Positions 1 to 64,000 are shown, numbered from the stretch's first letter. The stretch is 64,000 bases of DNA from Acutalibacteraceae bacterium (GCA_045657845.1 JAZOTY010000139.1:2830-66829); one strand, 5' to 3'. Notes: generated by a model from the letters alone, not told the origin. Program-made: numbers and translations.

Positions 1-861
1 GATGGGTCCCGCGATGGCCAGAAGGATCATGACGCAGCGGACCTCTATATGGCTGAAATAGTCTTTGAAGCGGCCCCGGAACAGCAGGGAACTGGCCATG
101 AAGTTGGTGGCGCCCATCAACATGAGGACCATGGTGATGATGTCGATGGGGACGCTGGCGAAATGGCCGATGCTGTCCGGATGGATGGAGAACCCGCCGG
201 TGGCGACGGCCGAGATGGAGTAGTTGACGGCGTCGAACAGGGGCATCCCGGACAGGACGTACAGGATGATGCCCGCGATGATGAAGCAGCCGTACAGGGT
301 GAGGATGGTCCGGGCGGAACGGAAGGGGCTCGTGGAGAGCCGGTCCGTATGCCCTTCGGCCGTGAAGAGCTGCATGCCGTAATAGTTGGCGAGGATGGCG
401 GTCAGGACCAGGACGAGGCCGACGCCGCCGATGAGGTGGAGGAGCGACCGGTACAGAAGGACGAGGTGGCTCACGGCCGTGACATCGGTGACGGAGAGGC
501 CGGTGGTGGTGAGACCGCTCATGGACTCAAAGACGGCCTGAGGGGCGGAATAGCCCACCATCATGAAGGGGATGGAGCAGAACGCCACCGCGACGATCCA
601 GAGCAGGAGCAGGATCATGGAACTGGCGTGTTTGCGCAGGACGAGAGCCCGCTGTCCCCGGCTGCAGAGCAGCAGAAGACCGCCGGTCAGCAGCGTGGCT
701 GCCGCCGGGATCAGGAAGGCCTTGGCCTCATGGGACTCTTCCGGCCAGAAGATCAGAAGGAAGAGCGGAGCCAGGAGGATGACCGTCAGCATCAGGCAGA
801 GAAAGCCCAGCGACCGCACCAGAGCGATGCGGTCCATGCGTAAGGAAGCCTGTGGACTCAT
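1..861 (-). CDS. trkH: TrkH/KtrB-family K+ transporter membrane subunit (N-terminal 287 codons; runs off the window start)
   Basis: Absent from the ORF track because it stays open to position 1. My translation from ATG 861-859 (GAAGGGG Shine-Dalgarno 7 nt upstream, 5 nt after the trkA stop) gives MSPQASLRMDRIALVRSLGFLCLMLTV... It has many hydrophobic helices and pore-loop-like motifs SMSGLTTTGLS and SAVATGGFS. It lies directly downstream of two TrkA genes. Confidence 0.8.
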   Translation of the reverse strand, partial: MSPQASLRMDRIALVRSLGFLCLMLTVILLAPLFLLIFWPEESHEAKAFLIPAAATLLTGGLLLLCSRGQRALVLRKHASSMILLLLWIVAVAFCSIPFMMVGYSAPQAVFESMSGLTTTGLSVTDVTAVSHLVLLYRSLLHLIGGVGLVLVLTAILANYYGMQLFTAEGHTDRLSTSPFRSARTILTLYGCFIIAGIILYVLSGMPLFDAVNYSISAVATGGFSIHPDSIGHFASVPIDIITMVLMLMGATNFMASSLLFRGRFKDYFSHIEVRCVMILLAIAGPI

Positions 862-865
862 AGCG

Positions 866-1525
866 TTACCCCTTCAAAGCTTTCAGGACGAGGTCCTGCT
901 GGCCGGGAGCGGTCAGGATGTAGAGTTTGTCTCCGGTCGTCAGGACGTCGGTACCGGAGGGAACGACCATGGAGCCGTTCGCGCGGATGATGCAGCCGAT
1001 GATGGTGTTGCCCGGCAGAGTCATCTGGATGAGGTTGCGGCCGATGCACTGTTCATCGCCCTTCAGGACGACGGAGAACAGGTTGACCCGGTTGTCCTCG
1101 AGCGGCAGGGTCTCGACGAGATCCTGGATGGTGGCGGCCTCTGTCAGGAATTTGGCGACCATATGGGTGGAACTCAGAACGTGTCCGACGCCCAGCTCCT
1201 GGAACAGCTGCACGTTTTTCGGGTTGCGGACCGTGCAGACCGTGTGGGGGATATGGAAGCATTTCTTCGCGAACTGACAGACGGCGAGATTGGTCTCGTC
1301 GCGTTCCGACAGGGAGACGAGGACGTCCGCGCCTTCGATGCCCGCTTCGGTCAGCACGTAGAACCGGGTGGGGTCTCCGTGGAAGACCGGCAGGTCGTGG
1401 TGGGCCGACAGTTTTTCGCAGTATTCTTTATGCGCGTTGATGACGGTGAGCTTGTGGCCGTTTTCCTTGAGGTTTTCAATGAGGAAGTCGGTCTGCTCAT
1501 AGCCGCCGGCGATGACGATATGCAT
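866..1525 (-). CDS. trkA: Trk/Ktr system NAD-binding regulatory subunit (TrkA-N plus TrkA-C domains)
   Basis: 219 aa, MHIVIAGGYEQTDFLIENLKENGHKLTVI... Rossmann-type N-terminus with a C-terminal RCK-C-like half. Operon context with trkH. Confidence 0.85.
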   Translation of the reverse strand: MHIVIAGGYEQTDFLIENLKENGHKLTVINAHKEYCEKLSAHHDLPVFHGDPTRFYVLTEAGIEGADVLVSLSERDETNLAVCQFAKKCFHIPHTVCTVRNPKNVQLFQELGVGHVLSSTHMVAKFLTEAATIQDLVETLPLEDNRVNLFSVVLKGDEQCIGRNLIQMTLPGNTIIGCIIRANGSMVVPSGTDVLTTGDKLYILTAPGQQDLVLKALKG

Positions 1526-1527
1526 GC

Positions 1528-1959
1528 TCAGTCCTCCTCTCCAAACAGGAATTCAAAGTCTTTTTCGAACTCTGCCAGGGACAGGGTGAAGGGGAAGATG
1601 CCCCGGATGGGCAGATCTTCGACCAGTTTTTCGTAATTGGCGTCGTCGAACCGGGCAAAGACGGTGGGCACCTCGTAGATCCGGCACGCGATCTGTGCCA
1701 GAAGGTTGTTGCGGCTGTCGTCGCCGGTGGCGGCGACGAAGAGATCTGCCGTCTCGATGCCGGCACGGACCAGCTGTGCCTCATCGATGCCGTTGCCCTG
1801 GAGCAGGAGCCCTCCGAAGGACTCGGACAGGCGTCGGAAGGCCTCCGGGTCTTCATCCATGATGGTGACCCGCAGACCGTGCTCTGCCAGGTATTCCGCG
1901 ACGTGCCCTCCCAGCCGGCCGCAGCCGATGATGAGGGCAGAACGTTTCTTTTCAAACAT
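1528..1959 (-). CDS. TrkA-N (RCK N-terminal) domain protein
   Basis: 143 aa, MFEKKRSALIIGCGRLGGHVAEYLAEHG... GxGxxG Rossmann motif. Its stop is 2 nt from the next trkA start. Confidence 0.8.
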   Translation of the reverse strand: MFEKKRSALIIGCGRLGGHVAEYLAEHGLRVTIMDEDPEAFRRLSESFGGLLLQGNGIDEAQLVRAGIETADLFVAATGDDSRNNLLAQIACRIYEVPTVFARFDDANYEKLVEDLPIRGIFPFTLSLAEFEKDFEFLFGEED

Positions 1960-1974
1960 ACTGAATCATCTCCA

Positions 1975-2013
1975 CAAGAGAGAAAGACCGGGAAGGCCGT
2001 GCTTCCCGGTCTT
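1975..2013 (-). terminator. Intrinsic terminator downstream of valS
   Basis: 12-bp stem AAGACCGGGAAG (1984-1995) / CTTCCCGGTCTT (2002-2013). On the minus strand it is followed by CUUUCUCUCU. Confidence 0.6.
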
Positions 2014-2019
2014 CGAAAT

Positions 2020-4650
2020 TTAAGCCAGGTTTTTGAGGCTTTCTTCCAGAAGGTTGATCTTATCTTTGATTTTTTCTGCCGAAGCACGGTCTTTTTCCAC
2101 GACCGCGGCCGGGGCGTTGTTGACAAAGCCCGGATTGTTCAGCTTCTTCTCGAAGAAGGCGAGATCTTTCTGCGCCTTTTCCAGTTCTTTGGTGAGCCGT
2201 TCCTTCTCGGCGTCCAGATCGACGAGCTCATTCATGGGCAGGTAGATCTGCGCGTCGGCCGTGACGATGTTGACCGCGCCTTCGGTGTCGAAGTCGCCGC
2301 CGACCGTCACTTTCGTGGCGGAAGCCAGTCTCTGGATGTACACGACGCCGGCCCGGAAGGTGTCTTCGAAGGGCGTGTCGAAATGGACCGCGGACTTCTT
2401 CGACGGGGGGACGTTCATCTCGGCGCGGCGCGCGCGGATGGCCCGGACCGCCGTCATGATCCGCTCGAACTCGGTCTCTTCGGCAGAGAAGTCGAGCGCC
2501 CCGGTGTACTCCGGATAGGAGGCCAGCATGATGGTGTCGCCTTCATGGGGCAGGGACTGCCAGATCTCCTCCGTGAGGAAGGGCATGAAGGGGTGGAGCA
2601 GCTTCAGCATGCCGTCCATGCAGTAGATGAGGACGGTCTTCGCGGTCTCGGCGCCCTTGCCGCCTTCCTGGAGACGGATCTTGGAGATCTCGATGTACCA
2701 GTCGCAGAACAGGTCCCAGATGAAGTCGTAGAGCTTGGCCAGGGCCACGCCGAGTTCATAGCTGTCGATATTGTCGCTGACCTCTTTGCAGAGGGTGTTG
2801 AACTTGGAGAGGATCCACTTGTCCTCGATGGCGAGGTCTTCGGCGGCGGGGAGTTTTGCCGGGTCCTCGGAACCGTCGAGGTTCATGAGGATGTAACGCG
2901 CGGCATTCCAGATCTTGTTGCCGAAGTTCCGGGATGCCTCGACCTTCTTCTCCGAATAGCGCATATCGTTTCCGGGGCTGTTGCCGGTGACGAGCGTGAA
3001 GCGGAGGGCGTCCGCGCCGTATTTGTCGATGACGACCAGCGGGTCGATGCCGTTGCCGAGGGACTTCGACATCTTCCGGCCCAGTTCATCGCGGACGATG
3101 CCGTGGATGAAGATGGTGTCGAAGGGGTAGGTGCCCATCTGCTCCACGGAGGAGAAGATCATGCGGGCGACCCAGAAGAAGATGATGTCGTAACCCGTGA
3201 CCAGCGTGCTGGTCGGGAAATAGTGTTTCAGTTCCGGGGTCTCATCCGGCCAGCCCAGCGTGGAGAAGGGCCAGAGGGCGGAGGAGAACCAGGTATCGAG
3301 CGTGTCCTCGTCCTGGCGGATGTGTTCGCTGCCGCAGTGCTCGCACTTGCAGGGCGTGCCGCGGGAGACCGTGATCTCGCCGCAGTCGTCGCAGTACCAG
3401 GCCGGGATGCGGTGGCCCCACCAGATCCTGCGGGGGGTGGACCAGTCTTTGATGTTCTCCATCCAGTGGTAATAGGTCTTGTCGTAGCGGGACGGGACGA
3501 ACTGGATCTTGCCGGAACGGACGATGTCGATGGCCGGGTCCGCCAGCGGTTTCATCTTGACGAACCACTGCTTCGAGATGCGGGGCTCGACGACGGTGCC
3601 GCAGCGGTAGCAGGTGCCGACGTTGTGTTTGGTGGGCTCGACGCGGACCAGAAGGCCGAGTTCCTCGAGGTCTTTGACGACCTCTTTCCGGCACTCTTCG
3701 GTGGTCATGCCGACGTATTTCTCCGGCACGTTCTCGTTCATGTGACCGTCATCGGTCATGACGTTGACGATCGGCAGGTCATGGCGAAGACCGACTTCGT
3801 AGTCGTTCGGGTCATGCGCCGGGGTGATCTTGACGACACCGGTCCCGAACTCGGGGTCGGCGTGTTCGTCGCCCACCAGAGGGATCTCCTTGTTCATGAG
3901 CGGCAGGAGGATCATCTGGCCGATCTTGTCCTTGTAGCGGGGGTCCTCCGGGTTGACCGCGACGGCGGTGTCGCCGAACATGGTCTCCGGACGGGTCGTG
4001 GCCAGTTCCAGATAGCCGGAACCGTCCGCGAACGGGTATTTCAGGTGCCAGAAGGCGCCGTCTTTCTCTTCATATTCGACCTCGATGTCCGAGATGGAAG
4101 TCATGCAGTGGGGGCACCAGTTGATGAGGCGCTCGCCGCGGTAGATCAGGCCTTTTTCATACATGTTGTTGAAGACTTCGATGACGGCCTTGGAGCAGCC
4201 TTCATCCATGGTGAACCGCTCCCGGTCCCAGTCGCAGGAGGAACCGAGCTTCTTGAGCTGCTCGACGATGCGTCCGCCGTACTGACGGCGCCAGTCCCAG
4301 GCGCGTTCGAGGAACGCTTCCCGGCCGATGTCTTCCTTCGTGATGCCTTCCTGCTTCATCGACTCGACGATCTTCGCCTCGGTGGCGATCGACGCGTGGT
4401 CGGTGCCGGGGACCCAGAGGGTATCGAACCCTTTCATCCGGTGATAGCGGATGAGGATGTCCTGCAGGGTATTGTCGAGCGCGTGCCCCATGTGGAGCTG
4501 CCCGGTGATGTTGGGGGGCGGGATGACGATCGTGTAAGGGGTCTTCTTCTCGTCCGGTTCTGCGTGGAAGTACTTGTTCTCCTGCCAGAAGTCGTAGATC
4601 TTGTCTTCGAACTCTGACGGATCGTACTTGGTCGCAAGTTCTTTGGCCAT
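2020..4650 (-). CDS. valS: Valine--tRNA ligase
   Basis: 876 aa. Class I signatures PPPNITGQLHMGHAL (HIGH-type) and GRKMSKSLGN (KMSKS), with a C-terminal coiled-coil tail typical of ValRS. Confidence 0.97.
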   Translation of the reverse strand: MAKELATKYDPSEFEDKIYDFWQENKYFHAEPDEKKTPYTIVIPPPNITGQLHMGHALDNTLQDILIRYHRMKGFDTLWVPGTDHASIATEAKIVESMKQEGITKEDIGREAFLERAWDWRRQYGGRIVEQLKKLGSSCDWDRERFTMDEGCSKAVIEVFNNMYEKGLIYRGERLINWCPHCMTSISDIEVEYEEKDGAFWHLKYPFADGSGYLELATTRPETMFGDTAVAVNPEDPRYKDKIGQMILLPLMNKEIPLVGDEHADPEFGTGVVKITPAHDPNDYEVGLRHDLPIVNVMTDDGHMNENVPEKYVGMTTEECRKEVVKDLEELGLLVRVEPTKHNVGTCYRCGTVVEPRISKQWFVKMKPLADPAIDIVRSGKIQFVPSRYDKTYYHWMENIKDWSTPRRIWWGHRIPAWYCDDCGEITVSRGTPCKCEHCGSEHIRQDEDTLDTWFSSALWPFSTLGWPDETPELKHYFPTSTLVTGYDIIFFWVARMIFSSVEQMGTYPFDTIFIHGIVRDELGRKMSKSLGNGIDPLVVIDKYGADALRFTLVTGNSPGNDMRYSEKKVEASRNFGNKIWNAARYILMNLDGSEDPAKLPAAEDLAIEDKWILSKFNTLCKEVSDNIDSYELGVALAKLYDFIWDLFCDWYIEISKIRLQEGGKGAETAKTVLIYCMDGMLKLLHPFMPFLTEEIWQSLPHEGDTIMLASYPEYTGALDFSAEETEFERIMTAVRAIRARRAEMNVPPSKKSAVHFDTPFEDTFRAGVVYIQRLASATKVTVGGDFDTEGAVNIVTADAQIYLPMNELVDLDAEKERLTKELEKAQKDLAFFEKKLNNPGFVNNAPAAVVEKDRASAEKIKDKINLLEESLKNLA

Positions 4651-4696
4651 TTGGATGCCTCCAATAAAGAATATATTTCAAACAATAGTTAGAAGT

Positions 4697-4736
4697 ATTA
4701 TAAAGGCTTGCTTTTCGATTTGCAAGATTCTATAAT
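4697..4736. promoter_or_regulatory. Overlapping divergent sigma-A-type promoters for valS (minus) and murE (plus)
   Basis: murE: TTGCTT (4708-4713), N17, TATAAT (4731-4736). valS on the minus strand: the palindromic TTGCAA (4720-4725), N17, TATAAT (complement of 4697-4702). The valS leader is only ~40 nt. Confidence 0.55.
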
Positions 4737-4795
4737 TTCTGTCAGACAACTTTTCGAACGACGTTTCATCGTTTTCACATCCCATAGGAGGACCT

Positions 4796-6307
4796 ATGAT
4801 ACTCGAACAACTGCTCGAAGACCTTGCGACCGCTTCGGTCACGGGACCGGACACAGCGCTTCAGACCGACATTTCCGATGTCGTCTACGACTCCCGCAAA
4901 GCGGTCAGAGGCACGCTTTTCGTCTGCATGGTCGGCGCCGAGACCGACGGCCACAAGTACGCGAGGAGCGCCTACGACGCGGGCTGCCGCGTGTTCGTCC
5001 TGGAAGCGGGCCATGAGGAAACCGCGAACCTGGGCGATGTACCGGAAGAGCCCGTGATCATCGTGGTGGAAAACACCCGGGTGGCGCTGGCGAAACTCTC
5101 GGACACGTTTTTCGGCCACCCGTCCGGAGACCTCAAAGTCATCGGCATCACCGGCACGAAGGGGAAGACCTCGATCACCTACATCCTCCAGTCCGTCCTC
5201 GACCGGGCGGGCGTCCCCACCGGGCTCATCGGCACGGCGGGCGCGTCCTGGAACGGGAAGCAGGTGCCGACGGTCAACACGACCCCGGAGTCCTATGAGA
5301 TCCAGAAACTGCTGCGGCAGATGGCGGATGACGGCGTGAAGGCCGTCGCCATCGAAGTGTCGAGCCTCGGCGTCAAATGGCACCGGACCGACTTCCTCGA
5401 GTTCTTCTGCGGCGTCTTCACCAATATCTCGCCCGACCACATCGGGGGACATGAGCACAAGACCTACGAGGAGTACTACAGCTTTAAAAAAGCGTTCTTC
5501 TCCCTCTGCGGCCAGGCGGCCGCCTGCGGGGACGACCCCGCCGCGGCGGACATGCTCGAAGCGGTCCCCGGCCGGAAGATCTTCTACGGCCTCTCGGAAC
5601 ACAATGAATTCCGGGCGGAGAACATGGTCCCGACCCGGTCCGACGACTTCATGGGCATCCGCTTCGACCTTCTCCGGAACGGAGCAAAAGCGGACACCTT
5701 CGAGATCAGCCTGCCCGGCGACTTCTCGGTCCACAACGCGCTGGCGGTCCTCGCGGTCTGCGAGCTCATGGGGCTCGACCTGGAAAAGGCGAAGGAAGGC
5801 CTGCGGACCGTCCGCGTCCCCGGCCGCTGCCAGATCAAATATCTGTCGAAAGACTTCGGCATCATCATCGACTACGCCCACAACGACATCAGTCTCGAGG
5901 GCATCATCAAGACCGTCCGGGCGTACGGCCCGAAACGCATCATCACCCTGTTCGGCTCCGTCGGAGACCGCGCGCAGCTGCGCCGGGAGGAACTGGGGAC
6001 CACCAGCGGCCGGCTGGCGGATTTCACGGTCATCACCGAAGACGACCCCGGGTATGAAGACCCGAAAAAGATCGCCGACGAGATCGCCGTGTTCGTCGAA
6101 AAGGCCGGCGGCGCCGGCAAGTACGTCGTCATCCCGGACCGGGAAGAGGCCGTCGCCTATGCCGTCGCCATGCTGGAGCCGGGAGATTTCCTCCTCTGCT
6201 GCGGCAAGGGACATGAGCGTTTCATGAAAGTCCGGGGCAAAAAAGAGCCCTTCAATGAAGAACGATGCATCGAGGAAGCCCTGAAAAAACGGGGCATCGA
6301 GCTGTAA
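4796..6307 (+). CDS. murE: UDP-N-acetylmuramoyl-L-alanyl-D-glutamate--diamino acid ligase (MurE; substrate uncertain, see findings)
   Basis: 503 aa. Mur ligase P-loop GITGTKGKTS. Overall MurE-like layout. The C-terminal domain has EDDPG where DAP-type enzymes have DNPR. Confidence 0.93.
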   Translation: MILEQLLEDLATASVTGPDTALQTDISDVVYDSRKAVRGTLFVCMVGAETDGHKYARSAYDAGCRVFVLEAGHEETANLGDVPEEPVIIVVENTRVALAKLSDTFFGHPSGDLKVIGITGTKGKTSITYILQSVLDRAGVPTGLIGTAGASWNGKQVPTVNTTPESYEIQKLLRQMADDGVKAVAIEVSSLGVKWHRTDFLEFFCGVFTNISPDHIGGHEHKTYEEYYSFKKAFFSLCGQAAACGDDPAAADMLEAVPGRKIFYGLSEHNEFRAENMVPTRSDDFMGIRFDLLRNGAKADTFEISLPGDFSVHNALAVLAVCELMGLDLEKAKEGLRTVRVPGRCQIKYLSKDFGIIIDYAHNDISLEGIIKTVRAYGPKRIITLFGSVGDRAQLRREELGTTSGRLADFTVITEDDPGYEDPKKIADEIAVFVEKAGGAGKYVVIPDREEAVAYAVAMLEPGDFLLCCGKGHERFMKVRGKKEPFNEERCIEEALKKRGIEL

Positions 6308-6316
6308 GGAGAAAGC

Positions 6317-7651
6317 ATGTATACATTCCGAACGGAAACCGATTTTGAAAGCTTTGACCGTTTTGTCGAGGAACACCACGGCCAGTACCAGCAGTGTTCC
6401 CTCTGGCCGAAGGTCAAGACGGCCTGGGCGCCCCATTTCTATTCCGGCTTCGACGAGGCCGGGGAGCGGGTCCTCACCTGTCTCGTCCTGGAGCGGGATC
6501 TCCCGCTGGCGGGCAAGCTCTGGTATGTGCCCTACGGCACGGTGTCCGACATTTCCAACGAGACGCTCCAGAAGGAGTTCGCGACGTTCATCGCCGCCGA
6601 AATGAAGGCGCACAAGGCCTTCTGCACCATCATCGACCCGCCGGTCCCGCTGCGCATCGACGGCGAGCCTCAGGAAGAGGGCCATGCCGCCCACAAACTC
6701 CTGACCTCCCTCGGCTATCAGCTCAACGCGGACCTGCCGTCCTATACCTATAAGCACCCGGTGCAGACGCTCATCCCGCTGCGGGACGAGAACGGGGAAC
6801 TCATCCCCGGAAAGCAGCTGCTCAAAAAGTGCGAGAAAGGCGTCCGGTACTCGGTCCGGGTCGGGGAGTCCCGCGGCCTCGACTGCGAGACCTATTCCTT
6901 TGAAGATGTCCAAAACGACCCGGCACTGCTCGACGCGTTCGTCTCCGTCATGGACGACACCTCCGAGCGGAACGACTTCGTCCACCGGGACAACAGCTAC
7001 CTCATGCTGCTCTTTGAGACGCTGAAGGATTACACCGACATCATGATCGTCTACTACGACAAGGCGAAGGACACCGCCCTGCAGAATGCCCGCCTCAAAG
7101 AGCGCGAGCAGAAAGAGGCGGCCCTCGAGACCGCGCCCCAGAAAAAGATCAAGGGGCTCAAAAACGACATCGATGTCATCGACAAGAACACGAAAAGTTA
7201 CAACGAACGCATGGAAGAGACGAAGGACTACCCGGCCGATGCCCGCATCCCGGTGGCCGGCGGCCTCACCATCCGTTACGGCGGCTTTGCCAACTGTGTC
7301 TTCGGCGGGACCCGGAACATCGTCCGGAACAACACCCGTTCGAGCCACTATATGAACTACCTCCGTCTGCTGCGGAGCATCGACCTCGGGATGGATTACC
7401 ACGACCTCGGCTACGTCCTCTGCGACTCGCCCGAGACGATGGAGGCGGACGGTTCGCTCGGCCCGCTGTCCCCGAACGAGGACTTCGTCGGCATCAGCAA
7501 GTTCAAACTGAGCTTCGGCGCCCGGTACACGGAGTATATCGGCGAGTACATCCTCGTCGGCAATGCCTTCCGTTACTGGCTTTACAAAGAGCTCATGCCG
7601 AAGGCGAAAAAGGCCAAGATGACGGTCGTGCGGCTCCTGAAGAACCGCTGA
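6317..7651 (+). CDS. FemAB-family peptidoglycan interpeptide-bridge aminoacyltransferase
   Basis: 444 aa. N-terminal FemX/FemA-like MYTFRTETDFESFDRFVEEHHGQYQQCSLWPKVK. A central charged coiled-coil insertion (KDTALQNARLKEREQKEAALE...) as in FemA/FemB. Starts 10 nt after murE. Confidence 0.8.
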   Translation: MYTFRTETDFESFDRFVEEHHGQYQQCSLWPKVKTAWAPHFYSGFDEAGERVLTCLVLERDLPLAGKLWYVPYGTVSDISNETLQKEFATFIAAEMKAHKAFCTIIDPPVPLRIDGEPQEEGHAAHKLLTSLGYQLNADLPSYTYKHPVQTLIPLRDENGELIPGKQLLKKCEKGVRYSVRVGESRGLDCETYSFEDVQNDPALLDAFVSVMDDTSERNDFVHRDNSYLMLLFETLKDYTDIMIVYYDKAKDTALQNARLKEREQKEAALETAPQKKIKGLKNDIDVIDKNTKSYNERMEETKDYPADARIPVAGGLTIRYGGFANCVFGGTRNIVRNNTRSSHYMNYLRLLRSIDLGMDYHDLGYVLCDSPETMEADGSLGPLSPNEDFVGISKFKLSFGARYTEYIGEYILVGNAFRYWLYKELMPKAKKAKMTVVRLLKNR

Positions 7652-7673
7652 GACCGCGAGCAGGAGGAACGGT

Positions 7674-8564
7674 ATGCGCACCCTGACTTTCACCGTCCCA
7701 TCCGAATACCAAGACCGCAAAGTCCTGCATTACCTGAGAGGCTGTGCAGGGCTTTCTTCGCGTGTCATCCGGAACCTCAAAACGTATGAGGACGGCATCC
7801 TCCGAAACGGGGAGCCGGTGCGGACCATCGACCGCCTTTCCGCGGGCGATGTACTGACCGTGAACCTGCCGGACGACCCCGCCGAACAGCTCCCGCCGAT
7901 GCCGGATCCGGAGTTCCTCGAAGGGGAGCTGCCGGAAGTCCTCTACGAGGACGAAGATCTGCTGATCGTGAACAAGCCGGGGACCATGGCGGTCCACCCC
8001 TCGCATAACCACCAGGGCGACACACTCGCCAACTGGATCACGTATCACCGGGTGCAGGAGGGGAGAGATCCGGTCATGTTCCGGGCCGTCGGACGGCTCG
8101 ATAAAGGCACGTCCGGCGTCGTCGTCTGCGCCCTCAACGCCTATGCGGCGGACCGGCTGCAGCGGGGCGTGGAGAAGGAGTACCTGGCGGTGCCCTCCGC
8201 GCGCCTGACCGGCAGCGGGACGATCGACGCCCCGATCTTCCGACCGGATCCGATCATCACGCTCCGCGTCGTCGATGAGCGGGGAGACCGGGCCGTCACC
8301 CACTGGGAGGCCCTCGAGACCTTCGACGACCGGACCCTCTGCCGGGTCCGGCTCGAGACCGGGCGGACCCATCAGATCCGTGTCCATTTCGCCTCCATCG
8401 GCGCGCCGCTCATCGGGGACACCCTCTACGGGACGCCGTCCGGAGAGATCGCCCGGCACGCGCTCCACTGCGCTCACGCGGAGCTGACGCACCCGGTGAC
8501 CGGCGAACGGATCGTCGTGAATGCTCCACTTCCGCAGGATCTGTCTGATTTGTTGAAACGGTGA
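7674..8564 (+). CDS. RluA-family 23S rRNA pseudouridine synthase (RluD-like, with S4 domain)
   Basis: 296 aa. Motifs LLIVNKPGTMAVHPS, GRLDKGTSGVVV (catalytic Asp) and GRTHQIRVHFA. Confidence 0.9.
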   Translation: MRTLTFTVPSEYQDRKVLHYLRGCAGLSSRVIRNLKTYEDGILRNGEPVRTIDRLSAGDVLTVNLPDDPAEQLPPMPDPEFLEGELPEVLYEDEDLLIVNKPGTMAVHPSHNHQGDTLANWITYHRVQEGRDPVMFRAVGRLDKGTSGVVVCALNAYAADRLQRGVEKEYLAVPSARLTGSGTIDAPIFRPDPIITLRVVDERGDRAVTHWEALETFDDRTLCRVRLETGRTHQIRVHFASIGAPLIGDTLYGTPSGEIARHALHCAHAELTHPVTGERIVVNAPLPQDLSDLLKR

Positions 8565-8706
8565 GTAGACAAATGTGGAATGTTGTCAAATTAAATGGGA
8601 CAATCCGGTTTTTTATGTAGAAATCGCTCAGAGTCTATGTTAAAATTCTATTTGATTTCGAAACTCACTCGAGCTGGACAGTGAGTAGAATACAGGAGGA
8701 AAAATC

Positions 8707-9624
8707 ATGTCCATCAAATGTGAAGAAAGATTCTTCGAATCCACCGACCGTAAAGATCGTGTCCGCTATCTGACCTGGACCGATGACGCTGTCGAGACCA
8801 AGGCTGTTGCCCTCATCGCGCACGGTGTCTGCGAACATATCGACCGTTTCCACGGCCTTGCGGAGCATCTCGCCAAAGCCGGTTACGCGGTCTACGGCGA
8901 AGACCATGTCGGCCACGGCAAGACCGCTATGGGCGAGGAGCAGAACCTTCGCAACATCGGCAAGTGCCCGAAAGGCGCTGACAAGATCGTCATCAAAGAT
9001 ATGCACAAGATGAGAGACATCGCGGTCTCCGAGCATCCCGGCCTTCCCGAAGTCCTGGTCGGCCACTCCATGGGTTCCTTCATCGCCAAGATCTACGGCG
9101 CCAACTACGGCAAAGAGCTGGCCGCCACCGTTTACTGCGGTTCCGGCGACTTCTTCGGCAACCCCTTCCGCTGCCTCATCTACCCGCTGGTCCCGCTCTT
9201 CACCGCGGCTCCGGTCAAAGATATCGAAGTCAAAGTCACCAACAACATGTTCTCCACCGGCTGGCTTTCCCGCAGCAAAGAGAACCGTGCTGACTACCTG
9301 AAAGACCCGATGATCACCGTTTACTACACTCCCGGCCTCATGGCCATGCTGGGCGCTCTGGCTGCCCGCTCCGCCGGTACTCTCTGGGCGAAGAAGATGC
9401 CGAAGGACCTTCCCGTCCTCGTCGTCGCCGGCACCCAGGACCTCGTCGGCTTCTGCGGCATCGGCGTTCGTTTCGCCGACCGCTGGATGGACAAAGCCGG
9501 CATCAAGGACCACACCACGAAATGGTATCAGACCTATCGTCATGAGCTCTTCCGCGACGACTGCAAGGAAGAGGTCTACAACGACATCACCACCTGGCTC
9601 AAGTCCAAAGGCCTTCCCGGCTGA
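8707..9624 (+). CDS. Alpha/beta hydrolase (lysophospholipase/monoacylglycerol lipase-like)
   Basis: 305 aa. HGVCEH oxyanion region and a GHSMGS nucleophile elbow. Confidence 0.8.
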   Translation: MSIKCEERFFESTDRKDRVRYLTWTDDAVETKAVALIAHGVCEHIDRFHGLAEHLAKAGYAVYGEDHVGHGKTAMGEEQNLRNIGKCPKGADKIVIKDMHKMRDIAVSEHPGLPEVLVGHSMGSFIAKIYGANYGKELAATVYCGSGDFFGNPFRCLIYPLVPLFTAAPVKDIEVKVTNNMFSTGWLSRSKENRADYLKDPMITVYYTPGLMAMLGALAARSAGTLWAKKMPKDLPVLVVAGTQDLVGFCGIGVRFADRWMDKAGIKDHTTKWYQTYRHELFRDDCKEEVYNDITTWLKSKGLPG

Positions 9625-9647
9625 GCCAGCTGAGATCCTCAAATCAG

Positions 9648-9681
9648 GACCCTGTTCCGATTCCGGAACAGGGTCTTTTTC
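9648..9681 (+). terminator. Intrinsic terminator
   Basis: GACCCTGTTCCG (9648-9659), loop ATTC, CGGAACAGGGTC (9664-9675), then TTTTT. Confidence 0.8.
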
Positions 9682-9887
9682 GGGAGATATCGATTTGTAC
9701 GAATTCATCGCCCCGGAGCGAAGTGAAATCGGATAATTTGCCGATTTTTGTCCGGCTACTCCAAAAACGCCTTCCGAAGACTTTTCAATTATTGCAACTG
9801 GTGGTATAATATCTCAGATTTAAGCACTATATATACTAATTCTTACTTTCGAGAAATCGTGAAGAGCGAAATCAGGAGAGTGAAATT

Positions 9888-11183
9888 TTGGATAAGTTTT
9901 GTATCAACGGAGGGAAGCGACTGGAGGGAGTCGTCGACATCAGCGGAGCCAAGAACTCTGTCGTCGCCATCCTGCCGGCCACGCTGCTGGCGGAAGGCCC
10001 CTGCCGTATCGAGAATATCCCCGACATTTCCGACGTCACCTGCATGCTGGAAATGCTGGAGGCAATGGGTGCCCGCATCCGTTCCATCAATCCTCACACC
10101 TATGAGATCGACACCTCGGTCATCAGTTCCTATACCGTACCCTATGAGCTGACCCGTCATCTGCGGGCGTCCTACTACCTGCTGGGTGCCCTGCTCGGCC
10201 GCTGCTCCACCGCCCGTGTCGCTATGCCCGGCGGCTGCGACTTCGGCGGGGTCCGTCCCATCGACCAGCACCTCAAAGGGTTCGAAATGCTCGGCGCCAC
10301 CGTCTCCATGGAGGAGAACGCGTTCGTCCACGCCAGAGCAGACCACCTGACCGGCAACTCCATCTACATGGACGTCGTCTCGGTCGGTGCCACCATGAAC
10401 ATCATGCTGGCCGCCGTCAAGGCGAGAGGCCTCACGGTCATTGAAAATGCCGCGAAAGAGCCCCACATCGTCGACCTGGCCAACTTCCTGAACTCCATGG
10501 GCGCCGATGTCCGCGGCGCCGGTACCGACGTCATCAAGATCCGCGGCGTCGAGAGCATGCACGGCTGCGACTACTCGGTCATCCCCGACCAGATCGAAGC
10601 CGGCACGTACATGGCGGCAGTCGCTGCCTGCGGCGGCGACGTGCTCATCCGCAACGTCGTTCCGAAGCATCTCGAATCCATCATCGCGAAACTGGTCGAA
10701 GCCGGTGTCACGGTGGAGGAAGACGACGATGCCGTCCGCGTCATCGCGGACAAACCGCTGACCAAAGTCAACATCAAGACCATGCCCCATCCGGGCTTCC
10801 CGACCGACATGCAGCCTCAGATGGCAGCGGCCCTGTGCCTTGCCAACGGCACCAGCATCGTCTCGGAAGGCGTCTGGGACAGCCGGTTCAAATATGTCGA
10901 TCAGCTGACCCGTATGGGCGCTCACATCGAAGTCAACGGCAAAGTGGCCATCATCCAGGGGGTCGACCACCTGAACGGATGCCCGGTCAAGGCCTATGAC
11001 CTTCGCGCCGGTGCCGCCATGATCATTGCCGGTCTCGCCGCCGTGGGACACACGGAAGTCGAGAACGTCATCTTCATCGACCGCGGCTACGAGAACGTCG
11101 TTGAAAAATTCTCGGCTCTGGGCGCAGACATTTCCCGCGAACCCATTCTGGACCATCCCGACAAGATCCAGAACGCGGGCTGA
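9888..11183 (+). CDS. murA: UDP-N-acetylglucosamine 1-carboxyvinyltransferase
   Basis: 431 aa with a TTG start (AGGAGA 9 nt upstream). MDKFCINGGKRLEGVVDISGAKNS... is typical of MurA. Full-length EPSP-synthase-fold layout. Confidence 0.95.
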   Translation: MDKFCINGGKRLEGVVDISGAKNSVVAILPATLLAEGPCRIENIPDISDVTCMLEMLEAMGARIRSINPHTYEIDTSVISSYTVPYELTRHLRASYYLLGALLGRCSTARVAMPGGCDFGGVRPIDQHLKGFEMLGATVSMEENAFVHARADHLTGNSIYMDVVSVGATMNIMLAAVKARGLTVIENAAKEPHIVDLANFLNSMGADVRGAGTDVIKIRGVESMHGCDYSVIPDQIEAGTYMAAVAACGGDVLIRNVVPKHLESIIAKLVEAGVTVEEDDDAVRVIADKPLTKVNIKTMPHPGFPTDMQPQMAAALCLANGTSIVSEGVWDSRFKYVDQLTRMGAHIEVNGKVAIIQGVDHLNGCPVKAYDLRAGAAMIIAGLAAVGHTEVENVIFIDRGYENVVEKFSALGADISREPILDHPDKIQNAG

Positions 11184-11194
11184 ACAAACGACAG

Positions 11195-11227
11195 GGGGTG
11201 CGTTCCGAACGCACCCCTTCTTTTATT
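11195..11227 (+). terminator. Intrinsic terminator after murA
   Basis: GGGGTGCG / CGCACCCC stem with a 7-nt loop, followed by TTCTTTTATT. Confidence 0.75.
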
Positions 11228-11247
11228 CTATCGAAAGGGGGAGACCG

Positions 11248-12048
11248 ATGAGCGGCGAAGTCTTCGGGACTCTGTATTCCGGCAGCAGCGGCAATTCCAC
11301 GTACATCGGGGACCGCACCGGCGGCATCCTCGTGGATGTGGGCAAGAATGCCAAACAGACGACGCTGGCGCTGCGGGAGATCGGTGTATCGCCCGAGCAG
11401 ATCCATGCCATCTTCGTGACCCATGAGCACACCGACCACATCTGCGGGCTCCGGGTCTTCGCGAACCGGTACCGCATCCCGGTCTACGCGTCTCTCGGGA
11501 CGCTCGAGGCCCTCGATGAGAAAGGCCACCTGAAGGGCGATTTCCCGGTGTTCCAGATGACGGATACCGCCGACATCGGCGACTTCCACGTACAGTGCTT
11601 CCACACGTCCCACGACTGCGCGGAGGGGATGGGGTACTCCATCACGCTTCCCGGCGGCAAACGGGTCTCGGTGGCCACGGACCTCGGCATCATGACCGAG
11701 GAAGTGAAACGTGTCCTCCTCGGGAGCCAGGCGGTCCTGCTCGAGTCGAACCACGACCTCGGGATGCTGTTCAACGGGCCTTACCCCTATGTGCTGAAAC
11801 AGCGCATCAACTCCGAGTTCGGCCATCTCAACAACGACGACGCGGCGGACACCGCGCTGGAACTCGTCCGATCCGGGACGAAACAGCTCATTCTCGGCCA
11901 TCTGAGTTCGGAAAACAACCTGCCGGACCTCGCGTACCAGACCACCGCGTCCATGCTGCTGACCGGCGGCGCGCGGGTCGGCGATGACTGTCTTCTCGAC
12001 GTGGCTCCCCGCCACCGGACCCTGCTGACGGAGGTGCCCTCATGCTGA
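11248..12048 (+). CDS. MBL-fold metallo-hydrolase (YycJ/WalJ-like)
   Basis: The track ORF 11026-12048 overlaps murA. The internal ATG at 11248 (GGGGGAG SD) gives 266 aa, MSGEVFGTLYSGSSGNSTYI..., with the HEHTDH metal motif. Confidence 0.85.
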   Translation: MSGEVFGTLYSGSSGNSTYIGDRTGGILVDVGKNAKQTTLALREIGVSPEQIHAIFVTHEHTDHICGLRVFANRYRIPVYASLGTLEALDEKGHLKGDFPVFQMTDTADIGDFHVQCFHTSHDCAEGMGYSITLPGGKRVSVATDLGIMTEEVKRVLLGSQAVLLESNHDLGMLFNGPYPYVLKQRINSEFGHLNNDDAADTALELVRSGTKQLILGHLSSENNLPDLAYQTTASMLLTGGARVGDDCLLDVAPRHRTLLTEVPSC

Positions 12049-12524
12049 ATGTCACCCTCATCGTTCCCGGAAAACTCAAGGAGAAGTACCTCGAGGCGGC
12101 GCAGGACGAATACAGGAAGCGATTGACCGCCTTTTGTAAATTGAATATAATAGAGGTTAGCGTAGAACGTCTGCCCTCGGAGCCATCGGACGCGGAGATC
12201 GCCGCGGCGCTGGAAAAAGAGGGGAAACGCATCCTCGCATCGGTCCCCAGTCAGTCTTATACGTACGCCCTCTGCATCGAGGGGAAACCGCGTACGTCGG
12301 TCGAATTCAGCAGAGAGCTCGACCGTCTGGCCGTGAGCGGGACCAGTCATGTCACTTTGATCATCGGCAGTTCCTACGGGCTGTCCGATGAAGTCAAACA
12401 GTTTGCAGACGCGTCACTTTCCATGTCGGAGATGACCTTTCCTCATCAGCTGGCCCGCATCATGCTTCTGGAGCAGCTCTACCGCGCGTTCCAGATCCGA
12501 TCCGGCGGAAAGTACCACAAGTAA
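12042..12524 (+). CDS. rlmH: 23S rRNA (pseudouridine1915-N3)-methyltransferase
   Basis: 160 aa SPOUT protein, MLNVTLIVPGKLKEKYLEAAQDEYRKRL...IGSSYGL. Overlaps the preceding stop by 7 nt. Confidence 0.92.
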   Translation: MLNVTLIVPGKLKEKYLEAAQDEYRKRLTAFCKLNIIEVSVERLPSEPSDAEIAAALEKEGKRILASVPSQSYTYALCIEGKPRTSVEFSRELDRLAVSGTSHVTLIIGSSYGLSDEVKQFADASLSMSEMTFPHQLARIMLLEQLYRAFQIRSGGKYHK

Positions 12525-12538
12525 CATCAGGAGGACTT

Positions 12539-13114
12539 ATGGCACGGCGTAAAGATAAATACGATGTCGATCCCGACCTCATCCGTTCTCTGGAGGAGGA
12601 TCCCGACGACTACGATTACGATGAAGACGAATACGACTATGAAGACGATGCCCTGACATCCGGCCGGGTGAAATGGGCCTGGGTCTTCCTGTTCCTCGCG
12701 CTGGGTGTTCTGATCGGCGCGCTGGTCTTCTCCTTGTTCAGTAAAAACCAGGCGAAGAACGCGGTGACCACCACGATCACGACCAGTATCGTCTCGACCG
12801 AGAACGAGCTGCTGACCCCGACCGAACTCACGTCGGCCGTGGCGTCCACCGTCACCGAAGAGGGCGACACCACGACGAAGGCGTCCATCGTCCGCACCAC
12901 GTACTATGTGGTCCCGAACACGACCAGACGGATCACGACCCGGACGGCGCGCCCGACGGCAACGCAGACGCGTACCCAGACTCAGACCCAGTCGCAGACG
13001 CAGTCTCAGACCCAGTCGCAGACACAGTCTCAGACCCAGTCGCAGACGCAATCCCAGACGCAGTCCCAGTCTCACTCCGAGACCCCGGACCCGACCCCGA
13101 CTCCGAGCGAGTAG
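12539..13114 (+). CDS. Hypothetical bitopic membrane protein with an acidic N-terminus and a Thr/Gln/Ser-repeat tail
   Basis: 191 aa with an AGGAGG SD. Acidic DPDDYDYDEDEYDYEDD, a single TM helix WAWVFLFLALGVLIGALVFSLF, then Thr-rich sequence and (TQSQ)n. No recognisable domain. Confidence 0.65.
   Translation: MARRKDKYDVDPDLIRSLEEDPDDYDYDEDEYDYEDDALTSGRVKWAWVFLFLALGVLIGALVFSLFSKNQAKNAVTTTITTSIVSTENELLTPTELTSAVASTVTEEGDTTTKASIVRTTYYVVPNTTRRITTRTARPTATQTRTQTQTQSQTQSQTQSQTQSQTQSQTQSQTQSQSHSETPDPTPTPSE
12962..13075 (+). repeat. In-frame tandem repeat (24-nt unit CAGTCTCAGACCCAGTCGCAGAC[A/G]) encoding (TQSQ)n
   Basis: Units 13001-13024 and 13025-13048 are 23/24 identical and are flanked by degenerate copies. 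Confidence 0.9.
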
Positions 13115-13185
13115 ATCGCCCGAAATAAACACAAACACAAACACACAACAAGACCCATCGCTCAACGAAAGGAGCGCGTAGCAAC

Positions 13186-14529
13186 ATGGCAATGAAAGAC
13201 ATCCTCGGACGGTTCAAAAAAGAACCGGAAGAAGAATACATCCCGGAGGAAGAATTCGTTCCGGAAGAGGCGCCGTCAGAGGAGAAACCCAGTTTCGTCT
13301 TCACGGACATCAACTCGGAACCGATCGACCCCGTCACGGCGGAGCCGGTCCCGGAAACGCCGGCCCACAGCGGCCCGGTCAAAGTCGGGTCTTCGGACAA
13401 CGACCGCATCCAGATGTTCGAGATCGACCTCGGCGGCAGCAAAGTGAAACTGCCCGAAGAGCCGGTCATCGAAGTGCCTCCGGTCGTGGAAGAGCCGGTC
13501 TATGAGACCTATGTCCCGGTCAGCACTCCTGCCCCGGAACCGGAACCGGAAGACACCATCGTCGTCGCACCGACCCCGGAAGCGGCCGGCGCGGAAGAGG
13601 ACTATGAAGTCGATTTCGGCTACTCGGCCCCCGGCGCTCTGGACGATGTGACCTACACGACCGACCCCGCGGCAGTCCCGCAGCCGGCCGAACCGGAACC
13701 CGTCGTCTACAGCCGTTCCGAAGCGCCCGCGGACAACGACGATGAGTATTACGACAGCTACGAGCCCATGTTCGAAGAGTCCTACGGCCCCGGCTCCTAC
13801 TTTGCCGGTGAAGAGAACCCTGCCGCCGAAGTGTTCGACGCTCCGGCCGACGAGGCTCCGGAAGTGGCAGAGCCCGTCGAGGAAGTGAACGGGCCCGCCG
13901 CCATCCCGACCTACAAGGACGACCGCCCCCGGTACGAGAATTACCGCAAAGCGAAGAACAAAGCCCGTTACAGAGAGGAACCCCGTTCTTACGAGAACAA
14001 CATCGATGACAGTGTGTTCCTGCCCGATGAAGGCGATACACCGGTCTTCAGCCGCAAGAACCGCCGCCGTCTGACCATCGCCATCCTCGCGGTCCTGGTC
14101 GCTCTTCTGTTCGTCCTCGGCGGATTCCTCATCTCGCACTTCACCCACTCCGGCAAAGACGCCGAAACGGCGACGACCGCGAAAGTGAAGACCACGGCGT
14201 TCGAGCGCAGCGTCTCCAACAACGCGTCCGCGACCGAGACCACGACGGTCGAAGAGATCACGGCCCAGTACGATGAGAACGGTGAGATCACCGAGTCCAC
14301 CGCATCGACCACCTACAGCACGAGCCGCCGGCCCTCGACCACACGGACGACCACGCGTACGACGACCCGCACGACCACGCGTACGACGACCCGCAGCACG
14401 ACTGCTTCGACGACGCAGCCGTCCACCGCGCCGCCCACGACGACGCCGTCCACGGCAGTCCCGTCGACCCAGCCGTCGACCAACCCGACGACACAGGCGC
14501 CCAGCCCCTGGGATCAGATCAACCGCTGA
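13186..14529 (+). CDS. Hypothetical bitopic membrane protein with a long acidic Pro/Glu-rich N-terminus and a Thr-rich tail
   Basis: 447 aa with an AAAGGAG SD. About 290 aa of acidic low-complexity sequence, a TM helix LTIAILAVLVALLFVLGGFLISHF, then TTRTTTRTTTRTTTRTTTRS and a P/S/T-rich end. No recognisable domain. Confidence 0.65.
   Translation: MAMKDILGRFKKEPEEEYIPEEEFVPEEAPSEEKPSFVFTDINSEPIDPVTAEPVPETPAHSGPVKVGSSDNDRIQMFEIDLGGSKVKLPEEPVIEVPPVVEEPVYETYVPVSTPAPEPEPEDTIVVAPTPEAAGAEEDYEVDFGYSAPGALDDVTYTTDPAAVPQPAEPEPVVYSRSEAPADNDDEYYDSYEPMFEESYGPGSYFAGEENPAAEVFDAPADEAPEVAEPVEEVNGPAAIPTYKDDRPRYENYRKAKNKARYREEPRSYENNIDDSVFLPDEGDTPVFSRKNRRRLTIAILAVLVALLFVLGGFLISHFTHSGKDAETATTAKVKTTAFERSVSNNASATETTTVEEITAQYDENGEITESTASTTYSTSRRPSTTRTTTRTTTRTTTRTTTRSTTASTTQPSTAPPTTTPSTAVPSTQPSTNPTTQAPSPWDQINR
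14347..14394 (+). repeat. Perfect 24-nt x2 in-frame tandem repeat (ACGACCACGCGTACGACGACCCGC) encoding TTTRTTTR
   Basis: 14347-14370 is identical to 14371-14394. Confidence 0.9.
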
Positions 14530-14550
14530 CCCGGGCCCGGACAAAAAGAA

Positions 14551-14586
14551 ACCGGACAGCTCATGGAGCTGTCCGGTATTTTTTTG
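14551..14586. terminator. Bidirectional intrinsic terminator between convergent genes
   Basis: ACCGGACAGCTC, loop ATG, GAGCTGTCCGGT. Flanked by AAAAAGAA on the left and ATTTTTTT on the right. Confidence 0.8.
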
Positions 14587-14611
14587 ATTGGGATGCCGTA
14601 AAGCCGGAGGC

Positions 14612-15484
14612 TTAGTAAGCGACGGACCAGTTCTGTTCCAGGGAGAACGCGAAGGCGTCGGAACCCTGAGTGACATAGGTCGGCATCTTGTAGTAGAGGC
14701 TCGTCAGTCTGCCGTTGGCATCGATGGTGCCGCGAAGGGTGACGCCCTTGCAGGTCCAGGTGCCGATCGGGATGCTGATGGTGGAGACACACTTGGAAGA
14801 GTTGCTGTAGGTGCCGGGGTTGTCGTCCTTGACGACGATGGTGACGACCTTGCTGGAGCCGTTGCTCTGGACCGTAGCGGACTTGATGTCAGACGCGCTG
14901 AGGTTGCAGGTGTAGTTCTTCTTCTCGACCGGGAACTTGTCTCTCAGTTCGGAAGCGCCGTTGGCAACGACTTTCTCAGACTTGGTGCCCTCTTTGAAGC
15001 CGAAGCTCGAGTAGAGGGACGGGATGGAACCGCTGATGGTCCGGATGGTCTCGGACGTACGGGTGGCAGACTTCGCAGTGGTCTTGACTTTGTTGGCCGC
15101 GCTCTTGTAGAGCTCGAGCGCTTCGGCTGCGGTGTAGGAAGTCTTGTTCGCGGCGGGAGCAGCGGAGCCGGCCTTGGCGGAACCCGCTTTGGCAGCACCG
15201 GCAGGTGCACCGGCAGTGGCGGCGCCACCGGCCGTCACGGTAGAACCGGAAGCGGCGGGGCCGGCATAGGAGCCGTAAGCGGAGCGGTCAGCGGCGGAGC
15301 TGTTGGGGGCCGGAGCCACGGACTCATAAGTGTCGTTGAAACCGGGTTCATACTGAACACCGTCGACCTCATAGTCCCATCCGTCTTTCAGGAAGTTCCG
15401 GGTCGCTTCGGAGCAACCGGTCATCATGAGGACCATGGCGAGCGCCATGAGGATCGCAAAGATGCGAGCTGTTCTGGTTTTCAT
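14612..15484 (-). CDS. Hypothetical lipoprotein
   Basis: 290 aa with a GAAGGAG SD. Signal peptide with lipobox MKTRTARIFAILMALAMVLMMTGC, an Ala/Gly/Ser-rich linker, then a globular C-terminal part. No recognisable domain. Confidence 0.7.
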   Translation of the reverse strand: MKTRTARIFAILMALAMVLMMTGCSEATRNFLKDGWDYEVDGVQYEPGFNDTYESVAPAPNSSAADRSAYGSYAGPAASGSTVTAGGAATAGAPAGAAKAGSAKAGSAAPAANKTSYTAAEALELYKSAANKVKTTAKSATRTSETIRTISGSIPSLYSSFGFKEGTKSEKVVANGASELRDKFPVEKKNYTCNLSASDIKSATVQSNGSSKVVTIVVKDDNPGTYSNSSKCVSTISIPIGTWTCKGVTLRGTIDANGRLTSLYYKMPTYVTQGSDAFAFSLEQNWSVAY

Positions 15485-15660
15485 AATCGTGTTCTCCTTC
15501 TGTTGGATTGTACTGTCGCGCGACAGCGTATTAACAGGTCAAAACCATTATATTACAGAGCTCTTTTTGCTGGCAAGAGTTTTTGTACGAACCTGTTATT
15601 GGAAAAGCTTGCCAAAAGGAGCGGGCGTGATACAATAAGGGAAATGAAGGAGATAACTCT

Positions 15661-16386
15661 ATGCTGAGTCAACTGGATTATTTACGAGATTTCAATACAG
15701 CGTCCGTCATCCTGCGGCTGATCCTCGCGCTGGTCATGGGAGGCCTCATCGGCCTCGACCGTGGTCTGCGGCACCGGCCGGCGGGCCCGCGGACGTATAC
15801 CCTCGTCTGCATCGGAGCGTCTCTGACGATGGTCCTGAGCCAGTATGAGTACGTCATGCTGATGACGGACTGGGCGCCGATGGCGGAAGCGGTCGGGCTC
15901 AAGACCGATGTGTCACGGTTCGGGGCCCAGGTCATCAACGGCATCGGTTTCCTCGGCGCCGGCACCGTCATCGCGACGAACCAGCAGAAGGTCAAGGGCC
16001 TCACCACCGCATCCGGTCTCTGGGCGTCGGCCTGTCTCGGACTGGTCATCGGAGCGGGGTTCTACGAGGCGGCGGTGTTCGCCTTCCTCCTCATCCTCGC
16101 CACCATGTGGCTCCTGCGGCCGGTGGAAGAGTACTTCATCGAACGGTCCCGCAACCTCAACCTCTACGTCGAGTTCCGTTCCATGGGCGATATGGGGGAG
16201 GTCCTCCGCACCATCAAGGAACAGGACATCAGCATCTTCGATATGGACATCCACCACGGCAAGGAGCAGATCATCCAGAAGCCGAATGCAGTCCTGTACC
16301 TGCGGATGCCCCACCGAAGGGCGCACCACGAAGTCGTTGCACAACTGGCAGACCTCGACGAGGTCTACACCGTCAAAGAATTGTAA
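15661..16386 (+). CDS. MgtC/SapB-family membrane protein
   Basis: 241 aa. LILALVMGGLIGLDRGLRHRPAGPRTYTLVCIGASL is typical of the MgtC N-domain. Soluble ACT-like C-terminal part. Confidence 0.85.
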   Translation: MLSQLDYLRDFNTASVILRLILALVMGGLIGLDRGLRHRPAGPRTYTLVCIGASLTMVLSQYEYVMLMTDWAPMAEAVGLKTDVSRFGAQVINGIGFLGAGTVIATNQQKVKGLTTASGLWASACLGLVIGAGFYEAAVFAFLLILATMWLLRPVEEYFIERSRNLNLYVEFRSMGDMGEVLRTIKEQDISIFDMDIHHGKEQIIQKPNAVLYLRMPHRRAHHEVVAQLADLDEVYTVKEL

Positions 16387-16402
16387 GGAGGGAAGAGCTG
16401 AC

Positions 16403-17095
16403 ATGTTTTCGATGTTTGACAGTGTTCGGGACATCACCGTCCTCTCCGTCGGCCTCCGCCTTCTCCTGACGTTCCTGTGCGGCGCGCTCATCGGCCTCGA
16501 ACGGGAGTTCAAACGCCGGCCGGCCGGGTTCCGGACCCACATCCTCATCTGTATCGGAGCCGCCATGACCACCATGACCGGTCAGTACCTGTTCCTCTCC
16601 CAGGGCCTCTTTACCGACATGGCCCGTCTCGGAGCGCAGGTCATCGCCGGCATCGGTTTCATCGGCGCCGGCACCATCATCGTCACCCGCCGCAACCAGA
16701 TCAAGGGCCTGACCACCGCCGCCGGTCTCTGGACCTGCGCCATCGTCGGCCTCGCCATCGGCGCCGGGTTCTACGAGGGCGGGCTCATCGCCACCGCGCT
16801 GGTCATCGTGTCGGAACTGGTCATCGCCAATCTGGAGTACACGTTCCTGCGCCGGCATCCGGAGATCAACGTCTATCTCGAATTTCGCAGCAGGTCGGTC
16901 CTCGAGGCCGTCTTTGACGGGCTCAAGGAGGACAATGTCAAAGTCCGGAACCTCGAGATCACGCGGACCAAGGAAAAGGACGTCATGAACTCGAGCGCCA
17001 TCTTCACGCTCCGGTTCCAGAAAGCGGTCCCCGCGGAAGAGGTCCTGGCCTCCATCCGGGCGATCGACGGCGTGTACCTTGCGGAAGAACTGTGA
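16403..17095 (+). CDS. MgtC/SapB-family membrane protein (tandem paralogue)
   Basis: The track ORF 15908-17095 overlaps the previous gene. The ATG at 16403 (AAGGAGGGAAG SD) gives 230 aa, MFSMFDSVRDITVLSVGLRLLLTFLCGALIGLEREFKRRPAGFRTH... Confidence 0.85.
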   Translation: MFSMFDSVRDITVLSVGLRLLLTFLCGALIGLEREFKRRPAGFRTHILICIGAAMTTMTGQYLFLSQGLFTDMARLGAQVIAGIGFIGAGTIIVTRRNQIKGLTTAAGLWTCAIVGLAIGAGFYEGGLIATALVIVSELVIANLEYTFLRRHPEINVYLEFRSRSVLEAVFDGLKEDNVKVRNLEITRTKEKDVMNSSAIFTLRFQKAVPAEEVLASIRAIDGVYLAEEL

Positions 17096-17107
17096 TCGTC
17101 AAAAACA

Positions 17108-17144
17108 GAAAAGACCTCAGGCAGCTGCCTGAGGTCTTCTTTTA
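17108..17144. terminator. Bidirectional intrinsic terminator (mgtC paralogue / serA)
   Basis: Perfect palindrome AAGACCTCAGGCAG|CTGCCTGAGGTCTT (17111-17138), flanked by an A-run and a T-run. Confidence 0.8.
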
Positions 17145-17153
17145 TTCAGTGGT

Positions 17154-18317
17154 TCAGCCAAGGATGGCACGGACCCGGATGACACCTTCGATCGCTTCGA
17201 TATCTTTGATCATCTGCTCGTTGATGTCGCCGTTCACTTCAAGGATCGTGTAGGAGATGTCGCCTTTGGACCGGTTCATGAAGTCGTTGATGTTGGAGTC
17301 CACGAACTGGCTCGTGATGCCTCTCAGAACGTTCGGGACATTCTGGTGGATGACACAGAGACGGTTCTTGCAGACACGGGCCATTTCGGCGTTGGGCATG
17401 TTGACCGAGTTGCGGATGTTGCCGTTCTCGAGGTACTCGATGAGTTCATAGGCAGCCATCTTCGCGCAGTTGTCCTCCGACTCCGGCGTGGAGGCGCCGA
17501 GGTGGGGCATGGCGATGACGCCGGGGACGCCGAGAAGGCTGTCGTCGGCGAAGTCGGTGGCATAGGCCGCGACCTTACCGCTCTCGAGAGCTTCGATCAT
17601 GTCGGCGGAGTTGACCAGTTCGCCGCGGGCGAAGTTGACGATGCGGACACCGTCCTTCATCTTGGCGATGGTCTCCTTGCAGACCGTGTACTTCGTGTCG
17701 TCGGTCAGCGGGATGTGGACCGTGATGTAATCGCAGTTCGTGAAGATGTCGTCGAGGGTGGGGGCGTGCCGGATATGGCTCGACAGGTTCCAGGCCGCGT
17801 CGACCGAGAGGTACGGATCGTAGCCGTAGACATGCATGCCGAGGGTGCGCGCGGCGTTTGCCACACGGACACCGATGGCGCCGAGGCCGACGACACCGAG
17901 AGTCTTGCCGGTCAGTTCGGGGCCGGTGAAGGCGTTCTTGCCTTTCTCGACGAGCTTGGCGACTTCATCGCCCTTGCCCTTCAGGGAGTTCGCGAACTCG
18001 ATGCCGGGGATGATCTTCCGGGAGGTGAGGAACAGGGCGCAGAGGACCAGCTCCTTGACCGCGTTGGCGTTGGCACCGGGGGTGTTGAAGACGACGATGC
18101 CCTCTTCCGCGCAGCGGTCGACCGGGACGTTGTTGGTGCCTGCGCCGGCTCTGGCGATGGCGAGGGTGTTCGGAGCGAACTGCATGTCGTGCATCTTGGC
18201 GCTGCGGACCAGGATGGCGTCCGGGTCCGGGATGTCGGTACCGATGATATATTTCTCGGGGTCCAGCTGTGCGAGGCCGGCCTCCGAAATGTTGTTGAGA
18301 GTCAGGATCTTGTACAT
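17154..18317 (-). CDS. serA: D-3-phosphoglycerate dehydrogenase
   Basis: 387 aa. 2-hydroxyacid dehydrogenase fold with GVVGLGAIGVRVA NAD motif and a C-terminal ACT-like domain. Adjacent to serC. Confidence 0.9.
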   Translation of the reverse strand: MYKILTLNNISEAGLAQLDPEKYIIGTDIPDPDAILVRSAKMHDMQFAPNTLAIARAGAGTNNVPVDRCAEEGIVVFNTPGANANAVKELVLCALFLTSRKIIPGIEFANSLKGKGDEVAKLVEKGKNAFTGPELTGKTLGVVGLGAIGVRVANAARTLGMHVYGYDPYLSVDAAWNLSSHIRHAPTLDDIFTNCDYITVHIPLTDDTKYTVCKETIAKMKDGVRIVNFARGELVNSADMIEALESGKVAAYATDFADDSLLGVPGVIAMPHLGASTPESEDNCAKMAAYELIEYLENGNIRNSVNMPNAEMARVCKNRLCVIHQNVPNVLRGITSQFVDSNINDFMNRSKGDISYTILEVNGDINEQMIKDIEAIEGVIRVRAILG

Positions 18318-18335
18318 GACGGGGTGGATCCTCCT

Positions 18336-19424
18336 TTATTCAGCGGTATGAGCTTCTTCGAACTCTTTCATGTAAGCGACGAGGGCTTCGACGCCTTCGA
18401 CCGGCATGGCGTTGTAGATGGAGGCGCGCATGCCGCCGACGGAACGGTGGCCCTTGATGTTGATGAGGCCGTTCTCGGTGCAGCCCCTGATGAACTCGGC
18501 ATTGAGCTCGTCAGAGTCTGTGACGAAGGGGACGTTCATGAGGGAGCGGTCCTTCTTCGCGACCGTGCCTTTGAACATGCTGCTCTCGTCGAGATAGTTG
18601 TAGAGGATAGACGCCTTGGCTTCGTTGCGTCTCTTCATCTCGGTAAGGCCGCCCATCTTGAGGAGCCACTGGAAGACGAGACCGGCCATGTAGATGCACC
18701 AGCAGGGAGGGGTGTTGTACATGGAGCCGGAGCCTGCCATGGTCTCATAGTTGAGCATGGTCGGGGTGATGTCCCTCGCGTGGCCGAGGAGGTCTTCCCG
18801 GATGATGCAGATGGTGAGGCCGGCGGGGGCGATGTTCTTCTGAGCGCCGCCGTACAGCATGCCGAACTTCGACACGTCGAGGGGCTCGGAGAGGAAGCAG
18901 GAAGAGATGTCGGCGATGAGCGGGACGTCACCGGTCTCGGGGAGGTCGCGCATGAGGTTGCCGTGGACCGTTTCGTTCATGCAGATGTAGAAGTAGTCGG
19001 CATCGGGACGGAACTCGGCGGGGTCCGCTTCGGGGACGCAGGAGAAGTTCTGGTCCGCGCTGGAAGCGACGATCTTCACATCGCCGTAGCGGGATGCTTC
19101 TGCCGCAGCCTTTTTGGACCAGACGCCGGAAACGATGTAGTCGGCTTTGCCGCTGCCGTTCATGAAGTTCAGGGGGATGGCGGCGAACTGGGTGGACGCG
19201 CCGCCCTGCAGGAACAGGACTTTGTAGTTGTCCGGGATGTCCATGAGGGTGCGGAGGTCCGCTTCCGCCTGATCGATGATCGCCTGATACTCCTTGCTGC
19301 GGTGGGACATTTCCATGACGGATTCGCCGGTGCCCTCGTAATCGAGCAGTTCATCGGCCGCCTTGTTCAGGACGGATTCCGGGAGCATGGAAGGGCCCGC
19401 GGAGAAGTTGAATACTCTAGCCAT
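18336..19424 (-). CDS. serC: Phosphoserine aminotransferase
   Basis: 362 aa. MARVFNFSAGPSMLPESVL... is typical of SerC. Full length. Confidence 0.95.
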   Translation of the reverse strand: MARVFNFSAGPSMLPESVLNKAADELLDYEGTGESVMEMSHRSKEYQAIIDQAEADLRTLMDIPDNYKVLFLQGGASTQFAAIPLNFMNGSGKADYIVSGVWSKKAAAEASRYGDVKIVASSADQNFSCVPEADPAEFRPDADYFYICMNETVHGNLMRDLPETGDVPLIADISSCFLSEPLDVSKFGMLYGGAQKNIAPAGLTICIIREDLLGHARDITPTMLNYETMAGSGSMYNTPPCWCIYMAGLVFQWLLKMGGLTEMKRRNEAKASILYNYLDESSMFKGTVAKKDRSLMNVPFVTDSDELNAEFIRGCTENGLINIKGHRSVGGMRASIYNAMPVEGVEALVAYMKEFEEAHTAE

Positions 19425-19491
19425 AATCTATGTTGCCTCCCTAAAGTAGGTTATTGGTAAAGTGAACACTGCCCACTGGACAGCATGCACA

Positions 19492-19521
19492 ATTATAGAG
19501 CAACCAAGTTGTGAAAGTCAA
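19492..19521 (-). promoter_or_regulatory. Putative sigma-A promoter for serC-serA
   Basis: Minus strand: TTGACT (complement of 19516-19521), N18, TATAAT (complement of 19492-19497). Leader of about 65 nt. Confidence 0.5.
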
Positions 19522-19635
19522 CGAATTGTCACGAATTTATCAAAGTTTTTGCAAAAAAGTTGTTCTGACCCCGAAAAGATTGTTAAATTTGTAATTATCG
19601 GCGATTTGCGGACCCATTTCGAGAACGAAGCGACG

Positions 19636-19668
19636 GAAAAAGACCCGGCTGAGAAGCCGGGTCTTTTA
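19636..19668 (-). terminator. Intrinsic terminator after rnfB
   Basis: AGACCCGGCT (19641-19650), loop GAGA, AGCCGGGTCT (19655-19664). Five As on the plus strand give a U-tract on the minus strand. Confidence 0.8.
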
Positions 19669-19696
19669 TACCATTTATATAGCGTAGGAGTTGAAG

Positions 19697-20560
19697 TTAC
19701 GCTTCTTTCTCGACGGGTTTGACACTCGCGACGACCGGGTCCACGATGACCAGTTTGCCGAAAGTAGTCATGTCGATGCAGCCGACGGGGCAGGCAGACG
19801 CGCAGTCGCCGCAGCCAACGCACTTCTCATAGTCGACGGACGCTTTGAAGTTCTCGACATGGATGGCGTCGTGCTGGCAGGTCTTCTGGCACTTCATGCA
19901 GCCGATGCAGCCGACTTTACACATTTTTCTGGTCTCGCCGCCCTTGTTATGGTTCTGGCAGTAGACCACTGCTTCATGCTTGTAGAGGGGAGCCAGTTCG
20001 ATGACACCCTTCGGGCAGACATTGATGCAGATCTTGCAGGCGCGGCACTTCTCGGAATCGACTTCCGCAAGGCCGTTTTCGCCGACATGGATGGCGTCGA
20101 AGGGACAGGCCGCTTCGCAGTCGCCCAGACCGAGACAGCCGAAGGAGCAGGCTTTGCCGCCGCCGAACAGCTGAGCTGCCGTCTTACAGCTCATGTCTCC
20201 GTGATAATCCATGATGTTGCCGGCATTGGCTTCCGTGCCGCGGCACAGGACCACTGCCGTCATGGGAGTGGAGTCTCCCGCGGAGACGCCCATGATCTCG
20301 GCAACGGCTTTCGCGCAGGAGGAGCCGCCGGGGGAGCAGAGGGACGTGTCTTCACATTCGCCGGCAGCCAGAGCAGCCGCGTAACCGGCACAGCCGGAGT
20401 AGCCGCAGGCACCGCAGTTCGCGCCCGCCAGGACTTCTTCGATGGCGACCGCTTTTTCATCGACCGGAACGGCCATGACGATGGACGCGATGGCCAGGAG
20501 CAGTCCGAGTACCAGGCCAAGGATGGCGACGATGACGACCGCTAAAACAATCGGATTCAT
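19697..20560 (-). CDS. rnfB: Rnf electron-transport complex subunit B
   Basis: 287 aa. N-terminal TM helix, the CGACGYSGCAGYA cluster, and several CxxCxxCxxxCP ferredoxin motifs. Confidence 0.9.
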   Translation of the reverse strand: MNPIVLAVVIVAILGLVLGLLLAIASIVMAVPVDEKAVAIEEVLAGANCGACGYSGCAGYAAALAAGECEDTSLCSPGGSSCAKAVAEIMGVSAGDSTPMTAVVLCRGTEANAGNIMDYHGDMSCKTAAQLFGGGKACSFGCLGLGDCEAACPFDAIHVGENGLAEVDSEKCRACKICINVCPKGVIELAPLYKHEAVVYCQNHNKGGETRKMCKVGCIGCMKCQKTCQHDAIHVENFKASVDYEKCVGCGDCASACPVGCIDMTTFGKLVIVDPVVASVKPVEKEA

Positions 20561-20578
20561 TGATTCACCATTCCTTTC

Positions 20579-21166
20579 TTAAGCACCGAACATGTTCTCA
20601 ATGATACCGGTGAAGCCGAGGAACGTACAGGTGACAAGAGCCGCAGCGACGAGGGTGATGGGAAGACCCTGCCAGAACTTCGGAACGTCATTGCCTTCCA
20701 TTCTCTCACGGATCCCGGAGAACATGATCATGGCGAGCATGAAACCGAGACCGGCACCGAGTGCATTGAAGATGGATTCGATGAAATTGTAGCCTTCCTG
20801 GACGTTCAGGGTGACAAGACCGAGAACGGCGCAGTTGGTGGTGATCAGGGGAAGGAAAATACCGAGGGAGCTGTACAGCGACTTCATGTATTTCTTCAGA
20901 GTGATCTCGACGAACTGGACCAGAGCTGCGATGACGAGGATGAAGACCAGCGTCTGCAGGTATTCAAAGCCGTTCTTCTCCAGAAGGACGTTCAGCGGAT
21001 AACAAACGATGGTGGCGAGGAGCATGACGAAGATGACCGCCGCGCTCATGCCGATGGCAGTGTCCTTCTTCTTGGAAACACCAAGGAAGGGGCAGATGCC
21101 GAGGAATTTGGAGAGGACGAAGTTCTGCGTGAAGATCGTCGTCAGCATAATGGCAATTAACTTCAT
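20579..21166 (-). CDS. rnfA: Rnf complex subunit A
   Basis: 195 aa polytopic membrane protein, FTQNFVLSKFLGICPFLGVSKK... Confidence 0.93.
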   Translation of the reverse strand: MKLIAIMLTTIFTQNFVLSKFLGICPFLGVSKKKDTAIGMSAAVIFVMLLATIVCYPLNVLLEKNGFEYLQTLVFILVIAALVQFVEITLKKYMKSLYSSLGIFLPLITTNCAVLGLVTLNVQEGYNFIESIFNALGAGLGFMLAMIMFSGIRERMEGNDVPKFWQGLPITLVAAALVTCTFLGFTGIIENMFGA

Positions 21167-21984
21167 GCTTCAGCAGCCTCCTTTCCAGACTTTTCAACTT
21201 TCTTGACCTGCGGGGTGGTGTCGACCTTCGGCATGACGATGGTCTTGCCGTCAGCGACGAGGACCAGGTTGCCGTCGGCGTCTTCCGTGACGTTGCAGCA
21301 GTTCAGCTCAGCGGGGTCGCCGCCCTTGCGGGAAGAGAGCTTGTTGACCAGCGCGACCAGAAGACCGAAGACGAAGAAACCGCCGGGGGCCAGGATGAAG
21401 ATGATGATGGGTTCGAGGTGGATGGCGGACAGGATGTTGCTGTCGCCGAGACCGAAGATGTCGGTCAGAGTGGTACCGAAACCGAGGACCTTGAGGGTCA
21501 GGTTTCCGGAACCGAAGAATTCACGGATGGCAGCCATCAGAGTGAGGGCGACCGTGAAGCCGATGCCCATGCCGATGCCGTCAAGAGCAGAGAGCCCGAC
21601 GGGGTTCTTGCTGGCGAAAGCTTCCGCACGGCCGAGGATGATACAGTTGACGACGATCAGCGGAAGGTAGATACCGAGCGCGGCGTCGAGTCCGGGCGCG
21701 AAGGCCTTGACGAGCAGCTGGATCATCGAGACGAAAGCCGCGATGACTACGATGAAGCAGGGAACACGGACCTTCGAGGGGATGACTTTCCGCAGGGCGG
21801 AAATGACGATGTTGGACATGATGAGAACGAGAGTGGCGGCAACGCCCATACCAATGGCGTTCTCAACGGAAGTGGTGATCGCGAGGGTGGGGCAGGTGCC
21901 CAGGACCAGGCGAAGAACGGGGTTCTCTTTGACGAAGCCCTTGGTGAGCTCGCCGAGAGCGCTTCTCTTTGCAGCTTCAGCCAT
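21163..21984 (-). CDS. rnfE: Rnf complex subunit E (with a ~58-aa C-terminal extension)
   Basis: 273 aa. NPVLRLVLGTCPTLAITTSVENAIGMG. 4-nt overlap with rnfA. Confidence 0.9.
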   Translation of the reverse strand: MAEAAKRSALGELTKGFVKENPVLRLVLGTCPTLAITTSVENAIGMGVAATLVLIMSNIVISALRKVIPSKVRVPCFIVVIAAFVSMIQLLVKAFAPGLDAALGIYLPLIVVNCIILGRAEAFASKNPVGLSALDGIGMGIGFTVALTLMAAIREFFGSGNLTLKVLGFGTTLTDIFGLGDSNILSAIHLEPIIIFILAPGGFFVFGLLVALVNKLSSRKGGDPAELNCCNVTEDADGNLVLVADGKTIVMPKVDTTPQVKKVEKSGKEAAEA

Positions 21985-22538
21985 TACTTGCCACCTCCTG
22001 TGATTTCATTGAACTGGTCTACCGCGTCATTGACAGCGTTGACAACGGCGGTAGAGGTGATGGTGGCACTGGTGAGCGCCTGGATCTCGTTTTCGCCGGG
22101 AGCGTTCTTGACGACGGAGACCTTGCCGGTCTTGCCGACGAACTGCTCACGGAAGTTGTCCTTGCTGGCGTTCTGACCGAGGCCGGGGGTCTCGTTGGAC
22201 AGGTCGCCGGGGACGATGCCGGTGATGGTACCTTCGGAGTCGATGCCGACCGTGAGAGGTACATCGCCGCCGTAACCCTTGCTGGAGGTGTTGAAGACAT
22301 AGCCGATGACGTTGCCGTCAGCGTCCGTTGCCTCAAAATAGTTGCTCTTGTCAACAAAGTTCTTCGCGTCGGGGAAGACCGTCTGACGTGCTTCCGCTTC
22401 CGCGGCTGCCTTGGCGGCGGCGATGCGGTCGGCGGTCACGCCGTTGACCATGGCCAGGAGCAGAGTCGCGACCAGAGCGATCAGGAAAAGGGTGAGGGTG
22501 GGGACTAAGATATCTTTCGGATTGAATTTCTTACTCAT
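21984..22538 (-). CDS. rnfG: Rnf complex subunit G (FMN-binding)
   Basis: 184 aa. N-terminal TM anchor and an FMN attachment-type motif LTSATITSTAV. Confidence 0.9.
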   Translation of the reverse strand: MSKKFNPKDILVPTLTLFLIALVATLLLAMVNGVTADRIAAAKAAAEAEARQTVFPDAKNFVDKSNYFEATDADGNVIGYVFNTSSKGYGGDVPLTVGIDSEGTITGIVPGDLSNETPGLGQNASKDNFREQFVGKTGKVSVVKNAPGENEIQALTSATITSTAVVNAVNDAVDQFNEITGGGK

Positions 22539-23539
22539 GCTTTGGTCTCCTCCTTTGCCTTTTTCTGTTTCTTCTCCTTGATGAAGCCGAACGGGGTCGG
22601 AGCAGTCCAGTCCTCAAAGTACGGTACAAAGACGTTCATGAGGATGATGGAGAAGGAGACGCCTTCCGGCAGGGAGCCCCAGAGACGGATGATGCAGGTG
22701 ACGACACCGCAGAAGATACCGGCGATGAGCTTGCCCTTGTTCGTGATGGGAGACGTCGTGTAGTCGGTCGCCATGAAGATGGCGCCGAGGAACAGGCCGC
22801 CGCCGAGCAGTTCGTAAGCTACGGCATACATGTCGAAGCCCTGAGCGAACGTGCAGAAGATGGCAACGGTGGCAACGAACGTGCAGGGGATGATCGGGGA
22901 GATGACCTTGCGGACCATCAGATAGATACCGCCGAGCAGGAGCGCGAGGGCGGAAACTTCACCGATACAGCCACTGGTCGTGCCGAGGAACATTTCCATG
23001 AGGGTGGGTGCGCCTTCTTTGACGCCGTCAAGACCGACAAGGCCCATGGGAGTGGCACCGGTGACGGTGTCGACGCCCCAGCCGATGCGGTTGGTGTCGG
23101 CGAAAGCACCGGCAGACATTCTGCCGGGGAAGGCGGACATGAGGATGACTCTGGCGCCCAGAGCCGGGTTGATGAAGTTCTGGCCGATGCCGCCGAACAT
23201 CTGCTTGATGACGACGATGGCAACCACAGCGCCCAGGATGACGATCCAGAAGGGGATGCCGGCGGGCAGGTTGTAGGCCAGGAGCAGACCGGTGACGATG
23301 GCCGACAGGTCTGTGACGGTGTCTTCCTTCTTCATGGCCTTCCGGCTGAGGAACTCGGCCAGAACGCAGGAGATGACGGAGACGAGGATGACCGCCAGTG
23401 CGCGCAGACCGAAAACGAGGACCGCGGCAATACCGGCGGGCACCAGCGCGATGATGACATCGAGCATGATGCGGGTCGTGGTGGCAGCAGACTTCTGATG
23501 AGGCGAAGCGCTGACCGTGAGTTTTTTAGTATCGATCAT
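22535..23539 (-). CDS. rnfD: Rnf complex subunit D
   Basis: 334 aa polytopic NqrB/RnfD-like protein with TVTGATPMG. Confidence 0.93.
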   Translation of the reverse strand: MIDTKKLTVSASPHQKSAATTTRIMLDVIIALVPAGIAAVLVFGLRALAVILVSVISCVLAEFLSRKAMKKEDTVTDLSAIVTGLLLAYNLPAGIPFWIVILGAVVAIVVIKQMFGGIGQNFINPALGARVILMSAFPGRMSAGAFADTNRIGWGVDTVTGATPMGLVGLDGVKEGAPTLMEMFLGTTSGCIGEVSALALLLGGIYLMVRKVISPIIPCTFVATVAIFCTFAQGFDMYAVAYELLGGGLFLGAIFMATDYTTSPITNKGKLIAGIFCGVVTCIIRLWGSLPEGVSFSIILMNVFVPYFEDWTAPTPFGFIKEKKQKKAKEETKA

Positions 23540-24888
23540 TTTTTCGCACCTGCCTCTCTGATGATCGCCTTACCAAGACGCATGTACTGGACCAGCGGGC
23601 GGCCGGACGGACATGCGAAGGCGCAGCTGCCGCATTCCATGCAGGTCATGACGCTGGCCTTGTTCAGGCCTTCGACGTCTTTCAGATGAGCCTTCTTCTC
23701 GATGAGCGTGGGCTCGAGACACATGGGGCAGGCCTCGACACAGCGGCCGCAGCGGATGCAGGCACGCGTGGGTTTGACCTTCACAGCGCCTTTGGCAAGA
23801 CAGGTGATCGCGTTGTTGTTCTTGAGCAGCGGGACCTCAGCGTCGATGGTGGCAAGACCCATCATCGGGCCGCCGGCCATGATCTTGTAAGGCTCTTCTT
23901 TGAACCCGCCGCAGTATTCCAGGATGTCGGAATACATGGTGCCGAGGGGAGCGCGAACATTCTTCGGCTCGGCGACGGCGCCGCCGTCCACGGTGAGGGA
24001 GCGGCTGACCAGCGGTTTGCCGGTCTTGAGGTAACGGCCGAGGAACGAGACGGACTGGACGTTCATGACGACGCAGCCGACGTCAGACGGCAGTTTTCCG
24101 GGAGGCACCTGTCTGCCGGTAGCAGAATAGATGAGGACCTTTTCTGCGCCCTGCGGGTAGGTGGAGGGAAGGGCGATGATCTTGACCACGTCTTTGAACT
24201 CTTCGTTCTCTTCCATGGTCTGCAAAAGCACCTTCATTGCGTCCGGTTTGTTGTCTTCGATCCCGATGAAGGCATTCTGGAAGCCGAGCCATTTGACGAC
24301 TTCTTTGATGCCGGACAGGATGTCCTGCGGGTGATCGAGCATCTCGCGGTGGTCGACCGTGATGTAGGGCTCGCATTCCGCAGCGTTGATGATGAGGGTG
24401 TCGACGCCTGCGTCCTCTTTGAACGCAAGTTTGACGTGGGTCGGGAAACCAGCGCCGCCGAGACCGACGAGACCCGATGCGCGGACCGCATTCAGGAAGT
24501 CCTGTTTCGTCTCGATGACCGGAGGTTTGACATCCTCGGAGAGCGCCATTTCTCCGTCGGATTCGATGACAACGGCATTCACCATATTGCCGTTGACGAT
24601 CCGGACAGGTTTGATGGCTTTGACCGTGCCGGAGATGGTCGCGTGGACCGGTGCGCTGACGAATGCGTCAGTGCTGCCGATGACCTGACCGACTTTGACT
24701 TCATCGCCCACTTTTACCTGTGCTTCATTGGGAGCACCGATATGCTGTGACAGGGGGATGGTGACAGAAGCCGGGACCGGCATACGCTCGACAGGCATGG
24801 CAGAGGTGTTCTTGTGGTGAGCCACATGAGCGCCGCCATGGCCTTTTGCGGCGGGCTTCAGCACGCCTGCAATGTTTAAGCTTGCCAT
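23536..24888 (-). CDS. rnfC: Rnf complex subunit C
   Basis: 450 aa. Two 4Fe-4S motifs CIRCGRCVEACP and CMECGSCAFACP, and a GLVGLGGAGFPT NADH/FMN region. Confidence 0.93.
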   Translation of the reverse strand: MASLNIAGVLKPAAKGHGGAHVAHHKNTSAMPVERMPVPASVTIPLSQHIGAPNEAQVKVGDEVKVGQVIGSTDAFVSAPVHATISGTVKAIKPVRIVNGNMVNAVVIESDGEMALSEDVKPPVIETKQDFLNAVRASGLVGLGGAGFPTHVKLAFKEDAGVDTLIINAAECEPYITVDHREMLDHPQDILSGIKEVVKWLGFQNAFIGIEDNKPDAMKVLLQTMEENEEFKDVVKIIALPSTYPQGAEKVLIYSATGRQVPPGKLPSDVGCVVMNVQSVSFLGRYLKTGKPLVSRSLTVDGGAVAEPKNVRAPLGTMYSDILEYCGGFKEEPYKIMAGGPMMGLATIDAEVPLLKNNNAITCLAKGAVKVKPTRACIRCGRCVEACPMCLEPTLIEKKAHLKDVEGLNKASVMTCMECGSCAFACPSGRPLVQYMRLGKAIIREAGAKK

Positions 24889-24957
24889 TCATTCAACTCC
24901 TTCGCTTGTTGACGCGGGTGGTGTCCCGCGCTGAATTTACAAACATCATAATTTGCG

Positions 24958-24992
24958 CATGCATGCGGAGCGTCACAGTCTCCGCATGCATG
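24958..24992 (-). promoter_or_regulatory. Perfect 13-bp inverted repeat at the 5' end of the rnf leader (operator or 5' stem-loop)
   Basis: CATGCATGCGGAG (24958-24970), N9, CTCCGCATGCATG (24980-24992). It starts about 3 nt downstream of the predicted rnf transcription start site (TSS). Confidence 0.5.
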
Positions 24993-25001
24993 ACCTTATA
25001 T

Positions 25002-25029
25002 ATTATATCCTAATATATATTTTTTTCAA
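25002..25029 (-). promoter_or_regulatory. Putative sigma-A promoter for rnfCDGEAB
   Basis: Minus strand: TTGAAA (complement of 25024-25029), N16, TATAAT (complement of 25002-25007). Confidence 0.55.
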
Positions 25030-25129
25030 CGGCACAGTGGGGATTATCTGTCCGATTCTCTTGTCTATTTTTTGTCATAATGACGCGCTTTTTGTGTCTC
25101 CCGTACAGGAAACACCGGGGCGGGGGAGG

Positions 25130-25158
25130 TTGACGAATCGTGTGGCTTGGCGGATAAT
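25130..25158 (+). promoter_or_regulatory. Putative sigma-A promoter for mcsA-mcsB
   Basis: TTGACG (25130-25135), N17, GATAAT (25153-25158). Confidence 0.55.
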
Positions 25159-25208
25159 AAGTTAAGTCAAATCAGAAGAGTCTTTGGACTTTGGAAAGGA
25201 AGCATTCC

Positions 25209-25706
25209 ATGCTTTGCCAGAACTGTGGCCGCAATGAAGCCACGACACACATCAAACGGATCGTGGACGGGGAGTCCTCGGAACTGCATCTCTGCTCCGG
25301 CTGCGCGCAGCACCTGGGGTATTCCGGCATGTTCTGGGGCTTTGGCTCCAATATCGGGACGCTCCTGAGCCGCTTCTTCCCCGAGACGGCCCTCCTGCCC
25401 GAAGCGGAGGAGGAACGCTGCCCCGGCTGCGGCGCCACGTTCGATGAGATCGTCCGCTCCGGCGCCATGGGCTGTGCGGAATGCTACGATGTTTTCTACG
25501 ACCGCCTGAAGCCCTCGCTCTCCCGCATCCACGGCCGGGCGACCCACGTGGGCAAGACGAGTGCCACCCGGGACGACCGGATGGCGCGCCGCGCCGAACT
25601 GCGCCGTCTCGAAGAGGAGCGGAACGCTGCCGTCGAGGCGGAAGAATATGAACAGGCGGCGGTCCTCCGGGACCGCATCCGGGAACTGCGGGGTGAGACG
25701 AAATGA
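25209..25706 (+). CDS. mcsA: Protein-arginine kinase activator McsA (zinc-finger / UVR-domain protein)
   Basis: The ATG at 25209 (GGAAAGGAAG SD) is preferred over the track TTG at 25191. 165 aa with CQNCG...CSGC and CPGCG...CAECY zinc-finger pairs and a C-terminal UvrB/C-like helix EEYEQAAVLRDRIRELR. Confidence 0.8.
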   Translation: MLCQNCGRNEATTHIKRIVDGESSELHLCSGCAQHLGYSGMFWGFGSNIGTLLSRFFPETALLPEAEEERCPGCGATFDEIVRSGAMGCAECYDVFYDRLKPSLSRIHGRATHVGKTSATRDDRMARRAELRRLEEERNAAVEAEEYEQAAVLRDRIRELRGETK

Positions 25707-26716
25707 CCAAATGGTACATGCTCTCCGGGAACGAGAACGATGTCGCGGTCAGCTCCAAGGTGTCCCTCGCGAGGAACCTGCGGGACCACGTCTTCACCAA
25801 CCGCCTCTCCACGGAGGAAAAGGACAAGATCGCCGACGAAGTCTCCGCCGTCATTTTTGAAGAACTGCCGGAGAAGTTCGTCCTGACCCATATGAACTCG
25901 CTGTCCCGGTACGCCGCCATCTCGCTCGCGGAGCGGGACCTCGTGAGTCCGGAATTCGTCAGTGTGCAGGAGGGACGCTCCTTCCTGACGACCCCCGACG
26001 AGAGCCTCAGCCTCATGATCTGCGAAGAGGACCACGTGAAGATCCAGGCGCTTCTGCCCGGCCTCGAGCTGACCCGTTCCTACGAACTGGCCGACCGGCT
26101 CGACACCATCCTCGACGAGGCACTCGGCTTCTCCTTCGACACGAAGCTCGGCTACCTTACCCAGTGCCCGACCAACATCGGGACGGCCATGCGCGGTTCG
26201 GTCGTTCTGCAGCTGCCCGCCATGCGCATCCTCGGCCGCATCCGCCACCTGTCCAACACGGTCTCCCGTCTCGGACTCGTCCTGTCCGGCGCCTACGGGG
26301 AGGGCGATTCACCGATCGGCAGCCTGTACCTCCTGACCAACCAGGTCACCCTCGGCATCTCCGAGGAGGCCGCGCTCGGGAACCTCGACGCGCTGGCGAA
26401 GTCCATCATCGAACAGGAGCGGGAAGCCCGGAAGGAACTGATGGAGAACCTCTCGTTCCAGGACATGCTCTGGCGCTCCTGCGGCACGCTCAAAAGTGCC
26501 CGCGTCATGAGCTTCCAGGAGTTCATGGAGGCGCTGTCCGTCGTCAAGATCGGCATCGCGGCCGGCGAGTTCGACCTGCCGATGAACACGGTCAACGAAC
26601 TCATCTTCTCCCTGCAGCCCGCCACGCTCAACACGGAGGCGGGGGAGGACCTCAGCCGACAGGAGCGGGACGCCCTGCGCGCAGAAAAAGTCCGCGCCAT
26701 CTTTGCGGGGACATAA
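25703..26716 (+). CDS. mcsB: Protein arginine kinase McsB (ATP:guanido phosphotransferase)
   Basis: 337 aa. Motifs ICEEDHVKIQ and CPTNIGTAMRGSV. 4-nt overlap with mcsA. Confidence 0.9.
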   Translation: MTKWYMLSGNENDVAVSSKVSLARNLRDHVFTNRLSTEEKDKIADEVSAVIFEELPEKFVLTHMNSLSRYAAISLAERDLVSPEFVSVQEGRSFLTTPDESLSLMICEEDHVKIQALLPGLELTRSYELADRLDTILDEALGFSFDTKLGYLTQCPTNIGTAMRGSVVLQLPAMRILGRIRHLSNTVSRLGLVLSGAYGEGDSPIGSLYLLTNQVTLGISEEAALGNLDALAKSIIEQEREARKELMENLSFQDMLWRSCGTLKSARVMSFQEFMEALSVVKIGIAAGEFDLPMNTVNELIFSLQPATLNTEAGEDLSRQERDALRAEKVRAIFAGT

Positions 26717-26732
26717 GAAAGAAACAAATAAT

Positions 26733-26762
26733 AAGAGCGCTCTTATTCAGAGCGCTCTTTTT
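26733..26762 (+). terminator. Intrinsic terminator after mcsB (its right arm lies inside the 3' end of the convergent GT2 gene)
   Basis: AAGAGCGCTCT (26733-26743), loop TATTC, AGAGCGCTCTT (26749-26759), then TTT. Confidence 0.7.
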
Positions 26763-27660
26763 GATTGTCTAGGACTTCTTTGATGAGGTAGACCGGCCGG
26801 TGTTTCGTCTCCTGGAACACTCTCGCGATGTACTCTCCGAGGATGCCGATGGCGAACAGCAGGACGCTGCCGGTGCCGAGGATGGCGGGAAGGGCGCGGT
26901 CTTTTTTCTTCCGGTCGAAGACCGCGGAGCCGACGGCGGCCGCGCCGGTGATGCCGCCGAAGATCAGCGGGAGACGGAGCGGGGTCGTCGTGAAGGAGAT
27001 GATGCCGGAGATGGCGTATCTCCACAGTTTGAGGAAGTTCCATTTGGAAGTGCCGCTGAGCCGTTCCGCGGCGGTGTAGGGGATGTAGTGGGTCTCGAAC
27101 CCGACCCAGGAGAAGATGCCCTTGGAGAACCGGGAGGTCTCCGGCATGCTGAGGACGGCGTCGCGGACATTGCGGCGGAAGGTCCGGAAGTCGGAGGCAC
27201 CGCTCACGAACTCGACGTCCGAGACGCGGTTGATGATCCGGTAAAAGTTATCTTTGAAGAAGACCATGACCGGACTTTCGTTCCGGTTTTCCTGGAAGGC
27301 CGTGACGCAGTCGCACTCAGGGTGCTCCTCGAGGTAGCGGACCATTTCGACCACGACGTCGGGTCCCTGCTGCAGGTCGCCGTCCATGATGGTGAAACAG
27401 TCCCCCGACGCCTCGTTCAGGCCGGCGAGGATGGCGGACTCTTTTCCGTAGTTCCGGGAAAAGTGGACCGCTTTGACCGGCTTGTCGACGGAGGCGACCA
27501 GTTCGTTCAGGACCTCCGGGGTCCGGTCGGCACTGCCGTCGTTGATGAACACGAACTCGTAGTCGGAGACTGTGCCCTCAAAGGTCCGGACGACCGTGTC
27601 GTACAGCGGGCGGACATTGCCCTCCTCGTTGTAACAGGGGATGATGAGAGAGACTTTCAT
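26743..27660 (-). CDS. Family-2 glycosyltransferase, polyprenyl-phosphate sugar transferase type (GtrB/CsbB-like)
   Basis: 305 aa. IIPCYNEE, INDGSADRT and DGDLQ (DxD) motifs, and two C-terminal TM helices. Confidence 0.88.
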   Translation of the reverse strand: MKVSLIIPCYNEEGNVRPLYDTVVRTFEGTVSDYEFVFINDGSADRTPEVLNELVASVDKPVKAVHFSRNYGKESAILAGLNEASGDCFTIMDGDLQQGPDVVVEMVRYLEEHPECDCVTAFQENRNESPVMVFFKDNFYRIINRVSDVEFVSGASDFRTFRRNVRDAVLSMPETSRFSKGIFSWVGFETHYIPYTAAERLSGTSKWNFLKLWRYAISGIISFTTTPLRLPLIFGGITGAAAVGSAVFDRKKKDRALPAILGTGSVLLFAIGILGEYIARVFQETKHRPVYLIKEVLDNQKERSE

Positions 27661-27762
27661 GGGTTCTTCCTTTTCATATTGTTAAATAAATGACGTGATT
27701 TTTCAAAATTCTTGTACAACCCTACAGAATTGCGATTTTTTTGCAAAACTGCGTCGGATTTC

Positions 27763-27791
27763 TCGACTTTTGTCCCAAATTCAAGTATAAT
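27763..27791 (+). promoter_or_regulatory. Putative promoter for the PEP carboxykinase gene
   Basis: TCGACT (27763-27768), N17, TATAAT (27786-27791). The ~140-nt leader contains the hairpin GTTCCCG-TA-TCGGGAAC. Confidence 0.45.
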
Positions 27792-27931
27792 TGTTCCCGT
27801 ATCGGGAACCAAACGAAAACCCACTATTTATGATAGCAAATGAATCGCCAAAATCAAGGCATTCCTGCTGCCGTCGCAAAGGGGAAGTCACGGGGGACCG
27901 AAGTCAAAGTATTTGAAAAGGAGCTTGTTTC

Positions 27932-29710
27932 ATGGAAAATCTCACTAACAACAAGAGCATTCTTGACTGGCTGCAGACAAGGATCGACCTCCTTCAGCCT
28001 GACAAAGTCGTTTGGATCGACGGGTCCAAAGAGCAGATCCAGGCGCTGAAGGACGAAGCCGTTGCTACCGGCGAGTTCATCAAACTCAACGAGGAAAAGC
28101 TTCCCGATTGCTATTTCCACAGAACCAACCCGAACGACGTCGCTCGTGTCGAAGACAGAACGTTCATCTGTACCCCCACCAAAGCAGAGGCAGGCCCTCT
28201 GAACAACTGGATGGATCCCGATGAGTGCTACAAGACCCTCGACGACATCATCCGCGGCAGCTACAAGGGCAAGACCATGTATGTCATCCCCTATGCCATG
28301 TGCAAAGTCGGCTCCCCGTTCGCAAAGTACGGCGTGGAAGTCACCGACTCCATCTATGTCGTCTGCAACATGAACATCATCACCCGCATCGGTCAGAGAG
28401 TCCTCGATGCCATCGGCCCCGACTCCACCGACTGGATCAAGGGTACCCACGCATCCTGCGACTCCGACCCTGAAAAGAGATATATCTGCCACTGGCCGCA
28501 GGACAACACCATCTACTCCGTCAACTCCTGCTACGGCGGCAACGTCCTTCAGGGCAAGAAGTGTTTCGCACTCCGCATCGCTTCCAACCTCGGCCGTCAG
28601 GAAGGCTGGATGGCTGAGCACATGCTCATCCTCGGCATCGAATATCCGAACGGCGACATCAAATACATCACCGCTGCGTTCCCGAGCGCCTGCGGCAAGA
28701 CCAACCTTGCCATGCTCGTTCCCCCGCAGCATTATCTCGACCAGGGCTACAAAGTCTGGTGCGTCGGCGACGACATCTCCTGGATCCGCAAGGGCCCCGA
28801 CGGCAGACTCTACGCCGTCAACCCCGAGTACGGTTTCTTCGGCGTCGCACCCGGCACCAACATGCAGTCCAACCCGAACGCCCTCCTGTCCTGCCAGTCC
28901 GGCTCCATCTTCACGAACGTTGCCCGGAACCTGGACGACAACACCTTCTGGTGGGAAGGCATGCCCGACCCGCCCGAGAACGGCGAAGACTGGCTCGGCA
29001 ACCCCTGGAACGGCAAGACCTCCGAGGAGAAGGGCGCATACCCGAACTCCCGTTTCACCGCTCCTGCCAAGAACTGCCCCTGCCTGTCCTCTGAGTTCGA
29101 GAACCCGAACGGCGTTCCCGTCTCCGCATTCGTGTTCGGCGGCCGCCGCGCGAAACTCGCTCCGCTGGTCTATCAGGCCAGAAACTGGCAGCACGGCGTC
29201 TTTGTCGGTGCCGCCATGGGTTCTGAGACCACCGCTGCCGCAGCCGGCAAAGTCGGTGTCGTCCGTCACGACCCGATGGCCATGCGTCCGTTCATCGGCT
29301 ATGACTGCGGTACCTACCTGCAGCACTGGCTCGATATGGGCAAGAAGATCGACGAAGACAAACAGCCCAAGATCTTCAACGTCAACTGGTTCCGCAAGGA
29401 TGACGAAGGACACTTCATGTGGCCGGGCTTCGGCGACAACCTGAGAGTCCTTCTCTGGATCATCGACCGCTGCGAAGGCAAGGTCGACGCCGTTGAGACC
29501 GAGATCGGCTTCCAGCCGAAACCGGAAGACATCGACATCGACGGCCTCGACGTCACACGCGAAGACGTCGCCGCCATGCTCGGTGTGGACAAGGCTCTCT
29601 GGAGAGAAGAGGCCGACGGCATCGAAGAGTTCTTCCAGTCCCTCGGCGACACCGTTCCCCAGGAACTGTACGACGAACTCGCCACCCTCAGAGCGAACGT
29701 TGCCGAATAA
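27932..29710 (+). CDS. pck: Phosphoenolpyruvate carboxykinase (GTP)
   Basis: 592 aa. Kinase-1a loop FPSACGKTNLAML and a GTP-PEPCK-type N-terminus ...NPNDVARVEDRTFICT. Confidence 0.95.
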   Translation: MENLTNNKSILDWLQTRIDLLQPDKVVWIDGSKEQIQALKDEAVATGEFIKLNEEKLPDCYFHRTNPNDVARVEDRTFICTPTKAEAGPLNNWMDPDECYKTLDDIIRGSYKGKTMYVIPYAMCKVGSPFAKYGVEVTDSIYVVCNMNIITRIGQRVLDAIGPDSTDWIKGTHASCDSDPEKRYICHWPQDNTIYSVNSCYGGNVLQGKKCFALRIASNLGRQEGWMAEHMLILGIEYPNGDIKYITAAFPSACGKTNLAMLVPPQHYLDQGYKVWCVGDDISWIRKGPDGRLYAVNPEYGFFGVAPGTNMQSNPNALLSCQSGSIFTNVARNLDDNTFWWEGMPDPPENGEDWLGNPWNGKTSEEKGAYPNSRFTAPAKNCPCLSSEFENPNGVPVSAFVFGGRRAKLAPLVYQARNWQHGVFVGAAMGSETTAAAAGKVGVVRHDPMAMRPFIGYDCGTYLQHWLDMGKKIDEDKQPKIFNVNWFRKDDEGHFMWPGFGDNLRVLLWIIDRCEGKVDAVETEIGFQPKPEDIDIDGLDVTREDVAAMLGVDKALWREEADGIEEFFQSLGDTVPQELYDELATLRANVAE

Positions 29711-29734
29711 GCACGTCGCCCAAATAGAACTCAG

Positions 29735-29766
29735 ATCCCCGCCATCTGGCGGGGATTATTTTTGTC
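29735..29766 (+). terminator. Intrinsic terminator after pck
   Basis: ATCCCCGCC, loop ATCT, GGCGGGGAT, followed by TATTTTTTG. Confidence 0.85.
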
Positions 29767-30232
29767 GAAAAACAGGGGAGGGGTCGCGCACGATCGCGTT
29801 CCGGAGAAAAGGGAGTGGTTCCTCCCGGCCGCAGTCGAACGCTTTTCTCCTCCGCTGAAGTACCCAAGTTGGTCTATTCACCTCAAAATCAGCCCCTAAA
29901 ATCGGACTTTTACGCGGACGAAAGTGCGATTCGTAAAGGCACGAAACTTTACGAAAACTGTTAAACGACTTTCCGCAAATCGCCGAAATGATTTTTCCAA
30001 AATGGAAAATTAGAGGAAAAATCCGTCAAAAGGAAGAAAAAGGCTTTACATTTTGCGGAATCTTATTTTCCAAATTCGAAAATTGGACCACTTTTTCACA
30101 TTTTCGACCGGGTTTTGAACGGGGGCAAGGTTTTGACCTTTACAGGCATGAACTGCGGAAATTTCCGGGGAAATCGTCCGTGAAACGGAGAAAAAAGAAA
30201 CGGCGAATTTGAGAATAATTTGCGGTAGATGG

Positions 30233-30260
30233 TTGACAATTATCGAAAAGCTACTATAAC
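30233..30260 (+). promoter_or_regulatory. Putative sigma-A promoter for acpP
   Basis: TTGACA (30233-30238), N16, TATAAC (30255-30260). Confidence 0.55.
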
Positions 30261-30304
30261 ATAAAAGTGTAATTTGAACACTGACCCCACAGGAGGATAC
30301 AACC

Positions 30305-30535
30305 ATGGTATTTGAAACGATCCGCAAGCTTCTCGCTGACCAGCTGGACATCGATGAAGATGAAATCACAATGGAGTCCACTCTGCTGGAAGACCTCGGT
30401 GCCGACAGCATCGAACTGGTCGACCTCATCATGTCCGTTGAAGAAGAGTATGACATCGAAGTCCCGGACGACGCCGCCGATGAGATCCGTACCGTCGGAG
30501 ATGCAGTCCGTTTCATCGAGAACCTGGTCGACTGA
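30305..30535 (+). CDS. acpP: Acyl carrier protein
   Basis: 76 aa, acidic. Phosphopantetheine-attachment context LGADSIELVDL. AGGAGG SD. Confidence 0.85.
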   Translation: MVFETIRKLLADQLDIDEDEITMESTLLEDLGADSIELVDLIMSVEEEYDIEVPDDAADEIRTVGDAVRFIENLVD

Positions 30536-30557
30536 CCGTTTTCTATCGAACCATTCC

Positions 30558-30589
30558 GGCCCGCGGGTACCACTCGCGGGTCTTTTTTA
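30558..30589 (+). terminator. Intrinsic terminator after acpP
   Basis: CCCGCG(GGT) / (ACT)CGCGGG stem followed by TCTTTTTT. Confidence 0.8.
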
Positions 30590-30661
30590 CTGGACGAATG
30601 GGGAAGTATACTATATAATATAGCGAAACTCATCACGAATTCTTTTGAAGGAGATCTTTTC

Positions 30662-32104
30662 ATGGCAAAGCAGAAAAAGATGGTGGAAGACATCACTTCC
30701 ATGGATGTCGATTTTGCCAAGTGGTATACGGACATCTGTAAAAAAGCCGAACTGGTCAGCTATACGAGCGTCAAGGGCTGTATGGTCATCCGCCCGTACG
30801 GCTACGCGATCTGGGAACACATCCAGAGCCTTCTTGACGGCTACTTCAAGGAGACCGGACACGAGAACGTCAACATGCCGATGTTCATTCCGGAGAGCCT
30901 CCTCGACAAGGAGAAAGACCACGTCGAAGGCTTTGCGCCCGAGTGCGCCTGGGTCACGATCGGCGGCAGCGAGCAGCTCGAAGAGCGCCTGTGCGTCCGT
31001 CCGACGTCCGAGACCCTGTTCTGCGACCACTGGAAGGACGTCGTCCAGTCCTACCGCGACCTGCCGAAGCTCTACAACCAGTGGGTCAGCGTCGTGCGCT
31101 GGGAGAAAACCACCCGTCCGTTCCTGCGCTCCCGTGAATTCCTGTGGCAGGAGGGCCATACCCTGCACGCCACGGCGGAGGAAGCCATCGAAGAGACCGA
31201 GCGCATGCTGAACATCTATGCCGATTTCTACGAGAAGGACCTCGCCATCCCGGTCGTCCGCGGCAGGAAGACGGAGTCCGACAAGTTTGCCGGTGCCGAG
31301 GCAACCTACGCCATCGAGGCGCTGATGCACGACGGCAAGGCGCTCCAGGCGGGCACGTCCCATTACTTCGGCGACGGATTCGCGAAAGCGTTCGAGATCC
31401 AGTTCCAGAACAAAGACAACCAGCTCCAGGCTCCCTTCGAGACCTCCTGGGGCATGACCACCCGGACCATCGGCGCCATCATCATGGCCCACGGCGACGA
31501 CAACGGGCTGTGCCTGCCGCCGGCAGTCGCTCCCATCCAGGCCGTCATCGTCCCGGTCGCCATGCACAAGGAAGGCGTCCTCGAGAAGGCAGCGGAACTC
31601 CACGACCGTCTGAAGGCGGCCGGCGTCCGAGTCAAACTCGACGACAGCGACAACAGCCCCGGCTGGAAGTTCTCCGAATATGAGATGAAAGGCGTCCCGG
31701 TCCGCATCGAAGTCGGCCCGAGAGACATCGAGCAGAACCAGTGCGTCGTCGTCACCCGTCCCGACCGCGAGAAGACCTTCGTCTCCCTCGACGACCTCGA
31801 GACCGCCATCCCGCAGAAACTGCAGGAGGTCCGCGACGTCATGTACCAAAACGCGCTCGAGAACCGCGAGAAGAAGACCTACCGCTGCAAGACCATCGAC
31901 GAGATGAAGAAGGCGCTCGAGGAACAGGGCGACGGGTTCATCCACGCGATGTGGTGTGAGAGCGGGGAGTGCGAGGACAAGGTCAAGGAAGAGACCGGTG
32001 CCGGTTCCCGCTGCATCCCCTTTGCCCAGGAAGCGGTCTCCGACGTCTGTGTCTGCTGCGGGAAGCCCGCACGCACGATGGTCCTCTGGGGCAAGGCATA
32101 TTAA
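30662..32104 (+). CDS. proS: Proline--tRNA ligase (short archaeal/eukaryote-like type lacking the INS editing domain)
   Basis: 480 aa. [52 protein letters not shown]... Class II motifs, a C-terminal zinc-binding region (CESGECE...CVCCGK) and a terminal Tyr. Confidence 0.95.
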
Positions 32105-32112
32105 GAAAAAGC

Positions 32113-32141
32113 TTGCTTTCTAAGGGTACCCGTGCTAATAT
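32113..32141 (+). promoter_or_regulatory. Putative promoter for the rimP-nusA-infB operon
   Basis: TTGCTT (32113-32118), N17, TAATAT (32136-32141). The leader contains the hairpin ATGAAGAG...CTCTTCAT. Confidence 0.45.
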
Positions 32142-32249
32142 AATGCAGTAAGTTCAAAAGTAAGTTGTAATGAAGAGTGGCTCCGCCGCTCTTCATTGTT
32201 TATGCGATTCTTTAAAAAAGTACCGGAATCGCCGAAAAAGGAGACAGCA

Positions 32250-32738
32250 ATGGCCAACAAAAAGCACGGCGGGAACGTGACCCAGACGGTCCGCGACATC
32301 GCCGAACCCCTCGCGGCGGAACTGGGTCTTCGGATCTGGGACGTCCGCTTCGTCAAGGAGGGCGCCGAGCACTATCTGCGCATCTTCATCGACAAGGACG
32401 AGGGCGTTTCCATCGACGACTGCGTCGATATGACCCATGCGATCGACGGCCCGCTCGACGAGGCAGACCCCATCTCGGTCAGCTACACGCTGGAAGTCTC
32501 TTCTCCCGGAGCGGAACGCCCGCTGACGAGAGACGAACACTTCGAGCAGTTCCTCGGAGCGCCGATCATGGTGAAACTCATCCGCCCGCTCGACGGACAG
32601 AGAGAGTGGAAAGGCACCCTCGAAGGGTATGAGGACGGCAACGTCACCATCGCCACCACCGAAGGCAGGTCCTTCGTATTCCATAAAAAAGAAGCGTCTT
32701 ACGTGAAACTGGATGATTTCGATTCCTACGTAGACTGA
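32250..32738 (+). CDS. rimP: Ribosome maturation factor RimP
   Basis: The ATG at 32250 (AAAAGGAG SD) is preferred over the track start 32196. 162 aa with LEVSSPGAERPL. Upstream of nusA. Confidence 0.9.
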   Translation: MANKKHGGNVTQTVRDIAEPLAAELGLRIWDVRFVKEGAEHYLRIFIDKDEGVSIDDCVDMTHAIDGPLDEADPISVSYTLEVSSPGAERPLTRDEHFEQFLGAPIMVKLIRPLDGQREWKGTLEGYEDGNVTIATTEGRSFVFHKKEASYVKLDDFDSYVD

Positions 32739-32765
32739 AGCCGATAGAAAGGAAGATCAACAAAA

Positions 32766-33839
32766 ATGAATCAGGAATTTTTTGACGCGGTACAGCTGAT
32801 GGCAGCAGAGAAAGGGATCCCGGTGGAATTCCTTTACGAGAAGATCGCCAATGCACTGGTCGTCGCAGAGAAGAGAAATTACAACGGAAAAGATGTCGTC
32901 TTCTGCGACATCGACCCCGAGAAAAAAGAACTCAACGTCTATCTTCGCAAGAACGTGGTCGACGTGATCGACGACGAAGACACCGACATCCTGGTCGAAG
33001 CCGCGAAGAAGTATAAAAAGACCGCGAAGCCCGGAGACATCATCGAGATCCCGCTCGACACGAAGAGCTTCGGCCGCATCGACGCCCAGACGGCGAAACA
33101 CGTCATCCGCCAGGGCATCCGCGACGCGGAGCGCGGCCGCAACATGGAGGAGTTCAAGACCCACAACCAGGAGATCGTCACGGCGAAGGTCTCGAACATC
33201 AACCCCATCAACGGCAACGCCACCGTCGAGATCGGCCGCGCCGAAGCCGTCCTTCCGAAGGGCGAGCAGATCCCCGGCGAAGAGCTGCATGACGGCGACC
33301 TCATCAAGGTCTATGTCGTCGATGTCAAGGAGACCGAGAAAGGTCCCCGCGCGCTCATCTCCAGGACCTACCACGGTCTGGTCCGCCGGCTCTTCGAGAC
33401 CGAGGTCCCCGAGATCTCCGAGGGCACGGTCGAGATCAAGGAAGTCGCCCGTGAGGCCGGCTCCCGCACGAAGATCGCCGTCGCCAGCTCCGATGAGAAA
33501 GTCGACGCCGTCGGCGCCTGCATCGGTGCCCGCGGTGCCCGTGTCGGCAAGATCGTCGACATGCTGAACGGCGAGAAGATCGACATCGTACCCTACGATG
33601 AAGACCCCGCCGGATTCATTTCCAACGCCCTGGCTCCCGCCGATGTCATCGATGTCATCATCCTCGACGAGGAAGAGAAGTCCTGCCGGGCCATCGTCCC
33701 GGACGACCAGCTCTCCCTTGCCATCGGCAACAAGGGCCAGAACGCCCGCCTCGCTGCCAAGCTGACCGGCTGGAAGATCGATATCAACCCGGAAAGCGGC
33801 AAGATCGAAGAGGCTCCGGAAACGGAAGACGAAGAATAA
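32766..33839 (+). CDS. nusA: Transcription termination/antitermination factor NusA
   Basis: 357 aa with N-terminal, S1 and two KH domains (KIAVASSDEKVDAVGACIGARGARV). Confidence 0.95.
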   Translation: MNQEFFDAVQLMAAEKGIPVEFLYEKIANALVVAEKRNYNGKDVVFCDIDPEKKELNVYLRKNVVDVIDDEDTDILVEAAKKYKKTAKPGDIIEIPLDTKSFGRIDAQTAKHVIRQGIRDAERGRNMEEFKTHNQEIVTAKVSNINPINGNATVEIGRAEAVLPKGEQIPGEELHDGDLIKVYVVDVKETEKGPRALISRTYHGLVRRLFETEVPEISEGTVEIKEVAREAGSRTKIAVASSDEKVDAVGACIGARGARVGKIVDMLNGEKIDIVPYDEDPAGFISNALAPADVIDVIILDEEEKSCRAIVPDDQLSLAIGNKGQNARLAAKLTGWKIDINPESGKIEEAPETEDEE

Positions 33840-33864
33840 TCCAAAACGAGAAGGCGGTGGAACT

Positions 33865-34143
33865 ATGCCAAAGAAGACCCCGATGCGACGCTGTGTCGGC
33901 TGCATGGAGATGAAAGAGAAATCATCTCTCGTGCGGGTCGTCCGAAACAAAGAGGGAGAGATCTCTCTGGACCTGACCGGGAAGATGCCCGGCCGGGGCG
34001 CATACCTCTGTAAAAACGAGGAATGCCTCAAGAAAGCGCGCAAAGCCAGACGGCTGGAACGGGAGTTTTCCATGGCGGTCCCCGCAGAGATATATGACCG
34101 AATGGAGGCGGATCTAAAAAACGATGAACTCACAGATCCTTAA
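33865..34143 (+). CDS. rnpM: YlxR/RnpM-family RNA-binding protein (DUF448)
   Basis: 92 aa. PMRRCVGC...GRGAYLC signature. Canonical position after nusA. Confidence 0.85.
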   Translation: MPKKTPMRRCVGCMEMKEKSSLVRVVRNKEGEISLDLTGKMPGRGAYLCKNEECLKKARKARRLEREFSMAVPAEIYDRMEADLKNDELTDP

Positions 34144-34444
34144 TATGTTCGGCCTTGCAAAGCGGGCTGGAAAGTTCGCCGGAGGCCATGACGCCGCATT
34201 CGAGTCAATCGCCAAAGGAAAAGCAAAGATGTGCTTCCTTACGACCGACGCTTCGGAGCGGCTCAAAGAGGAATTCAAAGAGACCGTCCGTTACAAAGGG
34301 CGGCAGGTTCCCCTCGCGGAACTGGATTGCACGATGAGAGAGATACAGATGGCGACCGGACAGAAATGTGCGGTATTCACCGTGACGGACGCCGGATTTG
34401 CTTCGAAGCTCACGGAGCTTCTTTCGAAGGAGGACAAGAATTAA
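34124..34444 (+). CDS. ylxQ: L7Ae/L30e-family RNA-binding protein (YlxQ-like)
   Basis: 106 aa, [36 protein letters not shown]. Canonical position before infB. Confidence 0.8.
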
Positions 34445-36864
34445 TGGTCATTAAATACAGAGTACATGAGGTCGCGAAAGACTTCGAACAGAACACGAAG
34501 GACATCGTTGCGCTCCTCGCTCAGTTCTATGAAGAACCGAAGAAGAGCATGACGGCCCTGGAGGAAGATGAGCTCAACACGCTGTTCGAGTACATCACCC
34601 AGAACAACCAGGTCGAGAACTTCGATGCCTATTTCGCGATGCAGAACGAGAAGCCGGCACCGAAGAAGGAGGCTCCGAAGAAGGAGACCGCCAAAGAGGA
34701 CGAGAAGAAGGCGGAGTCGAAGAAAGCCGCTGACAAGCCGGCCGAAAAGCCTGCAAAGAAAGGGGAGAAGCCTGCCGGGAAGAAGGCGGAAGCGCCCCAG
34801 AAACCGAAGGTCAACGCCGACCCGCATCCGTTCCAGAAGCGGGAGAAGAAGAACAAGGACGGCCAGCAGCAGTCCCGTACCCGCGGCGAGAGACGTACCA
34901 TCGACACCCGTTCGCAGAACGTCGACCTCGAGAAATACAACGAAAAATATGAGCAGATCGCGCCGCAGCAGCGCCAGAACGACCGGGTCAACAACACCCG
35001 TCAGAAGCTCAATCAGAAGTCGAAGCAGTACCGCAAACAGCGCGGCGTCCGCTCCCGCAAACGCGAGACCGAGCAGGAGCGCCTGAAGCGCATCGCGGCC
35101 GAACGCGCGAAGAAGCAGATCACCATCCAGGTGGGCGAAGAGATCACCGTCGGCGAGCTGGCTTCCGAGCTGCGCATGACCGCTGCCGAAGTCATCAAAA
35201 AGCTGTTCGCGCTCGGTCAGATGGCGTCCATCAACGATGTCATCGACTTCGACACCGCTTCCATCGTCGCCGAGGAACTCGGCGCCCACGTCGAGAAACG
35301 CGTCGTTGTCACCATCGAGGACCAGATCATCGACGACACCGAAGACGAAGAGACCGACCTTCTTCCGAGAGATCCGGTCGTCTGCGTCATGGGTCACGTC
35401 GACCACGGCAAGACCTCCATCCTCGACGCCATCCGGAACTCCAACGTCACGGCGGGAGAGGCCGGCGGCATCACGCAGGCCATCGGCGCGTACCGTGTCA
35501 ACATCGACGGCAAGCGCATCACCTTCCTCGACACCCCGGGCCACGCGGCGTTCCCCGAAATGCGTGCCCGCGGTGCCATGGCCACCGACATCGCCATACT
35601 GGTCGTCGCGGCGGACGACGGTATCATGCCGCAGACCATCGAAGCCATCAACCATGCGAAGGCCGCGGGCATCCCGATGGTCGTCGCCATCAATAAAATG
35701 GACAAGCCGGATGCCTCTCCGGACCGCATCCTGCAGCAGCTCACCGAGCACGAGATCGTCCCCGAAGACTGGGGCGGCGACACCATCTGTGTCCCGGTCT
35801 CTGCCAAGACCGGCATGAACCTCGACCAGCTTCTGGAGTCTGTCCTTCTGGTCGCCGAGATGCTCGAGCTCAAAGCGAACCCGAACCGTGCCGCGAAGGG
35901 CGTCGTCATCGAGGCGAAGCTCGACAAGGGCCGCGGTCCGGTCGCCACCCTTCTCGTCCAGAACGGTACCCTCAATACGGGCGACATCGTCGTCGCCGGT
36001 ACCGCGGTCGGCCGTGTCCGCGTCATGACCAATGAGCGCGGCAAACAGCTGAAGAAAGCCGGCCCGGCCGTTCCCGTCGAGGTCACCGGCCTTGCGGAAG
36101 TCCCGCAGGCGGGCGACGCCTTCGACGCCGTTTCCGATGAGAAACTGGCCCGTGAACTGGTCGAGCAGAGAAAGCAGGCCATCAAGGAAGAGCAGTTCAA
36201 CGCTCAGCAGAAGGTCACGCTCGACAACCTGTTCGCCTCCCTCAAAGAGGGCGAACTCAAAGACCTCAACATCATCGTCAAAGCCGACGTCCAGGGTTCC
36301 GTCGAGGCCGTCAGACAGAGCCTCGAGAAACTCTCGAACGACGAAGTCCGCGTCCGCGTCATCCACGGCGCCGCCGGCGGCATCGTCGACTCCGACGTCA
36401 TGCTGGCGAATGCTTCGAACGCCATCATCATCGGCTTCAACGTCCGTCCGGAAGCGGAAGCGGTCGTCAACGCCGAACGCGACGGCGTCGAGATCCGTAC
36501 CTACCGCGTCATCTACGACTGCATCAACGATGTCCAGGACGCCATCAAGGGCATGCTGGCGCCGAAGTTCCGCGACGTCGACATCGGCCGTGCCGAAGTC
36601 CGCAACGTCTTCAAGATCTCTTCGGCGGGCACCATCGCCGGCTCCTATGTCCTGAACGGCAAGATCACGAGAGACGCCAAGCTCCGTGTCGTCCGCGACG
36701 GCATCATCGTGGCCGAAGACGCCATCCAGTCCCTGCGCCGTTTCAAGGACGACGTCAAGGAAGTCGCGTCCGGCTATGAGTGCGGTATCGGTCTGGAAAA
36801 ATTCAACGACCTCAAGGAAGGCGACATTTTCGAAGCCTACGTCACCGAAGAATACAGAGACTAA
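34444..36864 (+). CDS. infB: Translation initiation factor IF-2
   Basis: The ATG at 34444 overlaps the ylxQ stop (TAATG). 806 aa with a Lys/Glu-rich N-region and G-domain motifs [14 protein letters not shown] and NKMD. Confidence 0.95.
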
Positions 36865-36876
36865 GGAGGGTGCTCC

Positions 36877-37230
36877 ATGCCATCCCATAAGTCACAGCGT
36901 ACCGCGGAGGACATCAAGCGGGAACTGGCGGTCGTCATGCAGGGCGTCAAAGACCCCCGCGTGAAGGGCAAGATCCTGACCGTCGTCCGTGTCAATGTCT
37001 CCAGCGACAGTACCTACGCGAAAGTCTACATCAGCGACCTCGCCGGAATGGAGGGGGCAAAGGAGGCCGCCGCGGCGCTCAACAACGCGGCCGGGTTCCT
37101 GCGGGGCGAGATCGCCCGCAACCTCCACCTGCGTAAGGCTCCCGAACTCAAATTCATCGCCGACGACTCCATCGCCCACGGCATGGAGATCATCAAGGAA
37201 CTCGAGACTCTGACAGGAGGCAAAGACTGA
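36877..37230 (+). CDS. rbfA: Ribosome-binding factor A
   Basis: 117 aa, RTAEDIKRELAVVMQGVKDPRV... Confidence 0.92.
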   Translation: MPSHKSQRTAEDIKRELAVVMQGVKDPRVKGKILTVVRVNVSSDSTYAKVYISDLAGMEGAKEAAAALNNAAGFLRGEIARNLHLRKAPELKFIADDSIAHGMEIIKELETLTGGKD

Positions 37231-38183
37231 TGCAGGCTGACATCCGCCGGGTCGGGGAGATCCTCGCAAACAGCGAGGACGTGCTCATCCTCACCCACAA
37301 GAACCCGGACGGGGACTGCCTCGGCACCGGAGCGGCGCTCTGCCGTTACCTGCTCTCCCTCGGGAAGCGGGCGACCGTCGTGAACGCCGACCCCATCCCG
37401 TCCAAGTTCGACTACCTGTTCGAAGGCCTCCCGCAGGAGACGTTCGAACCAAAGTGCATCATTTCCGTCGATGTGGCGGACCCGAAACTGCTGGGCTCCT
37501 ACGAGGACCTCGCGGACCGGGTCGACCTGTGCATCGACCACCATATTTCCAACACGCTGTACGCGAAGGAGACCCACCTGTGTCCGGACGACGGCGCGGT
37601 CGCGTTGTCCCTGTACCGCATCTTCCGGGAACTCGGAGCGGCGATCGACGCCCCCATGGCGGACGCCCTTTACACCGGGCTCTCCACCGACACCGGATGC
37701 TTCCGGTACTCCAACGCCGATGCGGAGTGTTACCGTGCCGCGGCCGACCTCATCGAACTGGGGGCGGACAACGCGCGGATCAACGTGAAGATGTTCGAGA
37801 CCAAACCGCTTGCGCAGTTCCAGGTCCTGTCCGACGCGTTCGCCGGGCTGCGGATGTTCTGCGACGGAAAAGTCTCGGTCCTCAAGATCTCTCAGGAGAT
37901 GCTGGAACGGCACCACGCCGACACCGACACCTTCGACTTCGTGACCGCCATGTCCCGCCAGATCGAGGGCGTGCTCTGCGGCATCACCATGAAGGAACAG
38001 GAAGACGGCTCCTGGAAGATTTCTCTCCGCACCCACGAACCGCTCGACGCGTCTGCCATCTGTGGACTGCTCGACGGCGGCGGACACGTGCGGGCCGCGG
38101 GCTGCAACGCCGGCCCGGACGAAGAGGCGTCGCTTCAGACCCTGCTCGCGTACATCGCCGAACAGCTCGGGTGCGCGTTATGA
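37230..38183 (+). CDS. nrnA: DHH-family phosphoesterase (NrnA-like oligoribonuclease/pAp phosphatase)
   Basis: 317 aa. Motifs HKNPDGDCLG, CIDHHISN and GGGH (DHHA1). Confidence 0.85.
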   Translation: MQADIRRVGEILANSEDVLILTHKNPDGDCLGTGAALCRYLLSLGKRATVVNADPIPSKFDYLFEGLPQETFEPKCIISVDVADPKLLGSYEDLADRVDLCIDHHISNTLYAKETHLCPDDGAVALSLYRIFRELGAAIDAPMADALYTGLSTDTGCFRYSNADAECYRAAADLIELGADNARINVKMFETKPLAQFQVLSDAFAGLRMFCDGKVSVLKISQEMLERHHADTDTFDFVTAMSRQIEGVLCGITMKEQEDGSWKISLRTHEPLDASAICGLLDGGGHVRAAGCNAGPDEEASLQTLLAYIAEQLGCAL

Positions 38184-39100
38184 CCGGCATCATCTGTCTT
38201 CGCAAGCCGGAAGGCATCACGTCGTTCCAGGCCGTACGGAAGGTCCGGGGCATCACCGGGGAGAAGAAGGCGGGCCACTGCGGCACGCTCGACCCCGACG
38301 CGACCGGCGTCCTGCCCGTCATGCTCGGCGGAGCCACCCGGTTTCTCGAGTACCTGCCCACGACCCCGAAGCAGTACCGCGCGGTCATGAAACTGGGCGT
38401 CGTCACGGACACCCTCGACCTCACCGGCACCGTCCTTGAAACGAGGGACGTCGCGGCGGGGAGAGAGGAGGTCAGTTCGGTCCTAGGGCGTTTCCGCGGG
38501 GACATCCTGCAGGTGCCGCCCATGTATTCGGCCATCAAGAAAGACGGCGTGCGGCTCTACGACCTTGCCCGGAAGGGCGTGGAAGTGGAGCGGGAAGCGC
38601 GGCCGGTCACTATTTTTGAACTGGAATTACTGCCGGACGGAACAGACGGCACAGACCCCTCCGCGGGGGAGTATGTTCTGGACGTCACCTGCTCCGGCGG
38701 CACTTATATCCGGACCCTCATCGACGACATCGGGGCAGCGCTCGGCTGCGGCGCCTCCATGGCGGCTCTTCTGCGGACGCAGGTCGGCGAATTCACGCTG
38801 GACCGGGCGGTCACGCTCGAAGACCTCGAAGACGCGCGGGACGCCGGGACCCTCGATGAGCAGGTCATGCCCCTCGAGGAGGCGCTCCGCTTCCTGGACG
38901 CGGTCACGGTGACCGCTCCGCAGGGCAACCGGTTCCGGAACGGCGGCGATCTTTTCCTCGACCGCCTTCCTTTCCCGGAGACGCCGGACGACGGCACGCT
39001 CCTCCGGGTCTTTTCCCAAAATCAGGAATTCCTCGGACTGGGGGAAGTCTGCCGGGAGACCGGCATGCTGGCGGTCCGGAGAGTTTTCGTAAACAGGTGA
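38180..39100 (+). CDS. truB: tRNA pseudouridine(55) synthase
   Basis: The ATG at 38180 overlaps the nrnA stop (ATGA). 306 aa with the GHCGTLDPDATGVLPV catalytic motif. Confidence 0.93.
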   Translation: MTGIICLRKPEGITSFQAVRKVRGITGEKKAGHCGTLDPDATGVLPVMLGGATRFLEYLPTTPKQYRAVMKLGVVTDTLDLTGTVLETRDVAAGREEVSSVLGRFRGDILQVPPMYSAIKKDGVRLYDLARKGVEVEREARPVTIFELELLPDGTDGTDPSAGEYVLDVTCSGGTYIRTLIDDIGAALGCGASMAALLRTQVGEFTLDRAVTLEDLEDARDAGTLDEQVMPLEEALRFLDAVTVTAPQGNRFRNGGDLFLDRLPFPETPDDGTLLRVFSQNQEFLGLGEVCRETGMLAVRRVFVNR

Positions 39101-39104
39101 ACCC

Positions 39105-40016
39105 ATGTACAACGAATTCATGCAAAAGGGCTCTGTCGTGGCCCTCGGCAGTTTTGACGGCCTCCATCTCGGACATATGGCGGTCATCAACAATGCCAAA
39201 AACCTGGCGACCATGCTCGACGCGGTGCCCTGCATCTGCACCTTCTCCGAGCATCCCCTCAAAGTGCTCGCCGGCAAAGAGCCTCCGGCACTGTTCTCGG
39301 GCGATGTGAAGGACGAGGCGTTCCGCAGCACCGGCATCGAAGTCGTCAAGCTGGACTTTGCGTCCATCATGCATATGAGCCCCGAGGCCTTCTTTGAAGA
39401 GATCCTCGTGAAGACGCTCCATGTGGCAGGCGTCTGCTGCGGATTCAACTACACCTTTGGCGACAAGGGGAAGGGGACTCCGGAGATGCTCGACCGCATG
39501 TGCGCGGAAAGCGGCGTCGTCTTCGAAGAGGCGGAGGCCACGGTCCTCGACGGCACTCCCGTCAGTTCGACCCGGATCCGCAACGCGCTGGCGGGCGGCA
39601 ACGTCGAACTCGCCAACCGGATGCTCGGCCGTCCCTTCAAGTACCGCCAGCAGGTGGTCGACGGGGACAAACGCGGCCGCACCTGGGGCATCCCGACCAT
39701 CAACCAGCCCTATCCGGAGGAACTGGTCATCCCGCGCCACGGCGTCTACGCCTCCAAGTGTGTCGTCGACGGCAGGTCCTATTTCGGCGCCACCAACATC
39801 GGCGTCCGGCCGACGGTCCGCGAGAACGACGTCCTGTCGAGCGAGACCTACCTCCTCGATTACGAGGGAGATCTCTACGGGAAATACGTCGACGTCAGCC
39901 TTCTCAAATTCCTCCGACCGGAGAAGAAATTCGAGTCGTTCGAAGCGCTCGAGGAGCAGATCCGCACCGATATCGCGACCATTCGAACGATCGGAGAACT
40001 CGACATCCTCGGCTGA
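39105..40016 (+). CDS. ribF: Bifunctional riboflavin kinase / FMN adenylyltransferase
   Basis: 303 aa. GSFDGLHLGH plus a C-terminal riboflavin kinase domain (PTINQ...GATNIG). Confidence 0.92.
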   Translation: MYNEFMQKGSVVALGSFDGLHLGHMAVINNAKNLATMLDAVPCICTFSEHPLKVLAGKEPPALFSGDVKDEAFRSTGIEVVKLDFASIMHMSPEAFFEEILVKTLHVAGVCCGFNYTFGDKGKGTPEMLDRMCAESGVVFEEAEATVLDGTPVSSTRIRNALAGGNVELANRMLGRPFKYRQQVVDGDKRGRTWGIPTINQPYPEELVIPRHGVYASKCVVDGRSYFGATNIGVRPTVRENDVLSSETYLLDYEGDLYGKYVDVSLLKFLRPEKKFESFEALEEQIRTDIATIRTIGELDILG

Positions 40017-40039
40017 TTCCCGGCTAAAAAGGTTTTTTC

Positions 40040-40068
40040 TTTACAATTGAAAAGACCTGTGCTATACT
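40040..40068 (+). promoter_or_regulatory. Putative promoter for rpsO
   Basis: TTTACA (40040-40045), N17, TATACT (40063-40068). Confidence 0.55.
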
Positions 40069-40172
40069 ACACACGCTCATTTCTCGGAGAACGGAGTAAA
40101 CTTACCAACTGTAAGTCATCACCGGCCGCTCCCTGGGAAGTCTGCACTATATTTTGAATGAGGTGAAACAAC

Positions 40173-40436
40173 ATGACTCAGCAGGAAAAACAGGAAATCA
40201 TGAAAGAGTACGCGACCCACGAAGGCGACACCGGTTCTCCCGAGGTCCAGATCGCAGTGCTCACCAAACGCATCAACGACCTGAATGCTCATCTGAAAGA
40301 GCATCCGCATGACCATCACTCCAGAAGAGGTCTTCTGAAGATGGTCGGTCACAGAAGAAACCTTCTGAAGTACCTTGCAAAGGTCGACATCGAGAGATAC
40401 AGAGCTCTCGTCAAGAAGCTCGGTCTCCGTAAGTAA
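40173..40436 (+). CDS. rpsO: 30S ribosomal protein S15
   Basis: 87 aa, [45 protein letters not shown]. Confidence 0.97.
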
Positions 40437-40445
40437 GTCCTTCAT

Positions 40446-40477
40446 CAGGCAGGTAGCATTTCCTTGCTGCCTGCCTG
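40446..40477 (+). promoter_or_regulatory. rpsO-pnp intercistronic stem-loop (attenuator / RNase III-type processing hairpin)
   Basis: 13-bp stem CAGGCAGGTAGCA / TGCTGCCTGCCTG with a 6-nt loop and no U-tract. Its position is analogous to the known rpsO-pnp hairpin. Confidence 0.55.
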
Positions 40478-40632
40478 CTTGACGTTATCGGGAGGTCTCG
40501 CAGAGTCCGCCGTATAAGGGTTAGCAGTGAATCAAGTACCCGAAGTTTTTCGGATATTTCATTTATTGCTAAACCTTTGGACAAGCAGATCCTCCCGCCA
40601 TGAAATCTCAAAAATGAAAGAGAGGATTAGAC

Positions 40633-42837
40633 ATGTTTTTTGAAAACTACAAAGTGTATGAGACCACTCTGGCCGGCCGTCCGCTGAAACTGGAAACCGG
40701 CAAAATGGCTCAGCTCGCCAACGCCGCCGTCCTGGCCAGCTACGGCGAAACGGTCGTGCTCTGCACCGTGACCGCATCTGACAAACCCCGGGAAGGCATC
40801 GATTTCTTCCCGCTCTCCGTCGACTTCGAGGAGAAAATGTACTCTGTCGGCCGCATCCCCGGCTCCTTCCAGAGAAGAGAGAGCAGACCGTCTGAAAAGG
40901 CGATCCTTGCGTCCCGCTGCATCGACCGACCCATCCGCCCGCTGTTCCCGAAGGACCTGCGCAACGACTGCACCGTCATCGCGACGGTCATGAGCGTCGA
41001 CCCGGACTGCTCCCCCGAGGTAGCGGCCGCCATCGGCGTCTCCACCGCCATTGCCATCTCCGACATCCCGTGGGACGGCCCCATCTCCTCCGTTCAGGTC
41101 GGTCTCGTCGACGGCGAGATCATCATCAACCCGAACTTCGAGCAGAGAGCCGCTTCCGACCTCAAACTGACCGTTTCTTCCACCGAAGACCTGGTCGCCA
41201 TGATCGAGGCCGGCGGCAACGAGATCTCCGAAGACGTCATGTTCGACGCCATCATGGCCGCTCATGAAGCGAACAAGGAAGTCGTCAAATTCATCAACGG
41301 CATCGTTGCCGAGATCGGCAAAGAGAAGTTCACCTACGAGTCCTCCAACCCCGATCCCGCCATCATGGAAGAGATCGAGAACTGGGTCGTCGAGGACGTC
41401 AAGAAGGCTCTTGACACCGACGACAAGCGCATCCGCGATGAGCGCATCCGCCCCATCTCCGATGCCATCCACGAGAAATACGATGAGCAGTTCGAAGGCA
41501 ACGAAGGCAAACTGGACGAGATCCTTTACCTCATCCAGAAGCACGTCGTCCGCAGCTGGCTGAAAGACGAGCACAAGCGCGTCGACGGCCGCGGCATCGA
41601 TGAGATCCGTCCTCTGAACGCCGAGATCGACCTCCTTCCGAGAGTCCACGGTTCCGGTATGTTCACGAGAGGCCAGACTCAGGTCCTGTCCATCGCCACC
41701 CTCGCTCCTCTGTCCGATGCCCAGAAACTCGACGGCATCGACGAAGAGACCGAGAAGCGCTACATGCATCAGTACAACTTCCCGTCCTACTCGGTCGGTG
41801 AGACCAGACCCTCCCGCGGCCCCGGCCGTCGTGAGATCGGCCACGGCGCCCTCGCCGAGAAGGCCCTCGTCCCGGTCCTCCCGAGCATCGAGGAGTTCCC
41901 GTACGCCATGCGTGTCGTCTCCGAAGTCCTGTCCTCCAACGGTTCGACTTCCCAGGCGTCCATCTGCGGTTCCACCCTGTCCCTGATGGCAGCCGGTGTC
42001 CCGATCAAGGCTCCGGTCGCCGGCATCTCCTGCGGCCTCATCACCGGTGACGAAGGCGTCTACGGCGACTTCATGACCATGGTCGACATCCAGGGCCTCG
42101 AGGACTTCTACGGCGACATGGACTTCAAAGTCGCCGGTACCAAGAAGGGTATCACCGCCATCCAGATGGACCTCAAGGTCCACGGCCTGACCCCCGAGAT
42201 CATCCGCGAAGCCTTCACCAAGACGAAGACCGCGAGAGAATACATCCTCGACGACATCATGGCTCCGGTCATCGCCGAGCCGCGCGCCGAGCTGTCCAAG
42301 TACGCTCCGAAGATGCTCACCACCAAGATCGATCCCGAAAAGATCGGTGACGTCATCGGCAAGCAGGGCAAGGTCATCCAGAAGATCCAGGCCGAATGCG
42401 AATGCAAGATCGACATCGACGATGACGGTAACGTATTCGTCTCCTGCCAGGACATCGACAACGCTCAGAGAGCGCTGTTCATGGTCGAGACCATCGCCAA
42501 CGATCCCGAGATCGGTGCCATCTACAAGGGCGTCGTCACCCGCCTCATGAGCTTCGGCGCGTTCGTTGAGATCGCTCCCGGCAAGGAAGGCCTCGTCCAC
42601 ATCTCCCGCCTCGATGTCAAACGCACCGAGCGTGTCGAAGATGTCGTTGCCGTCGGCGATGAAGTCATCGTCAAGGTCATCGAGATCGACGACCAGGGCC
42701 GGATCAATCTCTCCAGAAGAGACGCTCTCATCGAGGTCGAAGGTGCCGTTCCGGAGAACGACATCGAAGAGGAAGAGAGACCCCGCCGCAGAAACAACGA
42801 CCGTGGCGGCTACCGCCGCGGCGGCCGCAGAAACTGA
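40633..42837 (+). CDS. pnp: Polyribonucleotide nucleotidyltransferase (PNPase)
   Basis: 734 aa with two RNase PH domains, KH and S1 (GVVTRLMSFGAFVE), and an Arg/Gly-rich tail. Confidence 0.97.
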   Translation: MFFENYKVYETTLAGRPLKLETGKMAQLANAAVLASYGETVVLCTVTASDKPREGIDFFPLSVDFEEKMYSVGRIPGSFQRRESRPSEKAILASRCIDRPIRPLFPKDLRNDCTVIATVMSVDPDCSPEVAAAIGVSTAIAISDIPWDGPISSVQVGLVDGEIIINPNFEQRAASDLKLTVSSTEDLVAMIEAGGNEISEDVMFDAIMAAHEANKEVVKFINGIVAEIGKEKFTYESSNPDPAIMEEIENWVVEDVKKALDTDDKRIRDERIRPISDAIHEKYDEQFEGNEGKLDEILYLIQKHVVRSWLKDEHKRVDGRGIDEIRPLNAEIDLLPRVHGSGMFTRGQTQVLSIATLAPLSDAQKLDGIDEETEKRYMHQYNFPSYSVGETRPSRGPGRREIGHGALAEKALVPVLPSIEEFPYAMRVVSEVLSSNGSTSQASICGSTLSLMAAGVPIKAPVAGISCGLITGDEGVYGDFMTMVDIQGLEDFYGDMDFKVAGTKKGITAIQMDLKVHGLTPEIIREAFTKTKTAREYILDDIMAPVIAEPRAELSKYAPKMLTTKIDPEKIGDVIGKQGKVIQKIQAECECKIDIDDDGNVFVSCQDIDNAQRALFMVETIANDPEIGAIYKGVVTRLMSFGAFVEIAPGKEGLVHISRLDVKRTERVEDVVAVGDEVIVKVIEIDDQGRINLSRRDALIEVEGAVPENDIEEEERPRRRNNDRGGYRRGGRRN

Positions 42838-42856
42838 GCGGTAACACTGACTGAAA

Positions 42857-42896
42857 AATGCCTGCTTTGACTTATGTCAGGGCAGGCATTATTATT
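42857..42896 (+). terminator. Possible terminator after pnp (weak U-tract)
   Basis: AATGCCTGC / GCAGGCATT stem with an inner TGAC..GTCA, followed by ATTATTATT. Confidence 0.45.
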
Positions 42897-42931
42897 AGAC
42901 GTTAGAAAGAAGAAAAGGAGGTGGAAGCAGA

Positions 42932-44800
42932 ATGGACGCACGACTCGAGAAGATCCTGCCGCTCGTGCAGAAGCCCGGCCGCTACATCGGCGGGGAGCTG
43001 AACAGCGTCGAAAAAGACCCGTCGACCGTCGACATGCGTTTCGCGTTCTGTTTCCCCGACACCTATGAGATCGGCATGTCCCACCTCGGCATCAAGATCC
43101 TCTACTACCTCATCAACGAGCGGGAGGACGCCTACTGCGAGCGGGTCTTCGCGCCCTGGCTCGACATGGAGGAACAGATGCGCAGGGTCGGCCTGCCCCT
43201 CTTCACGCTCGAGACGGGGACGCCGCTCTCGGAGTTCGACCTCATCGGGTTCACGCTCCAGTACGAGATGTCCTTCACGACCTGTCTCTACATGCTCGAA
43301 CTCGGCGGCGTGCCGCTGCTTTCGAAGGACCGGCACAGCCTGAAAAACCTCGTCGTGGGCGGCGGCCCCTGCGCCTGCAACCCGGAGCCCATCGCGGACT
43401 TTTTCGACCTCTTCATGCTCGGCGACGGGGAAGAGGTCATGATGGACCTCCTCGACCTCTACAGGGAATACAAGGAGCAGGGCGCGTCCAAAGAGGAGTT
43501 CCTGAAGGCGGCCTCCCACATCGGCGGCATCTACGTCCCGTCCCTCTACGACGTCGCGTACCACGAAGACGGCACCGTCAAATCGGTCTCTCCCGTGGGC
43601 GATGCACCGGCCGTGGTCCGCAAACGTGTCGTCGCAGACCTTGACGCCGCGTTTTATCCCGACAGGTTCCTCGTGCCCTACATCGACATCGTCCATGACC
43701 GGGCCGTCGAGGAGATCTACCGGGGCTGCATCCGCGGCTGCCGGTTCTGTCAGGCGGGATTCTTATATCGCCCCATCCGGGAAAAGAGCGTGGACACCAT
43801 CAACGCGCAGGCGAAGAGCCTCTGCGAGTCGACGGGGTACGATGAGATCTCGGTCATCTCGCTGTCCACCTCCGACTACTCCGGCATCCAGCCGCTGCTG
43901 TCCGACATGGCGGACTGGACCGCGGAACAGAAGATCAACATCTCGCTGCCGTCGCTCCGGATCGACACGTTCTCGGACGAACTCGTGGAGAAGCTGAACC
44001 TCATCCGCCGCAGCGGCCTGACCTTCGCGCCGGAGGCCGGCTCCCAGCGGATGCGGGACGTCATCAACAAGAACATCACGGAAGAGGACATCATGAAGTC
44101 CGTGCGCATCGCCTTCGCGAACAACTACGCGACAGTCAAGCTGTACTTCATGCTGGGCCTCCCTTATGAGACGATGGAAGACGTCGAGGCCATCGTGGAC
44201 CTCGGCAAACAGATCGTCGATGCCTTTTACCGGAACCCGGACCGGGTCAAGGGGCGGCACCTCACGGTGAACATCAGCGCGTCGCCCTTCGTGCCGAAAC
44301 CCTTCACGCCCTTCCAATGGGAACCGCAGGACACGAAAGCGTCCATCGAGGAGAAACAGGAACGGCTCCACGAACTGGCGGCGAAGACCCGGCTCCACAT
44401 CTCGAGCCATCATTCCGACACCATCTTCCTCGAGGCGGCGTTCGCCCGGGGAGACCGGCGGCTCTGCAAGGTCATTCAGAAGGCCTTTGAAAAGGGCTGC
44501 TACTTCGACTCCTGGGACAACTGCTTCGACATCGACAAGTGGATGGAGGCGTTCGAGGAGTGCGGGCTGGACCCGGCGTTCTATTCGAACCGCCGTCGCA
44601 GCTACGACGAAGTGCTCCCCTGGGACCACCTCGACAACGGCCCGTCCAAGGAGTTCCTCATCCGGGAAAACGAGAAGGCGAAAGAGGCGGCGGTCACGCC
44701 GAACTGCCGGGAGCAGTGTTCGAACTGCGGCGCCCAGCGGCTGAACGGCGGAAAATGTGACGCCCTTCTGAAGATCGACCGGGGGAGGGAAGCGGTATGA
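42932..44800 (+). CDS. Radical SAM protein, TIGR03960-like (B12-binding-like N-domain)
   Basis: 622 aa. KPGRYIGGELNSV N-terminus and a CIRGCRFCQAG (CxxxCxxC) cluster motif. Confidence 0.85.
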   Translation: MDARLEKILPLVQKPGRYIGGELNSVEKDPSTVDMRFAFCFPDTYEIGMSHLGIKILYYLINEREDAYCERVFAPWLDMEEQMRRVGLPLFTLETGTPLSEFDLIGFTLQYEMSFTTCLYMLELGGVPLLSKDRHSLKNLVVGGGPCACNPEPIADFFDLFMLGDGEEVMMDLLDLYREYKEQGASKEEFLKAASHIGGIYVPSLYDVAYHEDGTVKSVSPVGDAPAVVRKRVVADLDAAFYPDRFLVPYIDIVHDRAVEEIYRGCIRGCRFCQAGFLYRPIREKSVDTINAQAKSLCESTGYDEISVISLSTSDYSGIQPLLSDMADWTAEQKINISLPSLRIDTFSDELVEKLNLIRRSGLTFAPEAGSQRMRDVINKNITEEDIMKSVRIAFANNYATVKLYFMLGLPYETMEDVEAIVDLGKQIVDAFYRNPDRVKGRHLTVNISASPFVPKPFTPFQWEPQDTKASIEEKQERLHELAAKTRLHISSHHSDTIFLEAAFARGDRRLCKVIQKAFEKGCYFDSWDNCFDIDKWMEAFEECGLDPAFYSNRRRSYDEVLPWDHLDNGPSKEFLIRENEKAKEAAVTPNCREQCSNCGAQRLNGGKCDALLKIDRGREAV

Positions 44801-45471
44801 GAGACGTACGCATCCGCTTTTCCAAGACCGGGAAAGCCAAATACATTTCCCATCTCGACCTGACGCGGTGTTTTGCCAGAGCCATCTTCCGCGCGAAGAT
44901 CCCGCTCTGGTTCACGGAGGGGTTCAACCCCCGTCCGTACATGAACTTCACGAGCCCTCTGACCCTCGGGGCGGAGAGCCGCGCGGAGGCCCTCGACATC
45001 CGGCTCGAAGACGAGTCGATGACCGACGAAGAGGTGGCGTCCCGCCTTGGCGCCGTCATGCCGCCGGACATCCGCATCCTCAGTGCCGCGCCGCCGGTCT
45101 ACAAGATGAACCAGATCGAAGAGTCGCGGTACCGCGTGGAAGTCGAGCCGTCGAACGGCGACCCGGACGCTCTGGCAGAGGCGTTCCGACAGGTGTCGGA
45201 ACAGGAGCATCTGATCGTGGAGAAGTCCGGCAAGCGGGGAAAACGCAAGGTCATGAAACAGATCGACCTGAAAGAATACATCAAGGACCTGTCCATCGGG
45301 ACCGATGGGGAGCGCGTGGTCATGGAAGTGACCCTGCCGTCCTCGTCGCAGTTCGGCGTGAACCCGCGCCTGTTCCTCGACAAGTTCCTGAGTGAGACCG
45401 GGGAGGAACCGGTCCGGATCCGTATGATGCGGGAGGCGATGTACATCGCCGACGGCGTCCTGTTTGAATAA
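44797..45471 (+). CDS. Radical-SAM-associated protein, TIGR03936/DUF2344-like
   Basis: 224 aa, RIRFSKTGKAKYISHLDLTRCFARAIFRAKIPLWFTEGFNPRP. 4-nt overlap with the radical SAM gene. Confidence 0.8.
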   Translation: MRDVRIRFSKTGKAKYISHLDLTRCFARAIFRAKIPLWFTEGFNPRPYMNFTSPLTLGAESRAEALDIRLEDESMTDEEVASRLGAVMPPDIRILSAAPPVYKMNQIEESRYRVEVEPSNGDPDALAEAFRQVSEQEHLIVEKSGKRGKRKVMKQIDLKEYIKDLSIGTDGERVVMEVTLPSSSQFGVNPRLFLDKFLSETGEEPVRIRMMREAMYIADGVLFE

Positions 45472-45489
45472 AAAAGAGGAGATCGCAAT

Positions 45490-46518
45490 ATGCCCGGAAG
45501 ATACAAGAAACTCGGTTTGAAAGACATCCGCTACAGCGGGAAATACATTCTGGCGAGCGTCATCGTCGAAGGTCTGCTCCTGGCCCCGAAGACCACCGTC
45601 CGGTGGCAGGGGAAAGAGGTGCAGATCGGCGGCATCATCCCGATGCTCCAGAAGGAGATCGCCGCGGGGATCCGCGACGGTCTGAACACGGTGCTGCCGA
45701 AAGCGGCGACGACGGTCGAGAACACGTTCCGCCAGACGCCGATCAAGGACGTCGCCATCGAGAAGATCCTCTGGTTCGTCTATGAATACATGAAGGACGT
45801 GACCCTGAACTCGCTCGTGACCGGCATCCTCGACCGCGCGAACCTGTCCGACACCATCAAGCTGGAAGGGCTGTTCCGCGACCGTCTGCAGGACGTCATC
45901 GACAGCAAGGACGACCGTGAGAAGCTGATCGCCGGACTGGCCGATTTCCTCATCCATACGGCCAACACCGTCTTTGCCGACACGTCCGTCGCCTCCTTCC
46001 TGAACGGCGGCCTCGGCGACAATGTGAAGGCGACGCTCGTCGACTATATCGACAAGGGGCTCGAGACGGAGCTCGGCAACACGGTCATCACCCGGGTCCT
46101 CGACGCGGTCGAGCAGTTCGAGACGCTGACCCTCGCGGGCTTCCTCGAGCGGTACTTCGACCTGCCCCGTCCGGCCTTTGAAAAGTTCCTGTCCGACACC
46201 TACGAGAAGTACCTCGGCACCCGGATGGTGGCCGACCTCTCGAACACCGGCCTCGGGGAACAGCTCTACACGAAGATCGCCGGCATGGATTACGATCAGG
46301 TCTTCCAGGACATCACGAAAAACCACTGGCGCGAGCTCGTCCAGGTGACGATGACGGCTGCCGGCGTCGGGATGTTCTTCCTGAACCGGTCGCGAAAAGT
46401 CGAGGCGAAACAGGAGAAAAAGACTGCGAAAAAGGCGAAGAAAGCCTATAAAAAGAGCAATAAAAAAGCCACTAAGGCAAACGCCAAAGCAGCGAAAAAA
46501 GCAAAGAAGAAAAAGTAA
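45490..46518 (+). CDS. Hypothetical protein with a C-terminal TM helix and a Lys-rich tail
   Basis: 342 aa with an AGAGGAG SD. Hydrophobic N-segment YILASVIVEGLLLA, a helical central part, a TM helix VTMTAAGVGMFFL and the tail KKTAKKAKKAYKKSNKKATKANAKAAKKAKKKK. Perhaps DUF445-like, but I cannot confirm this. Confidence 0.65.
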   Translation: MPGRYKKLGLKDIRYSGKYILASVIVEGLLLAPKTTVRWQGKEVQIGGIIPMLQKEIAAGIRDGLNTVLPKAATTVENTFRQTPIKDVAIEKILWFVYEYMKDVTLNSLVTGILDRANLSDTIKLEGLFRDRLQDVIDSKDDREKLIAGLADFLIHTANTVFADTSVASFLNGGLGDNVKATLVDYIDKGLETELGNTVITRVLDAVEQFETLTLAGFLERYFDLPRPAFEKFLSDTYEKYLGTRMVADLSNTGLGEQLYTKIAGMDYDQVFQDITKNHWRELVQVTMTAAGVGMFFLNRSRKVEAKQEKKTAKKAKKAYKKSNKKATKANAKAAKKAKKKK

Positions 46519-46616
46519 GACACCCAAAGAGTAAGATAGCCAAAGAGCAAGATGCCGGTGTTCCAACCGAATCGCTCGCCGGCACACCAAACTGCAATTC
46601 ATTTCAAATAAGCCAG

Positions 46617-46665
46617 AAGACCGCCGGTCCACCCGCAATTCGGTGCAACCGGCGGTCTTTTGACT
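46617..46665 (+). terminator. Probable terminator of the upstream gene; also the degenerate first unit of the 74-bp array
   Basis: 11-bp stem AAGACCGCCGG (46617-46627) / CCGGCGGTCTT (46649-46659), followed by TTGACTCTT (short U-tract). Confidence 0.5.
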
Positions 46666-46689
46666 CTTAAAGCTCTTTTGTCGCTCCAT

Positions 46690-47059
46690 TTACCGCCTGA
46701 TTTCCTGTTTTCGGCAATGCAGGCGGTAAGAATCAGAGTACTTTTCGGAGGGAAACGGCATTATTACCGCCGGTTTTCCCAAAGTAATAGAAATAGGCGG
46801 TAAAACAAGGGAAGGATTCTTCGGATCGCGCTCATATTTACCGCCTCTTTTCTCGATATCGAAGAATCAGGCGGTAAAAAGCCGGGAAAGCTCTTGATTG
46901 GACTCGCTTTTTTACCGCCGGTTTTCTCGATAATCGCAATCGCGGCGGTAAATCTCAGGAAAAGGACTTCGTTTTGCCTTTTCGATTACCGCCGGTTTTC
47001 GTGTTTCCGGCAAAAGAGGCGGTAAATGACGCTCTTTTTTGACGCCGGGGCTTCGTCGG
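46690..47059. repeat. Five tandem 74-bp units, each TTACCGCC-N24-GGCGGTAA-N34
   Basis: TTACCGCC at 46690, 46764, 46838, 46912 and 46986. GGCGGTAA at 46722, 46796, 46870, 46944 and 47018. The octamers and spacings are invariant; the interiors are about 50-70% identical. Confidence 0.95.
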
Positions 47060-47189
47060 AGGTCCACGGAGTCGGGGCAAAAAGCCCCTTGGTCCGGGAC
47101 CTGCGGCGCCTCCTCGCACCGGCTGAACGGTTCTCCCGGCAGGCCGAAGGGCACATCTGTCTTTTGGCCTGGTGTCTGCCCCACACAGC

Positions 47190-47247
47190 AGAAAAGGCCC
47201 TTGTCAAGACCGGCGGAAGCCGCCGCAGGGTAGCCTTGACAAGGGTC
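47190..47247 (-). terminator. Intrinsic terminator of the trmB / small-membrane-protein operon
   Basis: Arms GGCCCTTGTCAAG (47196-47208) / CTTGACAAGGGTC (47235-47247) enclose the inner hairpin CGGCGG-AAG-CCGCCG. The minus strand continues with CCUUUU. Confidence 0.65.
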
Positions 47248-47276
47248 TTTGAATGCTGTAATCAAGCTTTTTGAAA

Positions 47277-47360
47277 GGGAGAGTGTCAGCCTTTGTAATG
47301 GGAGTGTGGCAGCCTCCGCTGTGGAGACGCAGCCTTTGCAGTGGGAGAATGTCAACCCCG
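47277..47360. repeat. Four degenerate ~22-nt direct repeats (GGGAG-N(3-5)-CAGCC on plus; CUCCC-containing on minus)
   Basis: (G/T)GGAG at 47277, 47300, 47322 and 47343. CAGCC at 47287, 47310 and 47330, and CAACC at 47353. The last unit overlaps the stop codon at 47352-47354. Confidence 0.8.
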
Positions 47361-47699
47361 GAAATAAGGGTTTTCCTGCTTGTTGATCATGTAGCGGCCG
47401 ACCCAGAAGACGATCGCGAAGATCATGAGGCCGAGCAGGAAAAATGCGAACATGGCGCAGACGATCGAATATTTCCCATAGGGGACGAGATCGGTGACGA
47501 TCTGCGCGGACTCCCGCTGCGCGACGGCGAGGGAGTTGTAATAGCCCATCATCAGGAAAAACGTGATGTTCCCGACAAAGCCGGTGATGACGCTGATGAG
47601 CCAGTACAGGTGGCGGAACTGCTTCCAGCCGAGGATGTCCATGGCGACCGACAGGCCGACCAGGAGGATGAACAAAATAATGGGTACTGCGATGGACAT
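47352..47699 (-). CDS. Hypothetical small membrane protein (3-4 TM helices)
   Basis: The ATG at 47699 (AAGGAGGA SD) gives 115 aa, MSIAVPIILFILLVGLSVAMDILGW... It starts 22 nt after the trmB stop. Confidence 0.6.
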   Translation of the reverse strand: MSIAVPIILFILLVGLSVAMDILGWKQFRHLYWLISVITGFVGNITFFLMMGYYNSLAVAQRESAQIVTDLVPYGKYSIVCAMFAFFLLGLMIFAIVFWVGRYMINKQENPYFRG

Positions 47700-47720
47700 T
47701 TCCGTTCCTCCTTGCATTGG

Positions 47721-48398
47721 TTACGACTCCGGCAGGAACGCTTCCAGCCGGTAGATGGGACAGCCCTGGCTTGCGAACCGCTGTTCGTACTCGGTGACGA
47801 TGTTTCCTTCAAAGTCACTGTGGTGCAGGTCCAGAGAGATGTTCTTGAGCTGCCAGCCCGCCTTCGAGAACTCTTCGATCGAATACTCGAAAAAGTGCAT
47901 GTTATCGGTCTTCTGATGGACTTCGGCACCCGCTTCGAGCAGGTCCCGGTAGATCGCCAGAAAGCGTCCGTTGGTGAGCCGGTGGTTCTTGTAACTGCCC
48001 TTCGGATAGGGGCAGGAGAAGTTGAGGTAGATGCCGGCGATGCTGTGGTCCGGCAGGAATTTCTGCAGGTACTCGGCGCCGATGGGGGCGAATTTCACAT
48101 TTGTGAGGCCGTCCCGTTTGGCCCGCTCCGCCGCCATGACGATGACGTCGGAGACCTTTTCGACCGCGATGTAGTTGTACTCCGGGTGGCGTGCCGCCAG
48201 TTCGGCGATGAACTGACCCTTGCCGCAACCGATCTCGAGATAGACCGGGTGGTCGTTCCCGAAGATGGCCCCGTAGTCGAGGTACTCTTTCTTCTGGATG
48301 GCGGTCAGGGCGTTGGGGTCGTCGGTGACGGTGTCGAGCAGATAATCGGCGACCGCTTCGAGCCGCGGCACGAGATTTTTCTTTTTCCGCATGCGCAT
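47721..48398 (-). CDS. trmB: tRNA (guanine46-N7)-methyltransferase
   Basis: 225 aa with the SAM motif VYLEIGCGKGQFIAELA. Confidence 0.9.
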   Translation of the reverse strand: MRMRKKKNLVPRLEAVADYLLDTVTDDPNALTAIQKKEYLDYGAIFGNDHPVYLEIGCGKGQFIAELAARHPEYNYIAVEKVSDVIVMAAERAKRDGLTNVKFAPIGAEYLQKFLPDHSIAGIYLNFSCPYPKGSYKNHRLTNGRFLAIYRDLLEAGAEVHQKTDNMHFFEYSIEEFSKAGWQLKNISLDLHHSDFEGNIVTEYEQRFASQGCPIYRLEAFLPES

Positions 48399-48481
48399 GG
48401 GTCAGACCCCCTCCTTTCCCTGTTTTGTGAAAAGTATTTTAGCATAAACCACGTGGAAATCCAATAACGTGGAAAAAACTC

Positions 48482-48510
48482 TTGCAAAGTGCGTGTATTG
48501 CTGATAATAT
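48482..48510 (+). promoter_or_regulatory. Putative promoter for rplS (~80-nt leader)
   Basis: TTGCAA (48482-48487), N17, TAATAT (48505-48510). The leader might be an L19-type autoregulatory leader, but I cannot verify the fold. Confidence 0.5.
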
Positions 48511-48593
48511 ATTAGGGCATTTAAATCCAAAAGCGGACGGTCCTCTGACGCTCAGCGTGTATGAACGTTCTGATTCTCAAGGAGGAATAACAC

Positions 48594-48935
48594 ATGGACG
48601 CACTGAAAATCATGACCGAAGGTATGGTCAAGGAAGAGCAGCCGGTTCTGAACATCGGTGATACCGTCAGAGTCGACGTTCGCATCAAGGAAGGCAGCAG
48701 AGAAAGGATCCAGGCTTTCGAAGGCACCATCATCGCCAAGAGAGGCTCCGGAGTTTCCGAGACCTTCACCGTTCGCCGTGTTTCTTACGGTGTCGGTGTC
48801 GAGAGAGTGTTCCCGGTCAACTCCCCGAACGTGACCAAAGTCACGGTCGTCCGCTCCGGTAAAGTCCGCAGAGCGAAACTGTATTACCTGCGCGACCGCG
48901 TCGGTAAGGCTGCCAAAGTCAAGGGTACGGTCTGA
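48594..48935 (+). CDS. rplS: 50S ribosomal protein L19
   Basis: 113 aa, [32 protein letters not shown]... Confidence 0.97.
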
Positions 48936-48962
48936 TCCGTCACCCTTCATGGTGAACCAATC

Positions 48963-48998
48963 AGAAGGAGACCTTTCGAGGTCTCCTTCTTTTTATTT
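48963..48998 (+). terminator. Intrinsic terminator after rplS
   Basis: AGAAGGAGACC / GGTCTCCTTCT stem followed by TTTTTATTTT. Confidence 0.85.
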
Positions 48999-49077
48999 TA
49001 TTTATAGTGGATATTAAAGCGTTTTTTTGGTAGAATATCACGGATAATAGATTCCTGTAGAAAAAGGGGGGAAGAGT

Positions 49078-49629
49078 ATGAAGATCCAGTACCGAGCCGT
49101 CGATGTTTCCGGTACCGAGGCGACACCGCATCCCGCGGAAAAATATTTCGACTTCGTCGCGACCGTCGCCGGCGCCATTGCAGCCGTCATGCTCATCCTC
49201 ACGTTCCTGTTCCGGGTCGTCACTGTTGACGGGCACTCCATGGTGCCGAACCTGCAGCACGGCGACCGGCTCATCACGACGGATGTCACCACCCGCTACG
49301 AGCGGGGCGAGATCATCGTCATTTCCAGAGCCGATGACGATCCGCTCGTCAAACGGGTCATCGCCGTCGCCGGCGACACCATCGACTTCCAGAACGGCAG
49401 CGTGTATCTGAACGGTCTGCTGCTCGACGAACCCTACATCGACCAGGAGACCTACGACGTCTCCCCGGGTCCGCCGGACTTCCCGCTCACGGTCCCGCGC
49501 GGCTATGTGTTCGTCATGGGCGACAACCGCGGCAACTCCCTGGACTCCCGCTCCTATGAAGTGGGGCTCGTGGATACTCACCGCATTTTAGGAAAAGTAC
49601 TGGTCCATCTCTCAAATTCGGAGGAATGA
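49078..49629 (+). CDS. lepB: Signal peptidase I
   Basis: 183 aa. N-terminal TM helix, the catalytic Ser box GHSMVPNL, the Lys box KRVIAVAGD, and GDNRGNSLDSR. Confidence 0.9.
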   Translation: MKIQYRAVDVSGTEATPHPAEKYFDFVATVAGAIAAVMLILTFLFRVVTVDGHSMVPNLQHGDRLITTDVTTRYERGEIIVISRADDDPLVKRVIAVAGDTIDFQNGSVYLNGLLLDEPYIDQETYDVSPGPPDFPLTVPRGYVFVMGDNRGNSLDSRSYEVGLVDTHRILGKVLVHLSNSEE

Positions 49630-49632
49630 TAT

Positions 49633-50364
49633 ATGAGTCTGTTCAAGAATAAGAGCCTGGCGGAAGATCTGGCACAGGCGGAAGAAACCTACAGCGAGGC
49701 CGCACAGGCCATCGAAGTGCTGGAAGAGGCGGCCGTCGAGGGCGAACTGAATCTCGACGCGGAACTCGAGAAGATCGAGGCGAAGGCTGCGTCCGACACC
49801 GGGGCCTTCGTGGAGAAGACCTCCCGCCGCAAGGCCGTCGAATTCACCTATGAGTTCGTCAGCGTCCTCATGGTGGCCGCGGTCATGACCGCCATCCTGT
49901 TCACGTTCCTCTACCGGTTCTCCGGCGTCGTGGGCGAGTCCATGGAGCCGACGCTCCACTCGGGCGACTGGGTCTTCCTGTCCCAGATGGAAGACACCGA
50001 CCCGCGCTACGGCGACGTCGTCGTCATCTCGCAGGAGAACGCGTACCACGAGAACATCATCAAGCGCGTCATCGCGACCGAAGGGCAGATCATCGACATC
50101 AACTATGACAACGGTGACGTCATCGTCAACGGTCAGATCCTCGACGAGCCCTACATCAACAACGAGACCATCAACTCCTACGATATGTCCCTGCCCCTGA
50201 TGGTGCCGGAAGGGCACTGCTTCGTCATGGGCGACAACCGTCAGAACTCGATCGACTCCCGTTCGACGGCCATCGGACTCATCGACAACGATTACATCCT
50301 CGGCATCGCCAAACGGGCTTCCACCCCGAACGGCATCGTCGACCTGGAGCTCCCGGAGGGTTAA
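49633..50364 (+). CDS. lepB: Signal peptidase I (second copy, with a ~60-aa acidic N-terminal extension)
   Basis: 243 aa with GESMEPTL, KRVIATEGQ and GDNRQNSIDSRS. Confidence 0.88.
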   Translation: MSLFKNKSLAEDLAQAEETYSEAAQAIEVLEEAAVEGELNLDAELEKIEAKAASDTGAFVEKTSRRKAVEFTYEFVSVLMVAAVMTAILFTFLYRFSGVVGESMEPTLHSGDWVFLSQMEDTDPRYGDVVVISQENAYHENIIKRVIATEGQIIDINYDNGDVIVNGQILDEPYINNETINSYDMSLPLMVPEGHCFVMGDNRQNSIDSRSTAIGLIDNDYILGIAKRASTPNGIVDLELPEG

Positions 50365-51237
50365 ATGCCTGACTTTCAGAAACAGACCGTCCAGTGGTTC
50401 CCGGGCCATATGGCCAAGACCCGCCGGAAGATCAAAGAGAGCCTGCCTCTGGTGGACGCCGTCGTCGAGATCGTCGACGCCCGCATCCCGGAGAGCAGCC
50501 GCAACCCGGAGCTGGACGACATCACGTCCGGCAAACCGAGGATCATCCTTCTCAATAAGTCGGATGTCGCCGACCAGAATGCCACCCGTGCCTGGATGGA
50601 CTACTTCCAGAGCAGGGGTGCTTTCGTCCTGTCGGTCGACTGCCGGACCGGAAAAGGCCTGAACGGCTTCGTACCGCTCGTCCGCAAAGCGCTCGCGGAG
50701 CGCATCGCCCAAAACGAGGCGAAGGGCATGAGCGGCCGCCCGCTGCGGCTCATGGTCGTGGGCATCCCGAACACGGGCAAGTCCTCGTTCATCAACCGCA
50801 TGAGCTCGAAGTCGAAACTGCAGGTCGCGAACCGTCCCGGCGTCACCCGCTCCAACCAGTGGGTCGTCTGCGGAGACGGCATCGAACTCCTCGACACGCC
50901 CGGCGTGCTCTGGCCGAAGTTCGACGACCCGGCCGTGGGCGATAAACTGGCCTTCATCGGGTCCATCAAAAGCGACGTCATGGATGTCGAGACCATCGCG
51001 GTCCGGCTCCTTGCCATCCTGAAGACCGACTACACCGACCGGCTCTGCGAGCGCTACAAGGTCGACGCCTCCGTGGCCGACATGGAACCCTACGAGGTCC
51101 TTGAGGCCATCGGCCGCAAACGGGGCATGCTCCTGCGCGGCAACGAGGTCGACACGGAGCGGGCCGCCAACACTCTGCTGACGGAGTACCGCAGCGGGAA
51201 GCTCGGGAAGATCACGCTCGAGCGGCCGAAAGGATGA
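50365..51237 (+). CDS. rbgA: Ribosome biogenesis GTPase A (YlqF/RbgA)
   Basis: 290 aa circularly permuted GTPase with WFPGHMAKT, DARIP, NKSD and GIPNTGKSS. Confidence 0.92.
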   Translation: MPDFQKQTVQWFPGHMAKTRRKIKESLPLVDAVVEIVDARIPESSRNPELDDITSGKPRIILLNKSDVADQNATRAWMDYFQSRGAFVLSVDCRTGKGLNGFVPLVRKALAERIAQNEAKGMSGRPLRLMVVGIPNTGKSSFINRMSSKSKLQVANRPGVTRSNQWVVCGDGIELLDTPGVLWPKFDDPAVGDKLAFIGSIKSDVMDVETIAVRLLAILKTDYTDRLCERYKVDASVADMEPYEVLEAIGRKRGMLLRGNEVDTERAANTLLTEYRSGKLGKITLERPKG

Positions 51238-51241
51238 CGGC

Positions 51242-51868
51242 ATGGCAAAGGAAAAAACGACACCGACTTACGAGCTCGAAGACAGAGGGAGAGCCGAAGG
51301 GCTCGCCCGCGTCTGCGGCATCGACGAGGCGGGGAGAGGCCCCCTGGCGGGTCCCGTCTTCGCGGCGGCGGTCGTCCTGAAGCCCGGCACCGACATCCCC
51401 GGCCTCAACGACTCCAAAAAGCTCACCGCCAAAAAGCGGGACGAGCTGTTCGACCTCATCCTCGAGGTGGCCGACGACTACTGTGTCGCCTCCGCCACGG
51501 AAAAGGAGATCGATGAACTCAATATCCTGCAGGCCACGTTCCTCGCCATGAACCGGGCGTTCGACGGGCTGCGGGTCAAGCCGGACCTCGCCCTCGTGGA
51601 CGGGAACCGGAACCCCGGCGTGGACGCCGTGGTCGAGACCGTCGTCAAGGGCGACTCCCGGTCCATGTCCATCGCCGCCGCCTCCATCCTCGCGAAGGTC
51701 TCGAGAGACCGGTACATGCTGGAGATCGCGAAGCTCTTCCCGCAGTACCAGTTCGAGAAGCACAAGGGGTACGGCACGAAGCTGCACTATGAGATGCTGC
51801 AGCAGTACGGCGTTTCCGAGGTACATCGCCAAAGCTTTCTCAAAAACCTCGAAGAACACTTTCACTGA
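51242..51868 (+). CDS. rnhB: Ribonuclease HII
   Basis: 208 aa with CGIDEAGRGPLAGPV and DSKKL. Confidence 0.93.
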   Translation: MAKEKTTPTYELEDRGRAEGLARVCGIDEAGRGPLAGPVFAAAVVLKPGTDIPGLNDSKKLTAKKRDELFDLILEVADDYCVASATEKEIDELNILQATFLAMNRAFDGLRVKPDLALVDGNRNPGVDAVVETVVKGDSRSMSIAAASILAKVSRDRYMLEIAKLFPQYQFEKHKGYGTKLHYEMLQQYGVSEVHRQSFLKNLEEHFH

Positions 51869-51889
51869 AGACGAGAGGGGAACGCCGCA

Positions 51890-52270
51890 TTGAACAAAAA
51901 CGGCCTGGGCAACCTCGGAGAGGACTATGCCTGCGAAGTGCTCGAAGGGCTCGGCTACGAAGTCCTCGACCGCAATTTCCGAAGCCGCTTCGGAGAGATC
52001 GACATCATCGCCCGCAAGGAGGGCTTCCTCTGCTTCATCGAGGTGAAGACCCGTTCGGAACGCTCGATGGGCCGTCCGGCGGAAAGTGTCACTCTGTCCA
52101 AACAGCAGAAGATCATCAAGACCACCGAATACTACATCGTCTGCCATCCCTATCTCGTGGAACGGGAAGGGCTGCAGCCCCGCTTCGACTGCATCGAAGT
52201 GTTCGCGAGCAGCGAGGGCAGACCGGTGGCCTATGAATACATCAAGAACGCTTTCACAGCGAATCCATAA
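51890..52270 (+). CDS. yraN: YraN-family endonuclease (UPF0102)
   Basis: 126 aa with a TTG start. GEDYACEVLEGLGYEVLDRNFRSRFGEIDIIA...FIEVKTR. Confidence 0.85.
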   Translation: MNKNGLGNLGEDYACEVLEGLGYEVLDRNFRSRFGEIDIIARKEGFLCFIEVKTRSERSMGRPAESVTLSKQQKIIKTTEYYIVCHPYLVEREGLQPRFDCIEVFASSEGRPVAYEYIKNAFTANP

Positions 52271-52286
52271 CGATAGGAGCGCATCC

Positions 52287-53780
52287 ATGCTTTACACCAG
52301 CACCCGAAACAACACGCTACGCGTCGAGGCCAGTGAGGCCATCACCCGGGGCATCTCGGAGGACGGCGGCCTGTTCGTCCCGGTCGAGATCCCGCAGCTC
52401 TCTCTGCAGGACCTGCAGGAGATGATCCCGATGTCCTACATCGAGCGGGCGAAGAAGGTCCTCTCTCTGTACCTCACGGACTTCACGCCGGAGGAGATCG
52501 ACTCCTGTGTCAGCGGCGCCTACGCCGAAGGCAAATTCGACTCCGACAAAGTGGCGCCCCTCGTCACACTGGACGAGAAGGCGGAAGTCCTCGAACTGTT
52601 CCGCGGCCCGACCTGCGCGTTCAAGGACATGGCGCTCCAGCTGCTGCCTTACCTTCTGACCACCGCGGCGAAGAAGGCGGCTCCCGACAAACAGATCGTC
52701 ATCCTGGTCGCCACGTCCGGAGACACCGGCAAAGCGGCTCTGGAAGGCTTCAAAGACGTGCCCGGCACCCGGATCCTCGTCTTCTATCCGAGGGACGGCG
52801 TCAGCCCCATGCAGAAACTCCAGATGGTCACTCAGGAAGGCGCCAACGTCGGTGTCTGCGCCATCGAGGGCAACTTCGACGATGCCCAGAGCGGCGTCAA
52901 AAAGATCTTCACCGACCAGACCGTCGGCGCGAAGCTCGCGGAGAACGGACTCATGTTCTCCTCCGCGAACTCCATCAACTGGGGCCGTCTCGTGCCGCAG
53001 ATCGTCTACTACTGCAGCGCCTATGCCGACATGCTCGAAAAGGGCAAAGTCGCGCCGGGTGAGGCGATGAACGTCGTCGTCCCCACCGGCAACTTCGGCA
53101 ACATCCTCGCGGCGTACTACGCGAAGCTCATGGGCGTGCCCGTCGGCAAACTCATCTGCGCGTCCAATGCCAACAACGTCCTCACGGACTTCCTGACGAC
53201 CGGTACCTATGACCGGAACCGGACGTTCTATACCACGATGTCGCCGTCCATGGACATCCTCATCTCCAGCAACCTGGAACGCCTTCTGTTCCACCTCTCC
53301 GGGGAAGACGATGCCGCGGTCCGCGACTGGATGGGCAAACTCGCGGAGACCGGCTTCTACACCGTCTCGGACGAAGTCTTCGCCCAGATCAAAGAACATT
53401 TCGCCGCCGGCTGCGCGGACGACGAGACCGTTTCCGGCGTCATCCGGAAGACCTATGAGGAGGACGGTTACCTGTCCGACACCCACACCGGCGTCGCTAT
53501 CACCGTTTACCGCGACTACTGCGCCGCGACCGGGGACGGGACCCCGACGGTCATCGCCGCCACGGCCAGCCCGTACAAGTTCTCGAAGAGCGTCCTGACC
53601 GCCGTCCTGGGTGAGACCCCGGACCTCGACGAGTTCGACATGGCCGGCGCGCTCTCCGACCGGACCGGCGTGAAGATCCCGGCGCCCCTCAGCAACCTGA
53701 AAGACAAGACGGTCCGCTTCACGACGACCTGCGCCGCCGACGACATGGAGCAGCAGGTCTACGACATGCTCGGCATCTGA
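52287..53780 (+). CDS. thrC: Threonine synthase
   Basis: The ATG at 52287 (AGGAG SD) is preferred over the track start 52086. 497 aa, MLYTSTRNNT..., with the PLP-lysine context GPTCAFKDMALQ. Confidence 0.92.
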   Translation: MLYTSTRNNTLRVEASEAITRGISEDGGLFVPVEIPQLSLQDLQEMIPMSYIERAKKVLSLYLTDFTPEEIDSCVSGAYAEGKFDSDKVAPLVTLDEKAEVLELFRGPTCAFKDMALQLLPYLLTTAAKKAAPDKQIVILVATSGDTGKAALEGFKDVPGTRILVFYPRDGVSPMQKLQMVTQEGANVGVCAIEGNFDDAQSGVKKIFTDQTVGAKLAENGLMFSSANSINWGRLVPQIVYYCSAYADMLEKGKVAPGEAMNVVVPTGNFGNILAAYYAKLMGVPVGKLICASNANNVLTDFLTTGTYDRNRTFYTTMSPSMDILISSNLERLLFHLSGEDDAAVRDWMGKLAETGFYTVSDEVFAQIKEHFAAGCADDETVSGVIRKTYEEDGYLSDTHTGVAITVYRDYCAATGDGTPTVIAATASPYKFSKSVLTAVLGETPDLDEFDMAGALSDRTGVKIPAPLSNLKDKTVRFTTTCAADDMEQQVYDMLGI

Positions 53781-53790
53781 GAGGTGTGAC

Positions 53791-54480
53791 ATGGCACTGT
53801 TCGCGATGGGCGACACCCATCTCTCAATGGGCACCGACAAGCCCATGGACAAGTTCCCCGGCTGGGAGAACTACGTCTCCCGCATGGAGGAGAACTGGCG
53901 GAAGCTCGTGGGGCCCGAAGACACGGTCGTCATCCCCGGAGACATCTCCTGGGGCATGACCTTCGACGAGGTGCGGCCGGACTTCGCCTTCCTGAACGAG
54001 CTCCCCGGAACGAAGCTCATCGGCAAGGGCAACCACGACTACTGGTGGTCCACGATGAACAAGATGAACGCGTTCCTCGAGGACGAGGGCTTCGACACCC
54101 TGCGGTTCCTCCACAACAACACGTACGTGGTGGGGGGCTACGCCATCTGCGGTACCCGCGGATGGTTCTTCGACGACGAGACGCCCCACAGCGAGAAGGT
54201 CATCAACCGCGAATGCGGACGCCTCCGCATGGGGATCGACGCCGCGAAAGCCACCGGGAAAGAGCCGCTGGTCTTCCTTCACTACCCGCCGGTGACGACC
54301 GACCGGGAGTGCACTCCGATCATGGATGTGCTCCGCGAGTCCGGCATCTCCGTCTGCTATTATGCCCACCTGCACGGCACCGCCATCTCGCGGGCATTCC
54401 GGGGCGAGAAGGACGGCATCCGCTTCGATCTCGTTTCCGCCGACTCCATGAATTTCTGCCCGCTGCTGATTTCCCGGTAA
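53791..54480 (+). CDS. Metallophosphoesterase
   Basis: 229 aa with motifs GDTH, GDISW and GNHDYWW. Confidence 0.8.
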   Translation: MALFAMGDTHLSMGTDKPMDKFPGWENYVSRMEENWRKLVGPEDTVVIPGDISWGMTFDEVRPDFAFLNELPGTKLIGKGNHDYWWSTMNKMNAFLEDEGFDTLRFLHNNTYVVGGYAICGTRGWFFDDETPHSEKVINRECGRLRMGIDAAKATGKEPLVFLHYPPVTTDRECTPIMDVLRESGISVCYYAHLHGTAISRAFRGEKDGIRFDLVSADSMNFCPLLISR

Positions 54481-54497
54481 AACGGCCGAAAATTTTA

Positions 54498-54526
54498 TGG
54501 AAAATCCTTATTCTATGTGGTATAAT
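54498..54526 (+). promoter_or_regulatory. Putative extended -10 promoter for tig
   Basis: TGGAAA (54498-54503), N17, with TGgTATAAT (54518-54526). Confidence 0.5.
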
Positions 54527-54566
54527 ACGTTAGTTTTTAATAGTACTTGAGAGGAGAACTCCAAAC

Positions 54567-56126
54567 ATGAGTCTGAAATCTTCCGAAAAAATCGATACCA
54601 ATCTCTATGAGCTCGTCATCGACGTAGACGGCGAGACCTTCAACAATGCCATCAACCAGGCATTCCAGAAGCAGAGAAAGAACATCACCATCCCGGGCTT
54701 CCGCAAAGGGAAGGCCACCCGCGGCATGGTCGAAAGATATTACGGCGAAGGCGTCTTCTACGAAGATGCGTTCGAGATCATCTATCCCGACGCAGTCGAA
54801 GAAGCCGTCAAGGAAGCCGGCATCGAGATCGTCGACAACCCCTTCGACGTGGACTTCAAGGAAGTCGGCAAAGACGGCCTGACCTTCTCTCTGAAAGCTA
54901 CCGTCAAACCCGAAGTCGAGATCGGCGACTACAAGAGCCTGGAGCTCAAGAAGCCCATCGCCGAAGTCACTGACGAAGACATCGACGCGGAACTCGCTTC
55001 CATGCAGGAGCGCGGCGCCCGTTTCGTCGAAGTCGACCGTGAGGCCAAACTCGACGACATGACCGTCATCGATTTCGAAGGTTTCGTCGACGACGTCGCA
55101 TTCGAAGGCGGCAAGGGCGAAGGCTATGAGCTGACCCTCGGCTCCGGCCAGTTCATCCCCGGTTTCGAAGACCAGATCGTCGGCCACAAAGTCGGCGAGG
55201 AATTCGACGTCAACGTCAAATTCCCGGAGGACTATGTCGAAGAGCTCGCGGCGAAAGACGCGGTCTTCAAAGTCAAACTGAACGCCATCAAGGAGAAGCA
55301 GCTTCCGGAACTGGACGATGACTTCGCCATGGACGTTTCCGAATATGACACCCTCGACGAGTACAAAGAGCACATCAAAGAGGACCTCGCGAAGACCAAG
55401 GCAGACGCTGCCGAGGCAGAGGTCGACTCCCAGATCTTCGAGAAGCTGGCCGGCCTCATCAAAGCCGAGATCCCGGAAGTCATGTTCGAGCATGAAGTCG
55501 ACAACGCCGTCCAGGACTTCGGATATCAGATCCAGTCCCAGGGCCTCGACCTTCCGACCTACCTCGCCTACACCGGCATGACCGAAGAAGCCCTTCGCGA
55601 CAGCTTCCGTGAGCGCGCCGAGAACCAGGTCAAGGTCCGCCTTGCCCTCGAGAAGATCGCCGAGCTCGAGAAGTTCGACGTCACCGACGAAGATGTCGAC
55701 GCTCAGTACAGCAAGCTTGCCGAGCAGTATGAGATGGACATTGAGACCATCAAGAGCATCCTGCCGGCTGAGGATATCAAGAAAGACGTCTCCACGACCA
55801 AGGCTCTTGACATCGTCAAGGAGACGGCCACCATCACCGAAGTCGATGCCAACGACTTCATCGCAGAGTCTGTAGCGGAGAAGATCGAAGCGGCAGAGGA
55901 GAAGGCCGAAGAGAAGAAACCGGCCAAGAAGACCGCCGCCAAGAAGACGACCGCGAAGAAGGCGGACGACGGCGAGAAGAAACCCGCCGCGAAGAAGACC
56001 GCTGCCAAGAAGACGACCGCGAAGAAGGCCGACGACGGCGAGAAGGCACCGGCAGCCAAGAAGACCACTGCCAAGAAGACGACTGCGAAGAAGACCACCA
56101 AAAAGGCAGACGACAAGGCAGAATAA
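54567..56126 (+). CDS. tig: Trigger factor (with a ~90-aa Lys/Ala/Thr-repeat C-terminal extension)
   Basis: 519 aa with the ribosome-binding motif IPGFRKGKATR, a central FKBP domain and a C-terminal arm domain, then a KKTAAKKTTAKKADDGEK repeat tail. Confidence 0.93.
   Translation: MSLKSSEKIDTNLYELVIDVDGETFNNAINQAFQKQRKNITIPGFRKGKATRGMVERYYGEGVFYEDAFEIIYPDAVEEAVKEAGIEIVDNPFDVDFKEVGKDGLTFSLKATVKPEVEIGDYKSLELKKPIAEVTDEDIDAELASMQERGARFVEVDREAKLDDMTVIDFEGFVDDVAFEGGKGEGYELTLGSGQFIPGFEDQIVGHKVGEEFDVNVKFPEDYVEELAAKDAVFKVKLNAIKEKQLPELDDDFAMDVSEYDTLDEYKEHIKEDLAKTKADAAEAEVDSQIFEKLAGLIKAEIPEVMFEHEVDNAVQDFGYQIQSQGLDLPTYLAYTGMTEEALRDSFRERAENQVKVRLALEKIAELEKFDVTDEDVDAQYSKLAEQYEMDIETIKSILPAEDIKKDVSTTKALDIVKETATITEVDANDFIAESVAEKIEAAEEKAEEKKPAKKTAAKKTTAKKADDGEKKPAAKKTAAKKTTAKKADDGEKAPAAKKTTAKKTTAKKTTKKADDKAE
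55926..56110 (+). repeat. In-frame 66-nt tandem repeat (about 2.7 copies) encoding KKTAAKKTTAKKADDGEKKPAA
   Basis: Units 55926-55991 and 55992-56057 are near-identical, with a partial third copy. Confidence 0.85.
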
Positions 56127-56233
56127 CGACGCATCATAACAGATGACTGTACTCTTTTCATAAAACAAAATGAAAGATTTGGACAGGCGGCGGGGGAAAC
56201 CTCGTCGCTTTCCGCAACCAGGGAGGTTTTACA

Positions 56234-56818
56234 ATGCCCTTAGTACCTTATGTCATTGAACAGACCAGCCGCGGAGAGCGTCAGTACGACATCTTCTCGA
56301 GACTCCTCGACGACCGTATCATCGTCCTCTCCGACGAGGTCAACGACGCGACTGCCAGCCTGGTCGTCGCACAGCTCCTGTTCCTGGAAGGTCAGGACGC
56401 GGAAAAAGACATCCACCTTTACATCAACAGCCCCGGCGGTTCCGTGACAGCCGGTATGGCGATCTACGACACCATGCAGTACATCAAGTGCGATGTCTCG
56501 ACCATCTGCATGGGCCTCGGCGCCAGCATGGGCGCGTTCCTGCTCGCGGCCGGCGCCAAAGGCAAGCGCTATGCTCTCCCGAACGCTGAGATCATGATCC
56601 ACCAGCCCTCCGGCGGCGCCAGAGGACAGGCGACCGAGATCCAGATCGTGGCAGAGAACATCCTGCGCACGAGAGAACGCCTGAACCGCATCCTCGCCGA
56701 GAACACCGGCAAGCCGATCGAAGTCATCGCCCAGGACACCGAGCGCGACAACTTCATGACGGCGGAAGAGGCCCTCGAATACGGCCTCATCGACAAAGTC
56801 CTCGACAAGAGAGACTAA
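56234..56818 (+). CDS. clpP: ATP-dependent Clp protease proteolytic subunit
   Basis: 194 aa with [28 protein letters not shown] (Ser) and MIHQP (His). Confidence 0.97.
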
Positions 56819-56834
56819 ACGGAGGGAACCTACA

Positions 56835-58163
56835 TTGGCCAGAAACGACCAGATGAGACTTCGCTGCAGCTTCTGCGGTAAGACGCAGGACCAGGTCGAC
56901 AAGCTCATCTCCGGTATGAACGACACGTTCATCTGCGACGAGTGCGTAGAGCTCTGTATGGAACTCGTCAACGATGACCTGGAACTGAAGGCGGCACAGA
57001 AGCGCCAGCGGGCCCAGAAAAATGCCAAACCCCTGCCGAAACCGCAGGAGATCAAAGCGACCCTGGACGAATATGTCATCGGTCAGGAGCGCGCGAAGAT
57101 CACCCTGTCGGTCGCGGTCTACAACCACTACAAGCGCATCTTCTGCGGCGACCAGACGGACGTCGAACTCCAGAAGAGCAACGTCCTGCTCCTCGGCCCC
57201 ACCGGTGTCGGGAAAACGATGCTGGCGCAGACACTGGCCCGGACTCTGGACGTCCCCTTTGCGGTGGCCGATGCCACGACCCTGACGGAAGCGGGCTATG
57301 TCGGAGAAGATGTCGAGAACATCCTGCTCCGGCTCATCCAGGCGGCCGACTTCGACGTCGAGCGCGCCGAGACCGGCATCATCTATGTCGACGAGATCGA
57401 CAAGATCGCCCGGAAGTCCGAAAACCCGTCCATCACCCGCGATGTCTCCGGCGAAGGTGTTCAGCAGGCACTGCTGAAGATCCTCGAAGGGACCGTTTCC
57501 AACGTTCCTCCCCAGGGCGGACGGAAACATCCCCAGCAGGAGTTCATCCAGGTCGACACTTCGAACATCCTCTTCATCTGCGGCGGTGCCTTCGACGGCA
57601 TCGAGAAGATCGTGGAGAAACGCTCCGGCAACGGCGGCCTCGGCTTCGGCGCCGAGATCAAATCGACGAAGGAAATGGAACTGACCGAAGCCATGCAGAA
57701 CGTCATTCCCCAGGACCTCGTCAAATATGGTCTCATCCCCGAACTCGTCGGCCGTATCCCGGTCCTCACGACCCTCGACGACCTCGACGAAGACGCGCTC
57801 GTCCGCATCCTGAAGGAGCCGAAGAACTCCCTCGTCAAGCAGTATCAGGAGCTGTTCCGCATGGACAATGTGGAACTCGAACTGGACGATGCCGCACTCG
57901 TTGCCATCGCCAAGGAGACCCTCGAGAAGAAGACCGGCGCCCGCGGTCTGCGCGGCGTCATGGAACGTGTCCTGCAGCCTCTCATGTACGAGAGCCCGTC
58001 CGACTACCGGATCGAGAAGATCACCATCACCGAAGACTATGTCCTCGGCAAGTCGGAACCGACGCTCATTCGCAATGAGGCAAGAGAGCAGCCGGCACCG
58101 CTTCTGGTGGCTCCGGCCTCTGCCGCTCCGCAGAGGCGCAACCGACGCGGAAACGTCAGTTAA
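56835..58163 (+). CDS. clpX: ATP-dependent Clp protease ATP-binding subunit ClpX
   Basis: 442 aa with a TTG start (GGAGGG SD). Zinc finger CSFCGK...CDEC and Walker A GPTGVGKT. Confidence 0.96.
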
Positions 58164-58171
58164 GACTGCAC

Positions 58172-58210
58172 GCGGGACTGCTCCTGAAGAGGGAACAGTT
58201 CCGCTTTTTT
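58172..58210 (+). terminator. Intrinsic terminator/attenuator between clpX and lon
   Basis: GCGGGACTG (58172-58180) / CAGTTCCGC (58196-58204) stem followed by TTTTTT. Confidence 0.65.
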
Positions 58211-58243
58211 GACTATATCAACGAACAGGTGGTGAACCACTGA

Positions 58244-60589
58244 ATGGATAATACCGATCGCAACGTCTATGCCATCCCCGTCGTCGCGCTGCGCGGACTC
58301 GTCGTGTTCCCGGAAATGGTGCTCCATTTCGACATCGCACGGCAGAAGTCCATCAACGCCATCCATGCGGCGATGGAATACGGGCAGGAGGTCTTTCTCC
58401 TGACCCAGAAGTCTCCCGAGACGGAGAACCCCGCCTTCGGACAGCTTTATAAAACCGGCGTCATCGCCCACATCCGCCAGGTCATCGCGGTGCCGGACTC
58501 CGACAACCTCCGCGTCATCGTCGAGGGCAGGGAGCGGGCGAAACTGGAGAACGGCTACGACGGCTCGTTCCTCTATGCCGACGTCCAGAAGATCCCGCAA
58601 AAGGGCTACGCGAAGAAGGATGAGGAATACGCCCTCGCCCTCATGCGCAAGGTCCGCGACTATTTCAACGACTACGCCGACTACTCGCCGAAGGTGGCGC
58701 CGGACGTCATGCTCCGGGTCGTCGATGACGACTCTCCGGGAGGCATCGCCGACTACATCGCCTCCGTGGTGAAACTCGACTTTGCCGAGAAGCAGAAGAT
58801 CCTCGAGACCCTGCACCCGCTGCGCCGTCTCGAACTCGTCTGCGAGATCCTCGCCCGCGAGATCGACATGCTGAAACTCGAGTCCGAGATCTCTCGGAAA
58901 GTCGAGCAGAACGTCGATGACAACCAGCGCGAATACTACCTTCGCGAACAGATGCGCGTCCTCTCCGAGGAACTCGACGGCGGCGACGGCGTCGACGAGA
59001 TCGACGAGTACCGGAAGAAGATCAACGGCATCAAAAACATCGAAGACAAGTACCGGGACAAGCTCCTCAAGGAGCTGAGCCGACTGCAGAAGATGGGCGG
59101 CAACCCGAGTTCCGAAGCCACGGTCGTGCGCAACTACCTCGACGTGGTCCTGGACCTGCCCTGGGACGAGAGTTCCAAAGACAACCTCGACATCGAGAAG
59201 GCCCGCAAAGTCCTCGACCGGGACCACTACGGCCTCGACGACGTCAAGGACCGGGTCATCGAGCTGCTGGCCGTCCGCAAACTGGCTCCGGACATCACCG
59301 GGCAGATCATCTGCCTCGCCGGACCTCCCGGCGTCGGCAAGACGTCCATCGCCCAGTCCCTGGCGAAAGCCCTCGGACGGAAGTATGAACGCATCTCCCT
59401 CGGCGGCGTCCGAGACGAAGCCGAGATCCGCGGTCACCGGAAGACCTACATCGGCGCCATGCCCGGCCGCGTGATGGCCGCCATGACCGATGCCGGCACC
59501 AACAACCCGCTCATCCTCTTCGACGAGATCGACAAGATGGGCGCCGACGTCCGCGGCGACCCCGCGTCCGCCATGCTTGAAGTCCTCGACGCCGAACAGA
59601 ACAAGGCCTTTGTCGACCACTTCGTCGAAGTGCCGTTCGACCTCTCGAAGGTCCTGTTCCTGACGACCGCGAACAACAAGGCGAATATCCCGGCACCGCT
59701 CCTCGACCGCATGGAGGTCATCGACCTCTACAGCTACACGGCGGAGGAGAAGTTCCACATCGCCAAACGGCATCTCATCCCGAAGGCCCTGAAGCGCCAC
59801 GGGATCGAGAAGACCCAGCTTAAGATCACCGATGCCGCGCTGCGCCACATCATCTCGGACTACACGAGAGAGGCCGGCGTCCGGATCCTCGAGCGGAAGA
59901 TCCACGAGATCTGCCGCAAGACCGCGCTCCGGATCGTCACCGATCCCGAGTACAAAGTCTCCGTCAAAGTGGGCGACCTCGTCGACCTGCTGGGCGTCCC
60001 GCACTTCAAGGAATCCACCGAACTCGCCGATGAAGTCGGCGTCACCAACGGCCTTGCCTGGACGTCGGTCGGCGGCGAGATGCTGAAGGTGGAAGCGGCG
60101 GTCATGGACGGCAAGGGCCGTCTCGAACTGACCGGTTCCCTCGGCGACGTCATGAAGGAGTCCGCCCGTGCCGCGGTCAGCTACATCCGCACGAACGCGG
60201 ACAAGCTGAAGATCGAGCCCGAGTTCTACGAGAGCAAGGACATCCATATCCACGTGCCGGAAGGCGCGGTCCCGAAAGACGGCCCCTCCGCCGGCGTCAC
60301 CATCGCGACGAGCCTTCTGTCCGCCCTCACGGGCTCCAAGGTCGACGGCCATGTGGCCATGACCGGCGAGATCTCCCTGACCGGACGGGTCATGCCGATC
60401 GGCGGTCTCAAAGAGAAGACGATGGCGGCTTACAAGGCCGGCATCCGGACCGTCATCATCCCGAAGGACAATGTTCCCGATCTCCAGGACGTCGACGACG
60501 TCGTGAAGAAGAACATCGAATTCATCCCGGTCTCCAGCCTCGGACAGGTCTGGAACCGCGCGATCATGAAAGACGGCAACGTTTTATGA
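58244..60589 (+). CDS. lon: ATP-dependent Lon protease (LonA)
   Basis: 781 aa with the LON N-domain, Walker A GPPGVGKTS and the protease Ser motif PKDGPSAGV. Confidence 0.96.
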   Translation: MDNTDRNVYAIPVVALRGLVVFPEMVLHFDIARQKSINAIHAAMEYGQEVFLLTQKSPETENPAFGQLYKTGVIAHIRQVIAVPDSDNLRVIVEGRERAKLENGYDGSFLYADVQKIPQKGYAKKDEEYALALMRKVRDYFNDYADYSPKVAPDVMLRVVDDDSPGGIADYIASVVKLDFAEKQKILETLHPLRRLELVCEILAREIDMLKLESEISRKVEQNVDDNQREYYLREQMRVLSEELDGGDGVDEIDEYRKKINGIKNIEDKYRDKLLKELSRLQKMGGNPSSEATVVRNYLDVVLDLPWDESSKDNLDIEKARKVLDRDHYGLDDVKDRVIELLAVRKLAPDITGQIICLAGPPGVGKTSIAQSLAKALGRKYERISLGGVRDEAEIRGHRKTYIGAMPGRVMAAMTDAGTNNPLILFDEIDKMGADVRGDPASAMLEVLDAEQNKAFVDHFVEVPFDLSKVLFLTTANNKANIPAPLLDRMEVIDLYSYTAEEKFHIAKRHLIPKALKRHGIEKTQLKITDAALRHIISDYTREAGVRILERKIHEICRKTALRIVTDPEYKVSVKVGDLVDLLGVPHFKESTELADEVGVTNGLAWTSVGGEMLKVEAAVMDGKGRLELTGSLGDVMKESARAAVSYIRTNADKLKIEPEFYESKDIHIHVPEGAVPKDGPSAGVTIATSLLSALTGSKVDGHVAMTGEISLTGRVMPIGGLKEKTMAAYKAGIRTVIIPKDNVPDLQDVDDVVKKNIEFIPVSSLGQVWNRAIMKDGNVL

Positions 60590-61176
60590 GATTTGACAAT
60601 GTGACCTATGAGGCCTCCTACGGCACCTTCAAGCAGCTTCCGAAGAGCACACAGCCGGAAGTCTGCTTCTCGGGCCGGTCCAACGTCGGGAAGTCCTCAC
60701 TGATCAACAAAATACTGAACCGCAAGCAGCTGGCCCGCGTCAGCTCGCAGCCGGGGAAGACCATCACCATCAACTTTTACAAAGGCGACGGCATCAAACT
60801 GGTCGACCTCCCGGGCTACGGCTACGCGAAGGCCTCCAATGCGGAGCGCGACCGCTGGGGGAAGATGATCAACGGCTACTTCACGTCCGATCGGAACATC
60901 CCCCTGGTCGTCCAGCTCATCGACATGCGGCACAAGCCCTCCAAAGACGATCTGCAGATGCTGCAGTTCCTGATGGAGACGAACACCACGTTCATCGTCG
61001 CCCTCACGAAGAGCGACAAACTCAACAAGACACAGTACCGGGAAGCGCTCGCCGAGCGCTCCTCGGAGATCGCGCAGTTCGGCGCCATCGCCATCGTCCC
61101 GTTCTCCGCCAAGACCGGGGAAGGGGCGGAGACCATCCGCCAGTTCATCGCCGATTCCGTCAAGTATGTTTCGTAG
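60586..61176 (+). CDS. engB: Ribosome biogenesis GTP-binding protein YsxC/EngB
   Basis: 196 aa with GRSNVGKSS, DLPGYGYA and TKSDK. 4-nt overlap with lon. Confidence 0.92.
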   Translation: MRFDNVTYEASYGTFKQLPKSTQPEVCFSGRSNVGKSSLINKILNRKQLARVSSQPGKTITINFYKGDGIKLVDLPGYGYAKASNAERDRWGKMINGYFTSDRNIPLVVQLIDMRHKPSKDDLQMLQFLMETNTTFIVALTKSDKLNKTQYREALAERSSEIAQFGAIAIVPFSAKTGEGAETIRQFIADSVKYVS

Positions 61177-61184
61177 TTTAACAC

Positions 61185-61213
61185 TTTACAACGCGAAAAA
61201 ATAATGTTAGAAT
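61185..61213 (+). promoter_or_regulatory. Putative promoter for the yerC-like gene and hslO
   Basis: TTTACA (61185-61190), N17, TAGAAT (61208-61213). Confidence 0.5.
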
Positions 61214-61248
61214 GACATTTACAGAAAATGCTTACGGGAGGACGAACC

Positions 61249-61542
61249 ATGACGGAAAAACTGAAAGACGCCAACATGGATTTCTTATTCGACTCGATCC
61301 TGAAACTGGAGACCCGGGAAGAGTGCTACAAGTTCTTTGAGGACCTGTGCACCGTCAATGAACTCAAGTCCATCTCCCAGCGGGTCGTCGTCGCGAAAAT
61401 GCTGACGGAAAAACGCGTGTACAGCGACATCGTTGCCGCCACCGGCGCGTCGACCGCCACCATCTCCCGCGTCAACCGTTCCCTGAGCTACGGGGAAGGC
61501 GGTTACGACATCGTGTTCGAACGCTTAGAGAAAGGCGAATGA
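61249..61542 (+). CDS. YerC/YecD-family (TrpR-related) DNA-binding protein
   Basis: The ATG at 61249 (GGGAGGA SD) gives 97 aa, ...ECYKFFEDLCTVNELKSISQRVVVAKML...ATISRVNRSL. Confidence 0.8.
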   Translation: MTEKLKDANMDFLFDSILKLETREECYKFFEDLCTVNELKSISQRVVVAKMLTEKRVYSDIVAATGASTATISRVNRSLSYGEGGYDIVFERLEKGE

Positions 61543-61552
61543 CCACTTCTTT

Positions 61553-62431
61553 ATGAGTAATCTTGTCCGTTGCATCGATCCGTCCGGACAGCTGACCTGC
61601 ATGGCGGCCGACACGACCGCCATGGTACGGGAAGCAAAACGGATCCACCAGACATCCAATGTATGTACGGCGGCCCTCGGCCGTCTCCTGACTGCAGCCT
61701 CTTTCATGGGTATCACCCTGAAGGGGGCCGATCATTCTGTCACGCTGCGGATCGCGGGGGACGGGCCCGCCGGATCTGTCATCGCGGTCTCTGACGCGAA
61801 GGGCAACACCCGCGGCTATGTCATGAACCCGGACGTCCGCGTCCCGAACAAGTCGGAGCGGAAACTGGATGTGGGCGGTGCGGTCGGCCGCAACGGAACG
61901 CTGTCCGTCATCAAGGACCTCGGCCTCAAGGACCCCTATGTCGGTCAGGTCCCGCTGGTCTCGGGCGAAGTGGCCGAGGACATCACGGGCTACTATGCGA
62001 TCAGCGAACAGACCCCGTCGGTCGTGTCTCTCGGCGTGCTCTGCACCCCGGACACGGAAGAGGTCATCGTCGCCGGAGGCTTCCTCATCCAGCTCCTGCC
62101 GACCGCCACCGAGGAGACCATCTCAAAGGTGGAAGAGGGACTGGTCGGCCTGCCCGCCGTCACGACCATGCTGACCGACGGACTGAGCCCGTTCGAGATC
62201 CTGAAAAAGGCGCTTCCGAACTTCGAACTCGAGGTCCTGGAAGAGGCGGATACCGCGTACGTATGCGACTGTTCGAGAGCCCGGGTCGAGAAAGCGCTCA
62301 TCTCTCTCGGACCCGAAGAACTCGAGGAAATGGCTCGCGATGAGACCACGGAAGTGGGCTGTCAGTTCTGCGATAAAAAGTACTATTTTACTTCCTCGGA
62401 GCTGCGGAAACTTTCCGAAAAAAGTGGTTGA
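61553..62431 (+). CDS. hslO: Redox-regulated chaperone Hsp33
   Basis: 292 aa with the C-terminal zinc centre CDCS...CQFC. Confidence 0.92.
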   Translation: MSNLVRCIDPSGQLTCMAADTTAMVREAKRIHQTSNVCTAALGRLLTAASFMGITLKGADHSVTLRIAGDGPAGSVIAVSDAKGNTRGYVMNPDVRVPNKSERKLDVGGAVGRNGTLSVIKDLGLKDPYVGQVPLVSGEVAEDITGYYAISEQTPSVVSLGVLCTPDTEEVIVAGGFLIQLLPTATEETISKVEEGLVGLPAVTTMLTDGLSPFEILKKALPNFELEVLEEADTAYVCDCSRARVEKALISLGPEELEEMARDETTEVGCQFCDKKYYFTSSELRKLSEKSG

Positions 62432-62456
62432 CAATGCCTATTAAATGCATTATTAT
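62428..62456 (+). promoter_or_regulatory. Promoter of the tRNA operon
   Basis: TTGACA (62428-62433, overlapping the hslO stop), N17, TATTAT (62451-62456). Confidence 0.6.
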
Positions 62457-62515
62457 ATAAATCGTCGTCGGAACAGGGAACGCACCACAGCGGAGTTTCG
62501 AAGGCCCAATTTTTT

Positions 62516-62591
62516 GGGAGTATAGCTCAGCTGGGAGAGCACTTGCCTTACAAGCAAGGGGTCACAGGTTCGAGCCCTGTTACTCCCACCA
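62516..62591 (+). tRNA. tRNA-Val (anticodon TAC), CCA encoded
   Basis: Cloverleaf read by hand: acceptor GGGAGTA/TACTCCC, D arm GCTC..GAGC, anticodon loop CTTACAA, T arm ACAGG-TTCGAGC-CCTGT. Confidence 0.93.
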
Positions 62592-62601
62592 TCAACAATA
62601 T

Positions 62602-62678
62602 GGCCCGGTAGTTCAGCTGGTTAGAACGCTAGCCTGTCACGCTAGAGGTCGACGGTTCGAGTCCGTTCCGGGTCGCCA
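62602..62678 (+). tRNA. tRNA-Asp (anticodon GTC), CCA encoded
   Basis: Acceptor GGCCCGG/CCGGGTC, anticodon stem CTAGC/GCTAG with loop CTGTCAC, T loop TTCGAGT. Confidence 0.93.
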
Positions 62679-62685
62679 CTCTTGT

Positions 62686-62761
<76 letters not shown>

Positions 62762-62766
62762 TTTAT

Positions 62767-62842
62767 GCGGATTTAGCTCATCTGGTAGAGCGCCACCTTG
62801 CCAAGGTGGAGGTAGCGGGTTCGAGCCCCGTAATCCGCTCCA
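62767..62842 (+). tRNA. tRNA-Gly (anticodon GCC), CCA encoded
   Basis: Acceptor GCGGATT/AATCCGC, anticodon stem CCACC/GGTGG with loop TTGCCAA, T loop TTCGAGC. Confidence 0.93.
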
Positions 62843-62853
62843 TTTTTTTATTT

Positions 62854-62928
<75 letters not shown>

Positions 62929-62937
62929 CTAAAAGGA

Positions 62938-62968
62938 GTCCAGCACAGAACGTGCTGGACTTTTTCGT
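62938..62968 (+). terminator. Intrinsic terminator of the tRNA operon
   Basis: GTCCAGCAC, loop AGAAC, GTGCTGGAC, followed by TTTTTCGTTTTT. Confidence 0.85.
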
Positions 62969-63026
62969 TTTTGCCCGTTATATTGAGAGTAGATGTTTGC
63001 GGAACAAATGATGAGGAGGTAGAACC

Positions 63027-63833
63027 ATGGCACTGACCGACGCGCAACTCGAACGGTATGCGAGACATCTCATCCTGAAACAGATCGGCGTGAAGGGGCA
63101 GAAGGCCCTGCTCGCGGCAAAGGTCCTGGTCATCGGCGCCGGCGGCCTCGGCAGCCCGGTCCTGGCCTATCTGGCGGCGGCCGGAGTGGGGACCCTCGGC
63201 ATCTGCGACGGCGACGTCGTCTCTCTGTCGAACCTGCAGCGCCAGATCCTCTATACGACCGATGAGATCGGCGAGCCGAAGGTGGAGTGCGCAAAGCGCC
63301 GTCTTTCGGCGATGAACCCCGATGTCACTTTCGAACTCTATCACGATTATCTGACGCCCGACAATATCATGGACGTGATCGCCCCTTACGATATCGTCGT
63401 CGACTGCGTCGACACCTTCGCGGTGAAGTATATGATCAACGACGCCTGTGTCCTGGCGAAGAAGCCGTTCGTCCACGGGGGCATCCTCGGATTCTCCGGT
63501 CAGGTCCTGACCTGTCTGCCCGGAACCGCCTGCTTCCGCTGTTTCTTCCGCGACCCGCCTCCGAGAGAGGTGTCGCCGACCTGCGCCGAAGTCGGCGTCG
63601 TCGGCGTCACGCCCGGGTTCATCGGGACCCTCCAGGCCACCGAAGTCGTCAAGTTCCTGACCGGGACCGGAACGCTCCTGACCAACACGCTGCTGGTGGT
63701 CCACGGGGACGATATGGAATTCGCACGGCTCGAGCTGCCGGAACCGGACGAAGACTGCCCGGTCTGCGGGAAGCATCCGACCATTCTGAAAGCGGAACTG
63801 GCCGATCAGCCGGTCTGTGAGATCAAAAACTGA
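63027..63833 (+). CDS. ThiF/MoeB/HesA-family adenylyltransferase
   Basis: 268 aa with ERYARHLIL, the Rossmann motif VIGAGGLGS, and CFRC...CPVC zinc cysteines. Confidence 0.85.
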   Translation: MALTDAQLERYARHLILKQIGVKGQKALLAAKVLVIGAGGLGSPVLAYLAAAGVGTLGICDGDVVSLSNLQRQILYTTDEIGEPKVECAKRRLSAMNPDVTFELYHDYLTPDNIMDVIAPYDIVVDCVDTFAVKYMINDACVLAKKPFVHGGILGFSGQVLTCLPGTACFRCFFRDPPPREVSPTCAEVGVVGVTPGFIGTLQATEVVKFLTGTGTLLTNTLLVVHGDDMEFARLELPEPDEDCPVCGKHPTILKAELADQPVCEIKN

Positions 63834-63861
63834 CTCAAGCACAAGAAATAATGTATAGAAT

Positions 63862-63897
63862 AGCAATCCTGTATGCATACAGAATTGCTTTTTTTAT
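63862..63897 (+). terminator. Intrinsic terminator
   Basis: AGCAATCCTGTATG / CATACAGAATTGCT imperfect palindrome followed by TTTTTTT. Confidence 0.75.
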
Positions 63898-64000
63898 ATA
63901 GTTGTGTCTATAATCAAAGTTGAATGAGCATGTCTTTGAACGGACTCTGTTTGTGGTGGACGTGACCCGTTCAAAAGGCAATCATGATGAAATGTAAAAA

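Follow-up and report, generated by a model that had tools for sequence, protein, structure and literature searches.

An Array of Spaced Palindromes with Near Whole-Turn Periods, Dispersed among Intergenic Sites of Uncultured Clostridia

Introduction

A gene-free island in a stretch of 64,000 nucleotides from an Acutalibacteraceae bacterium (hereinafter the window) contains an array of spaced palindromes, which is one copy of an undescribed, dispersed and non-coding repeat of uncultured rumen, gut and digester Clostridia, polymorphic in its presence or absence at a given site. Comparison of the arrays across loci and lineages shows that selection keeps three features of them: arms of 8–11 bp; a gap of 24 bp, which places the arm centers 32 bp, or about three helical turns, apart; and a period of whole helical turns. 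As a descriptive class, we assign the family with good confidence to the REP/BIME-like dispersed elements, an assignment that is much firmer than any claim that we make regarding its function. With respect to the latter, we consider the most likely mode of action to be that of a BIME-like, phased, protein-binding DNA array, to which we give a probability of roughly 0.45.

Results

The Array at the Window Locus

The island lies between two convergent genes (Table 1), whose ends, as given in an earlier note on this DNA, were corroborated by the ORFs, the Pfam matches of their neighbors and synteny in eight loci of relatives. On the upstream side are the genes for a radical SAM protein, a DUF2344 protein and the 342-aa protein that abuts the island, and downstream, on the other strand, those for a small membrane protein and TrmB; L19 is likewise among the neighbors. 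The five units that the earlier note had described were recovered at every one of their starts: each is an exact TTACCGCC-N24-GGCGGTAA, with unit lengths of 40 nt and linker lengths of 34 nt without exception, resulting in a 74-bp period for which shuffled sequences give an expectation of 0.00. The octamer occurs 10 times in the 64-kb window as against 0.94 expected, with all its copies lying within the array, just as had been noticed. In a multiple alignment of these units only the arms stay aligned, and the array goes unreported by Tandem Repeats Finder at a score as low as 30, which fits interiors and linkers that are too diverged for an ordinary tandem repeat. What had been taken for a degenerate sixth unit upstream turned out to be a true member of the array: it is a AGACCGCC-N25-GGCGGTCT unit (type A), with its dyad 71.5 bp from the dyad of the first of the TTACCGCC-bearing (type B) units.

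Table 1. Features of the array island and of the genes on either side of it, in coordinates of the window.
Feature	Position	Strand	Remarks
Upstream flanking gene	45490..46518	+	342 aa, Lys-rich tail, no Pfam match
Type A unit AGACCGCCGG...CCGGCGGTCT	46618..46658	+	Terminator-like first array unit, followed by TTTT; in register with type B
5′ junction (..TGTCGCTCCAT)	46659..46689	+	Related to the conserved ..TGTCGC..TCCATGAT region preceding paralogous arrays
Type B palindromic unit 1 (TTACCGCC-N24-GGCGGTAA)	46690..46729	.	
Linker span, including units 2–4	46730..46985	.	Linker length invariant, sequence free
Four 34-nt linkers	46730-46763, 46804-46837, 46878-46911, 46952-46985		
Type B unit 2	46764..46803	.	
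Type B unit 3	46838..46877	.	Interior most palindromic: 8/12 inner pairs
Type B unit 4	46912..46951	.	
Type B unit 5	46986..47025	.	Adjoins 3′ domain
Short junction	47026..47039	+	13-nt insertion relative to paralogs
Conserved structured domain, ~145 nt	47040..47190	+	Long irregular hairpin and second hairpin
Bidirectional terminator-like hairpin CCCTTGTCAAG...CTTGACAAGGG	47190..47251 (hairpin 47198-47245)	.	Locus-specific; no paralogous copy has it
Downstream convergent gene	47352..47717	-	121-aa membrane protein

The combination of a GC-rich hairpin and a T-run that typifies a terminator is found in this type A unit and in the type C units of relatives (see below) only. In the five type B units both arms have a terminal GTAA, and the sequence following each unit is A-rich, which rules out intrinsic terminators as the identity of the array. 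The hairpin at the far end of the island, which probably terminates the downstream gene on the minus strand, lies outside the repeated composite. A protein-coding repeat was likewise rejected: 74 is not a multiple of three, no ORF spans the window array, and the 13-nt insertion in the short junction shifts the frame, indicating that this segment is not coding. An open frame in the lineage with an 84-bp period is read as incidental, and the mini-ORFs upstream of it were not upheld. A consensus scan of the island found no sigma-70-like promoter, and the conserved 5′ region, when compared by eye with consensus sequences for sporulation sigma factors, did not fit them. Against Rfam 15, neither the window region (searched at E up to 10) nor the 12 related loci (at gathering score) gave anything near a gathering threshold, and ARAGORN predicted no tRNA or tmRNA.

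A Dispersed Family in Uncultured Clostridia

The same 40-bp palindrome occurs in tandem arrays at many intergenic loci in several lineages of uncultured Clostridia. A scan of one genome per species with a single unit recovered singletons in unrelated taxa at chance level and tandem arrays in MAGs of uncultured Clostridia. In at least five lineages a single MAG has several array loci, with at least 3 to 7 arrays per MAG among the matches listed, these MAGs being fragmented. A metagenome scan with one and a half units, which admitted linkers of 15–45 nt only, returned 77 stretches, nearly all from the 74-bp or the 83–85-bp lineage; matches with second gaps of 16 nt or 32–33 nt (L152/L157/L196, and L158 and its relatives) were left out as not being tandem arrays of the present type. 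One metagenome sample had 11 stretches on 10 contigs, amounting to tens of units. The bearers include a goat-jejunum Clostridia MAG (JAFRHS01; loci L076, L079 and L092; period 74 bp), two anaerobic-digester ‘Clostridiaceae’ MAGs (several loci; 84 bp), a sheep-omasum MAG (JAFWPB01) with a three-hairpin composite at six or more loci (72/73, 63 and 50 bp), Mageeibacillus (L118; 84/85 bp), a Lachnospiraceae member (L027; 64 bp) and Acetatifactor (L017; 53 bp). The pattern singled out in the window thus recurs at many loci and in many lineages, with the 74-bp phasing holding in some and other periods taking its place elsewhere.

Distinct arm types, namely TTACCGCC, AGACCGCC, AACCACCT, TACCGGCA, TTACCTACC and AATACATACGAA, coexist in one genome or even in one array. 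For example, one Lachnospiraceae MAG has arrays of 40 + 23 = 63 bp with TTACCTACC/GGTAGGTAA arms, the last unit of which has TTACCGCC/GGCGGTAA. The digester lineage has a 2-kb array of ATACCGGCAAAA-N16-TTTTGCCGGTAG units with periods of 74/75, 95 and 105. Related ATACCGGC...GCCGGTAG units at L134 end in GTAG.

The units are found almost solely in arrays and almost never on their own. Every array examined is intergenic, and the neighbors are unrelated housekeeping genes in convergent, tandem or divergent contexts. This dispersal over many chromosomal sites speaks against the centromere-like, iteron-like or locus-tied role that had been entertained for the window array; a plasmid or phage centromere or iteron array was rejected, given the many chromosomal loci, the lack of par or rep neighbors and the lack of a plasmid or phage match. 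Specifically, blastn searches of phage and plasmid collections gave no match to the window array, a scan of viral contigs with the unit gave 13 singletons (about chance level by our rough estimate), and scans of viral contigs with two patterns for the 3′ domain gave zero matches and one chance match. Clustering of the flanking ORFs revealed no recurrent protein family near the arrays, with only pseudo-ORFs running through the arrays and orthologous duplicates emerging from it, and a search of the literature for the octamers yielded only primers and similar matches. Many arrays lie at contig ends, as is seen with assembly-breaking repeats, and the same octamer is retained in lineages spanning 45–60% G+C. 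The family is apparently mobile.

Constraint on the Arms and Their Spacing

Among 88 unique oriented units, 685 of the 704 arm pair cells are Watson–Crick, with the exceptions falling mostly at the outermost pair. The arm mismatches, with one G-U as against three A-C, show no excess of G-U and are too few to use. The claim that the arms carry no compensatory changes stands inside the window but not in the wider family, which has other perfectly complementary arm types; further, one of the type B units has undergone a compensatory change of both paired bases. In the interiors, positions 9–11 alone pair above chance, giving a stem of 10–11 bp and a center of 18–20 nt that is free in sequence and fixed in length. 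These positions score equally well when paired with arms from other loci and hence represent a conserved motif rather than covariation. N24 is retained in almost all units of all lineages. The A/T periodicity inside the units is moderate and not decisive.

Orthologous arrays bear out the proposal that the arms and their spacing are constrained while the surroundings drift. At the orthologous locus L079, all 10 octamers are identical to those of the window, whereas the loops and linkers have an identity of 0.45–0.67 against a background of about 0.45, i.e., the octamers have stayed invariant as the interiors varied, which is the outcome that the earlier note had looked for in relatives. With respect to the closest ortholog, L130, third codon positions have diverged by 11–18% and the 3′ domain by 4.6%, about a third of that rate. 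The non-arm positions of the array have diverged by about 32%, our estimate from an identity of 74.9% over 307 aligned array positions after removal of the invariant octamers, while all eight octamers of L130 show a divergence of 0%.

Periods and the Helical Repeat

The idea of a helical phasing of the octamers, first suggested from the window, is independently supported by other lineages and arm types: their periods of 53, 63, 74, 84, 95 and 105 bp are whole multiples of about 10.5 bp. Thus, the 74 bp of the window corresponds to seven turns of B-DNA and the periods of the other lineages to 5, 6, 8, 9 or 10. When unique neighboring hairpin pairs of all arm types and lineages are considered, the dyad-to-dyad distances peak at 63, 74–75, 83–86, 95 and 105, with almost nothing at 65–70, 89–93 and 101–104, and three pairs only at 77–82. 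Tested for being whole multiples of a 10.0–11.0-bp repeat, the periods gave P = 5e-5 with 15 linker classes and P = 9e-4 with 10 collapsed classes, which were set manually after the data had been seen, as automatic clustering of the linkers lumped nearly everything. A repeat of 10.5–10.7 bp fits best and leaves a phase close to zero, as against an offset of 0.3 turn for a repeat of 11.0. The exception to the rule is one real linker class with a 50-bp period, equal to 4.76 turns.

The Composite and Its 3′ Domain

At five or more distinct loci (the window locus, L092/L199, L187, L147 and L184), the units belong to a composite of fixed order: about 35 nt ending in ..TGTCGC..TCCATGAT, followed by four to five units (40 + 34 nt) and then by a domain of about 145 nt that begins directly after the last GGCGGTAA. 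The arrays at four or five other loci (L076, L137/L155, L156/L192 and L172) have the units in common with these and the 5′ region in part; a 3′ domain was not found adjoining them, or else the contig stops before it could be reached. Units that occupy matching positions along the array are homologous from one paralogous locus to another (diagonal values of 0.79–0.90 for units 1–4 of L187 versus L147, and 0.81/0.64/0.71/0.78/0.51 for the window versus L139), indicating that the composite spreads as a whole. Between the two subfamilies of the composite, the 3′ domain is 84–91% identical, the arms are identical and the 40 + 34 spacing is unchanged, whereas loop and linker identity, at about 0.45, is that of the background.

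In the 3′ domain, two pairs switch independently between U-A and C-G (5 and 4 of 9 sequences each), invariant G-U pairs are present on the plus strand, and the folding energy of that strand is the lower one in 7/7 copies. A covariance model of the domain finds one copy in the window and no copy in the other lineages. We regard the 145-nt domain as a candidate new structured RNA.

Recency of the Array at the Window Locus

The 830-bp island of the window is a recent, lineage-restricted insertion or expansion. The relatives, found via the upstream protein, have the gene order PNPase, radical SAM, DUF2344, upstream protein, small membrane protein, TrmB and L19. At five such loci, with protein identities of 51–92%, the stop codons are 31–44 bp apart with one bidirectional terminator in the gap; thus, the array is absent from the locus in relatives with a flanking protein that is up to 92% identical. 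The loci of other relatives have a different, GC-rich insert of 125–170 bp, and among strains whose flanking protein is identical the gap measures either 37 bp or, where it bears that GC-rich insert, 160 bp. The convergent gap is thus a hot spot for small non-coding inserts.

Besides L079, the array-bearing orthologs of the window locus are L130 and L139, in whose islands a single continuous array comprises three arm types, with all dyads 70.5–75 bp apart: type A with AGACCGCC/GGCGGTCT arms and a T-run; type B, as in the units of the window; and type C with AACCACCT/AGGTGGTT arms and often a T-run. The makeup is 4 A + 4 B + 2 C in L130, whose four type A copies are in tandem and 74–75 bp apart, and 1 A + 5 B + 5 C in L139. 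Both have T-run hairpins in the interval from the array to the 3′ domain. The flanks of L130 are 94–95% identical, yet its array differs more than that of the more distant L139, which implies turnover or exchange of units in addition to point mutation.

Discussion

Possible Modes of Action

The reading that we prefer, as a phased protein-binding array on duplex DNA, may be outlined thus. The units would be read as double-stranded DNA by a putative dyad-symmetric, sequence-specific factor, which would lie on one face of the helix and bind cooperatively along the array. The array might then act as an architectural or topological DNA element, comparable to what has been reported of BIME-2/REP325 of E. 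coli with gyrase and HU, and one which would grow or shrink by duplication or loss of whole 74-bp units and whose units may be exchanged or turned over faster than the flanks evolve. Several observations favor this reading: (i) the fixed distance between half-sites; (ii) the quantization of the periods in helical turns; (iii) the lack of a promoter-like site; (iv) the position just past a terminator; (v) the separation of the array from the 3′ domain by T-run hairpins in L130 and L139. Against it stand the polarity of the element and its possession of a domain with RNA-like covariation and G-U pairs, a half-site center distance of 32 bp that is unusually large for a simple dimer, the out-of-phase 50-bp class and an A/T periodicity that is only moderate. 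Further, the presence of several arm types in one genome or array implies that a single DNA-binding protein would not suffice and that hairpin formation would be the simpler account; the six perfectly complementary arm types and the one compensatory double change speak for base-pairing, be it in RNA or in single-stranded DNA.

An extension of the duplex-DNA reading, which we offer as a speculative and rather improbable proposal by analogy, is that gut Clostridia might have an undescribed architectural system, with the arrays as its DNA component. Such a system would employ paralogous dyad-symmetric factors, one per arm type, arranged on one face of the helix at 10–20 chromosomal sites, would possibly involve the 145-nt RNA, and would spread as a unit while being hypervariable between strains. 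The possible part of the RNA in it can be likened to that of naRNA4 with HU at REP325 of E. coli.

A different account, which we consider doubtful, is that the island would encode a modular plus-strand RNA of about 0.5 kb, made up of the 5′ region, five 74-nt modules and the 3′ domain, with the stems being bound by an RNA-binding protein (as a scaffold or sponge) or serving as processing sites. The composite with its four to five units and the position-specific homology of these units are common to the paralogous loci, which would suit such a transcript. The evidence that is specific to RNA concerns the 3′ domain, i.e., its two covarying pairs, invariant G-U pairs, consistently better plus-strand folding and slow divergence relative to third codon positions. 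Moreover, the region as a whole folds well above shuffles (z = −7.4), and in E. coli about 80% of the REPs are transcribed, with a functional RNA reported from the REP325 cluster (PMC4550694). However, tandem identical stems invite misfolding, and the minimum free energy structure of the region already pairs neighboring units. The island has neither a promoter-like site nor an Rfam match, the element lies just past a terminator, the T-run hairpins of L130 and L139 precede the 3′ domain, and the arrays of other lineages are without that domain. A transcript also leaves the fixed 24-nt loop and the quantization of the periods at about 10.5 nt without a reason, and G-U is no commoner than A-C among the arm mismatches. 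Finally, the GGA ‘sponge’ motif pointed out in the window is not conserved in paralogous arrays, being missing from the linkers of the L092/L184 subfamily.

Unlikely, in our estimate, is a purely selfish hairpin DNA of the REPIN or MITE kind, which would be a substrate of a single-strand-specific HUH/Y1 (RAYT-like) or other transposase with its gene elsewhere in the genome and have no host function; the arms would then be kept because the enzyme needs them and the arrays would be by-products of its action. The unrelated intergenic sites, the empty sites in relatives, the rapid turnover between near-identical strains and the many arrays at contig ends, like those of assembly-breaking repeats, all suit such an origin, as do the several complementary arm types side by side. 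Ordered tandem clusters are known for REPINs (PMC3116915), and the GTAG at the ends of the related L134 units is the REP head (PMC3733652), whereas the units of the window bear GTAA instead. A tblastn search of the window and about 1.3 Mb of array loci found no Y1 transposase, which is a weak negative. Further, the units occur almost only in arrays and not as the singlets and doublets that dominate REPIN populations, the same octamer persists across lineages of 45–60% G+C, and an enzyme recognizing hairpins would account for neither the fixed loop length nor the helical-turn quantization of the linkers.

We consider a CRISPR-like or guide-encoding array to be very improbable. It is suggested by the constant segment lengths, a leader-like conserved domain at one end, the occurrence of several arrays per genome and a content that differs between close strains; but it is largely refuted by the conservation of only 16/40 repeat positions (the octamers alone), by the relatedness of the would-be ‘spacers’ within one array (the units of L092 are 82–90% identical across BLAST pairs) and by the window array having neither a phage or plasmid match nor an adjoining cas-like gene. 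A recent neutral tandem duplication at the window locus, the conclusion that the earlier note would have drawn from an absence of the array in close relatives, finds that absence partly borne out in relatives with the same flanking genes but is hardly tenable and already refuted, as the arms are invariant throughout the family while the interiors are at background identity, and the unit and its spacing recur in many loci and lineages.

Implications

Should an unbiased census bear out the phasing rule, there would be direct sequence evidence for a dispersed bacterial repeat that is read as a duplex from one face of the helix. The rule would then also point to a new factor that binds DNA, or to a family of such factors, in uncultured Clostridia that are abundant in the gut. 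Work on REP-type elements has been extensive in Proteobacteria and scarce in Bacillota. Since the arrays differ between near-identical strains, they are possible strain markers. They also break assemblies, and the annotation of MAGs is likely to mistake them for ORFs or questionable CRISPRs.

Comparison with Known Systems

The statement that no described family has this architecture was too strong, for a closely similar kind is known in the REP/BIME elements (PMC2817692) and the REPIN clusters (PMC3116915). REP/BIME elements are extragenic palindromes that are regularly spaced in clusters and of mixed types, with binding of gyrase, IHF and Pol I (PMC2817692). HU also binds REPs, and REP325 is a six-repeat cluster whose RNA has been reported to condense DNA together with HU (PMC4550694). 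Our arrays resemble these, including BIME-2 clusters such as REP325, in consisting of short, imperfect extragenic palindromes in regular clusters (of up to a dozen in REP/BIME), often at gene ends, and in the mixing of different palindrome types in one cluster. The units of the window, at 40 bp with arms of 8–11 bp, fall within the 20–60 bp of REP/BIME palindromes, and the arrays show the regular spacing of their clusters. There are also several differences. The units of the window are without the GTAG (or CGTC) head of REP/BIME, although the related units of L134 have GTAG. REP/BIME elements usually exceed 100 copies per genome; here the matches listed, from fragmented MAGs, amount to at least tens of units, almost all in arrays. 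The window module is one palindrome with a non-conserved center of 18–24 bp, as opposed to the two compact, GC-rich REPs in alternating orientation of a BIME, and the hosts are Clostridia rather than Proteobacteria. The tblastn search gave, as a weak negative, no cognate RAYT in the window and about 1.3 Mb of array loci. In the literature we found no description of helical-turn quantization of periods for BIMEs. Hence, membership of the window array in REP/BIME proper is not established.

The REPIN clusters of Pseudomonas (Bertels and Rainey 2011) are similar in that a variable spacer stands between two short conserved sequences of inverted orientation, which can pair into a hairpin, and in having ordered tandem clusters, in which the unit is repeated with its flanks, within-genome populations and presence/absence differences (PMC3116915). 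In contrast to the window-type units, which occur almost only in arrays, REPINs are mostly solitary with clusters being the exception, and they are associated with a RAYT gene that has a cluster of matching repeats next to it.

Tandem centromere or iteron arrays, such as sopC of the F plasmid, likewise have tandem inverted-repeat units with a near whole-turn period, the cooperative binding of a protein being a feature of theirs. They are, however, found at a single locus beside par or rep genes on plasmids or phages, whereas the window element is chromosomal, multi-locus and without such a neighbor. The sponges of the CsrB/RsmZ type are set apart by conserved GGA motifs, which the linkers of the L092/L184 subfamily do not have. 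Finally, the ComK boxes of Bacillus subtilis, with dyad-symmetric half-sites that are 2, 3 or 4 whole helical turns apart, provide a precedent for a spacing that is variable and yet quantized in the binding of double-stranded DNA, the ComK motif being an A/T-rich promoter element rather than a dispersed tandem array.

A conserved structured domain behind the array

Directly 3' of the array lies a conserved domain of ~145 nt, and relatives carry it behind their arrays at four further, distinct loci. It presents covarying pairs, as well as G-U pairs on the + strand, and a search of Rfam returned no match for it. We propose it as a candidate new structured RNA.

Two small tandem repeats lie on either side of the array. 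One, of 16 nt (AAAGAGTAAGACACCC, 2.7 copies), runs across the point where the upstream gene stops. The other, of 23 nt (TTTGTAAAGGGAGAGTGGCAGCC, 2 copies), follows the bidirectional terminator, ahead of the point where the convergent downstream gene stops, and is kept in the orthologous, array-bearing locus L130. In relatives, the same convergent gap is filled by a different insert, GC-rich, non-coding and 125–170 bp long; even strains whose flanking protein is identical differ in whether they have it.

Positions of the features described in the window and in the compared loci
Feature	Position	Strand	Context
Conserved structured domain, ~145 nt	window 47040-47190	+	directly 3' of array
16-nt tandem repeat	window 46510-46552
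23-nt tandem repeat	window 47270-47315
A/T-rich gene-free stretch	window 29900-30290
ORF, 519 aa	window 54567-56126	+	upstream of probable ClpP gene
GC-rich insert, motif ..GGGGAGGAGCGAGAGCGCCGCAGAGACGCTTGGGGGA..GGATGGCAAGTGGCTCGGCGGCC..	L209 4560-4745; L210 4540-4690; L212; L206 4530-4705		array's convergent gap
G/T-rich tract and array 3' of it	L028 5580-5819 (-); L075 4700-4830 (-); L034 2200-2320		84-bp lineage
2-kb tandem array, units ATACCGGCAAAA-N16-TTTTGCCGGTAG	L134 1470-3540		digester lineage
RT-5 RNA match	L066 7365-7480	-	sheep-omasum MAG

Other features of the window

The 519-aa ORF, which by eye looks like a trigger factor, carries a Lys/Ala-rich C-terminal extension built from 66-nt repeats (AKKTAAKKTTAKKADDGEK..); a Lys-rich tail also ends the protein encoded upstream of the array. 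Elsewhere, a gene-free, A/T-rich stretch of ~400 bp with several TTTTCC/GGAAAA inverted repeats precedes what is probably the gene for an acyl carrier protein.

Arrays and hairpins in other genomes

In the 84-bp lineage, arrays are closely preceded by a G/T-rich tract, (GGTTGTGGCGTT)n, before which stands a conserved GAGAATGGCT; if translated, the tract would read as (GCGV)n, putatively a small Gly/Cys-rich peptide. Behind these arrays a second kind of hairpin, AATACATACGAAA-N17-TTTCGTATGTATT, occurs twice, its two units 86 bp apart. In the L134 array, from the digester lineage, there are two types of linker and a hybrid of them, so that the period is 74/75, 95 or 105; the open frame of ~513 codons obtained on translation through it is spurious.

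The sheep-omasum MAG has a match to the RT-5 RNA of Rfam (73.6 bits), with no evident link to an array 5.4 kb away. Finally, two loci from other Clostridia MAGs (L120 and L123) each contain a single perfect hairpin, TTACCGCCGAGAGTAACC-aaac-GGTTACTCTCGGCGGTAA, that stands alone and runs into a stretch of T; there, the same arms as in the arrays form an ordinary-looking terminator.
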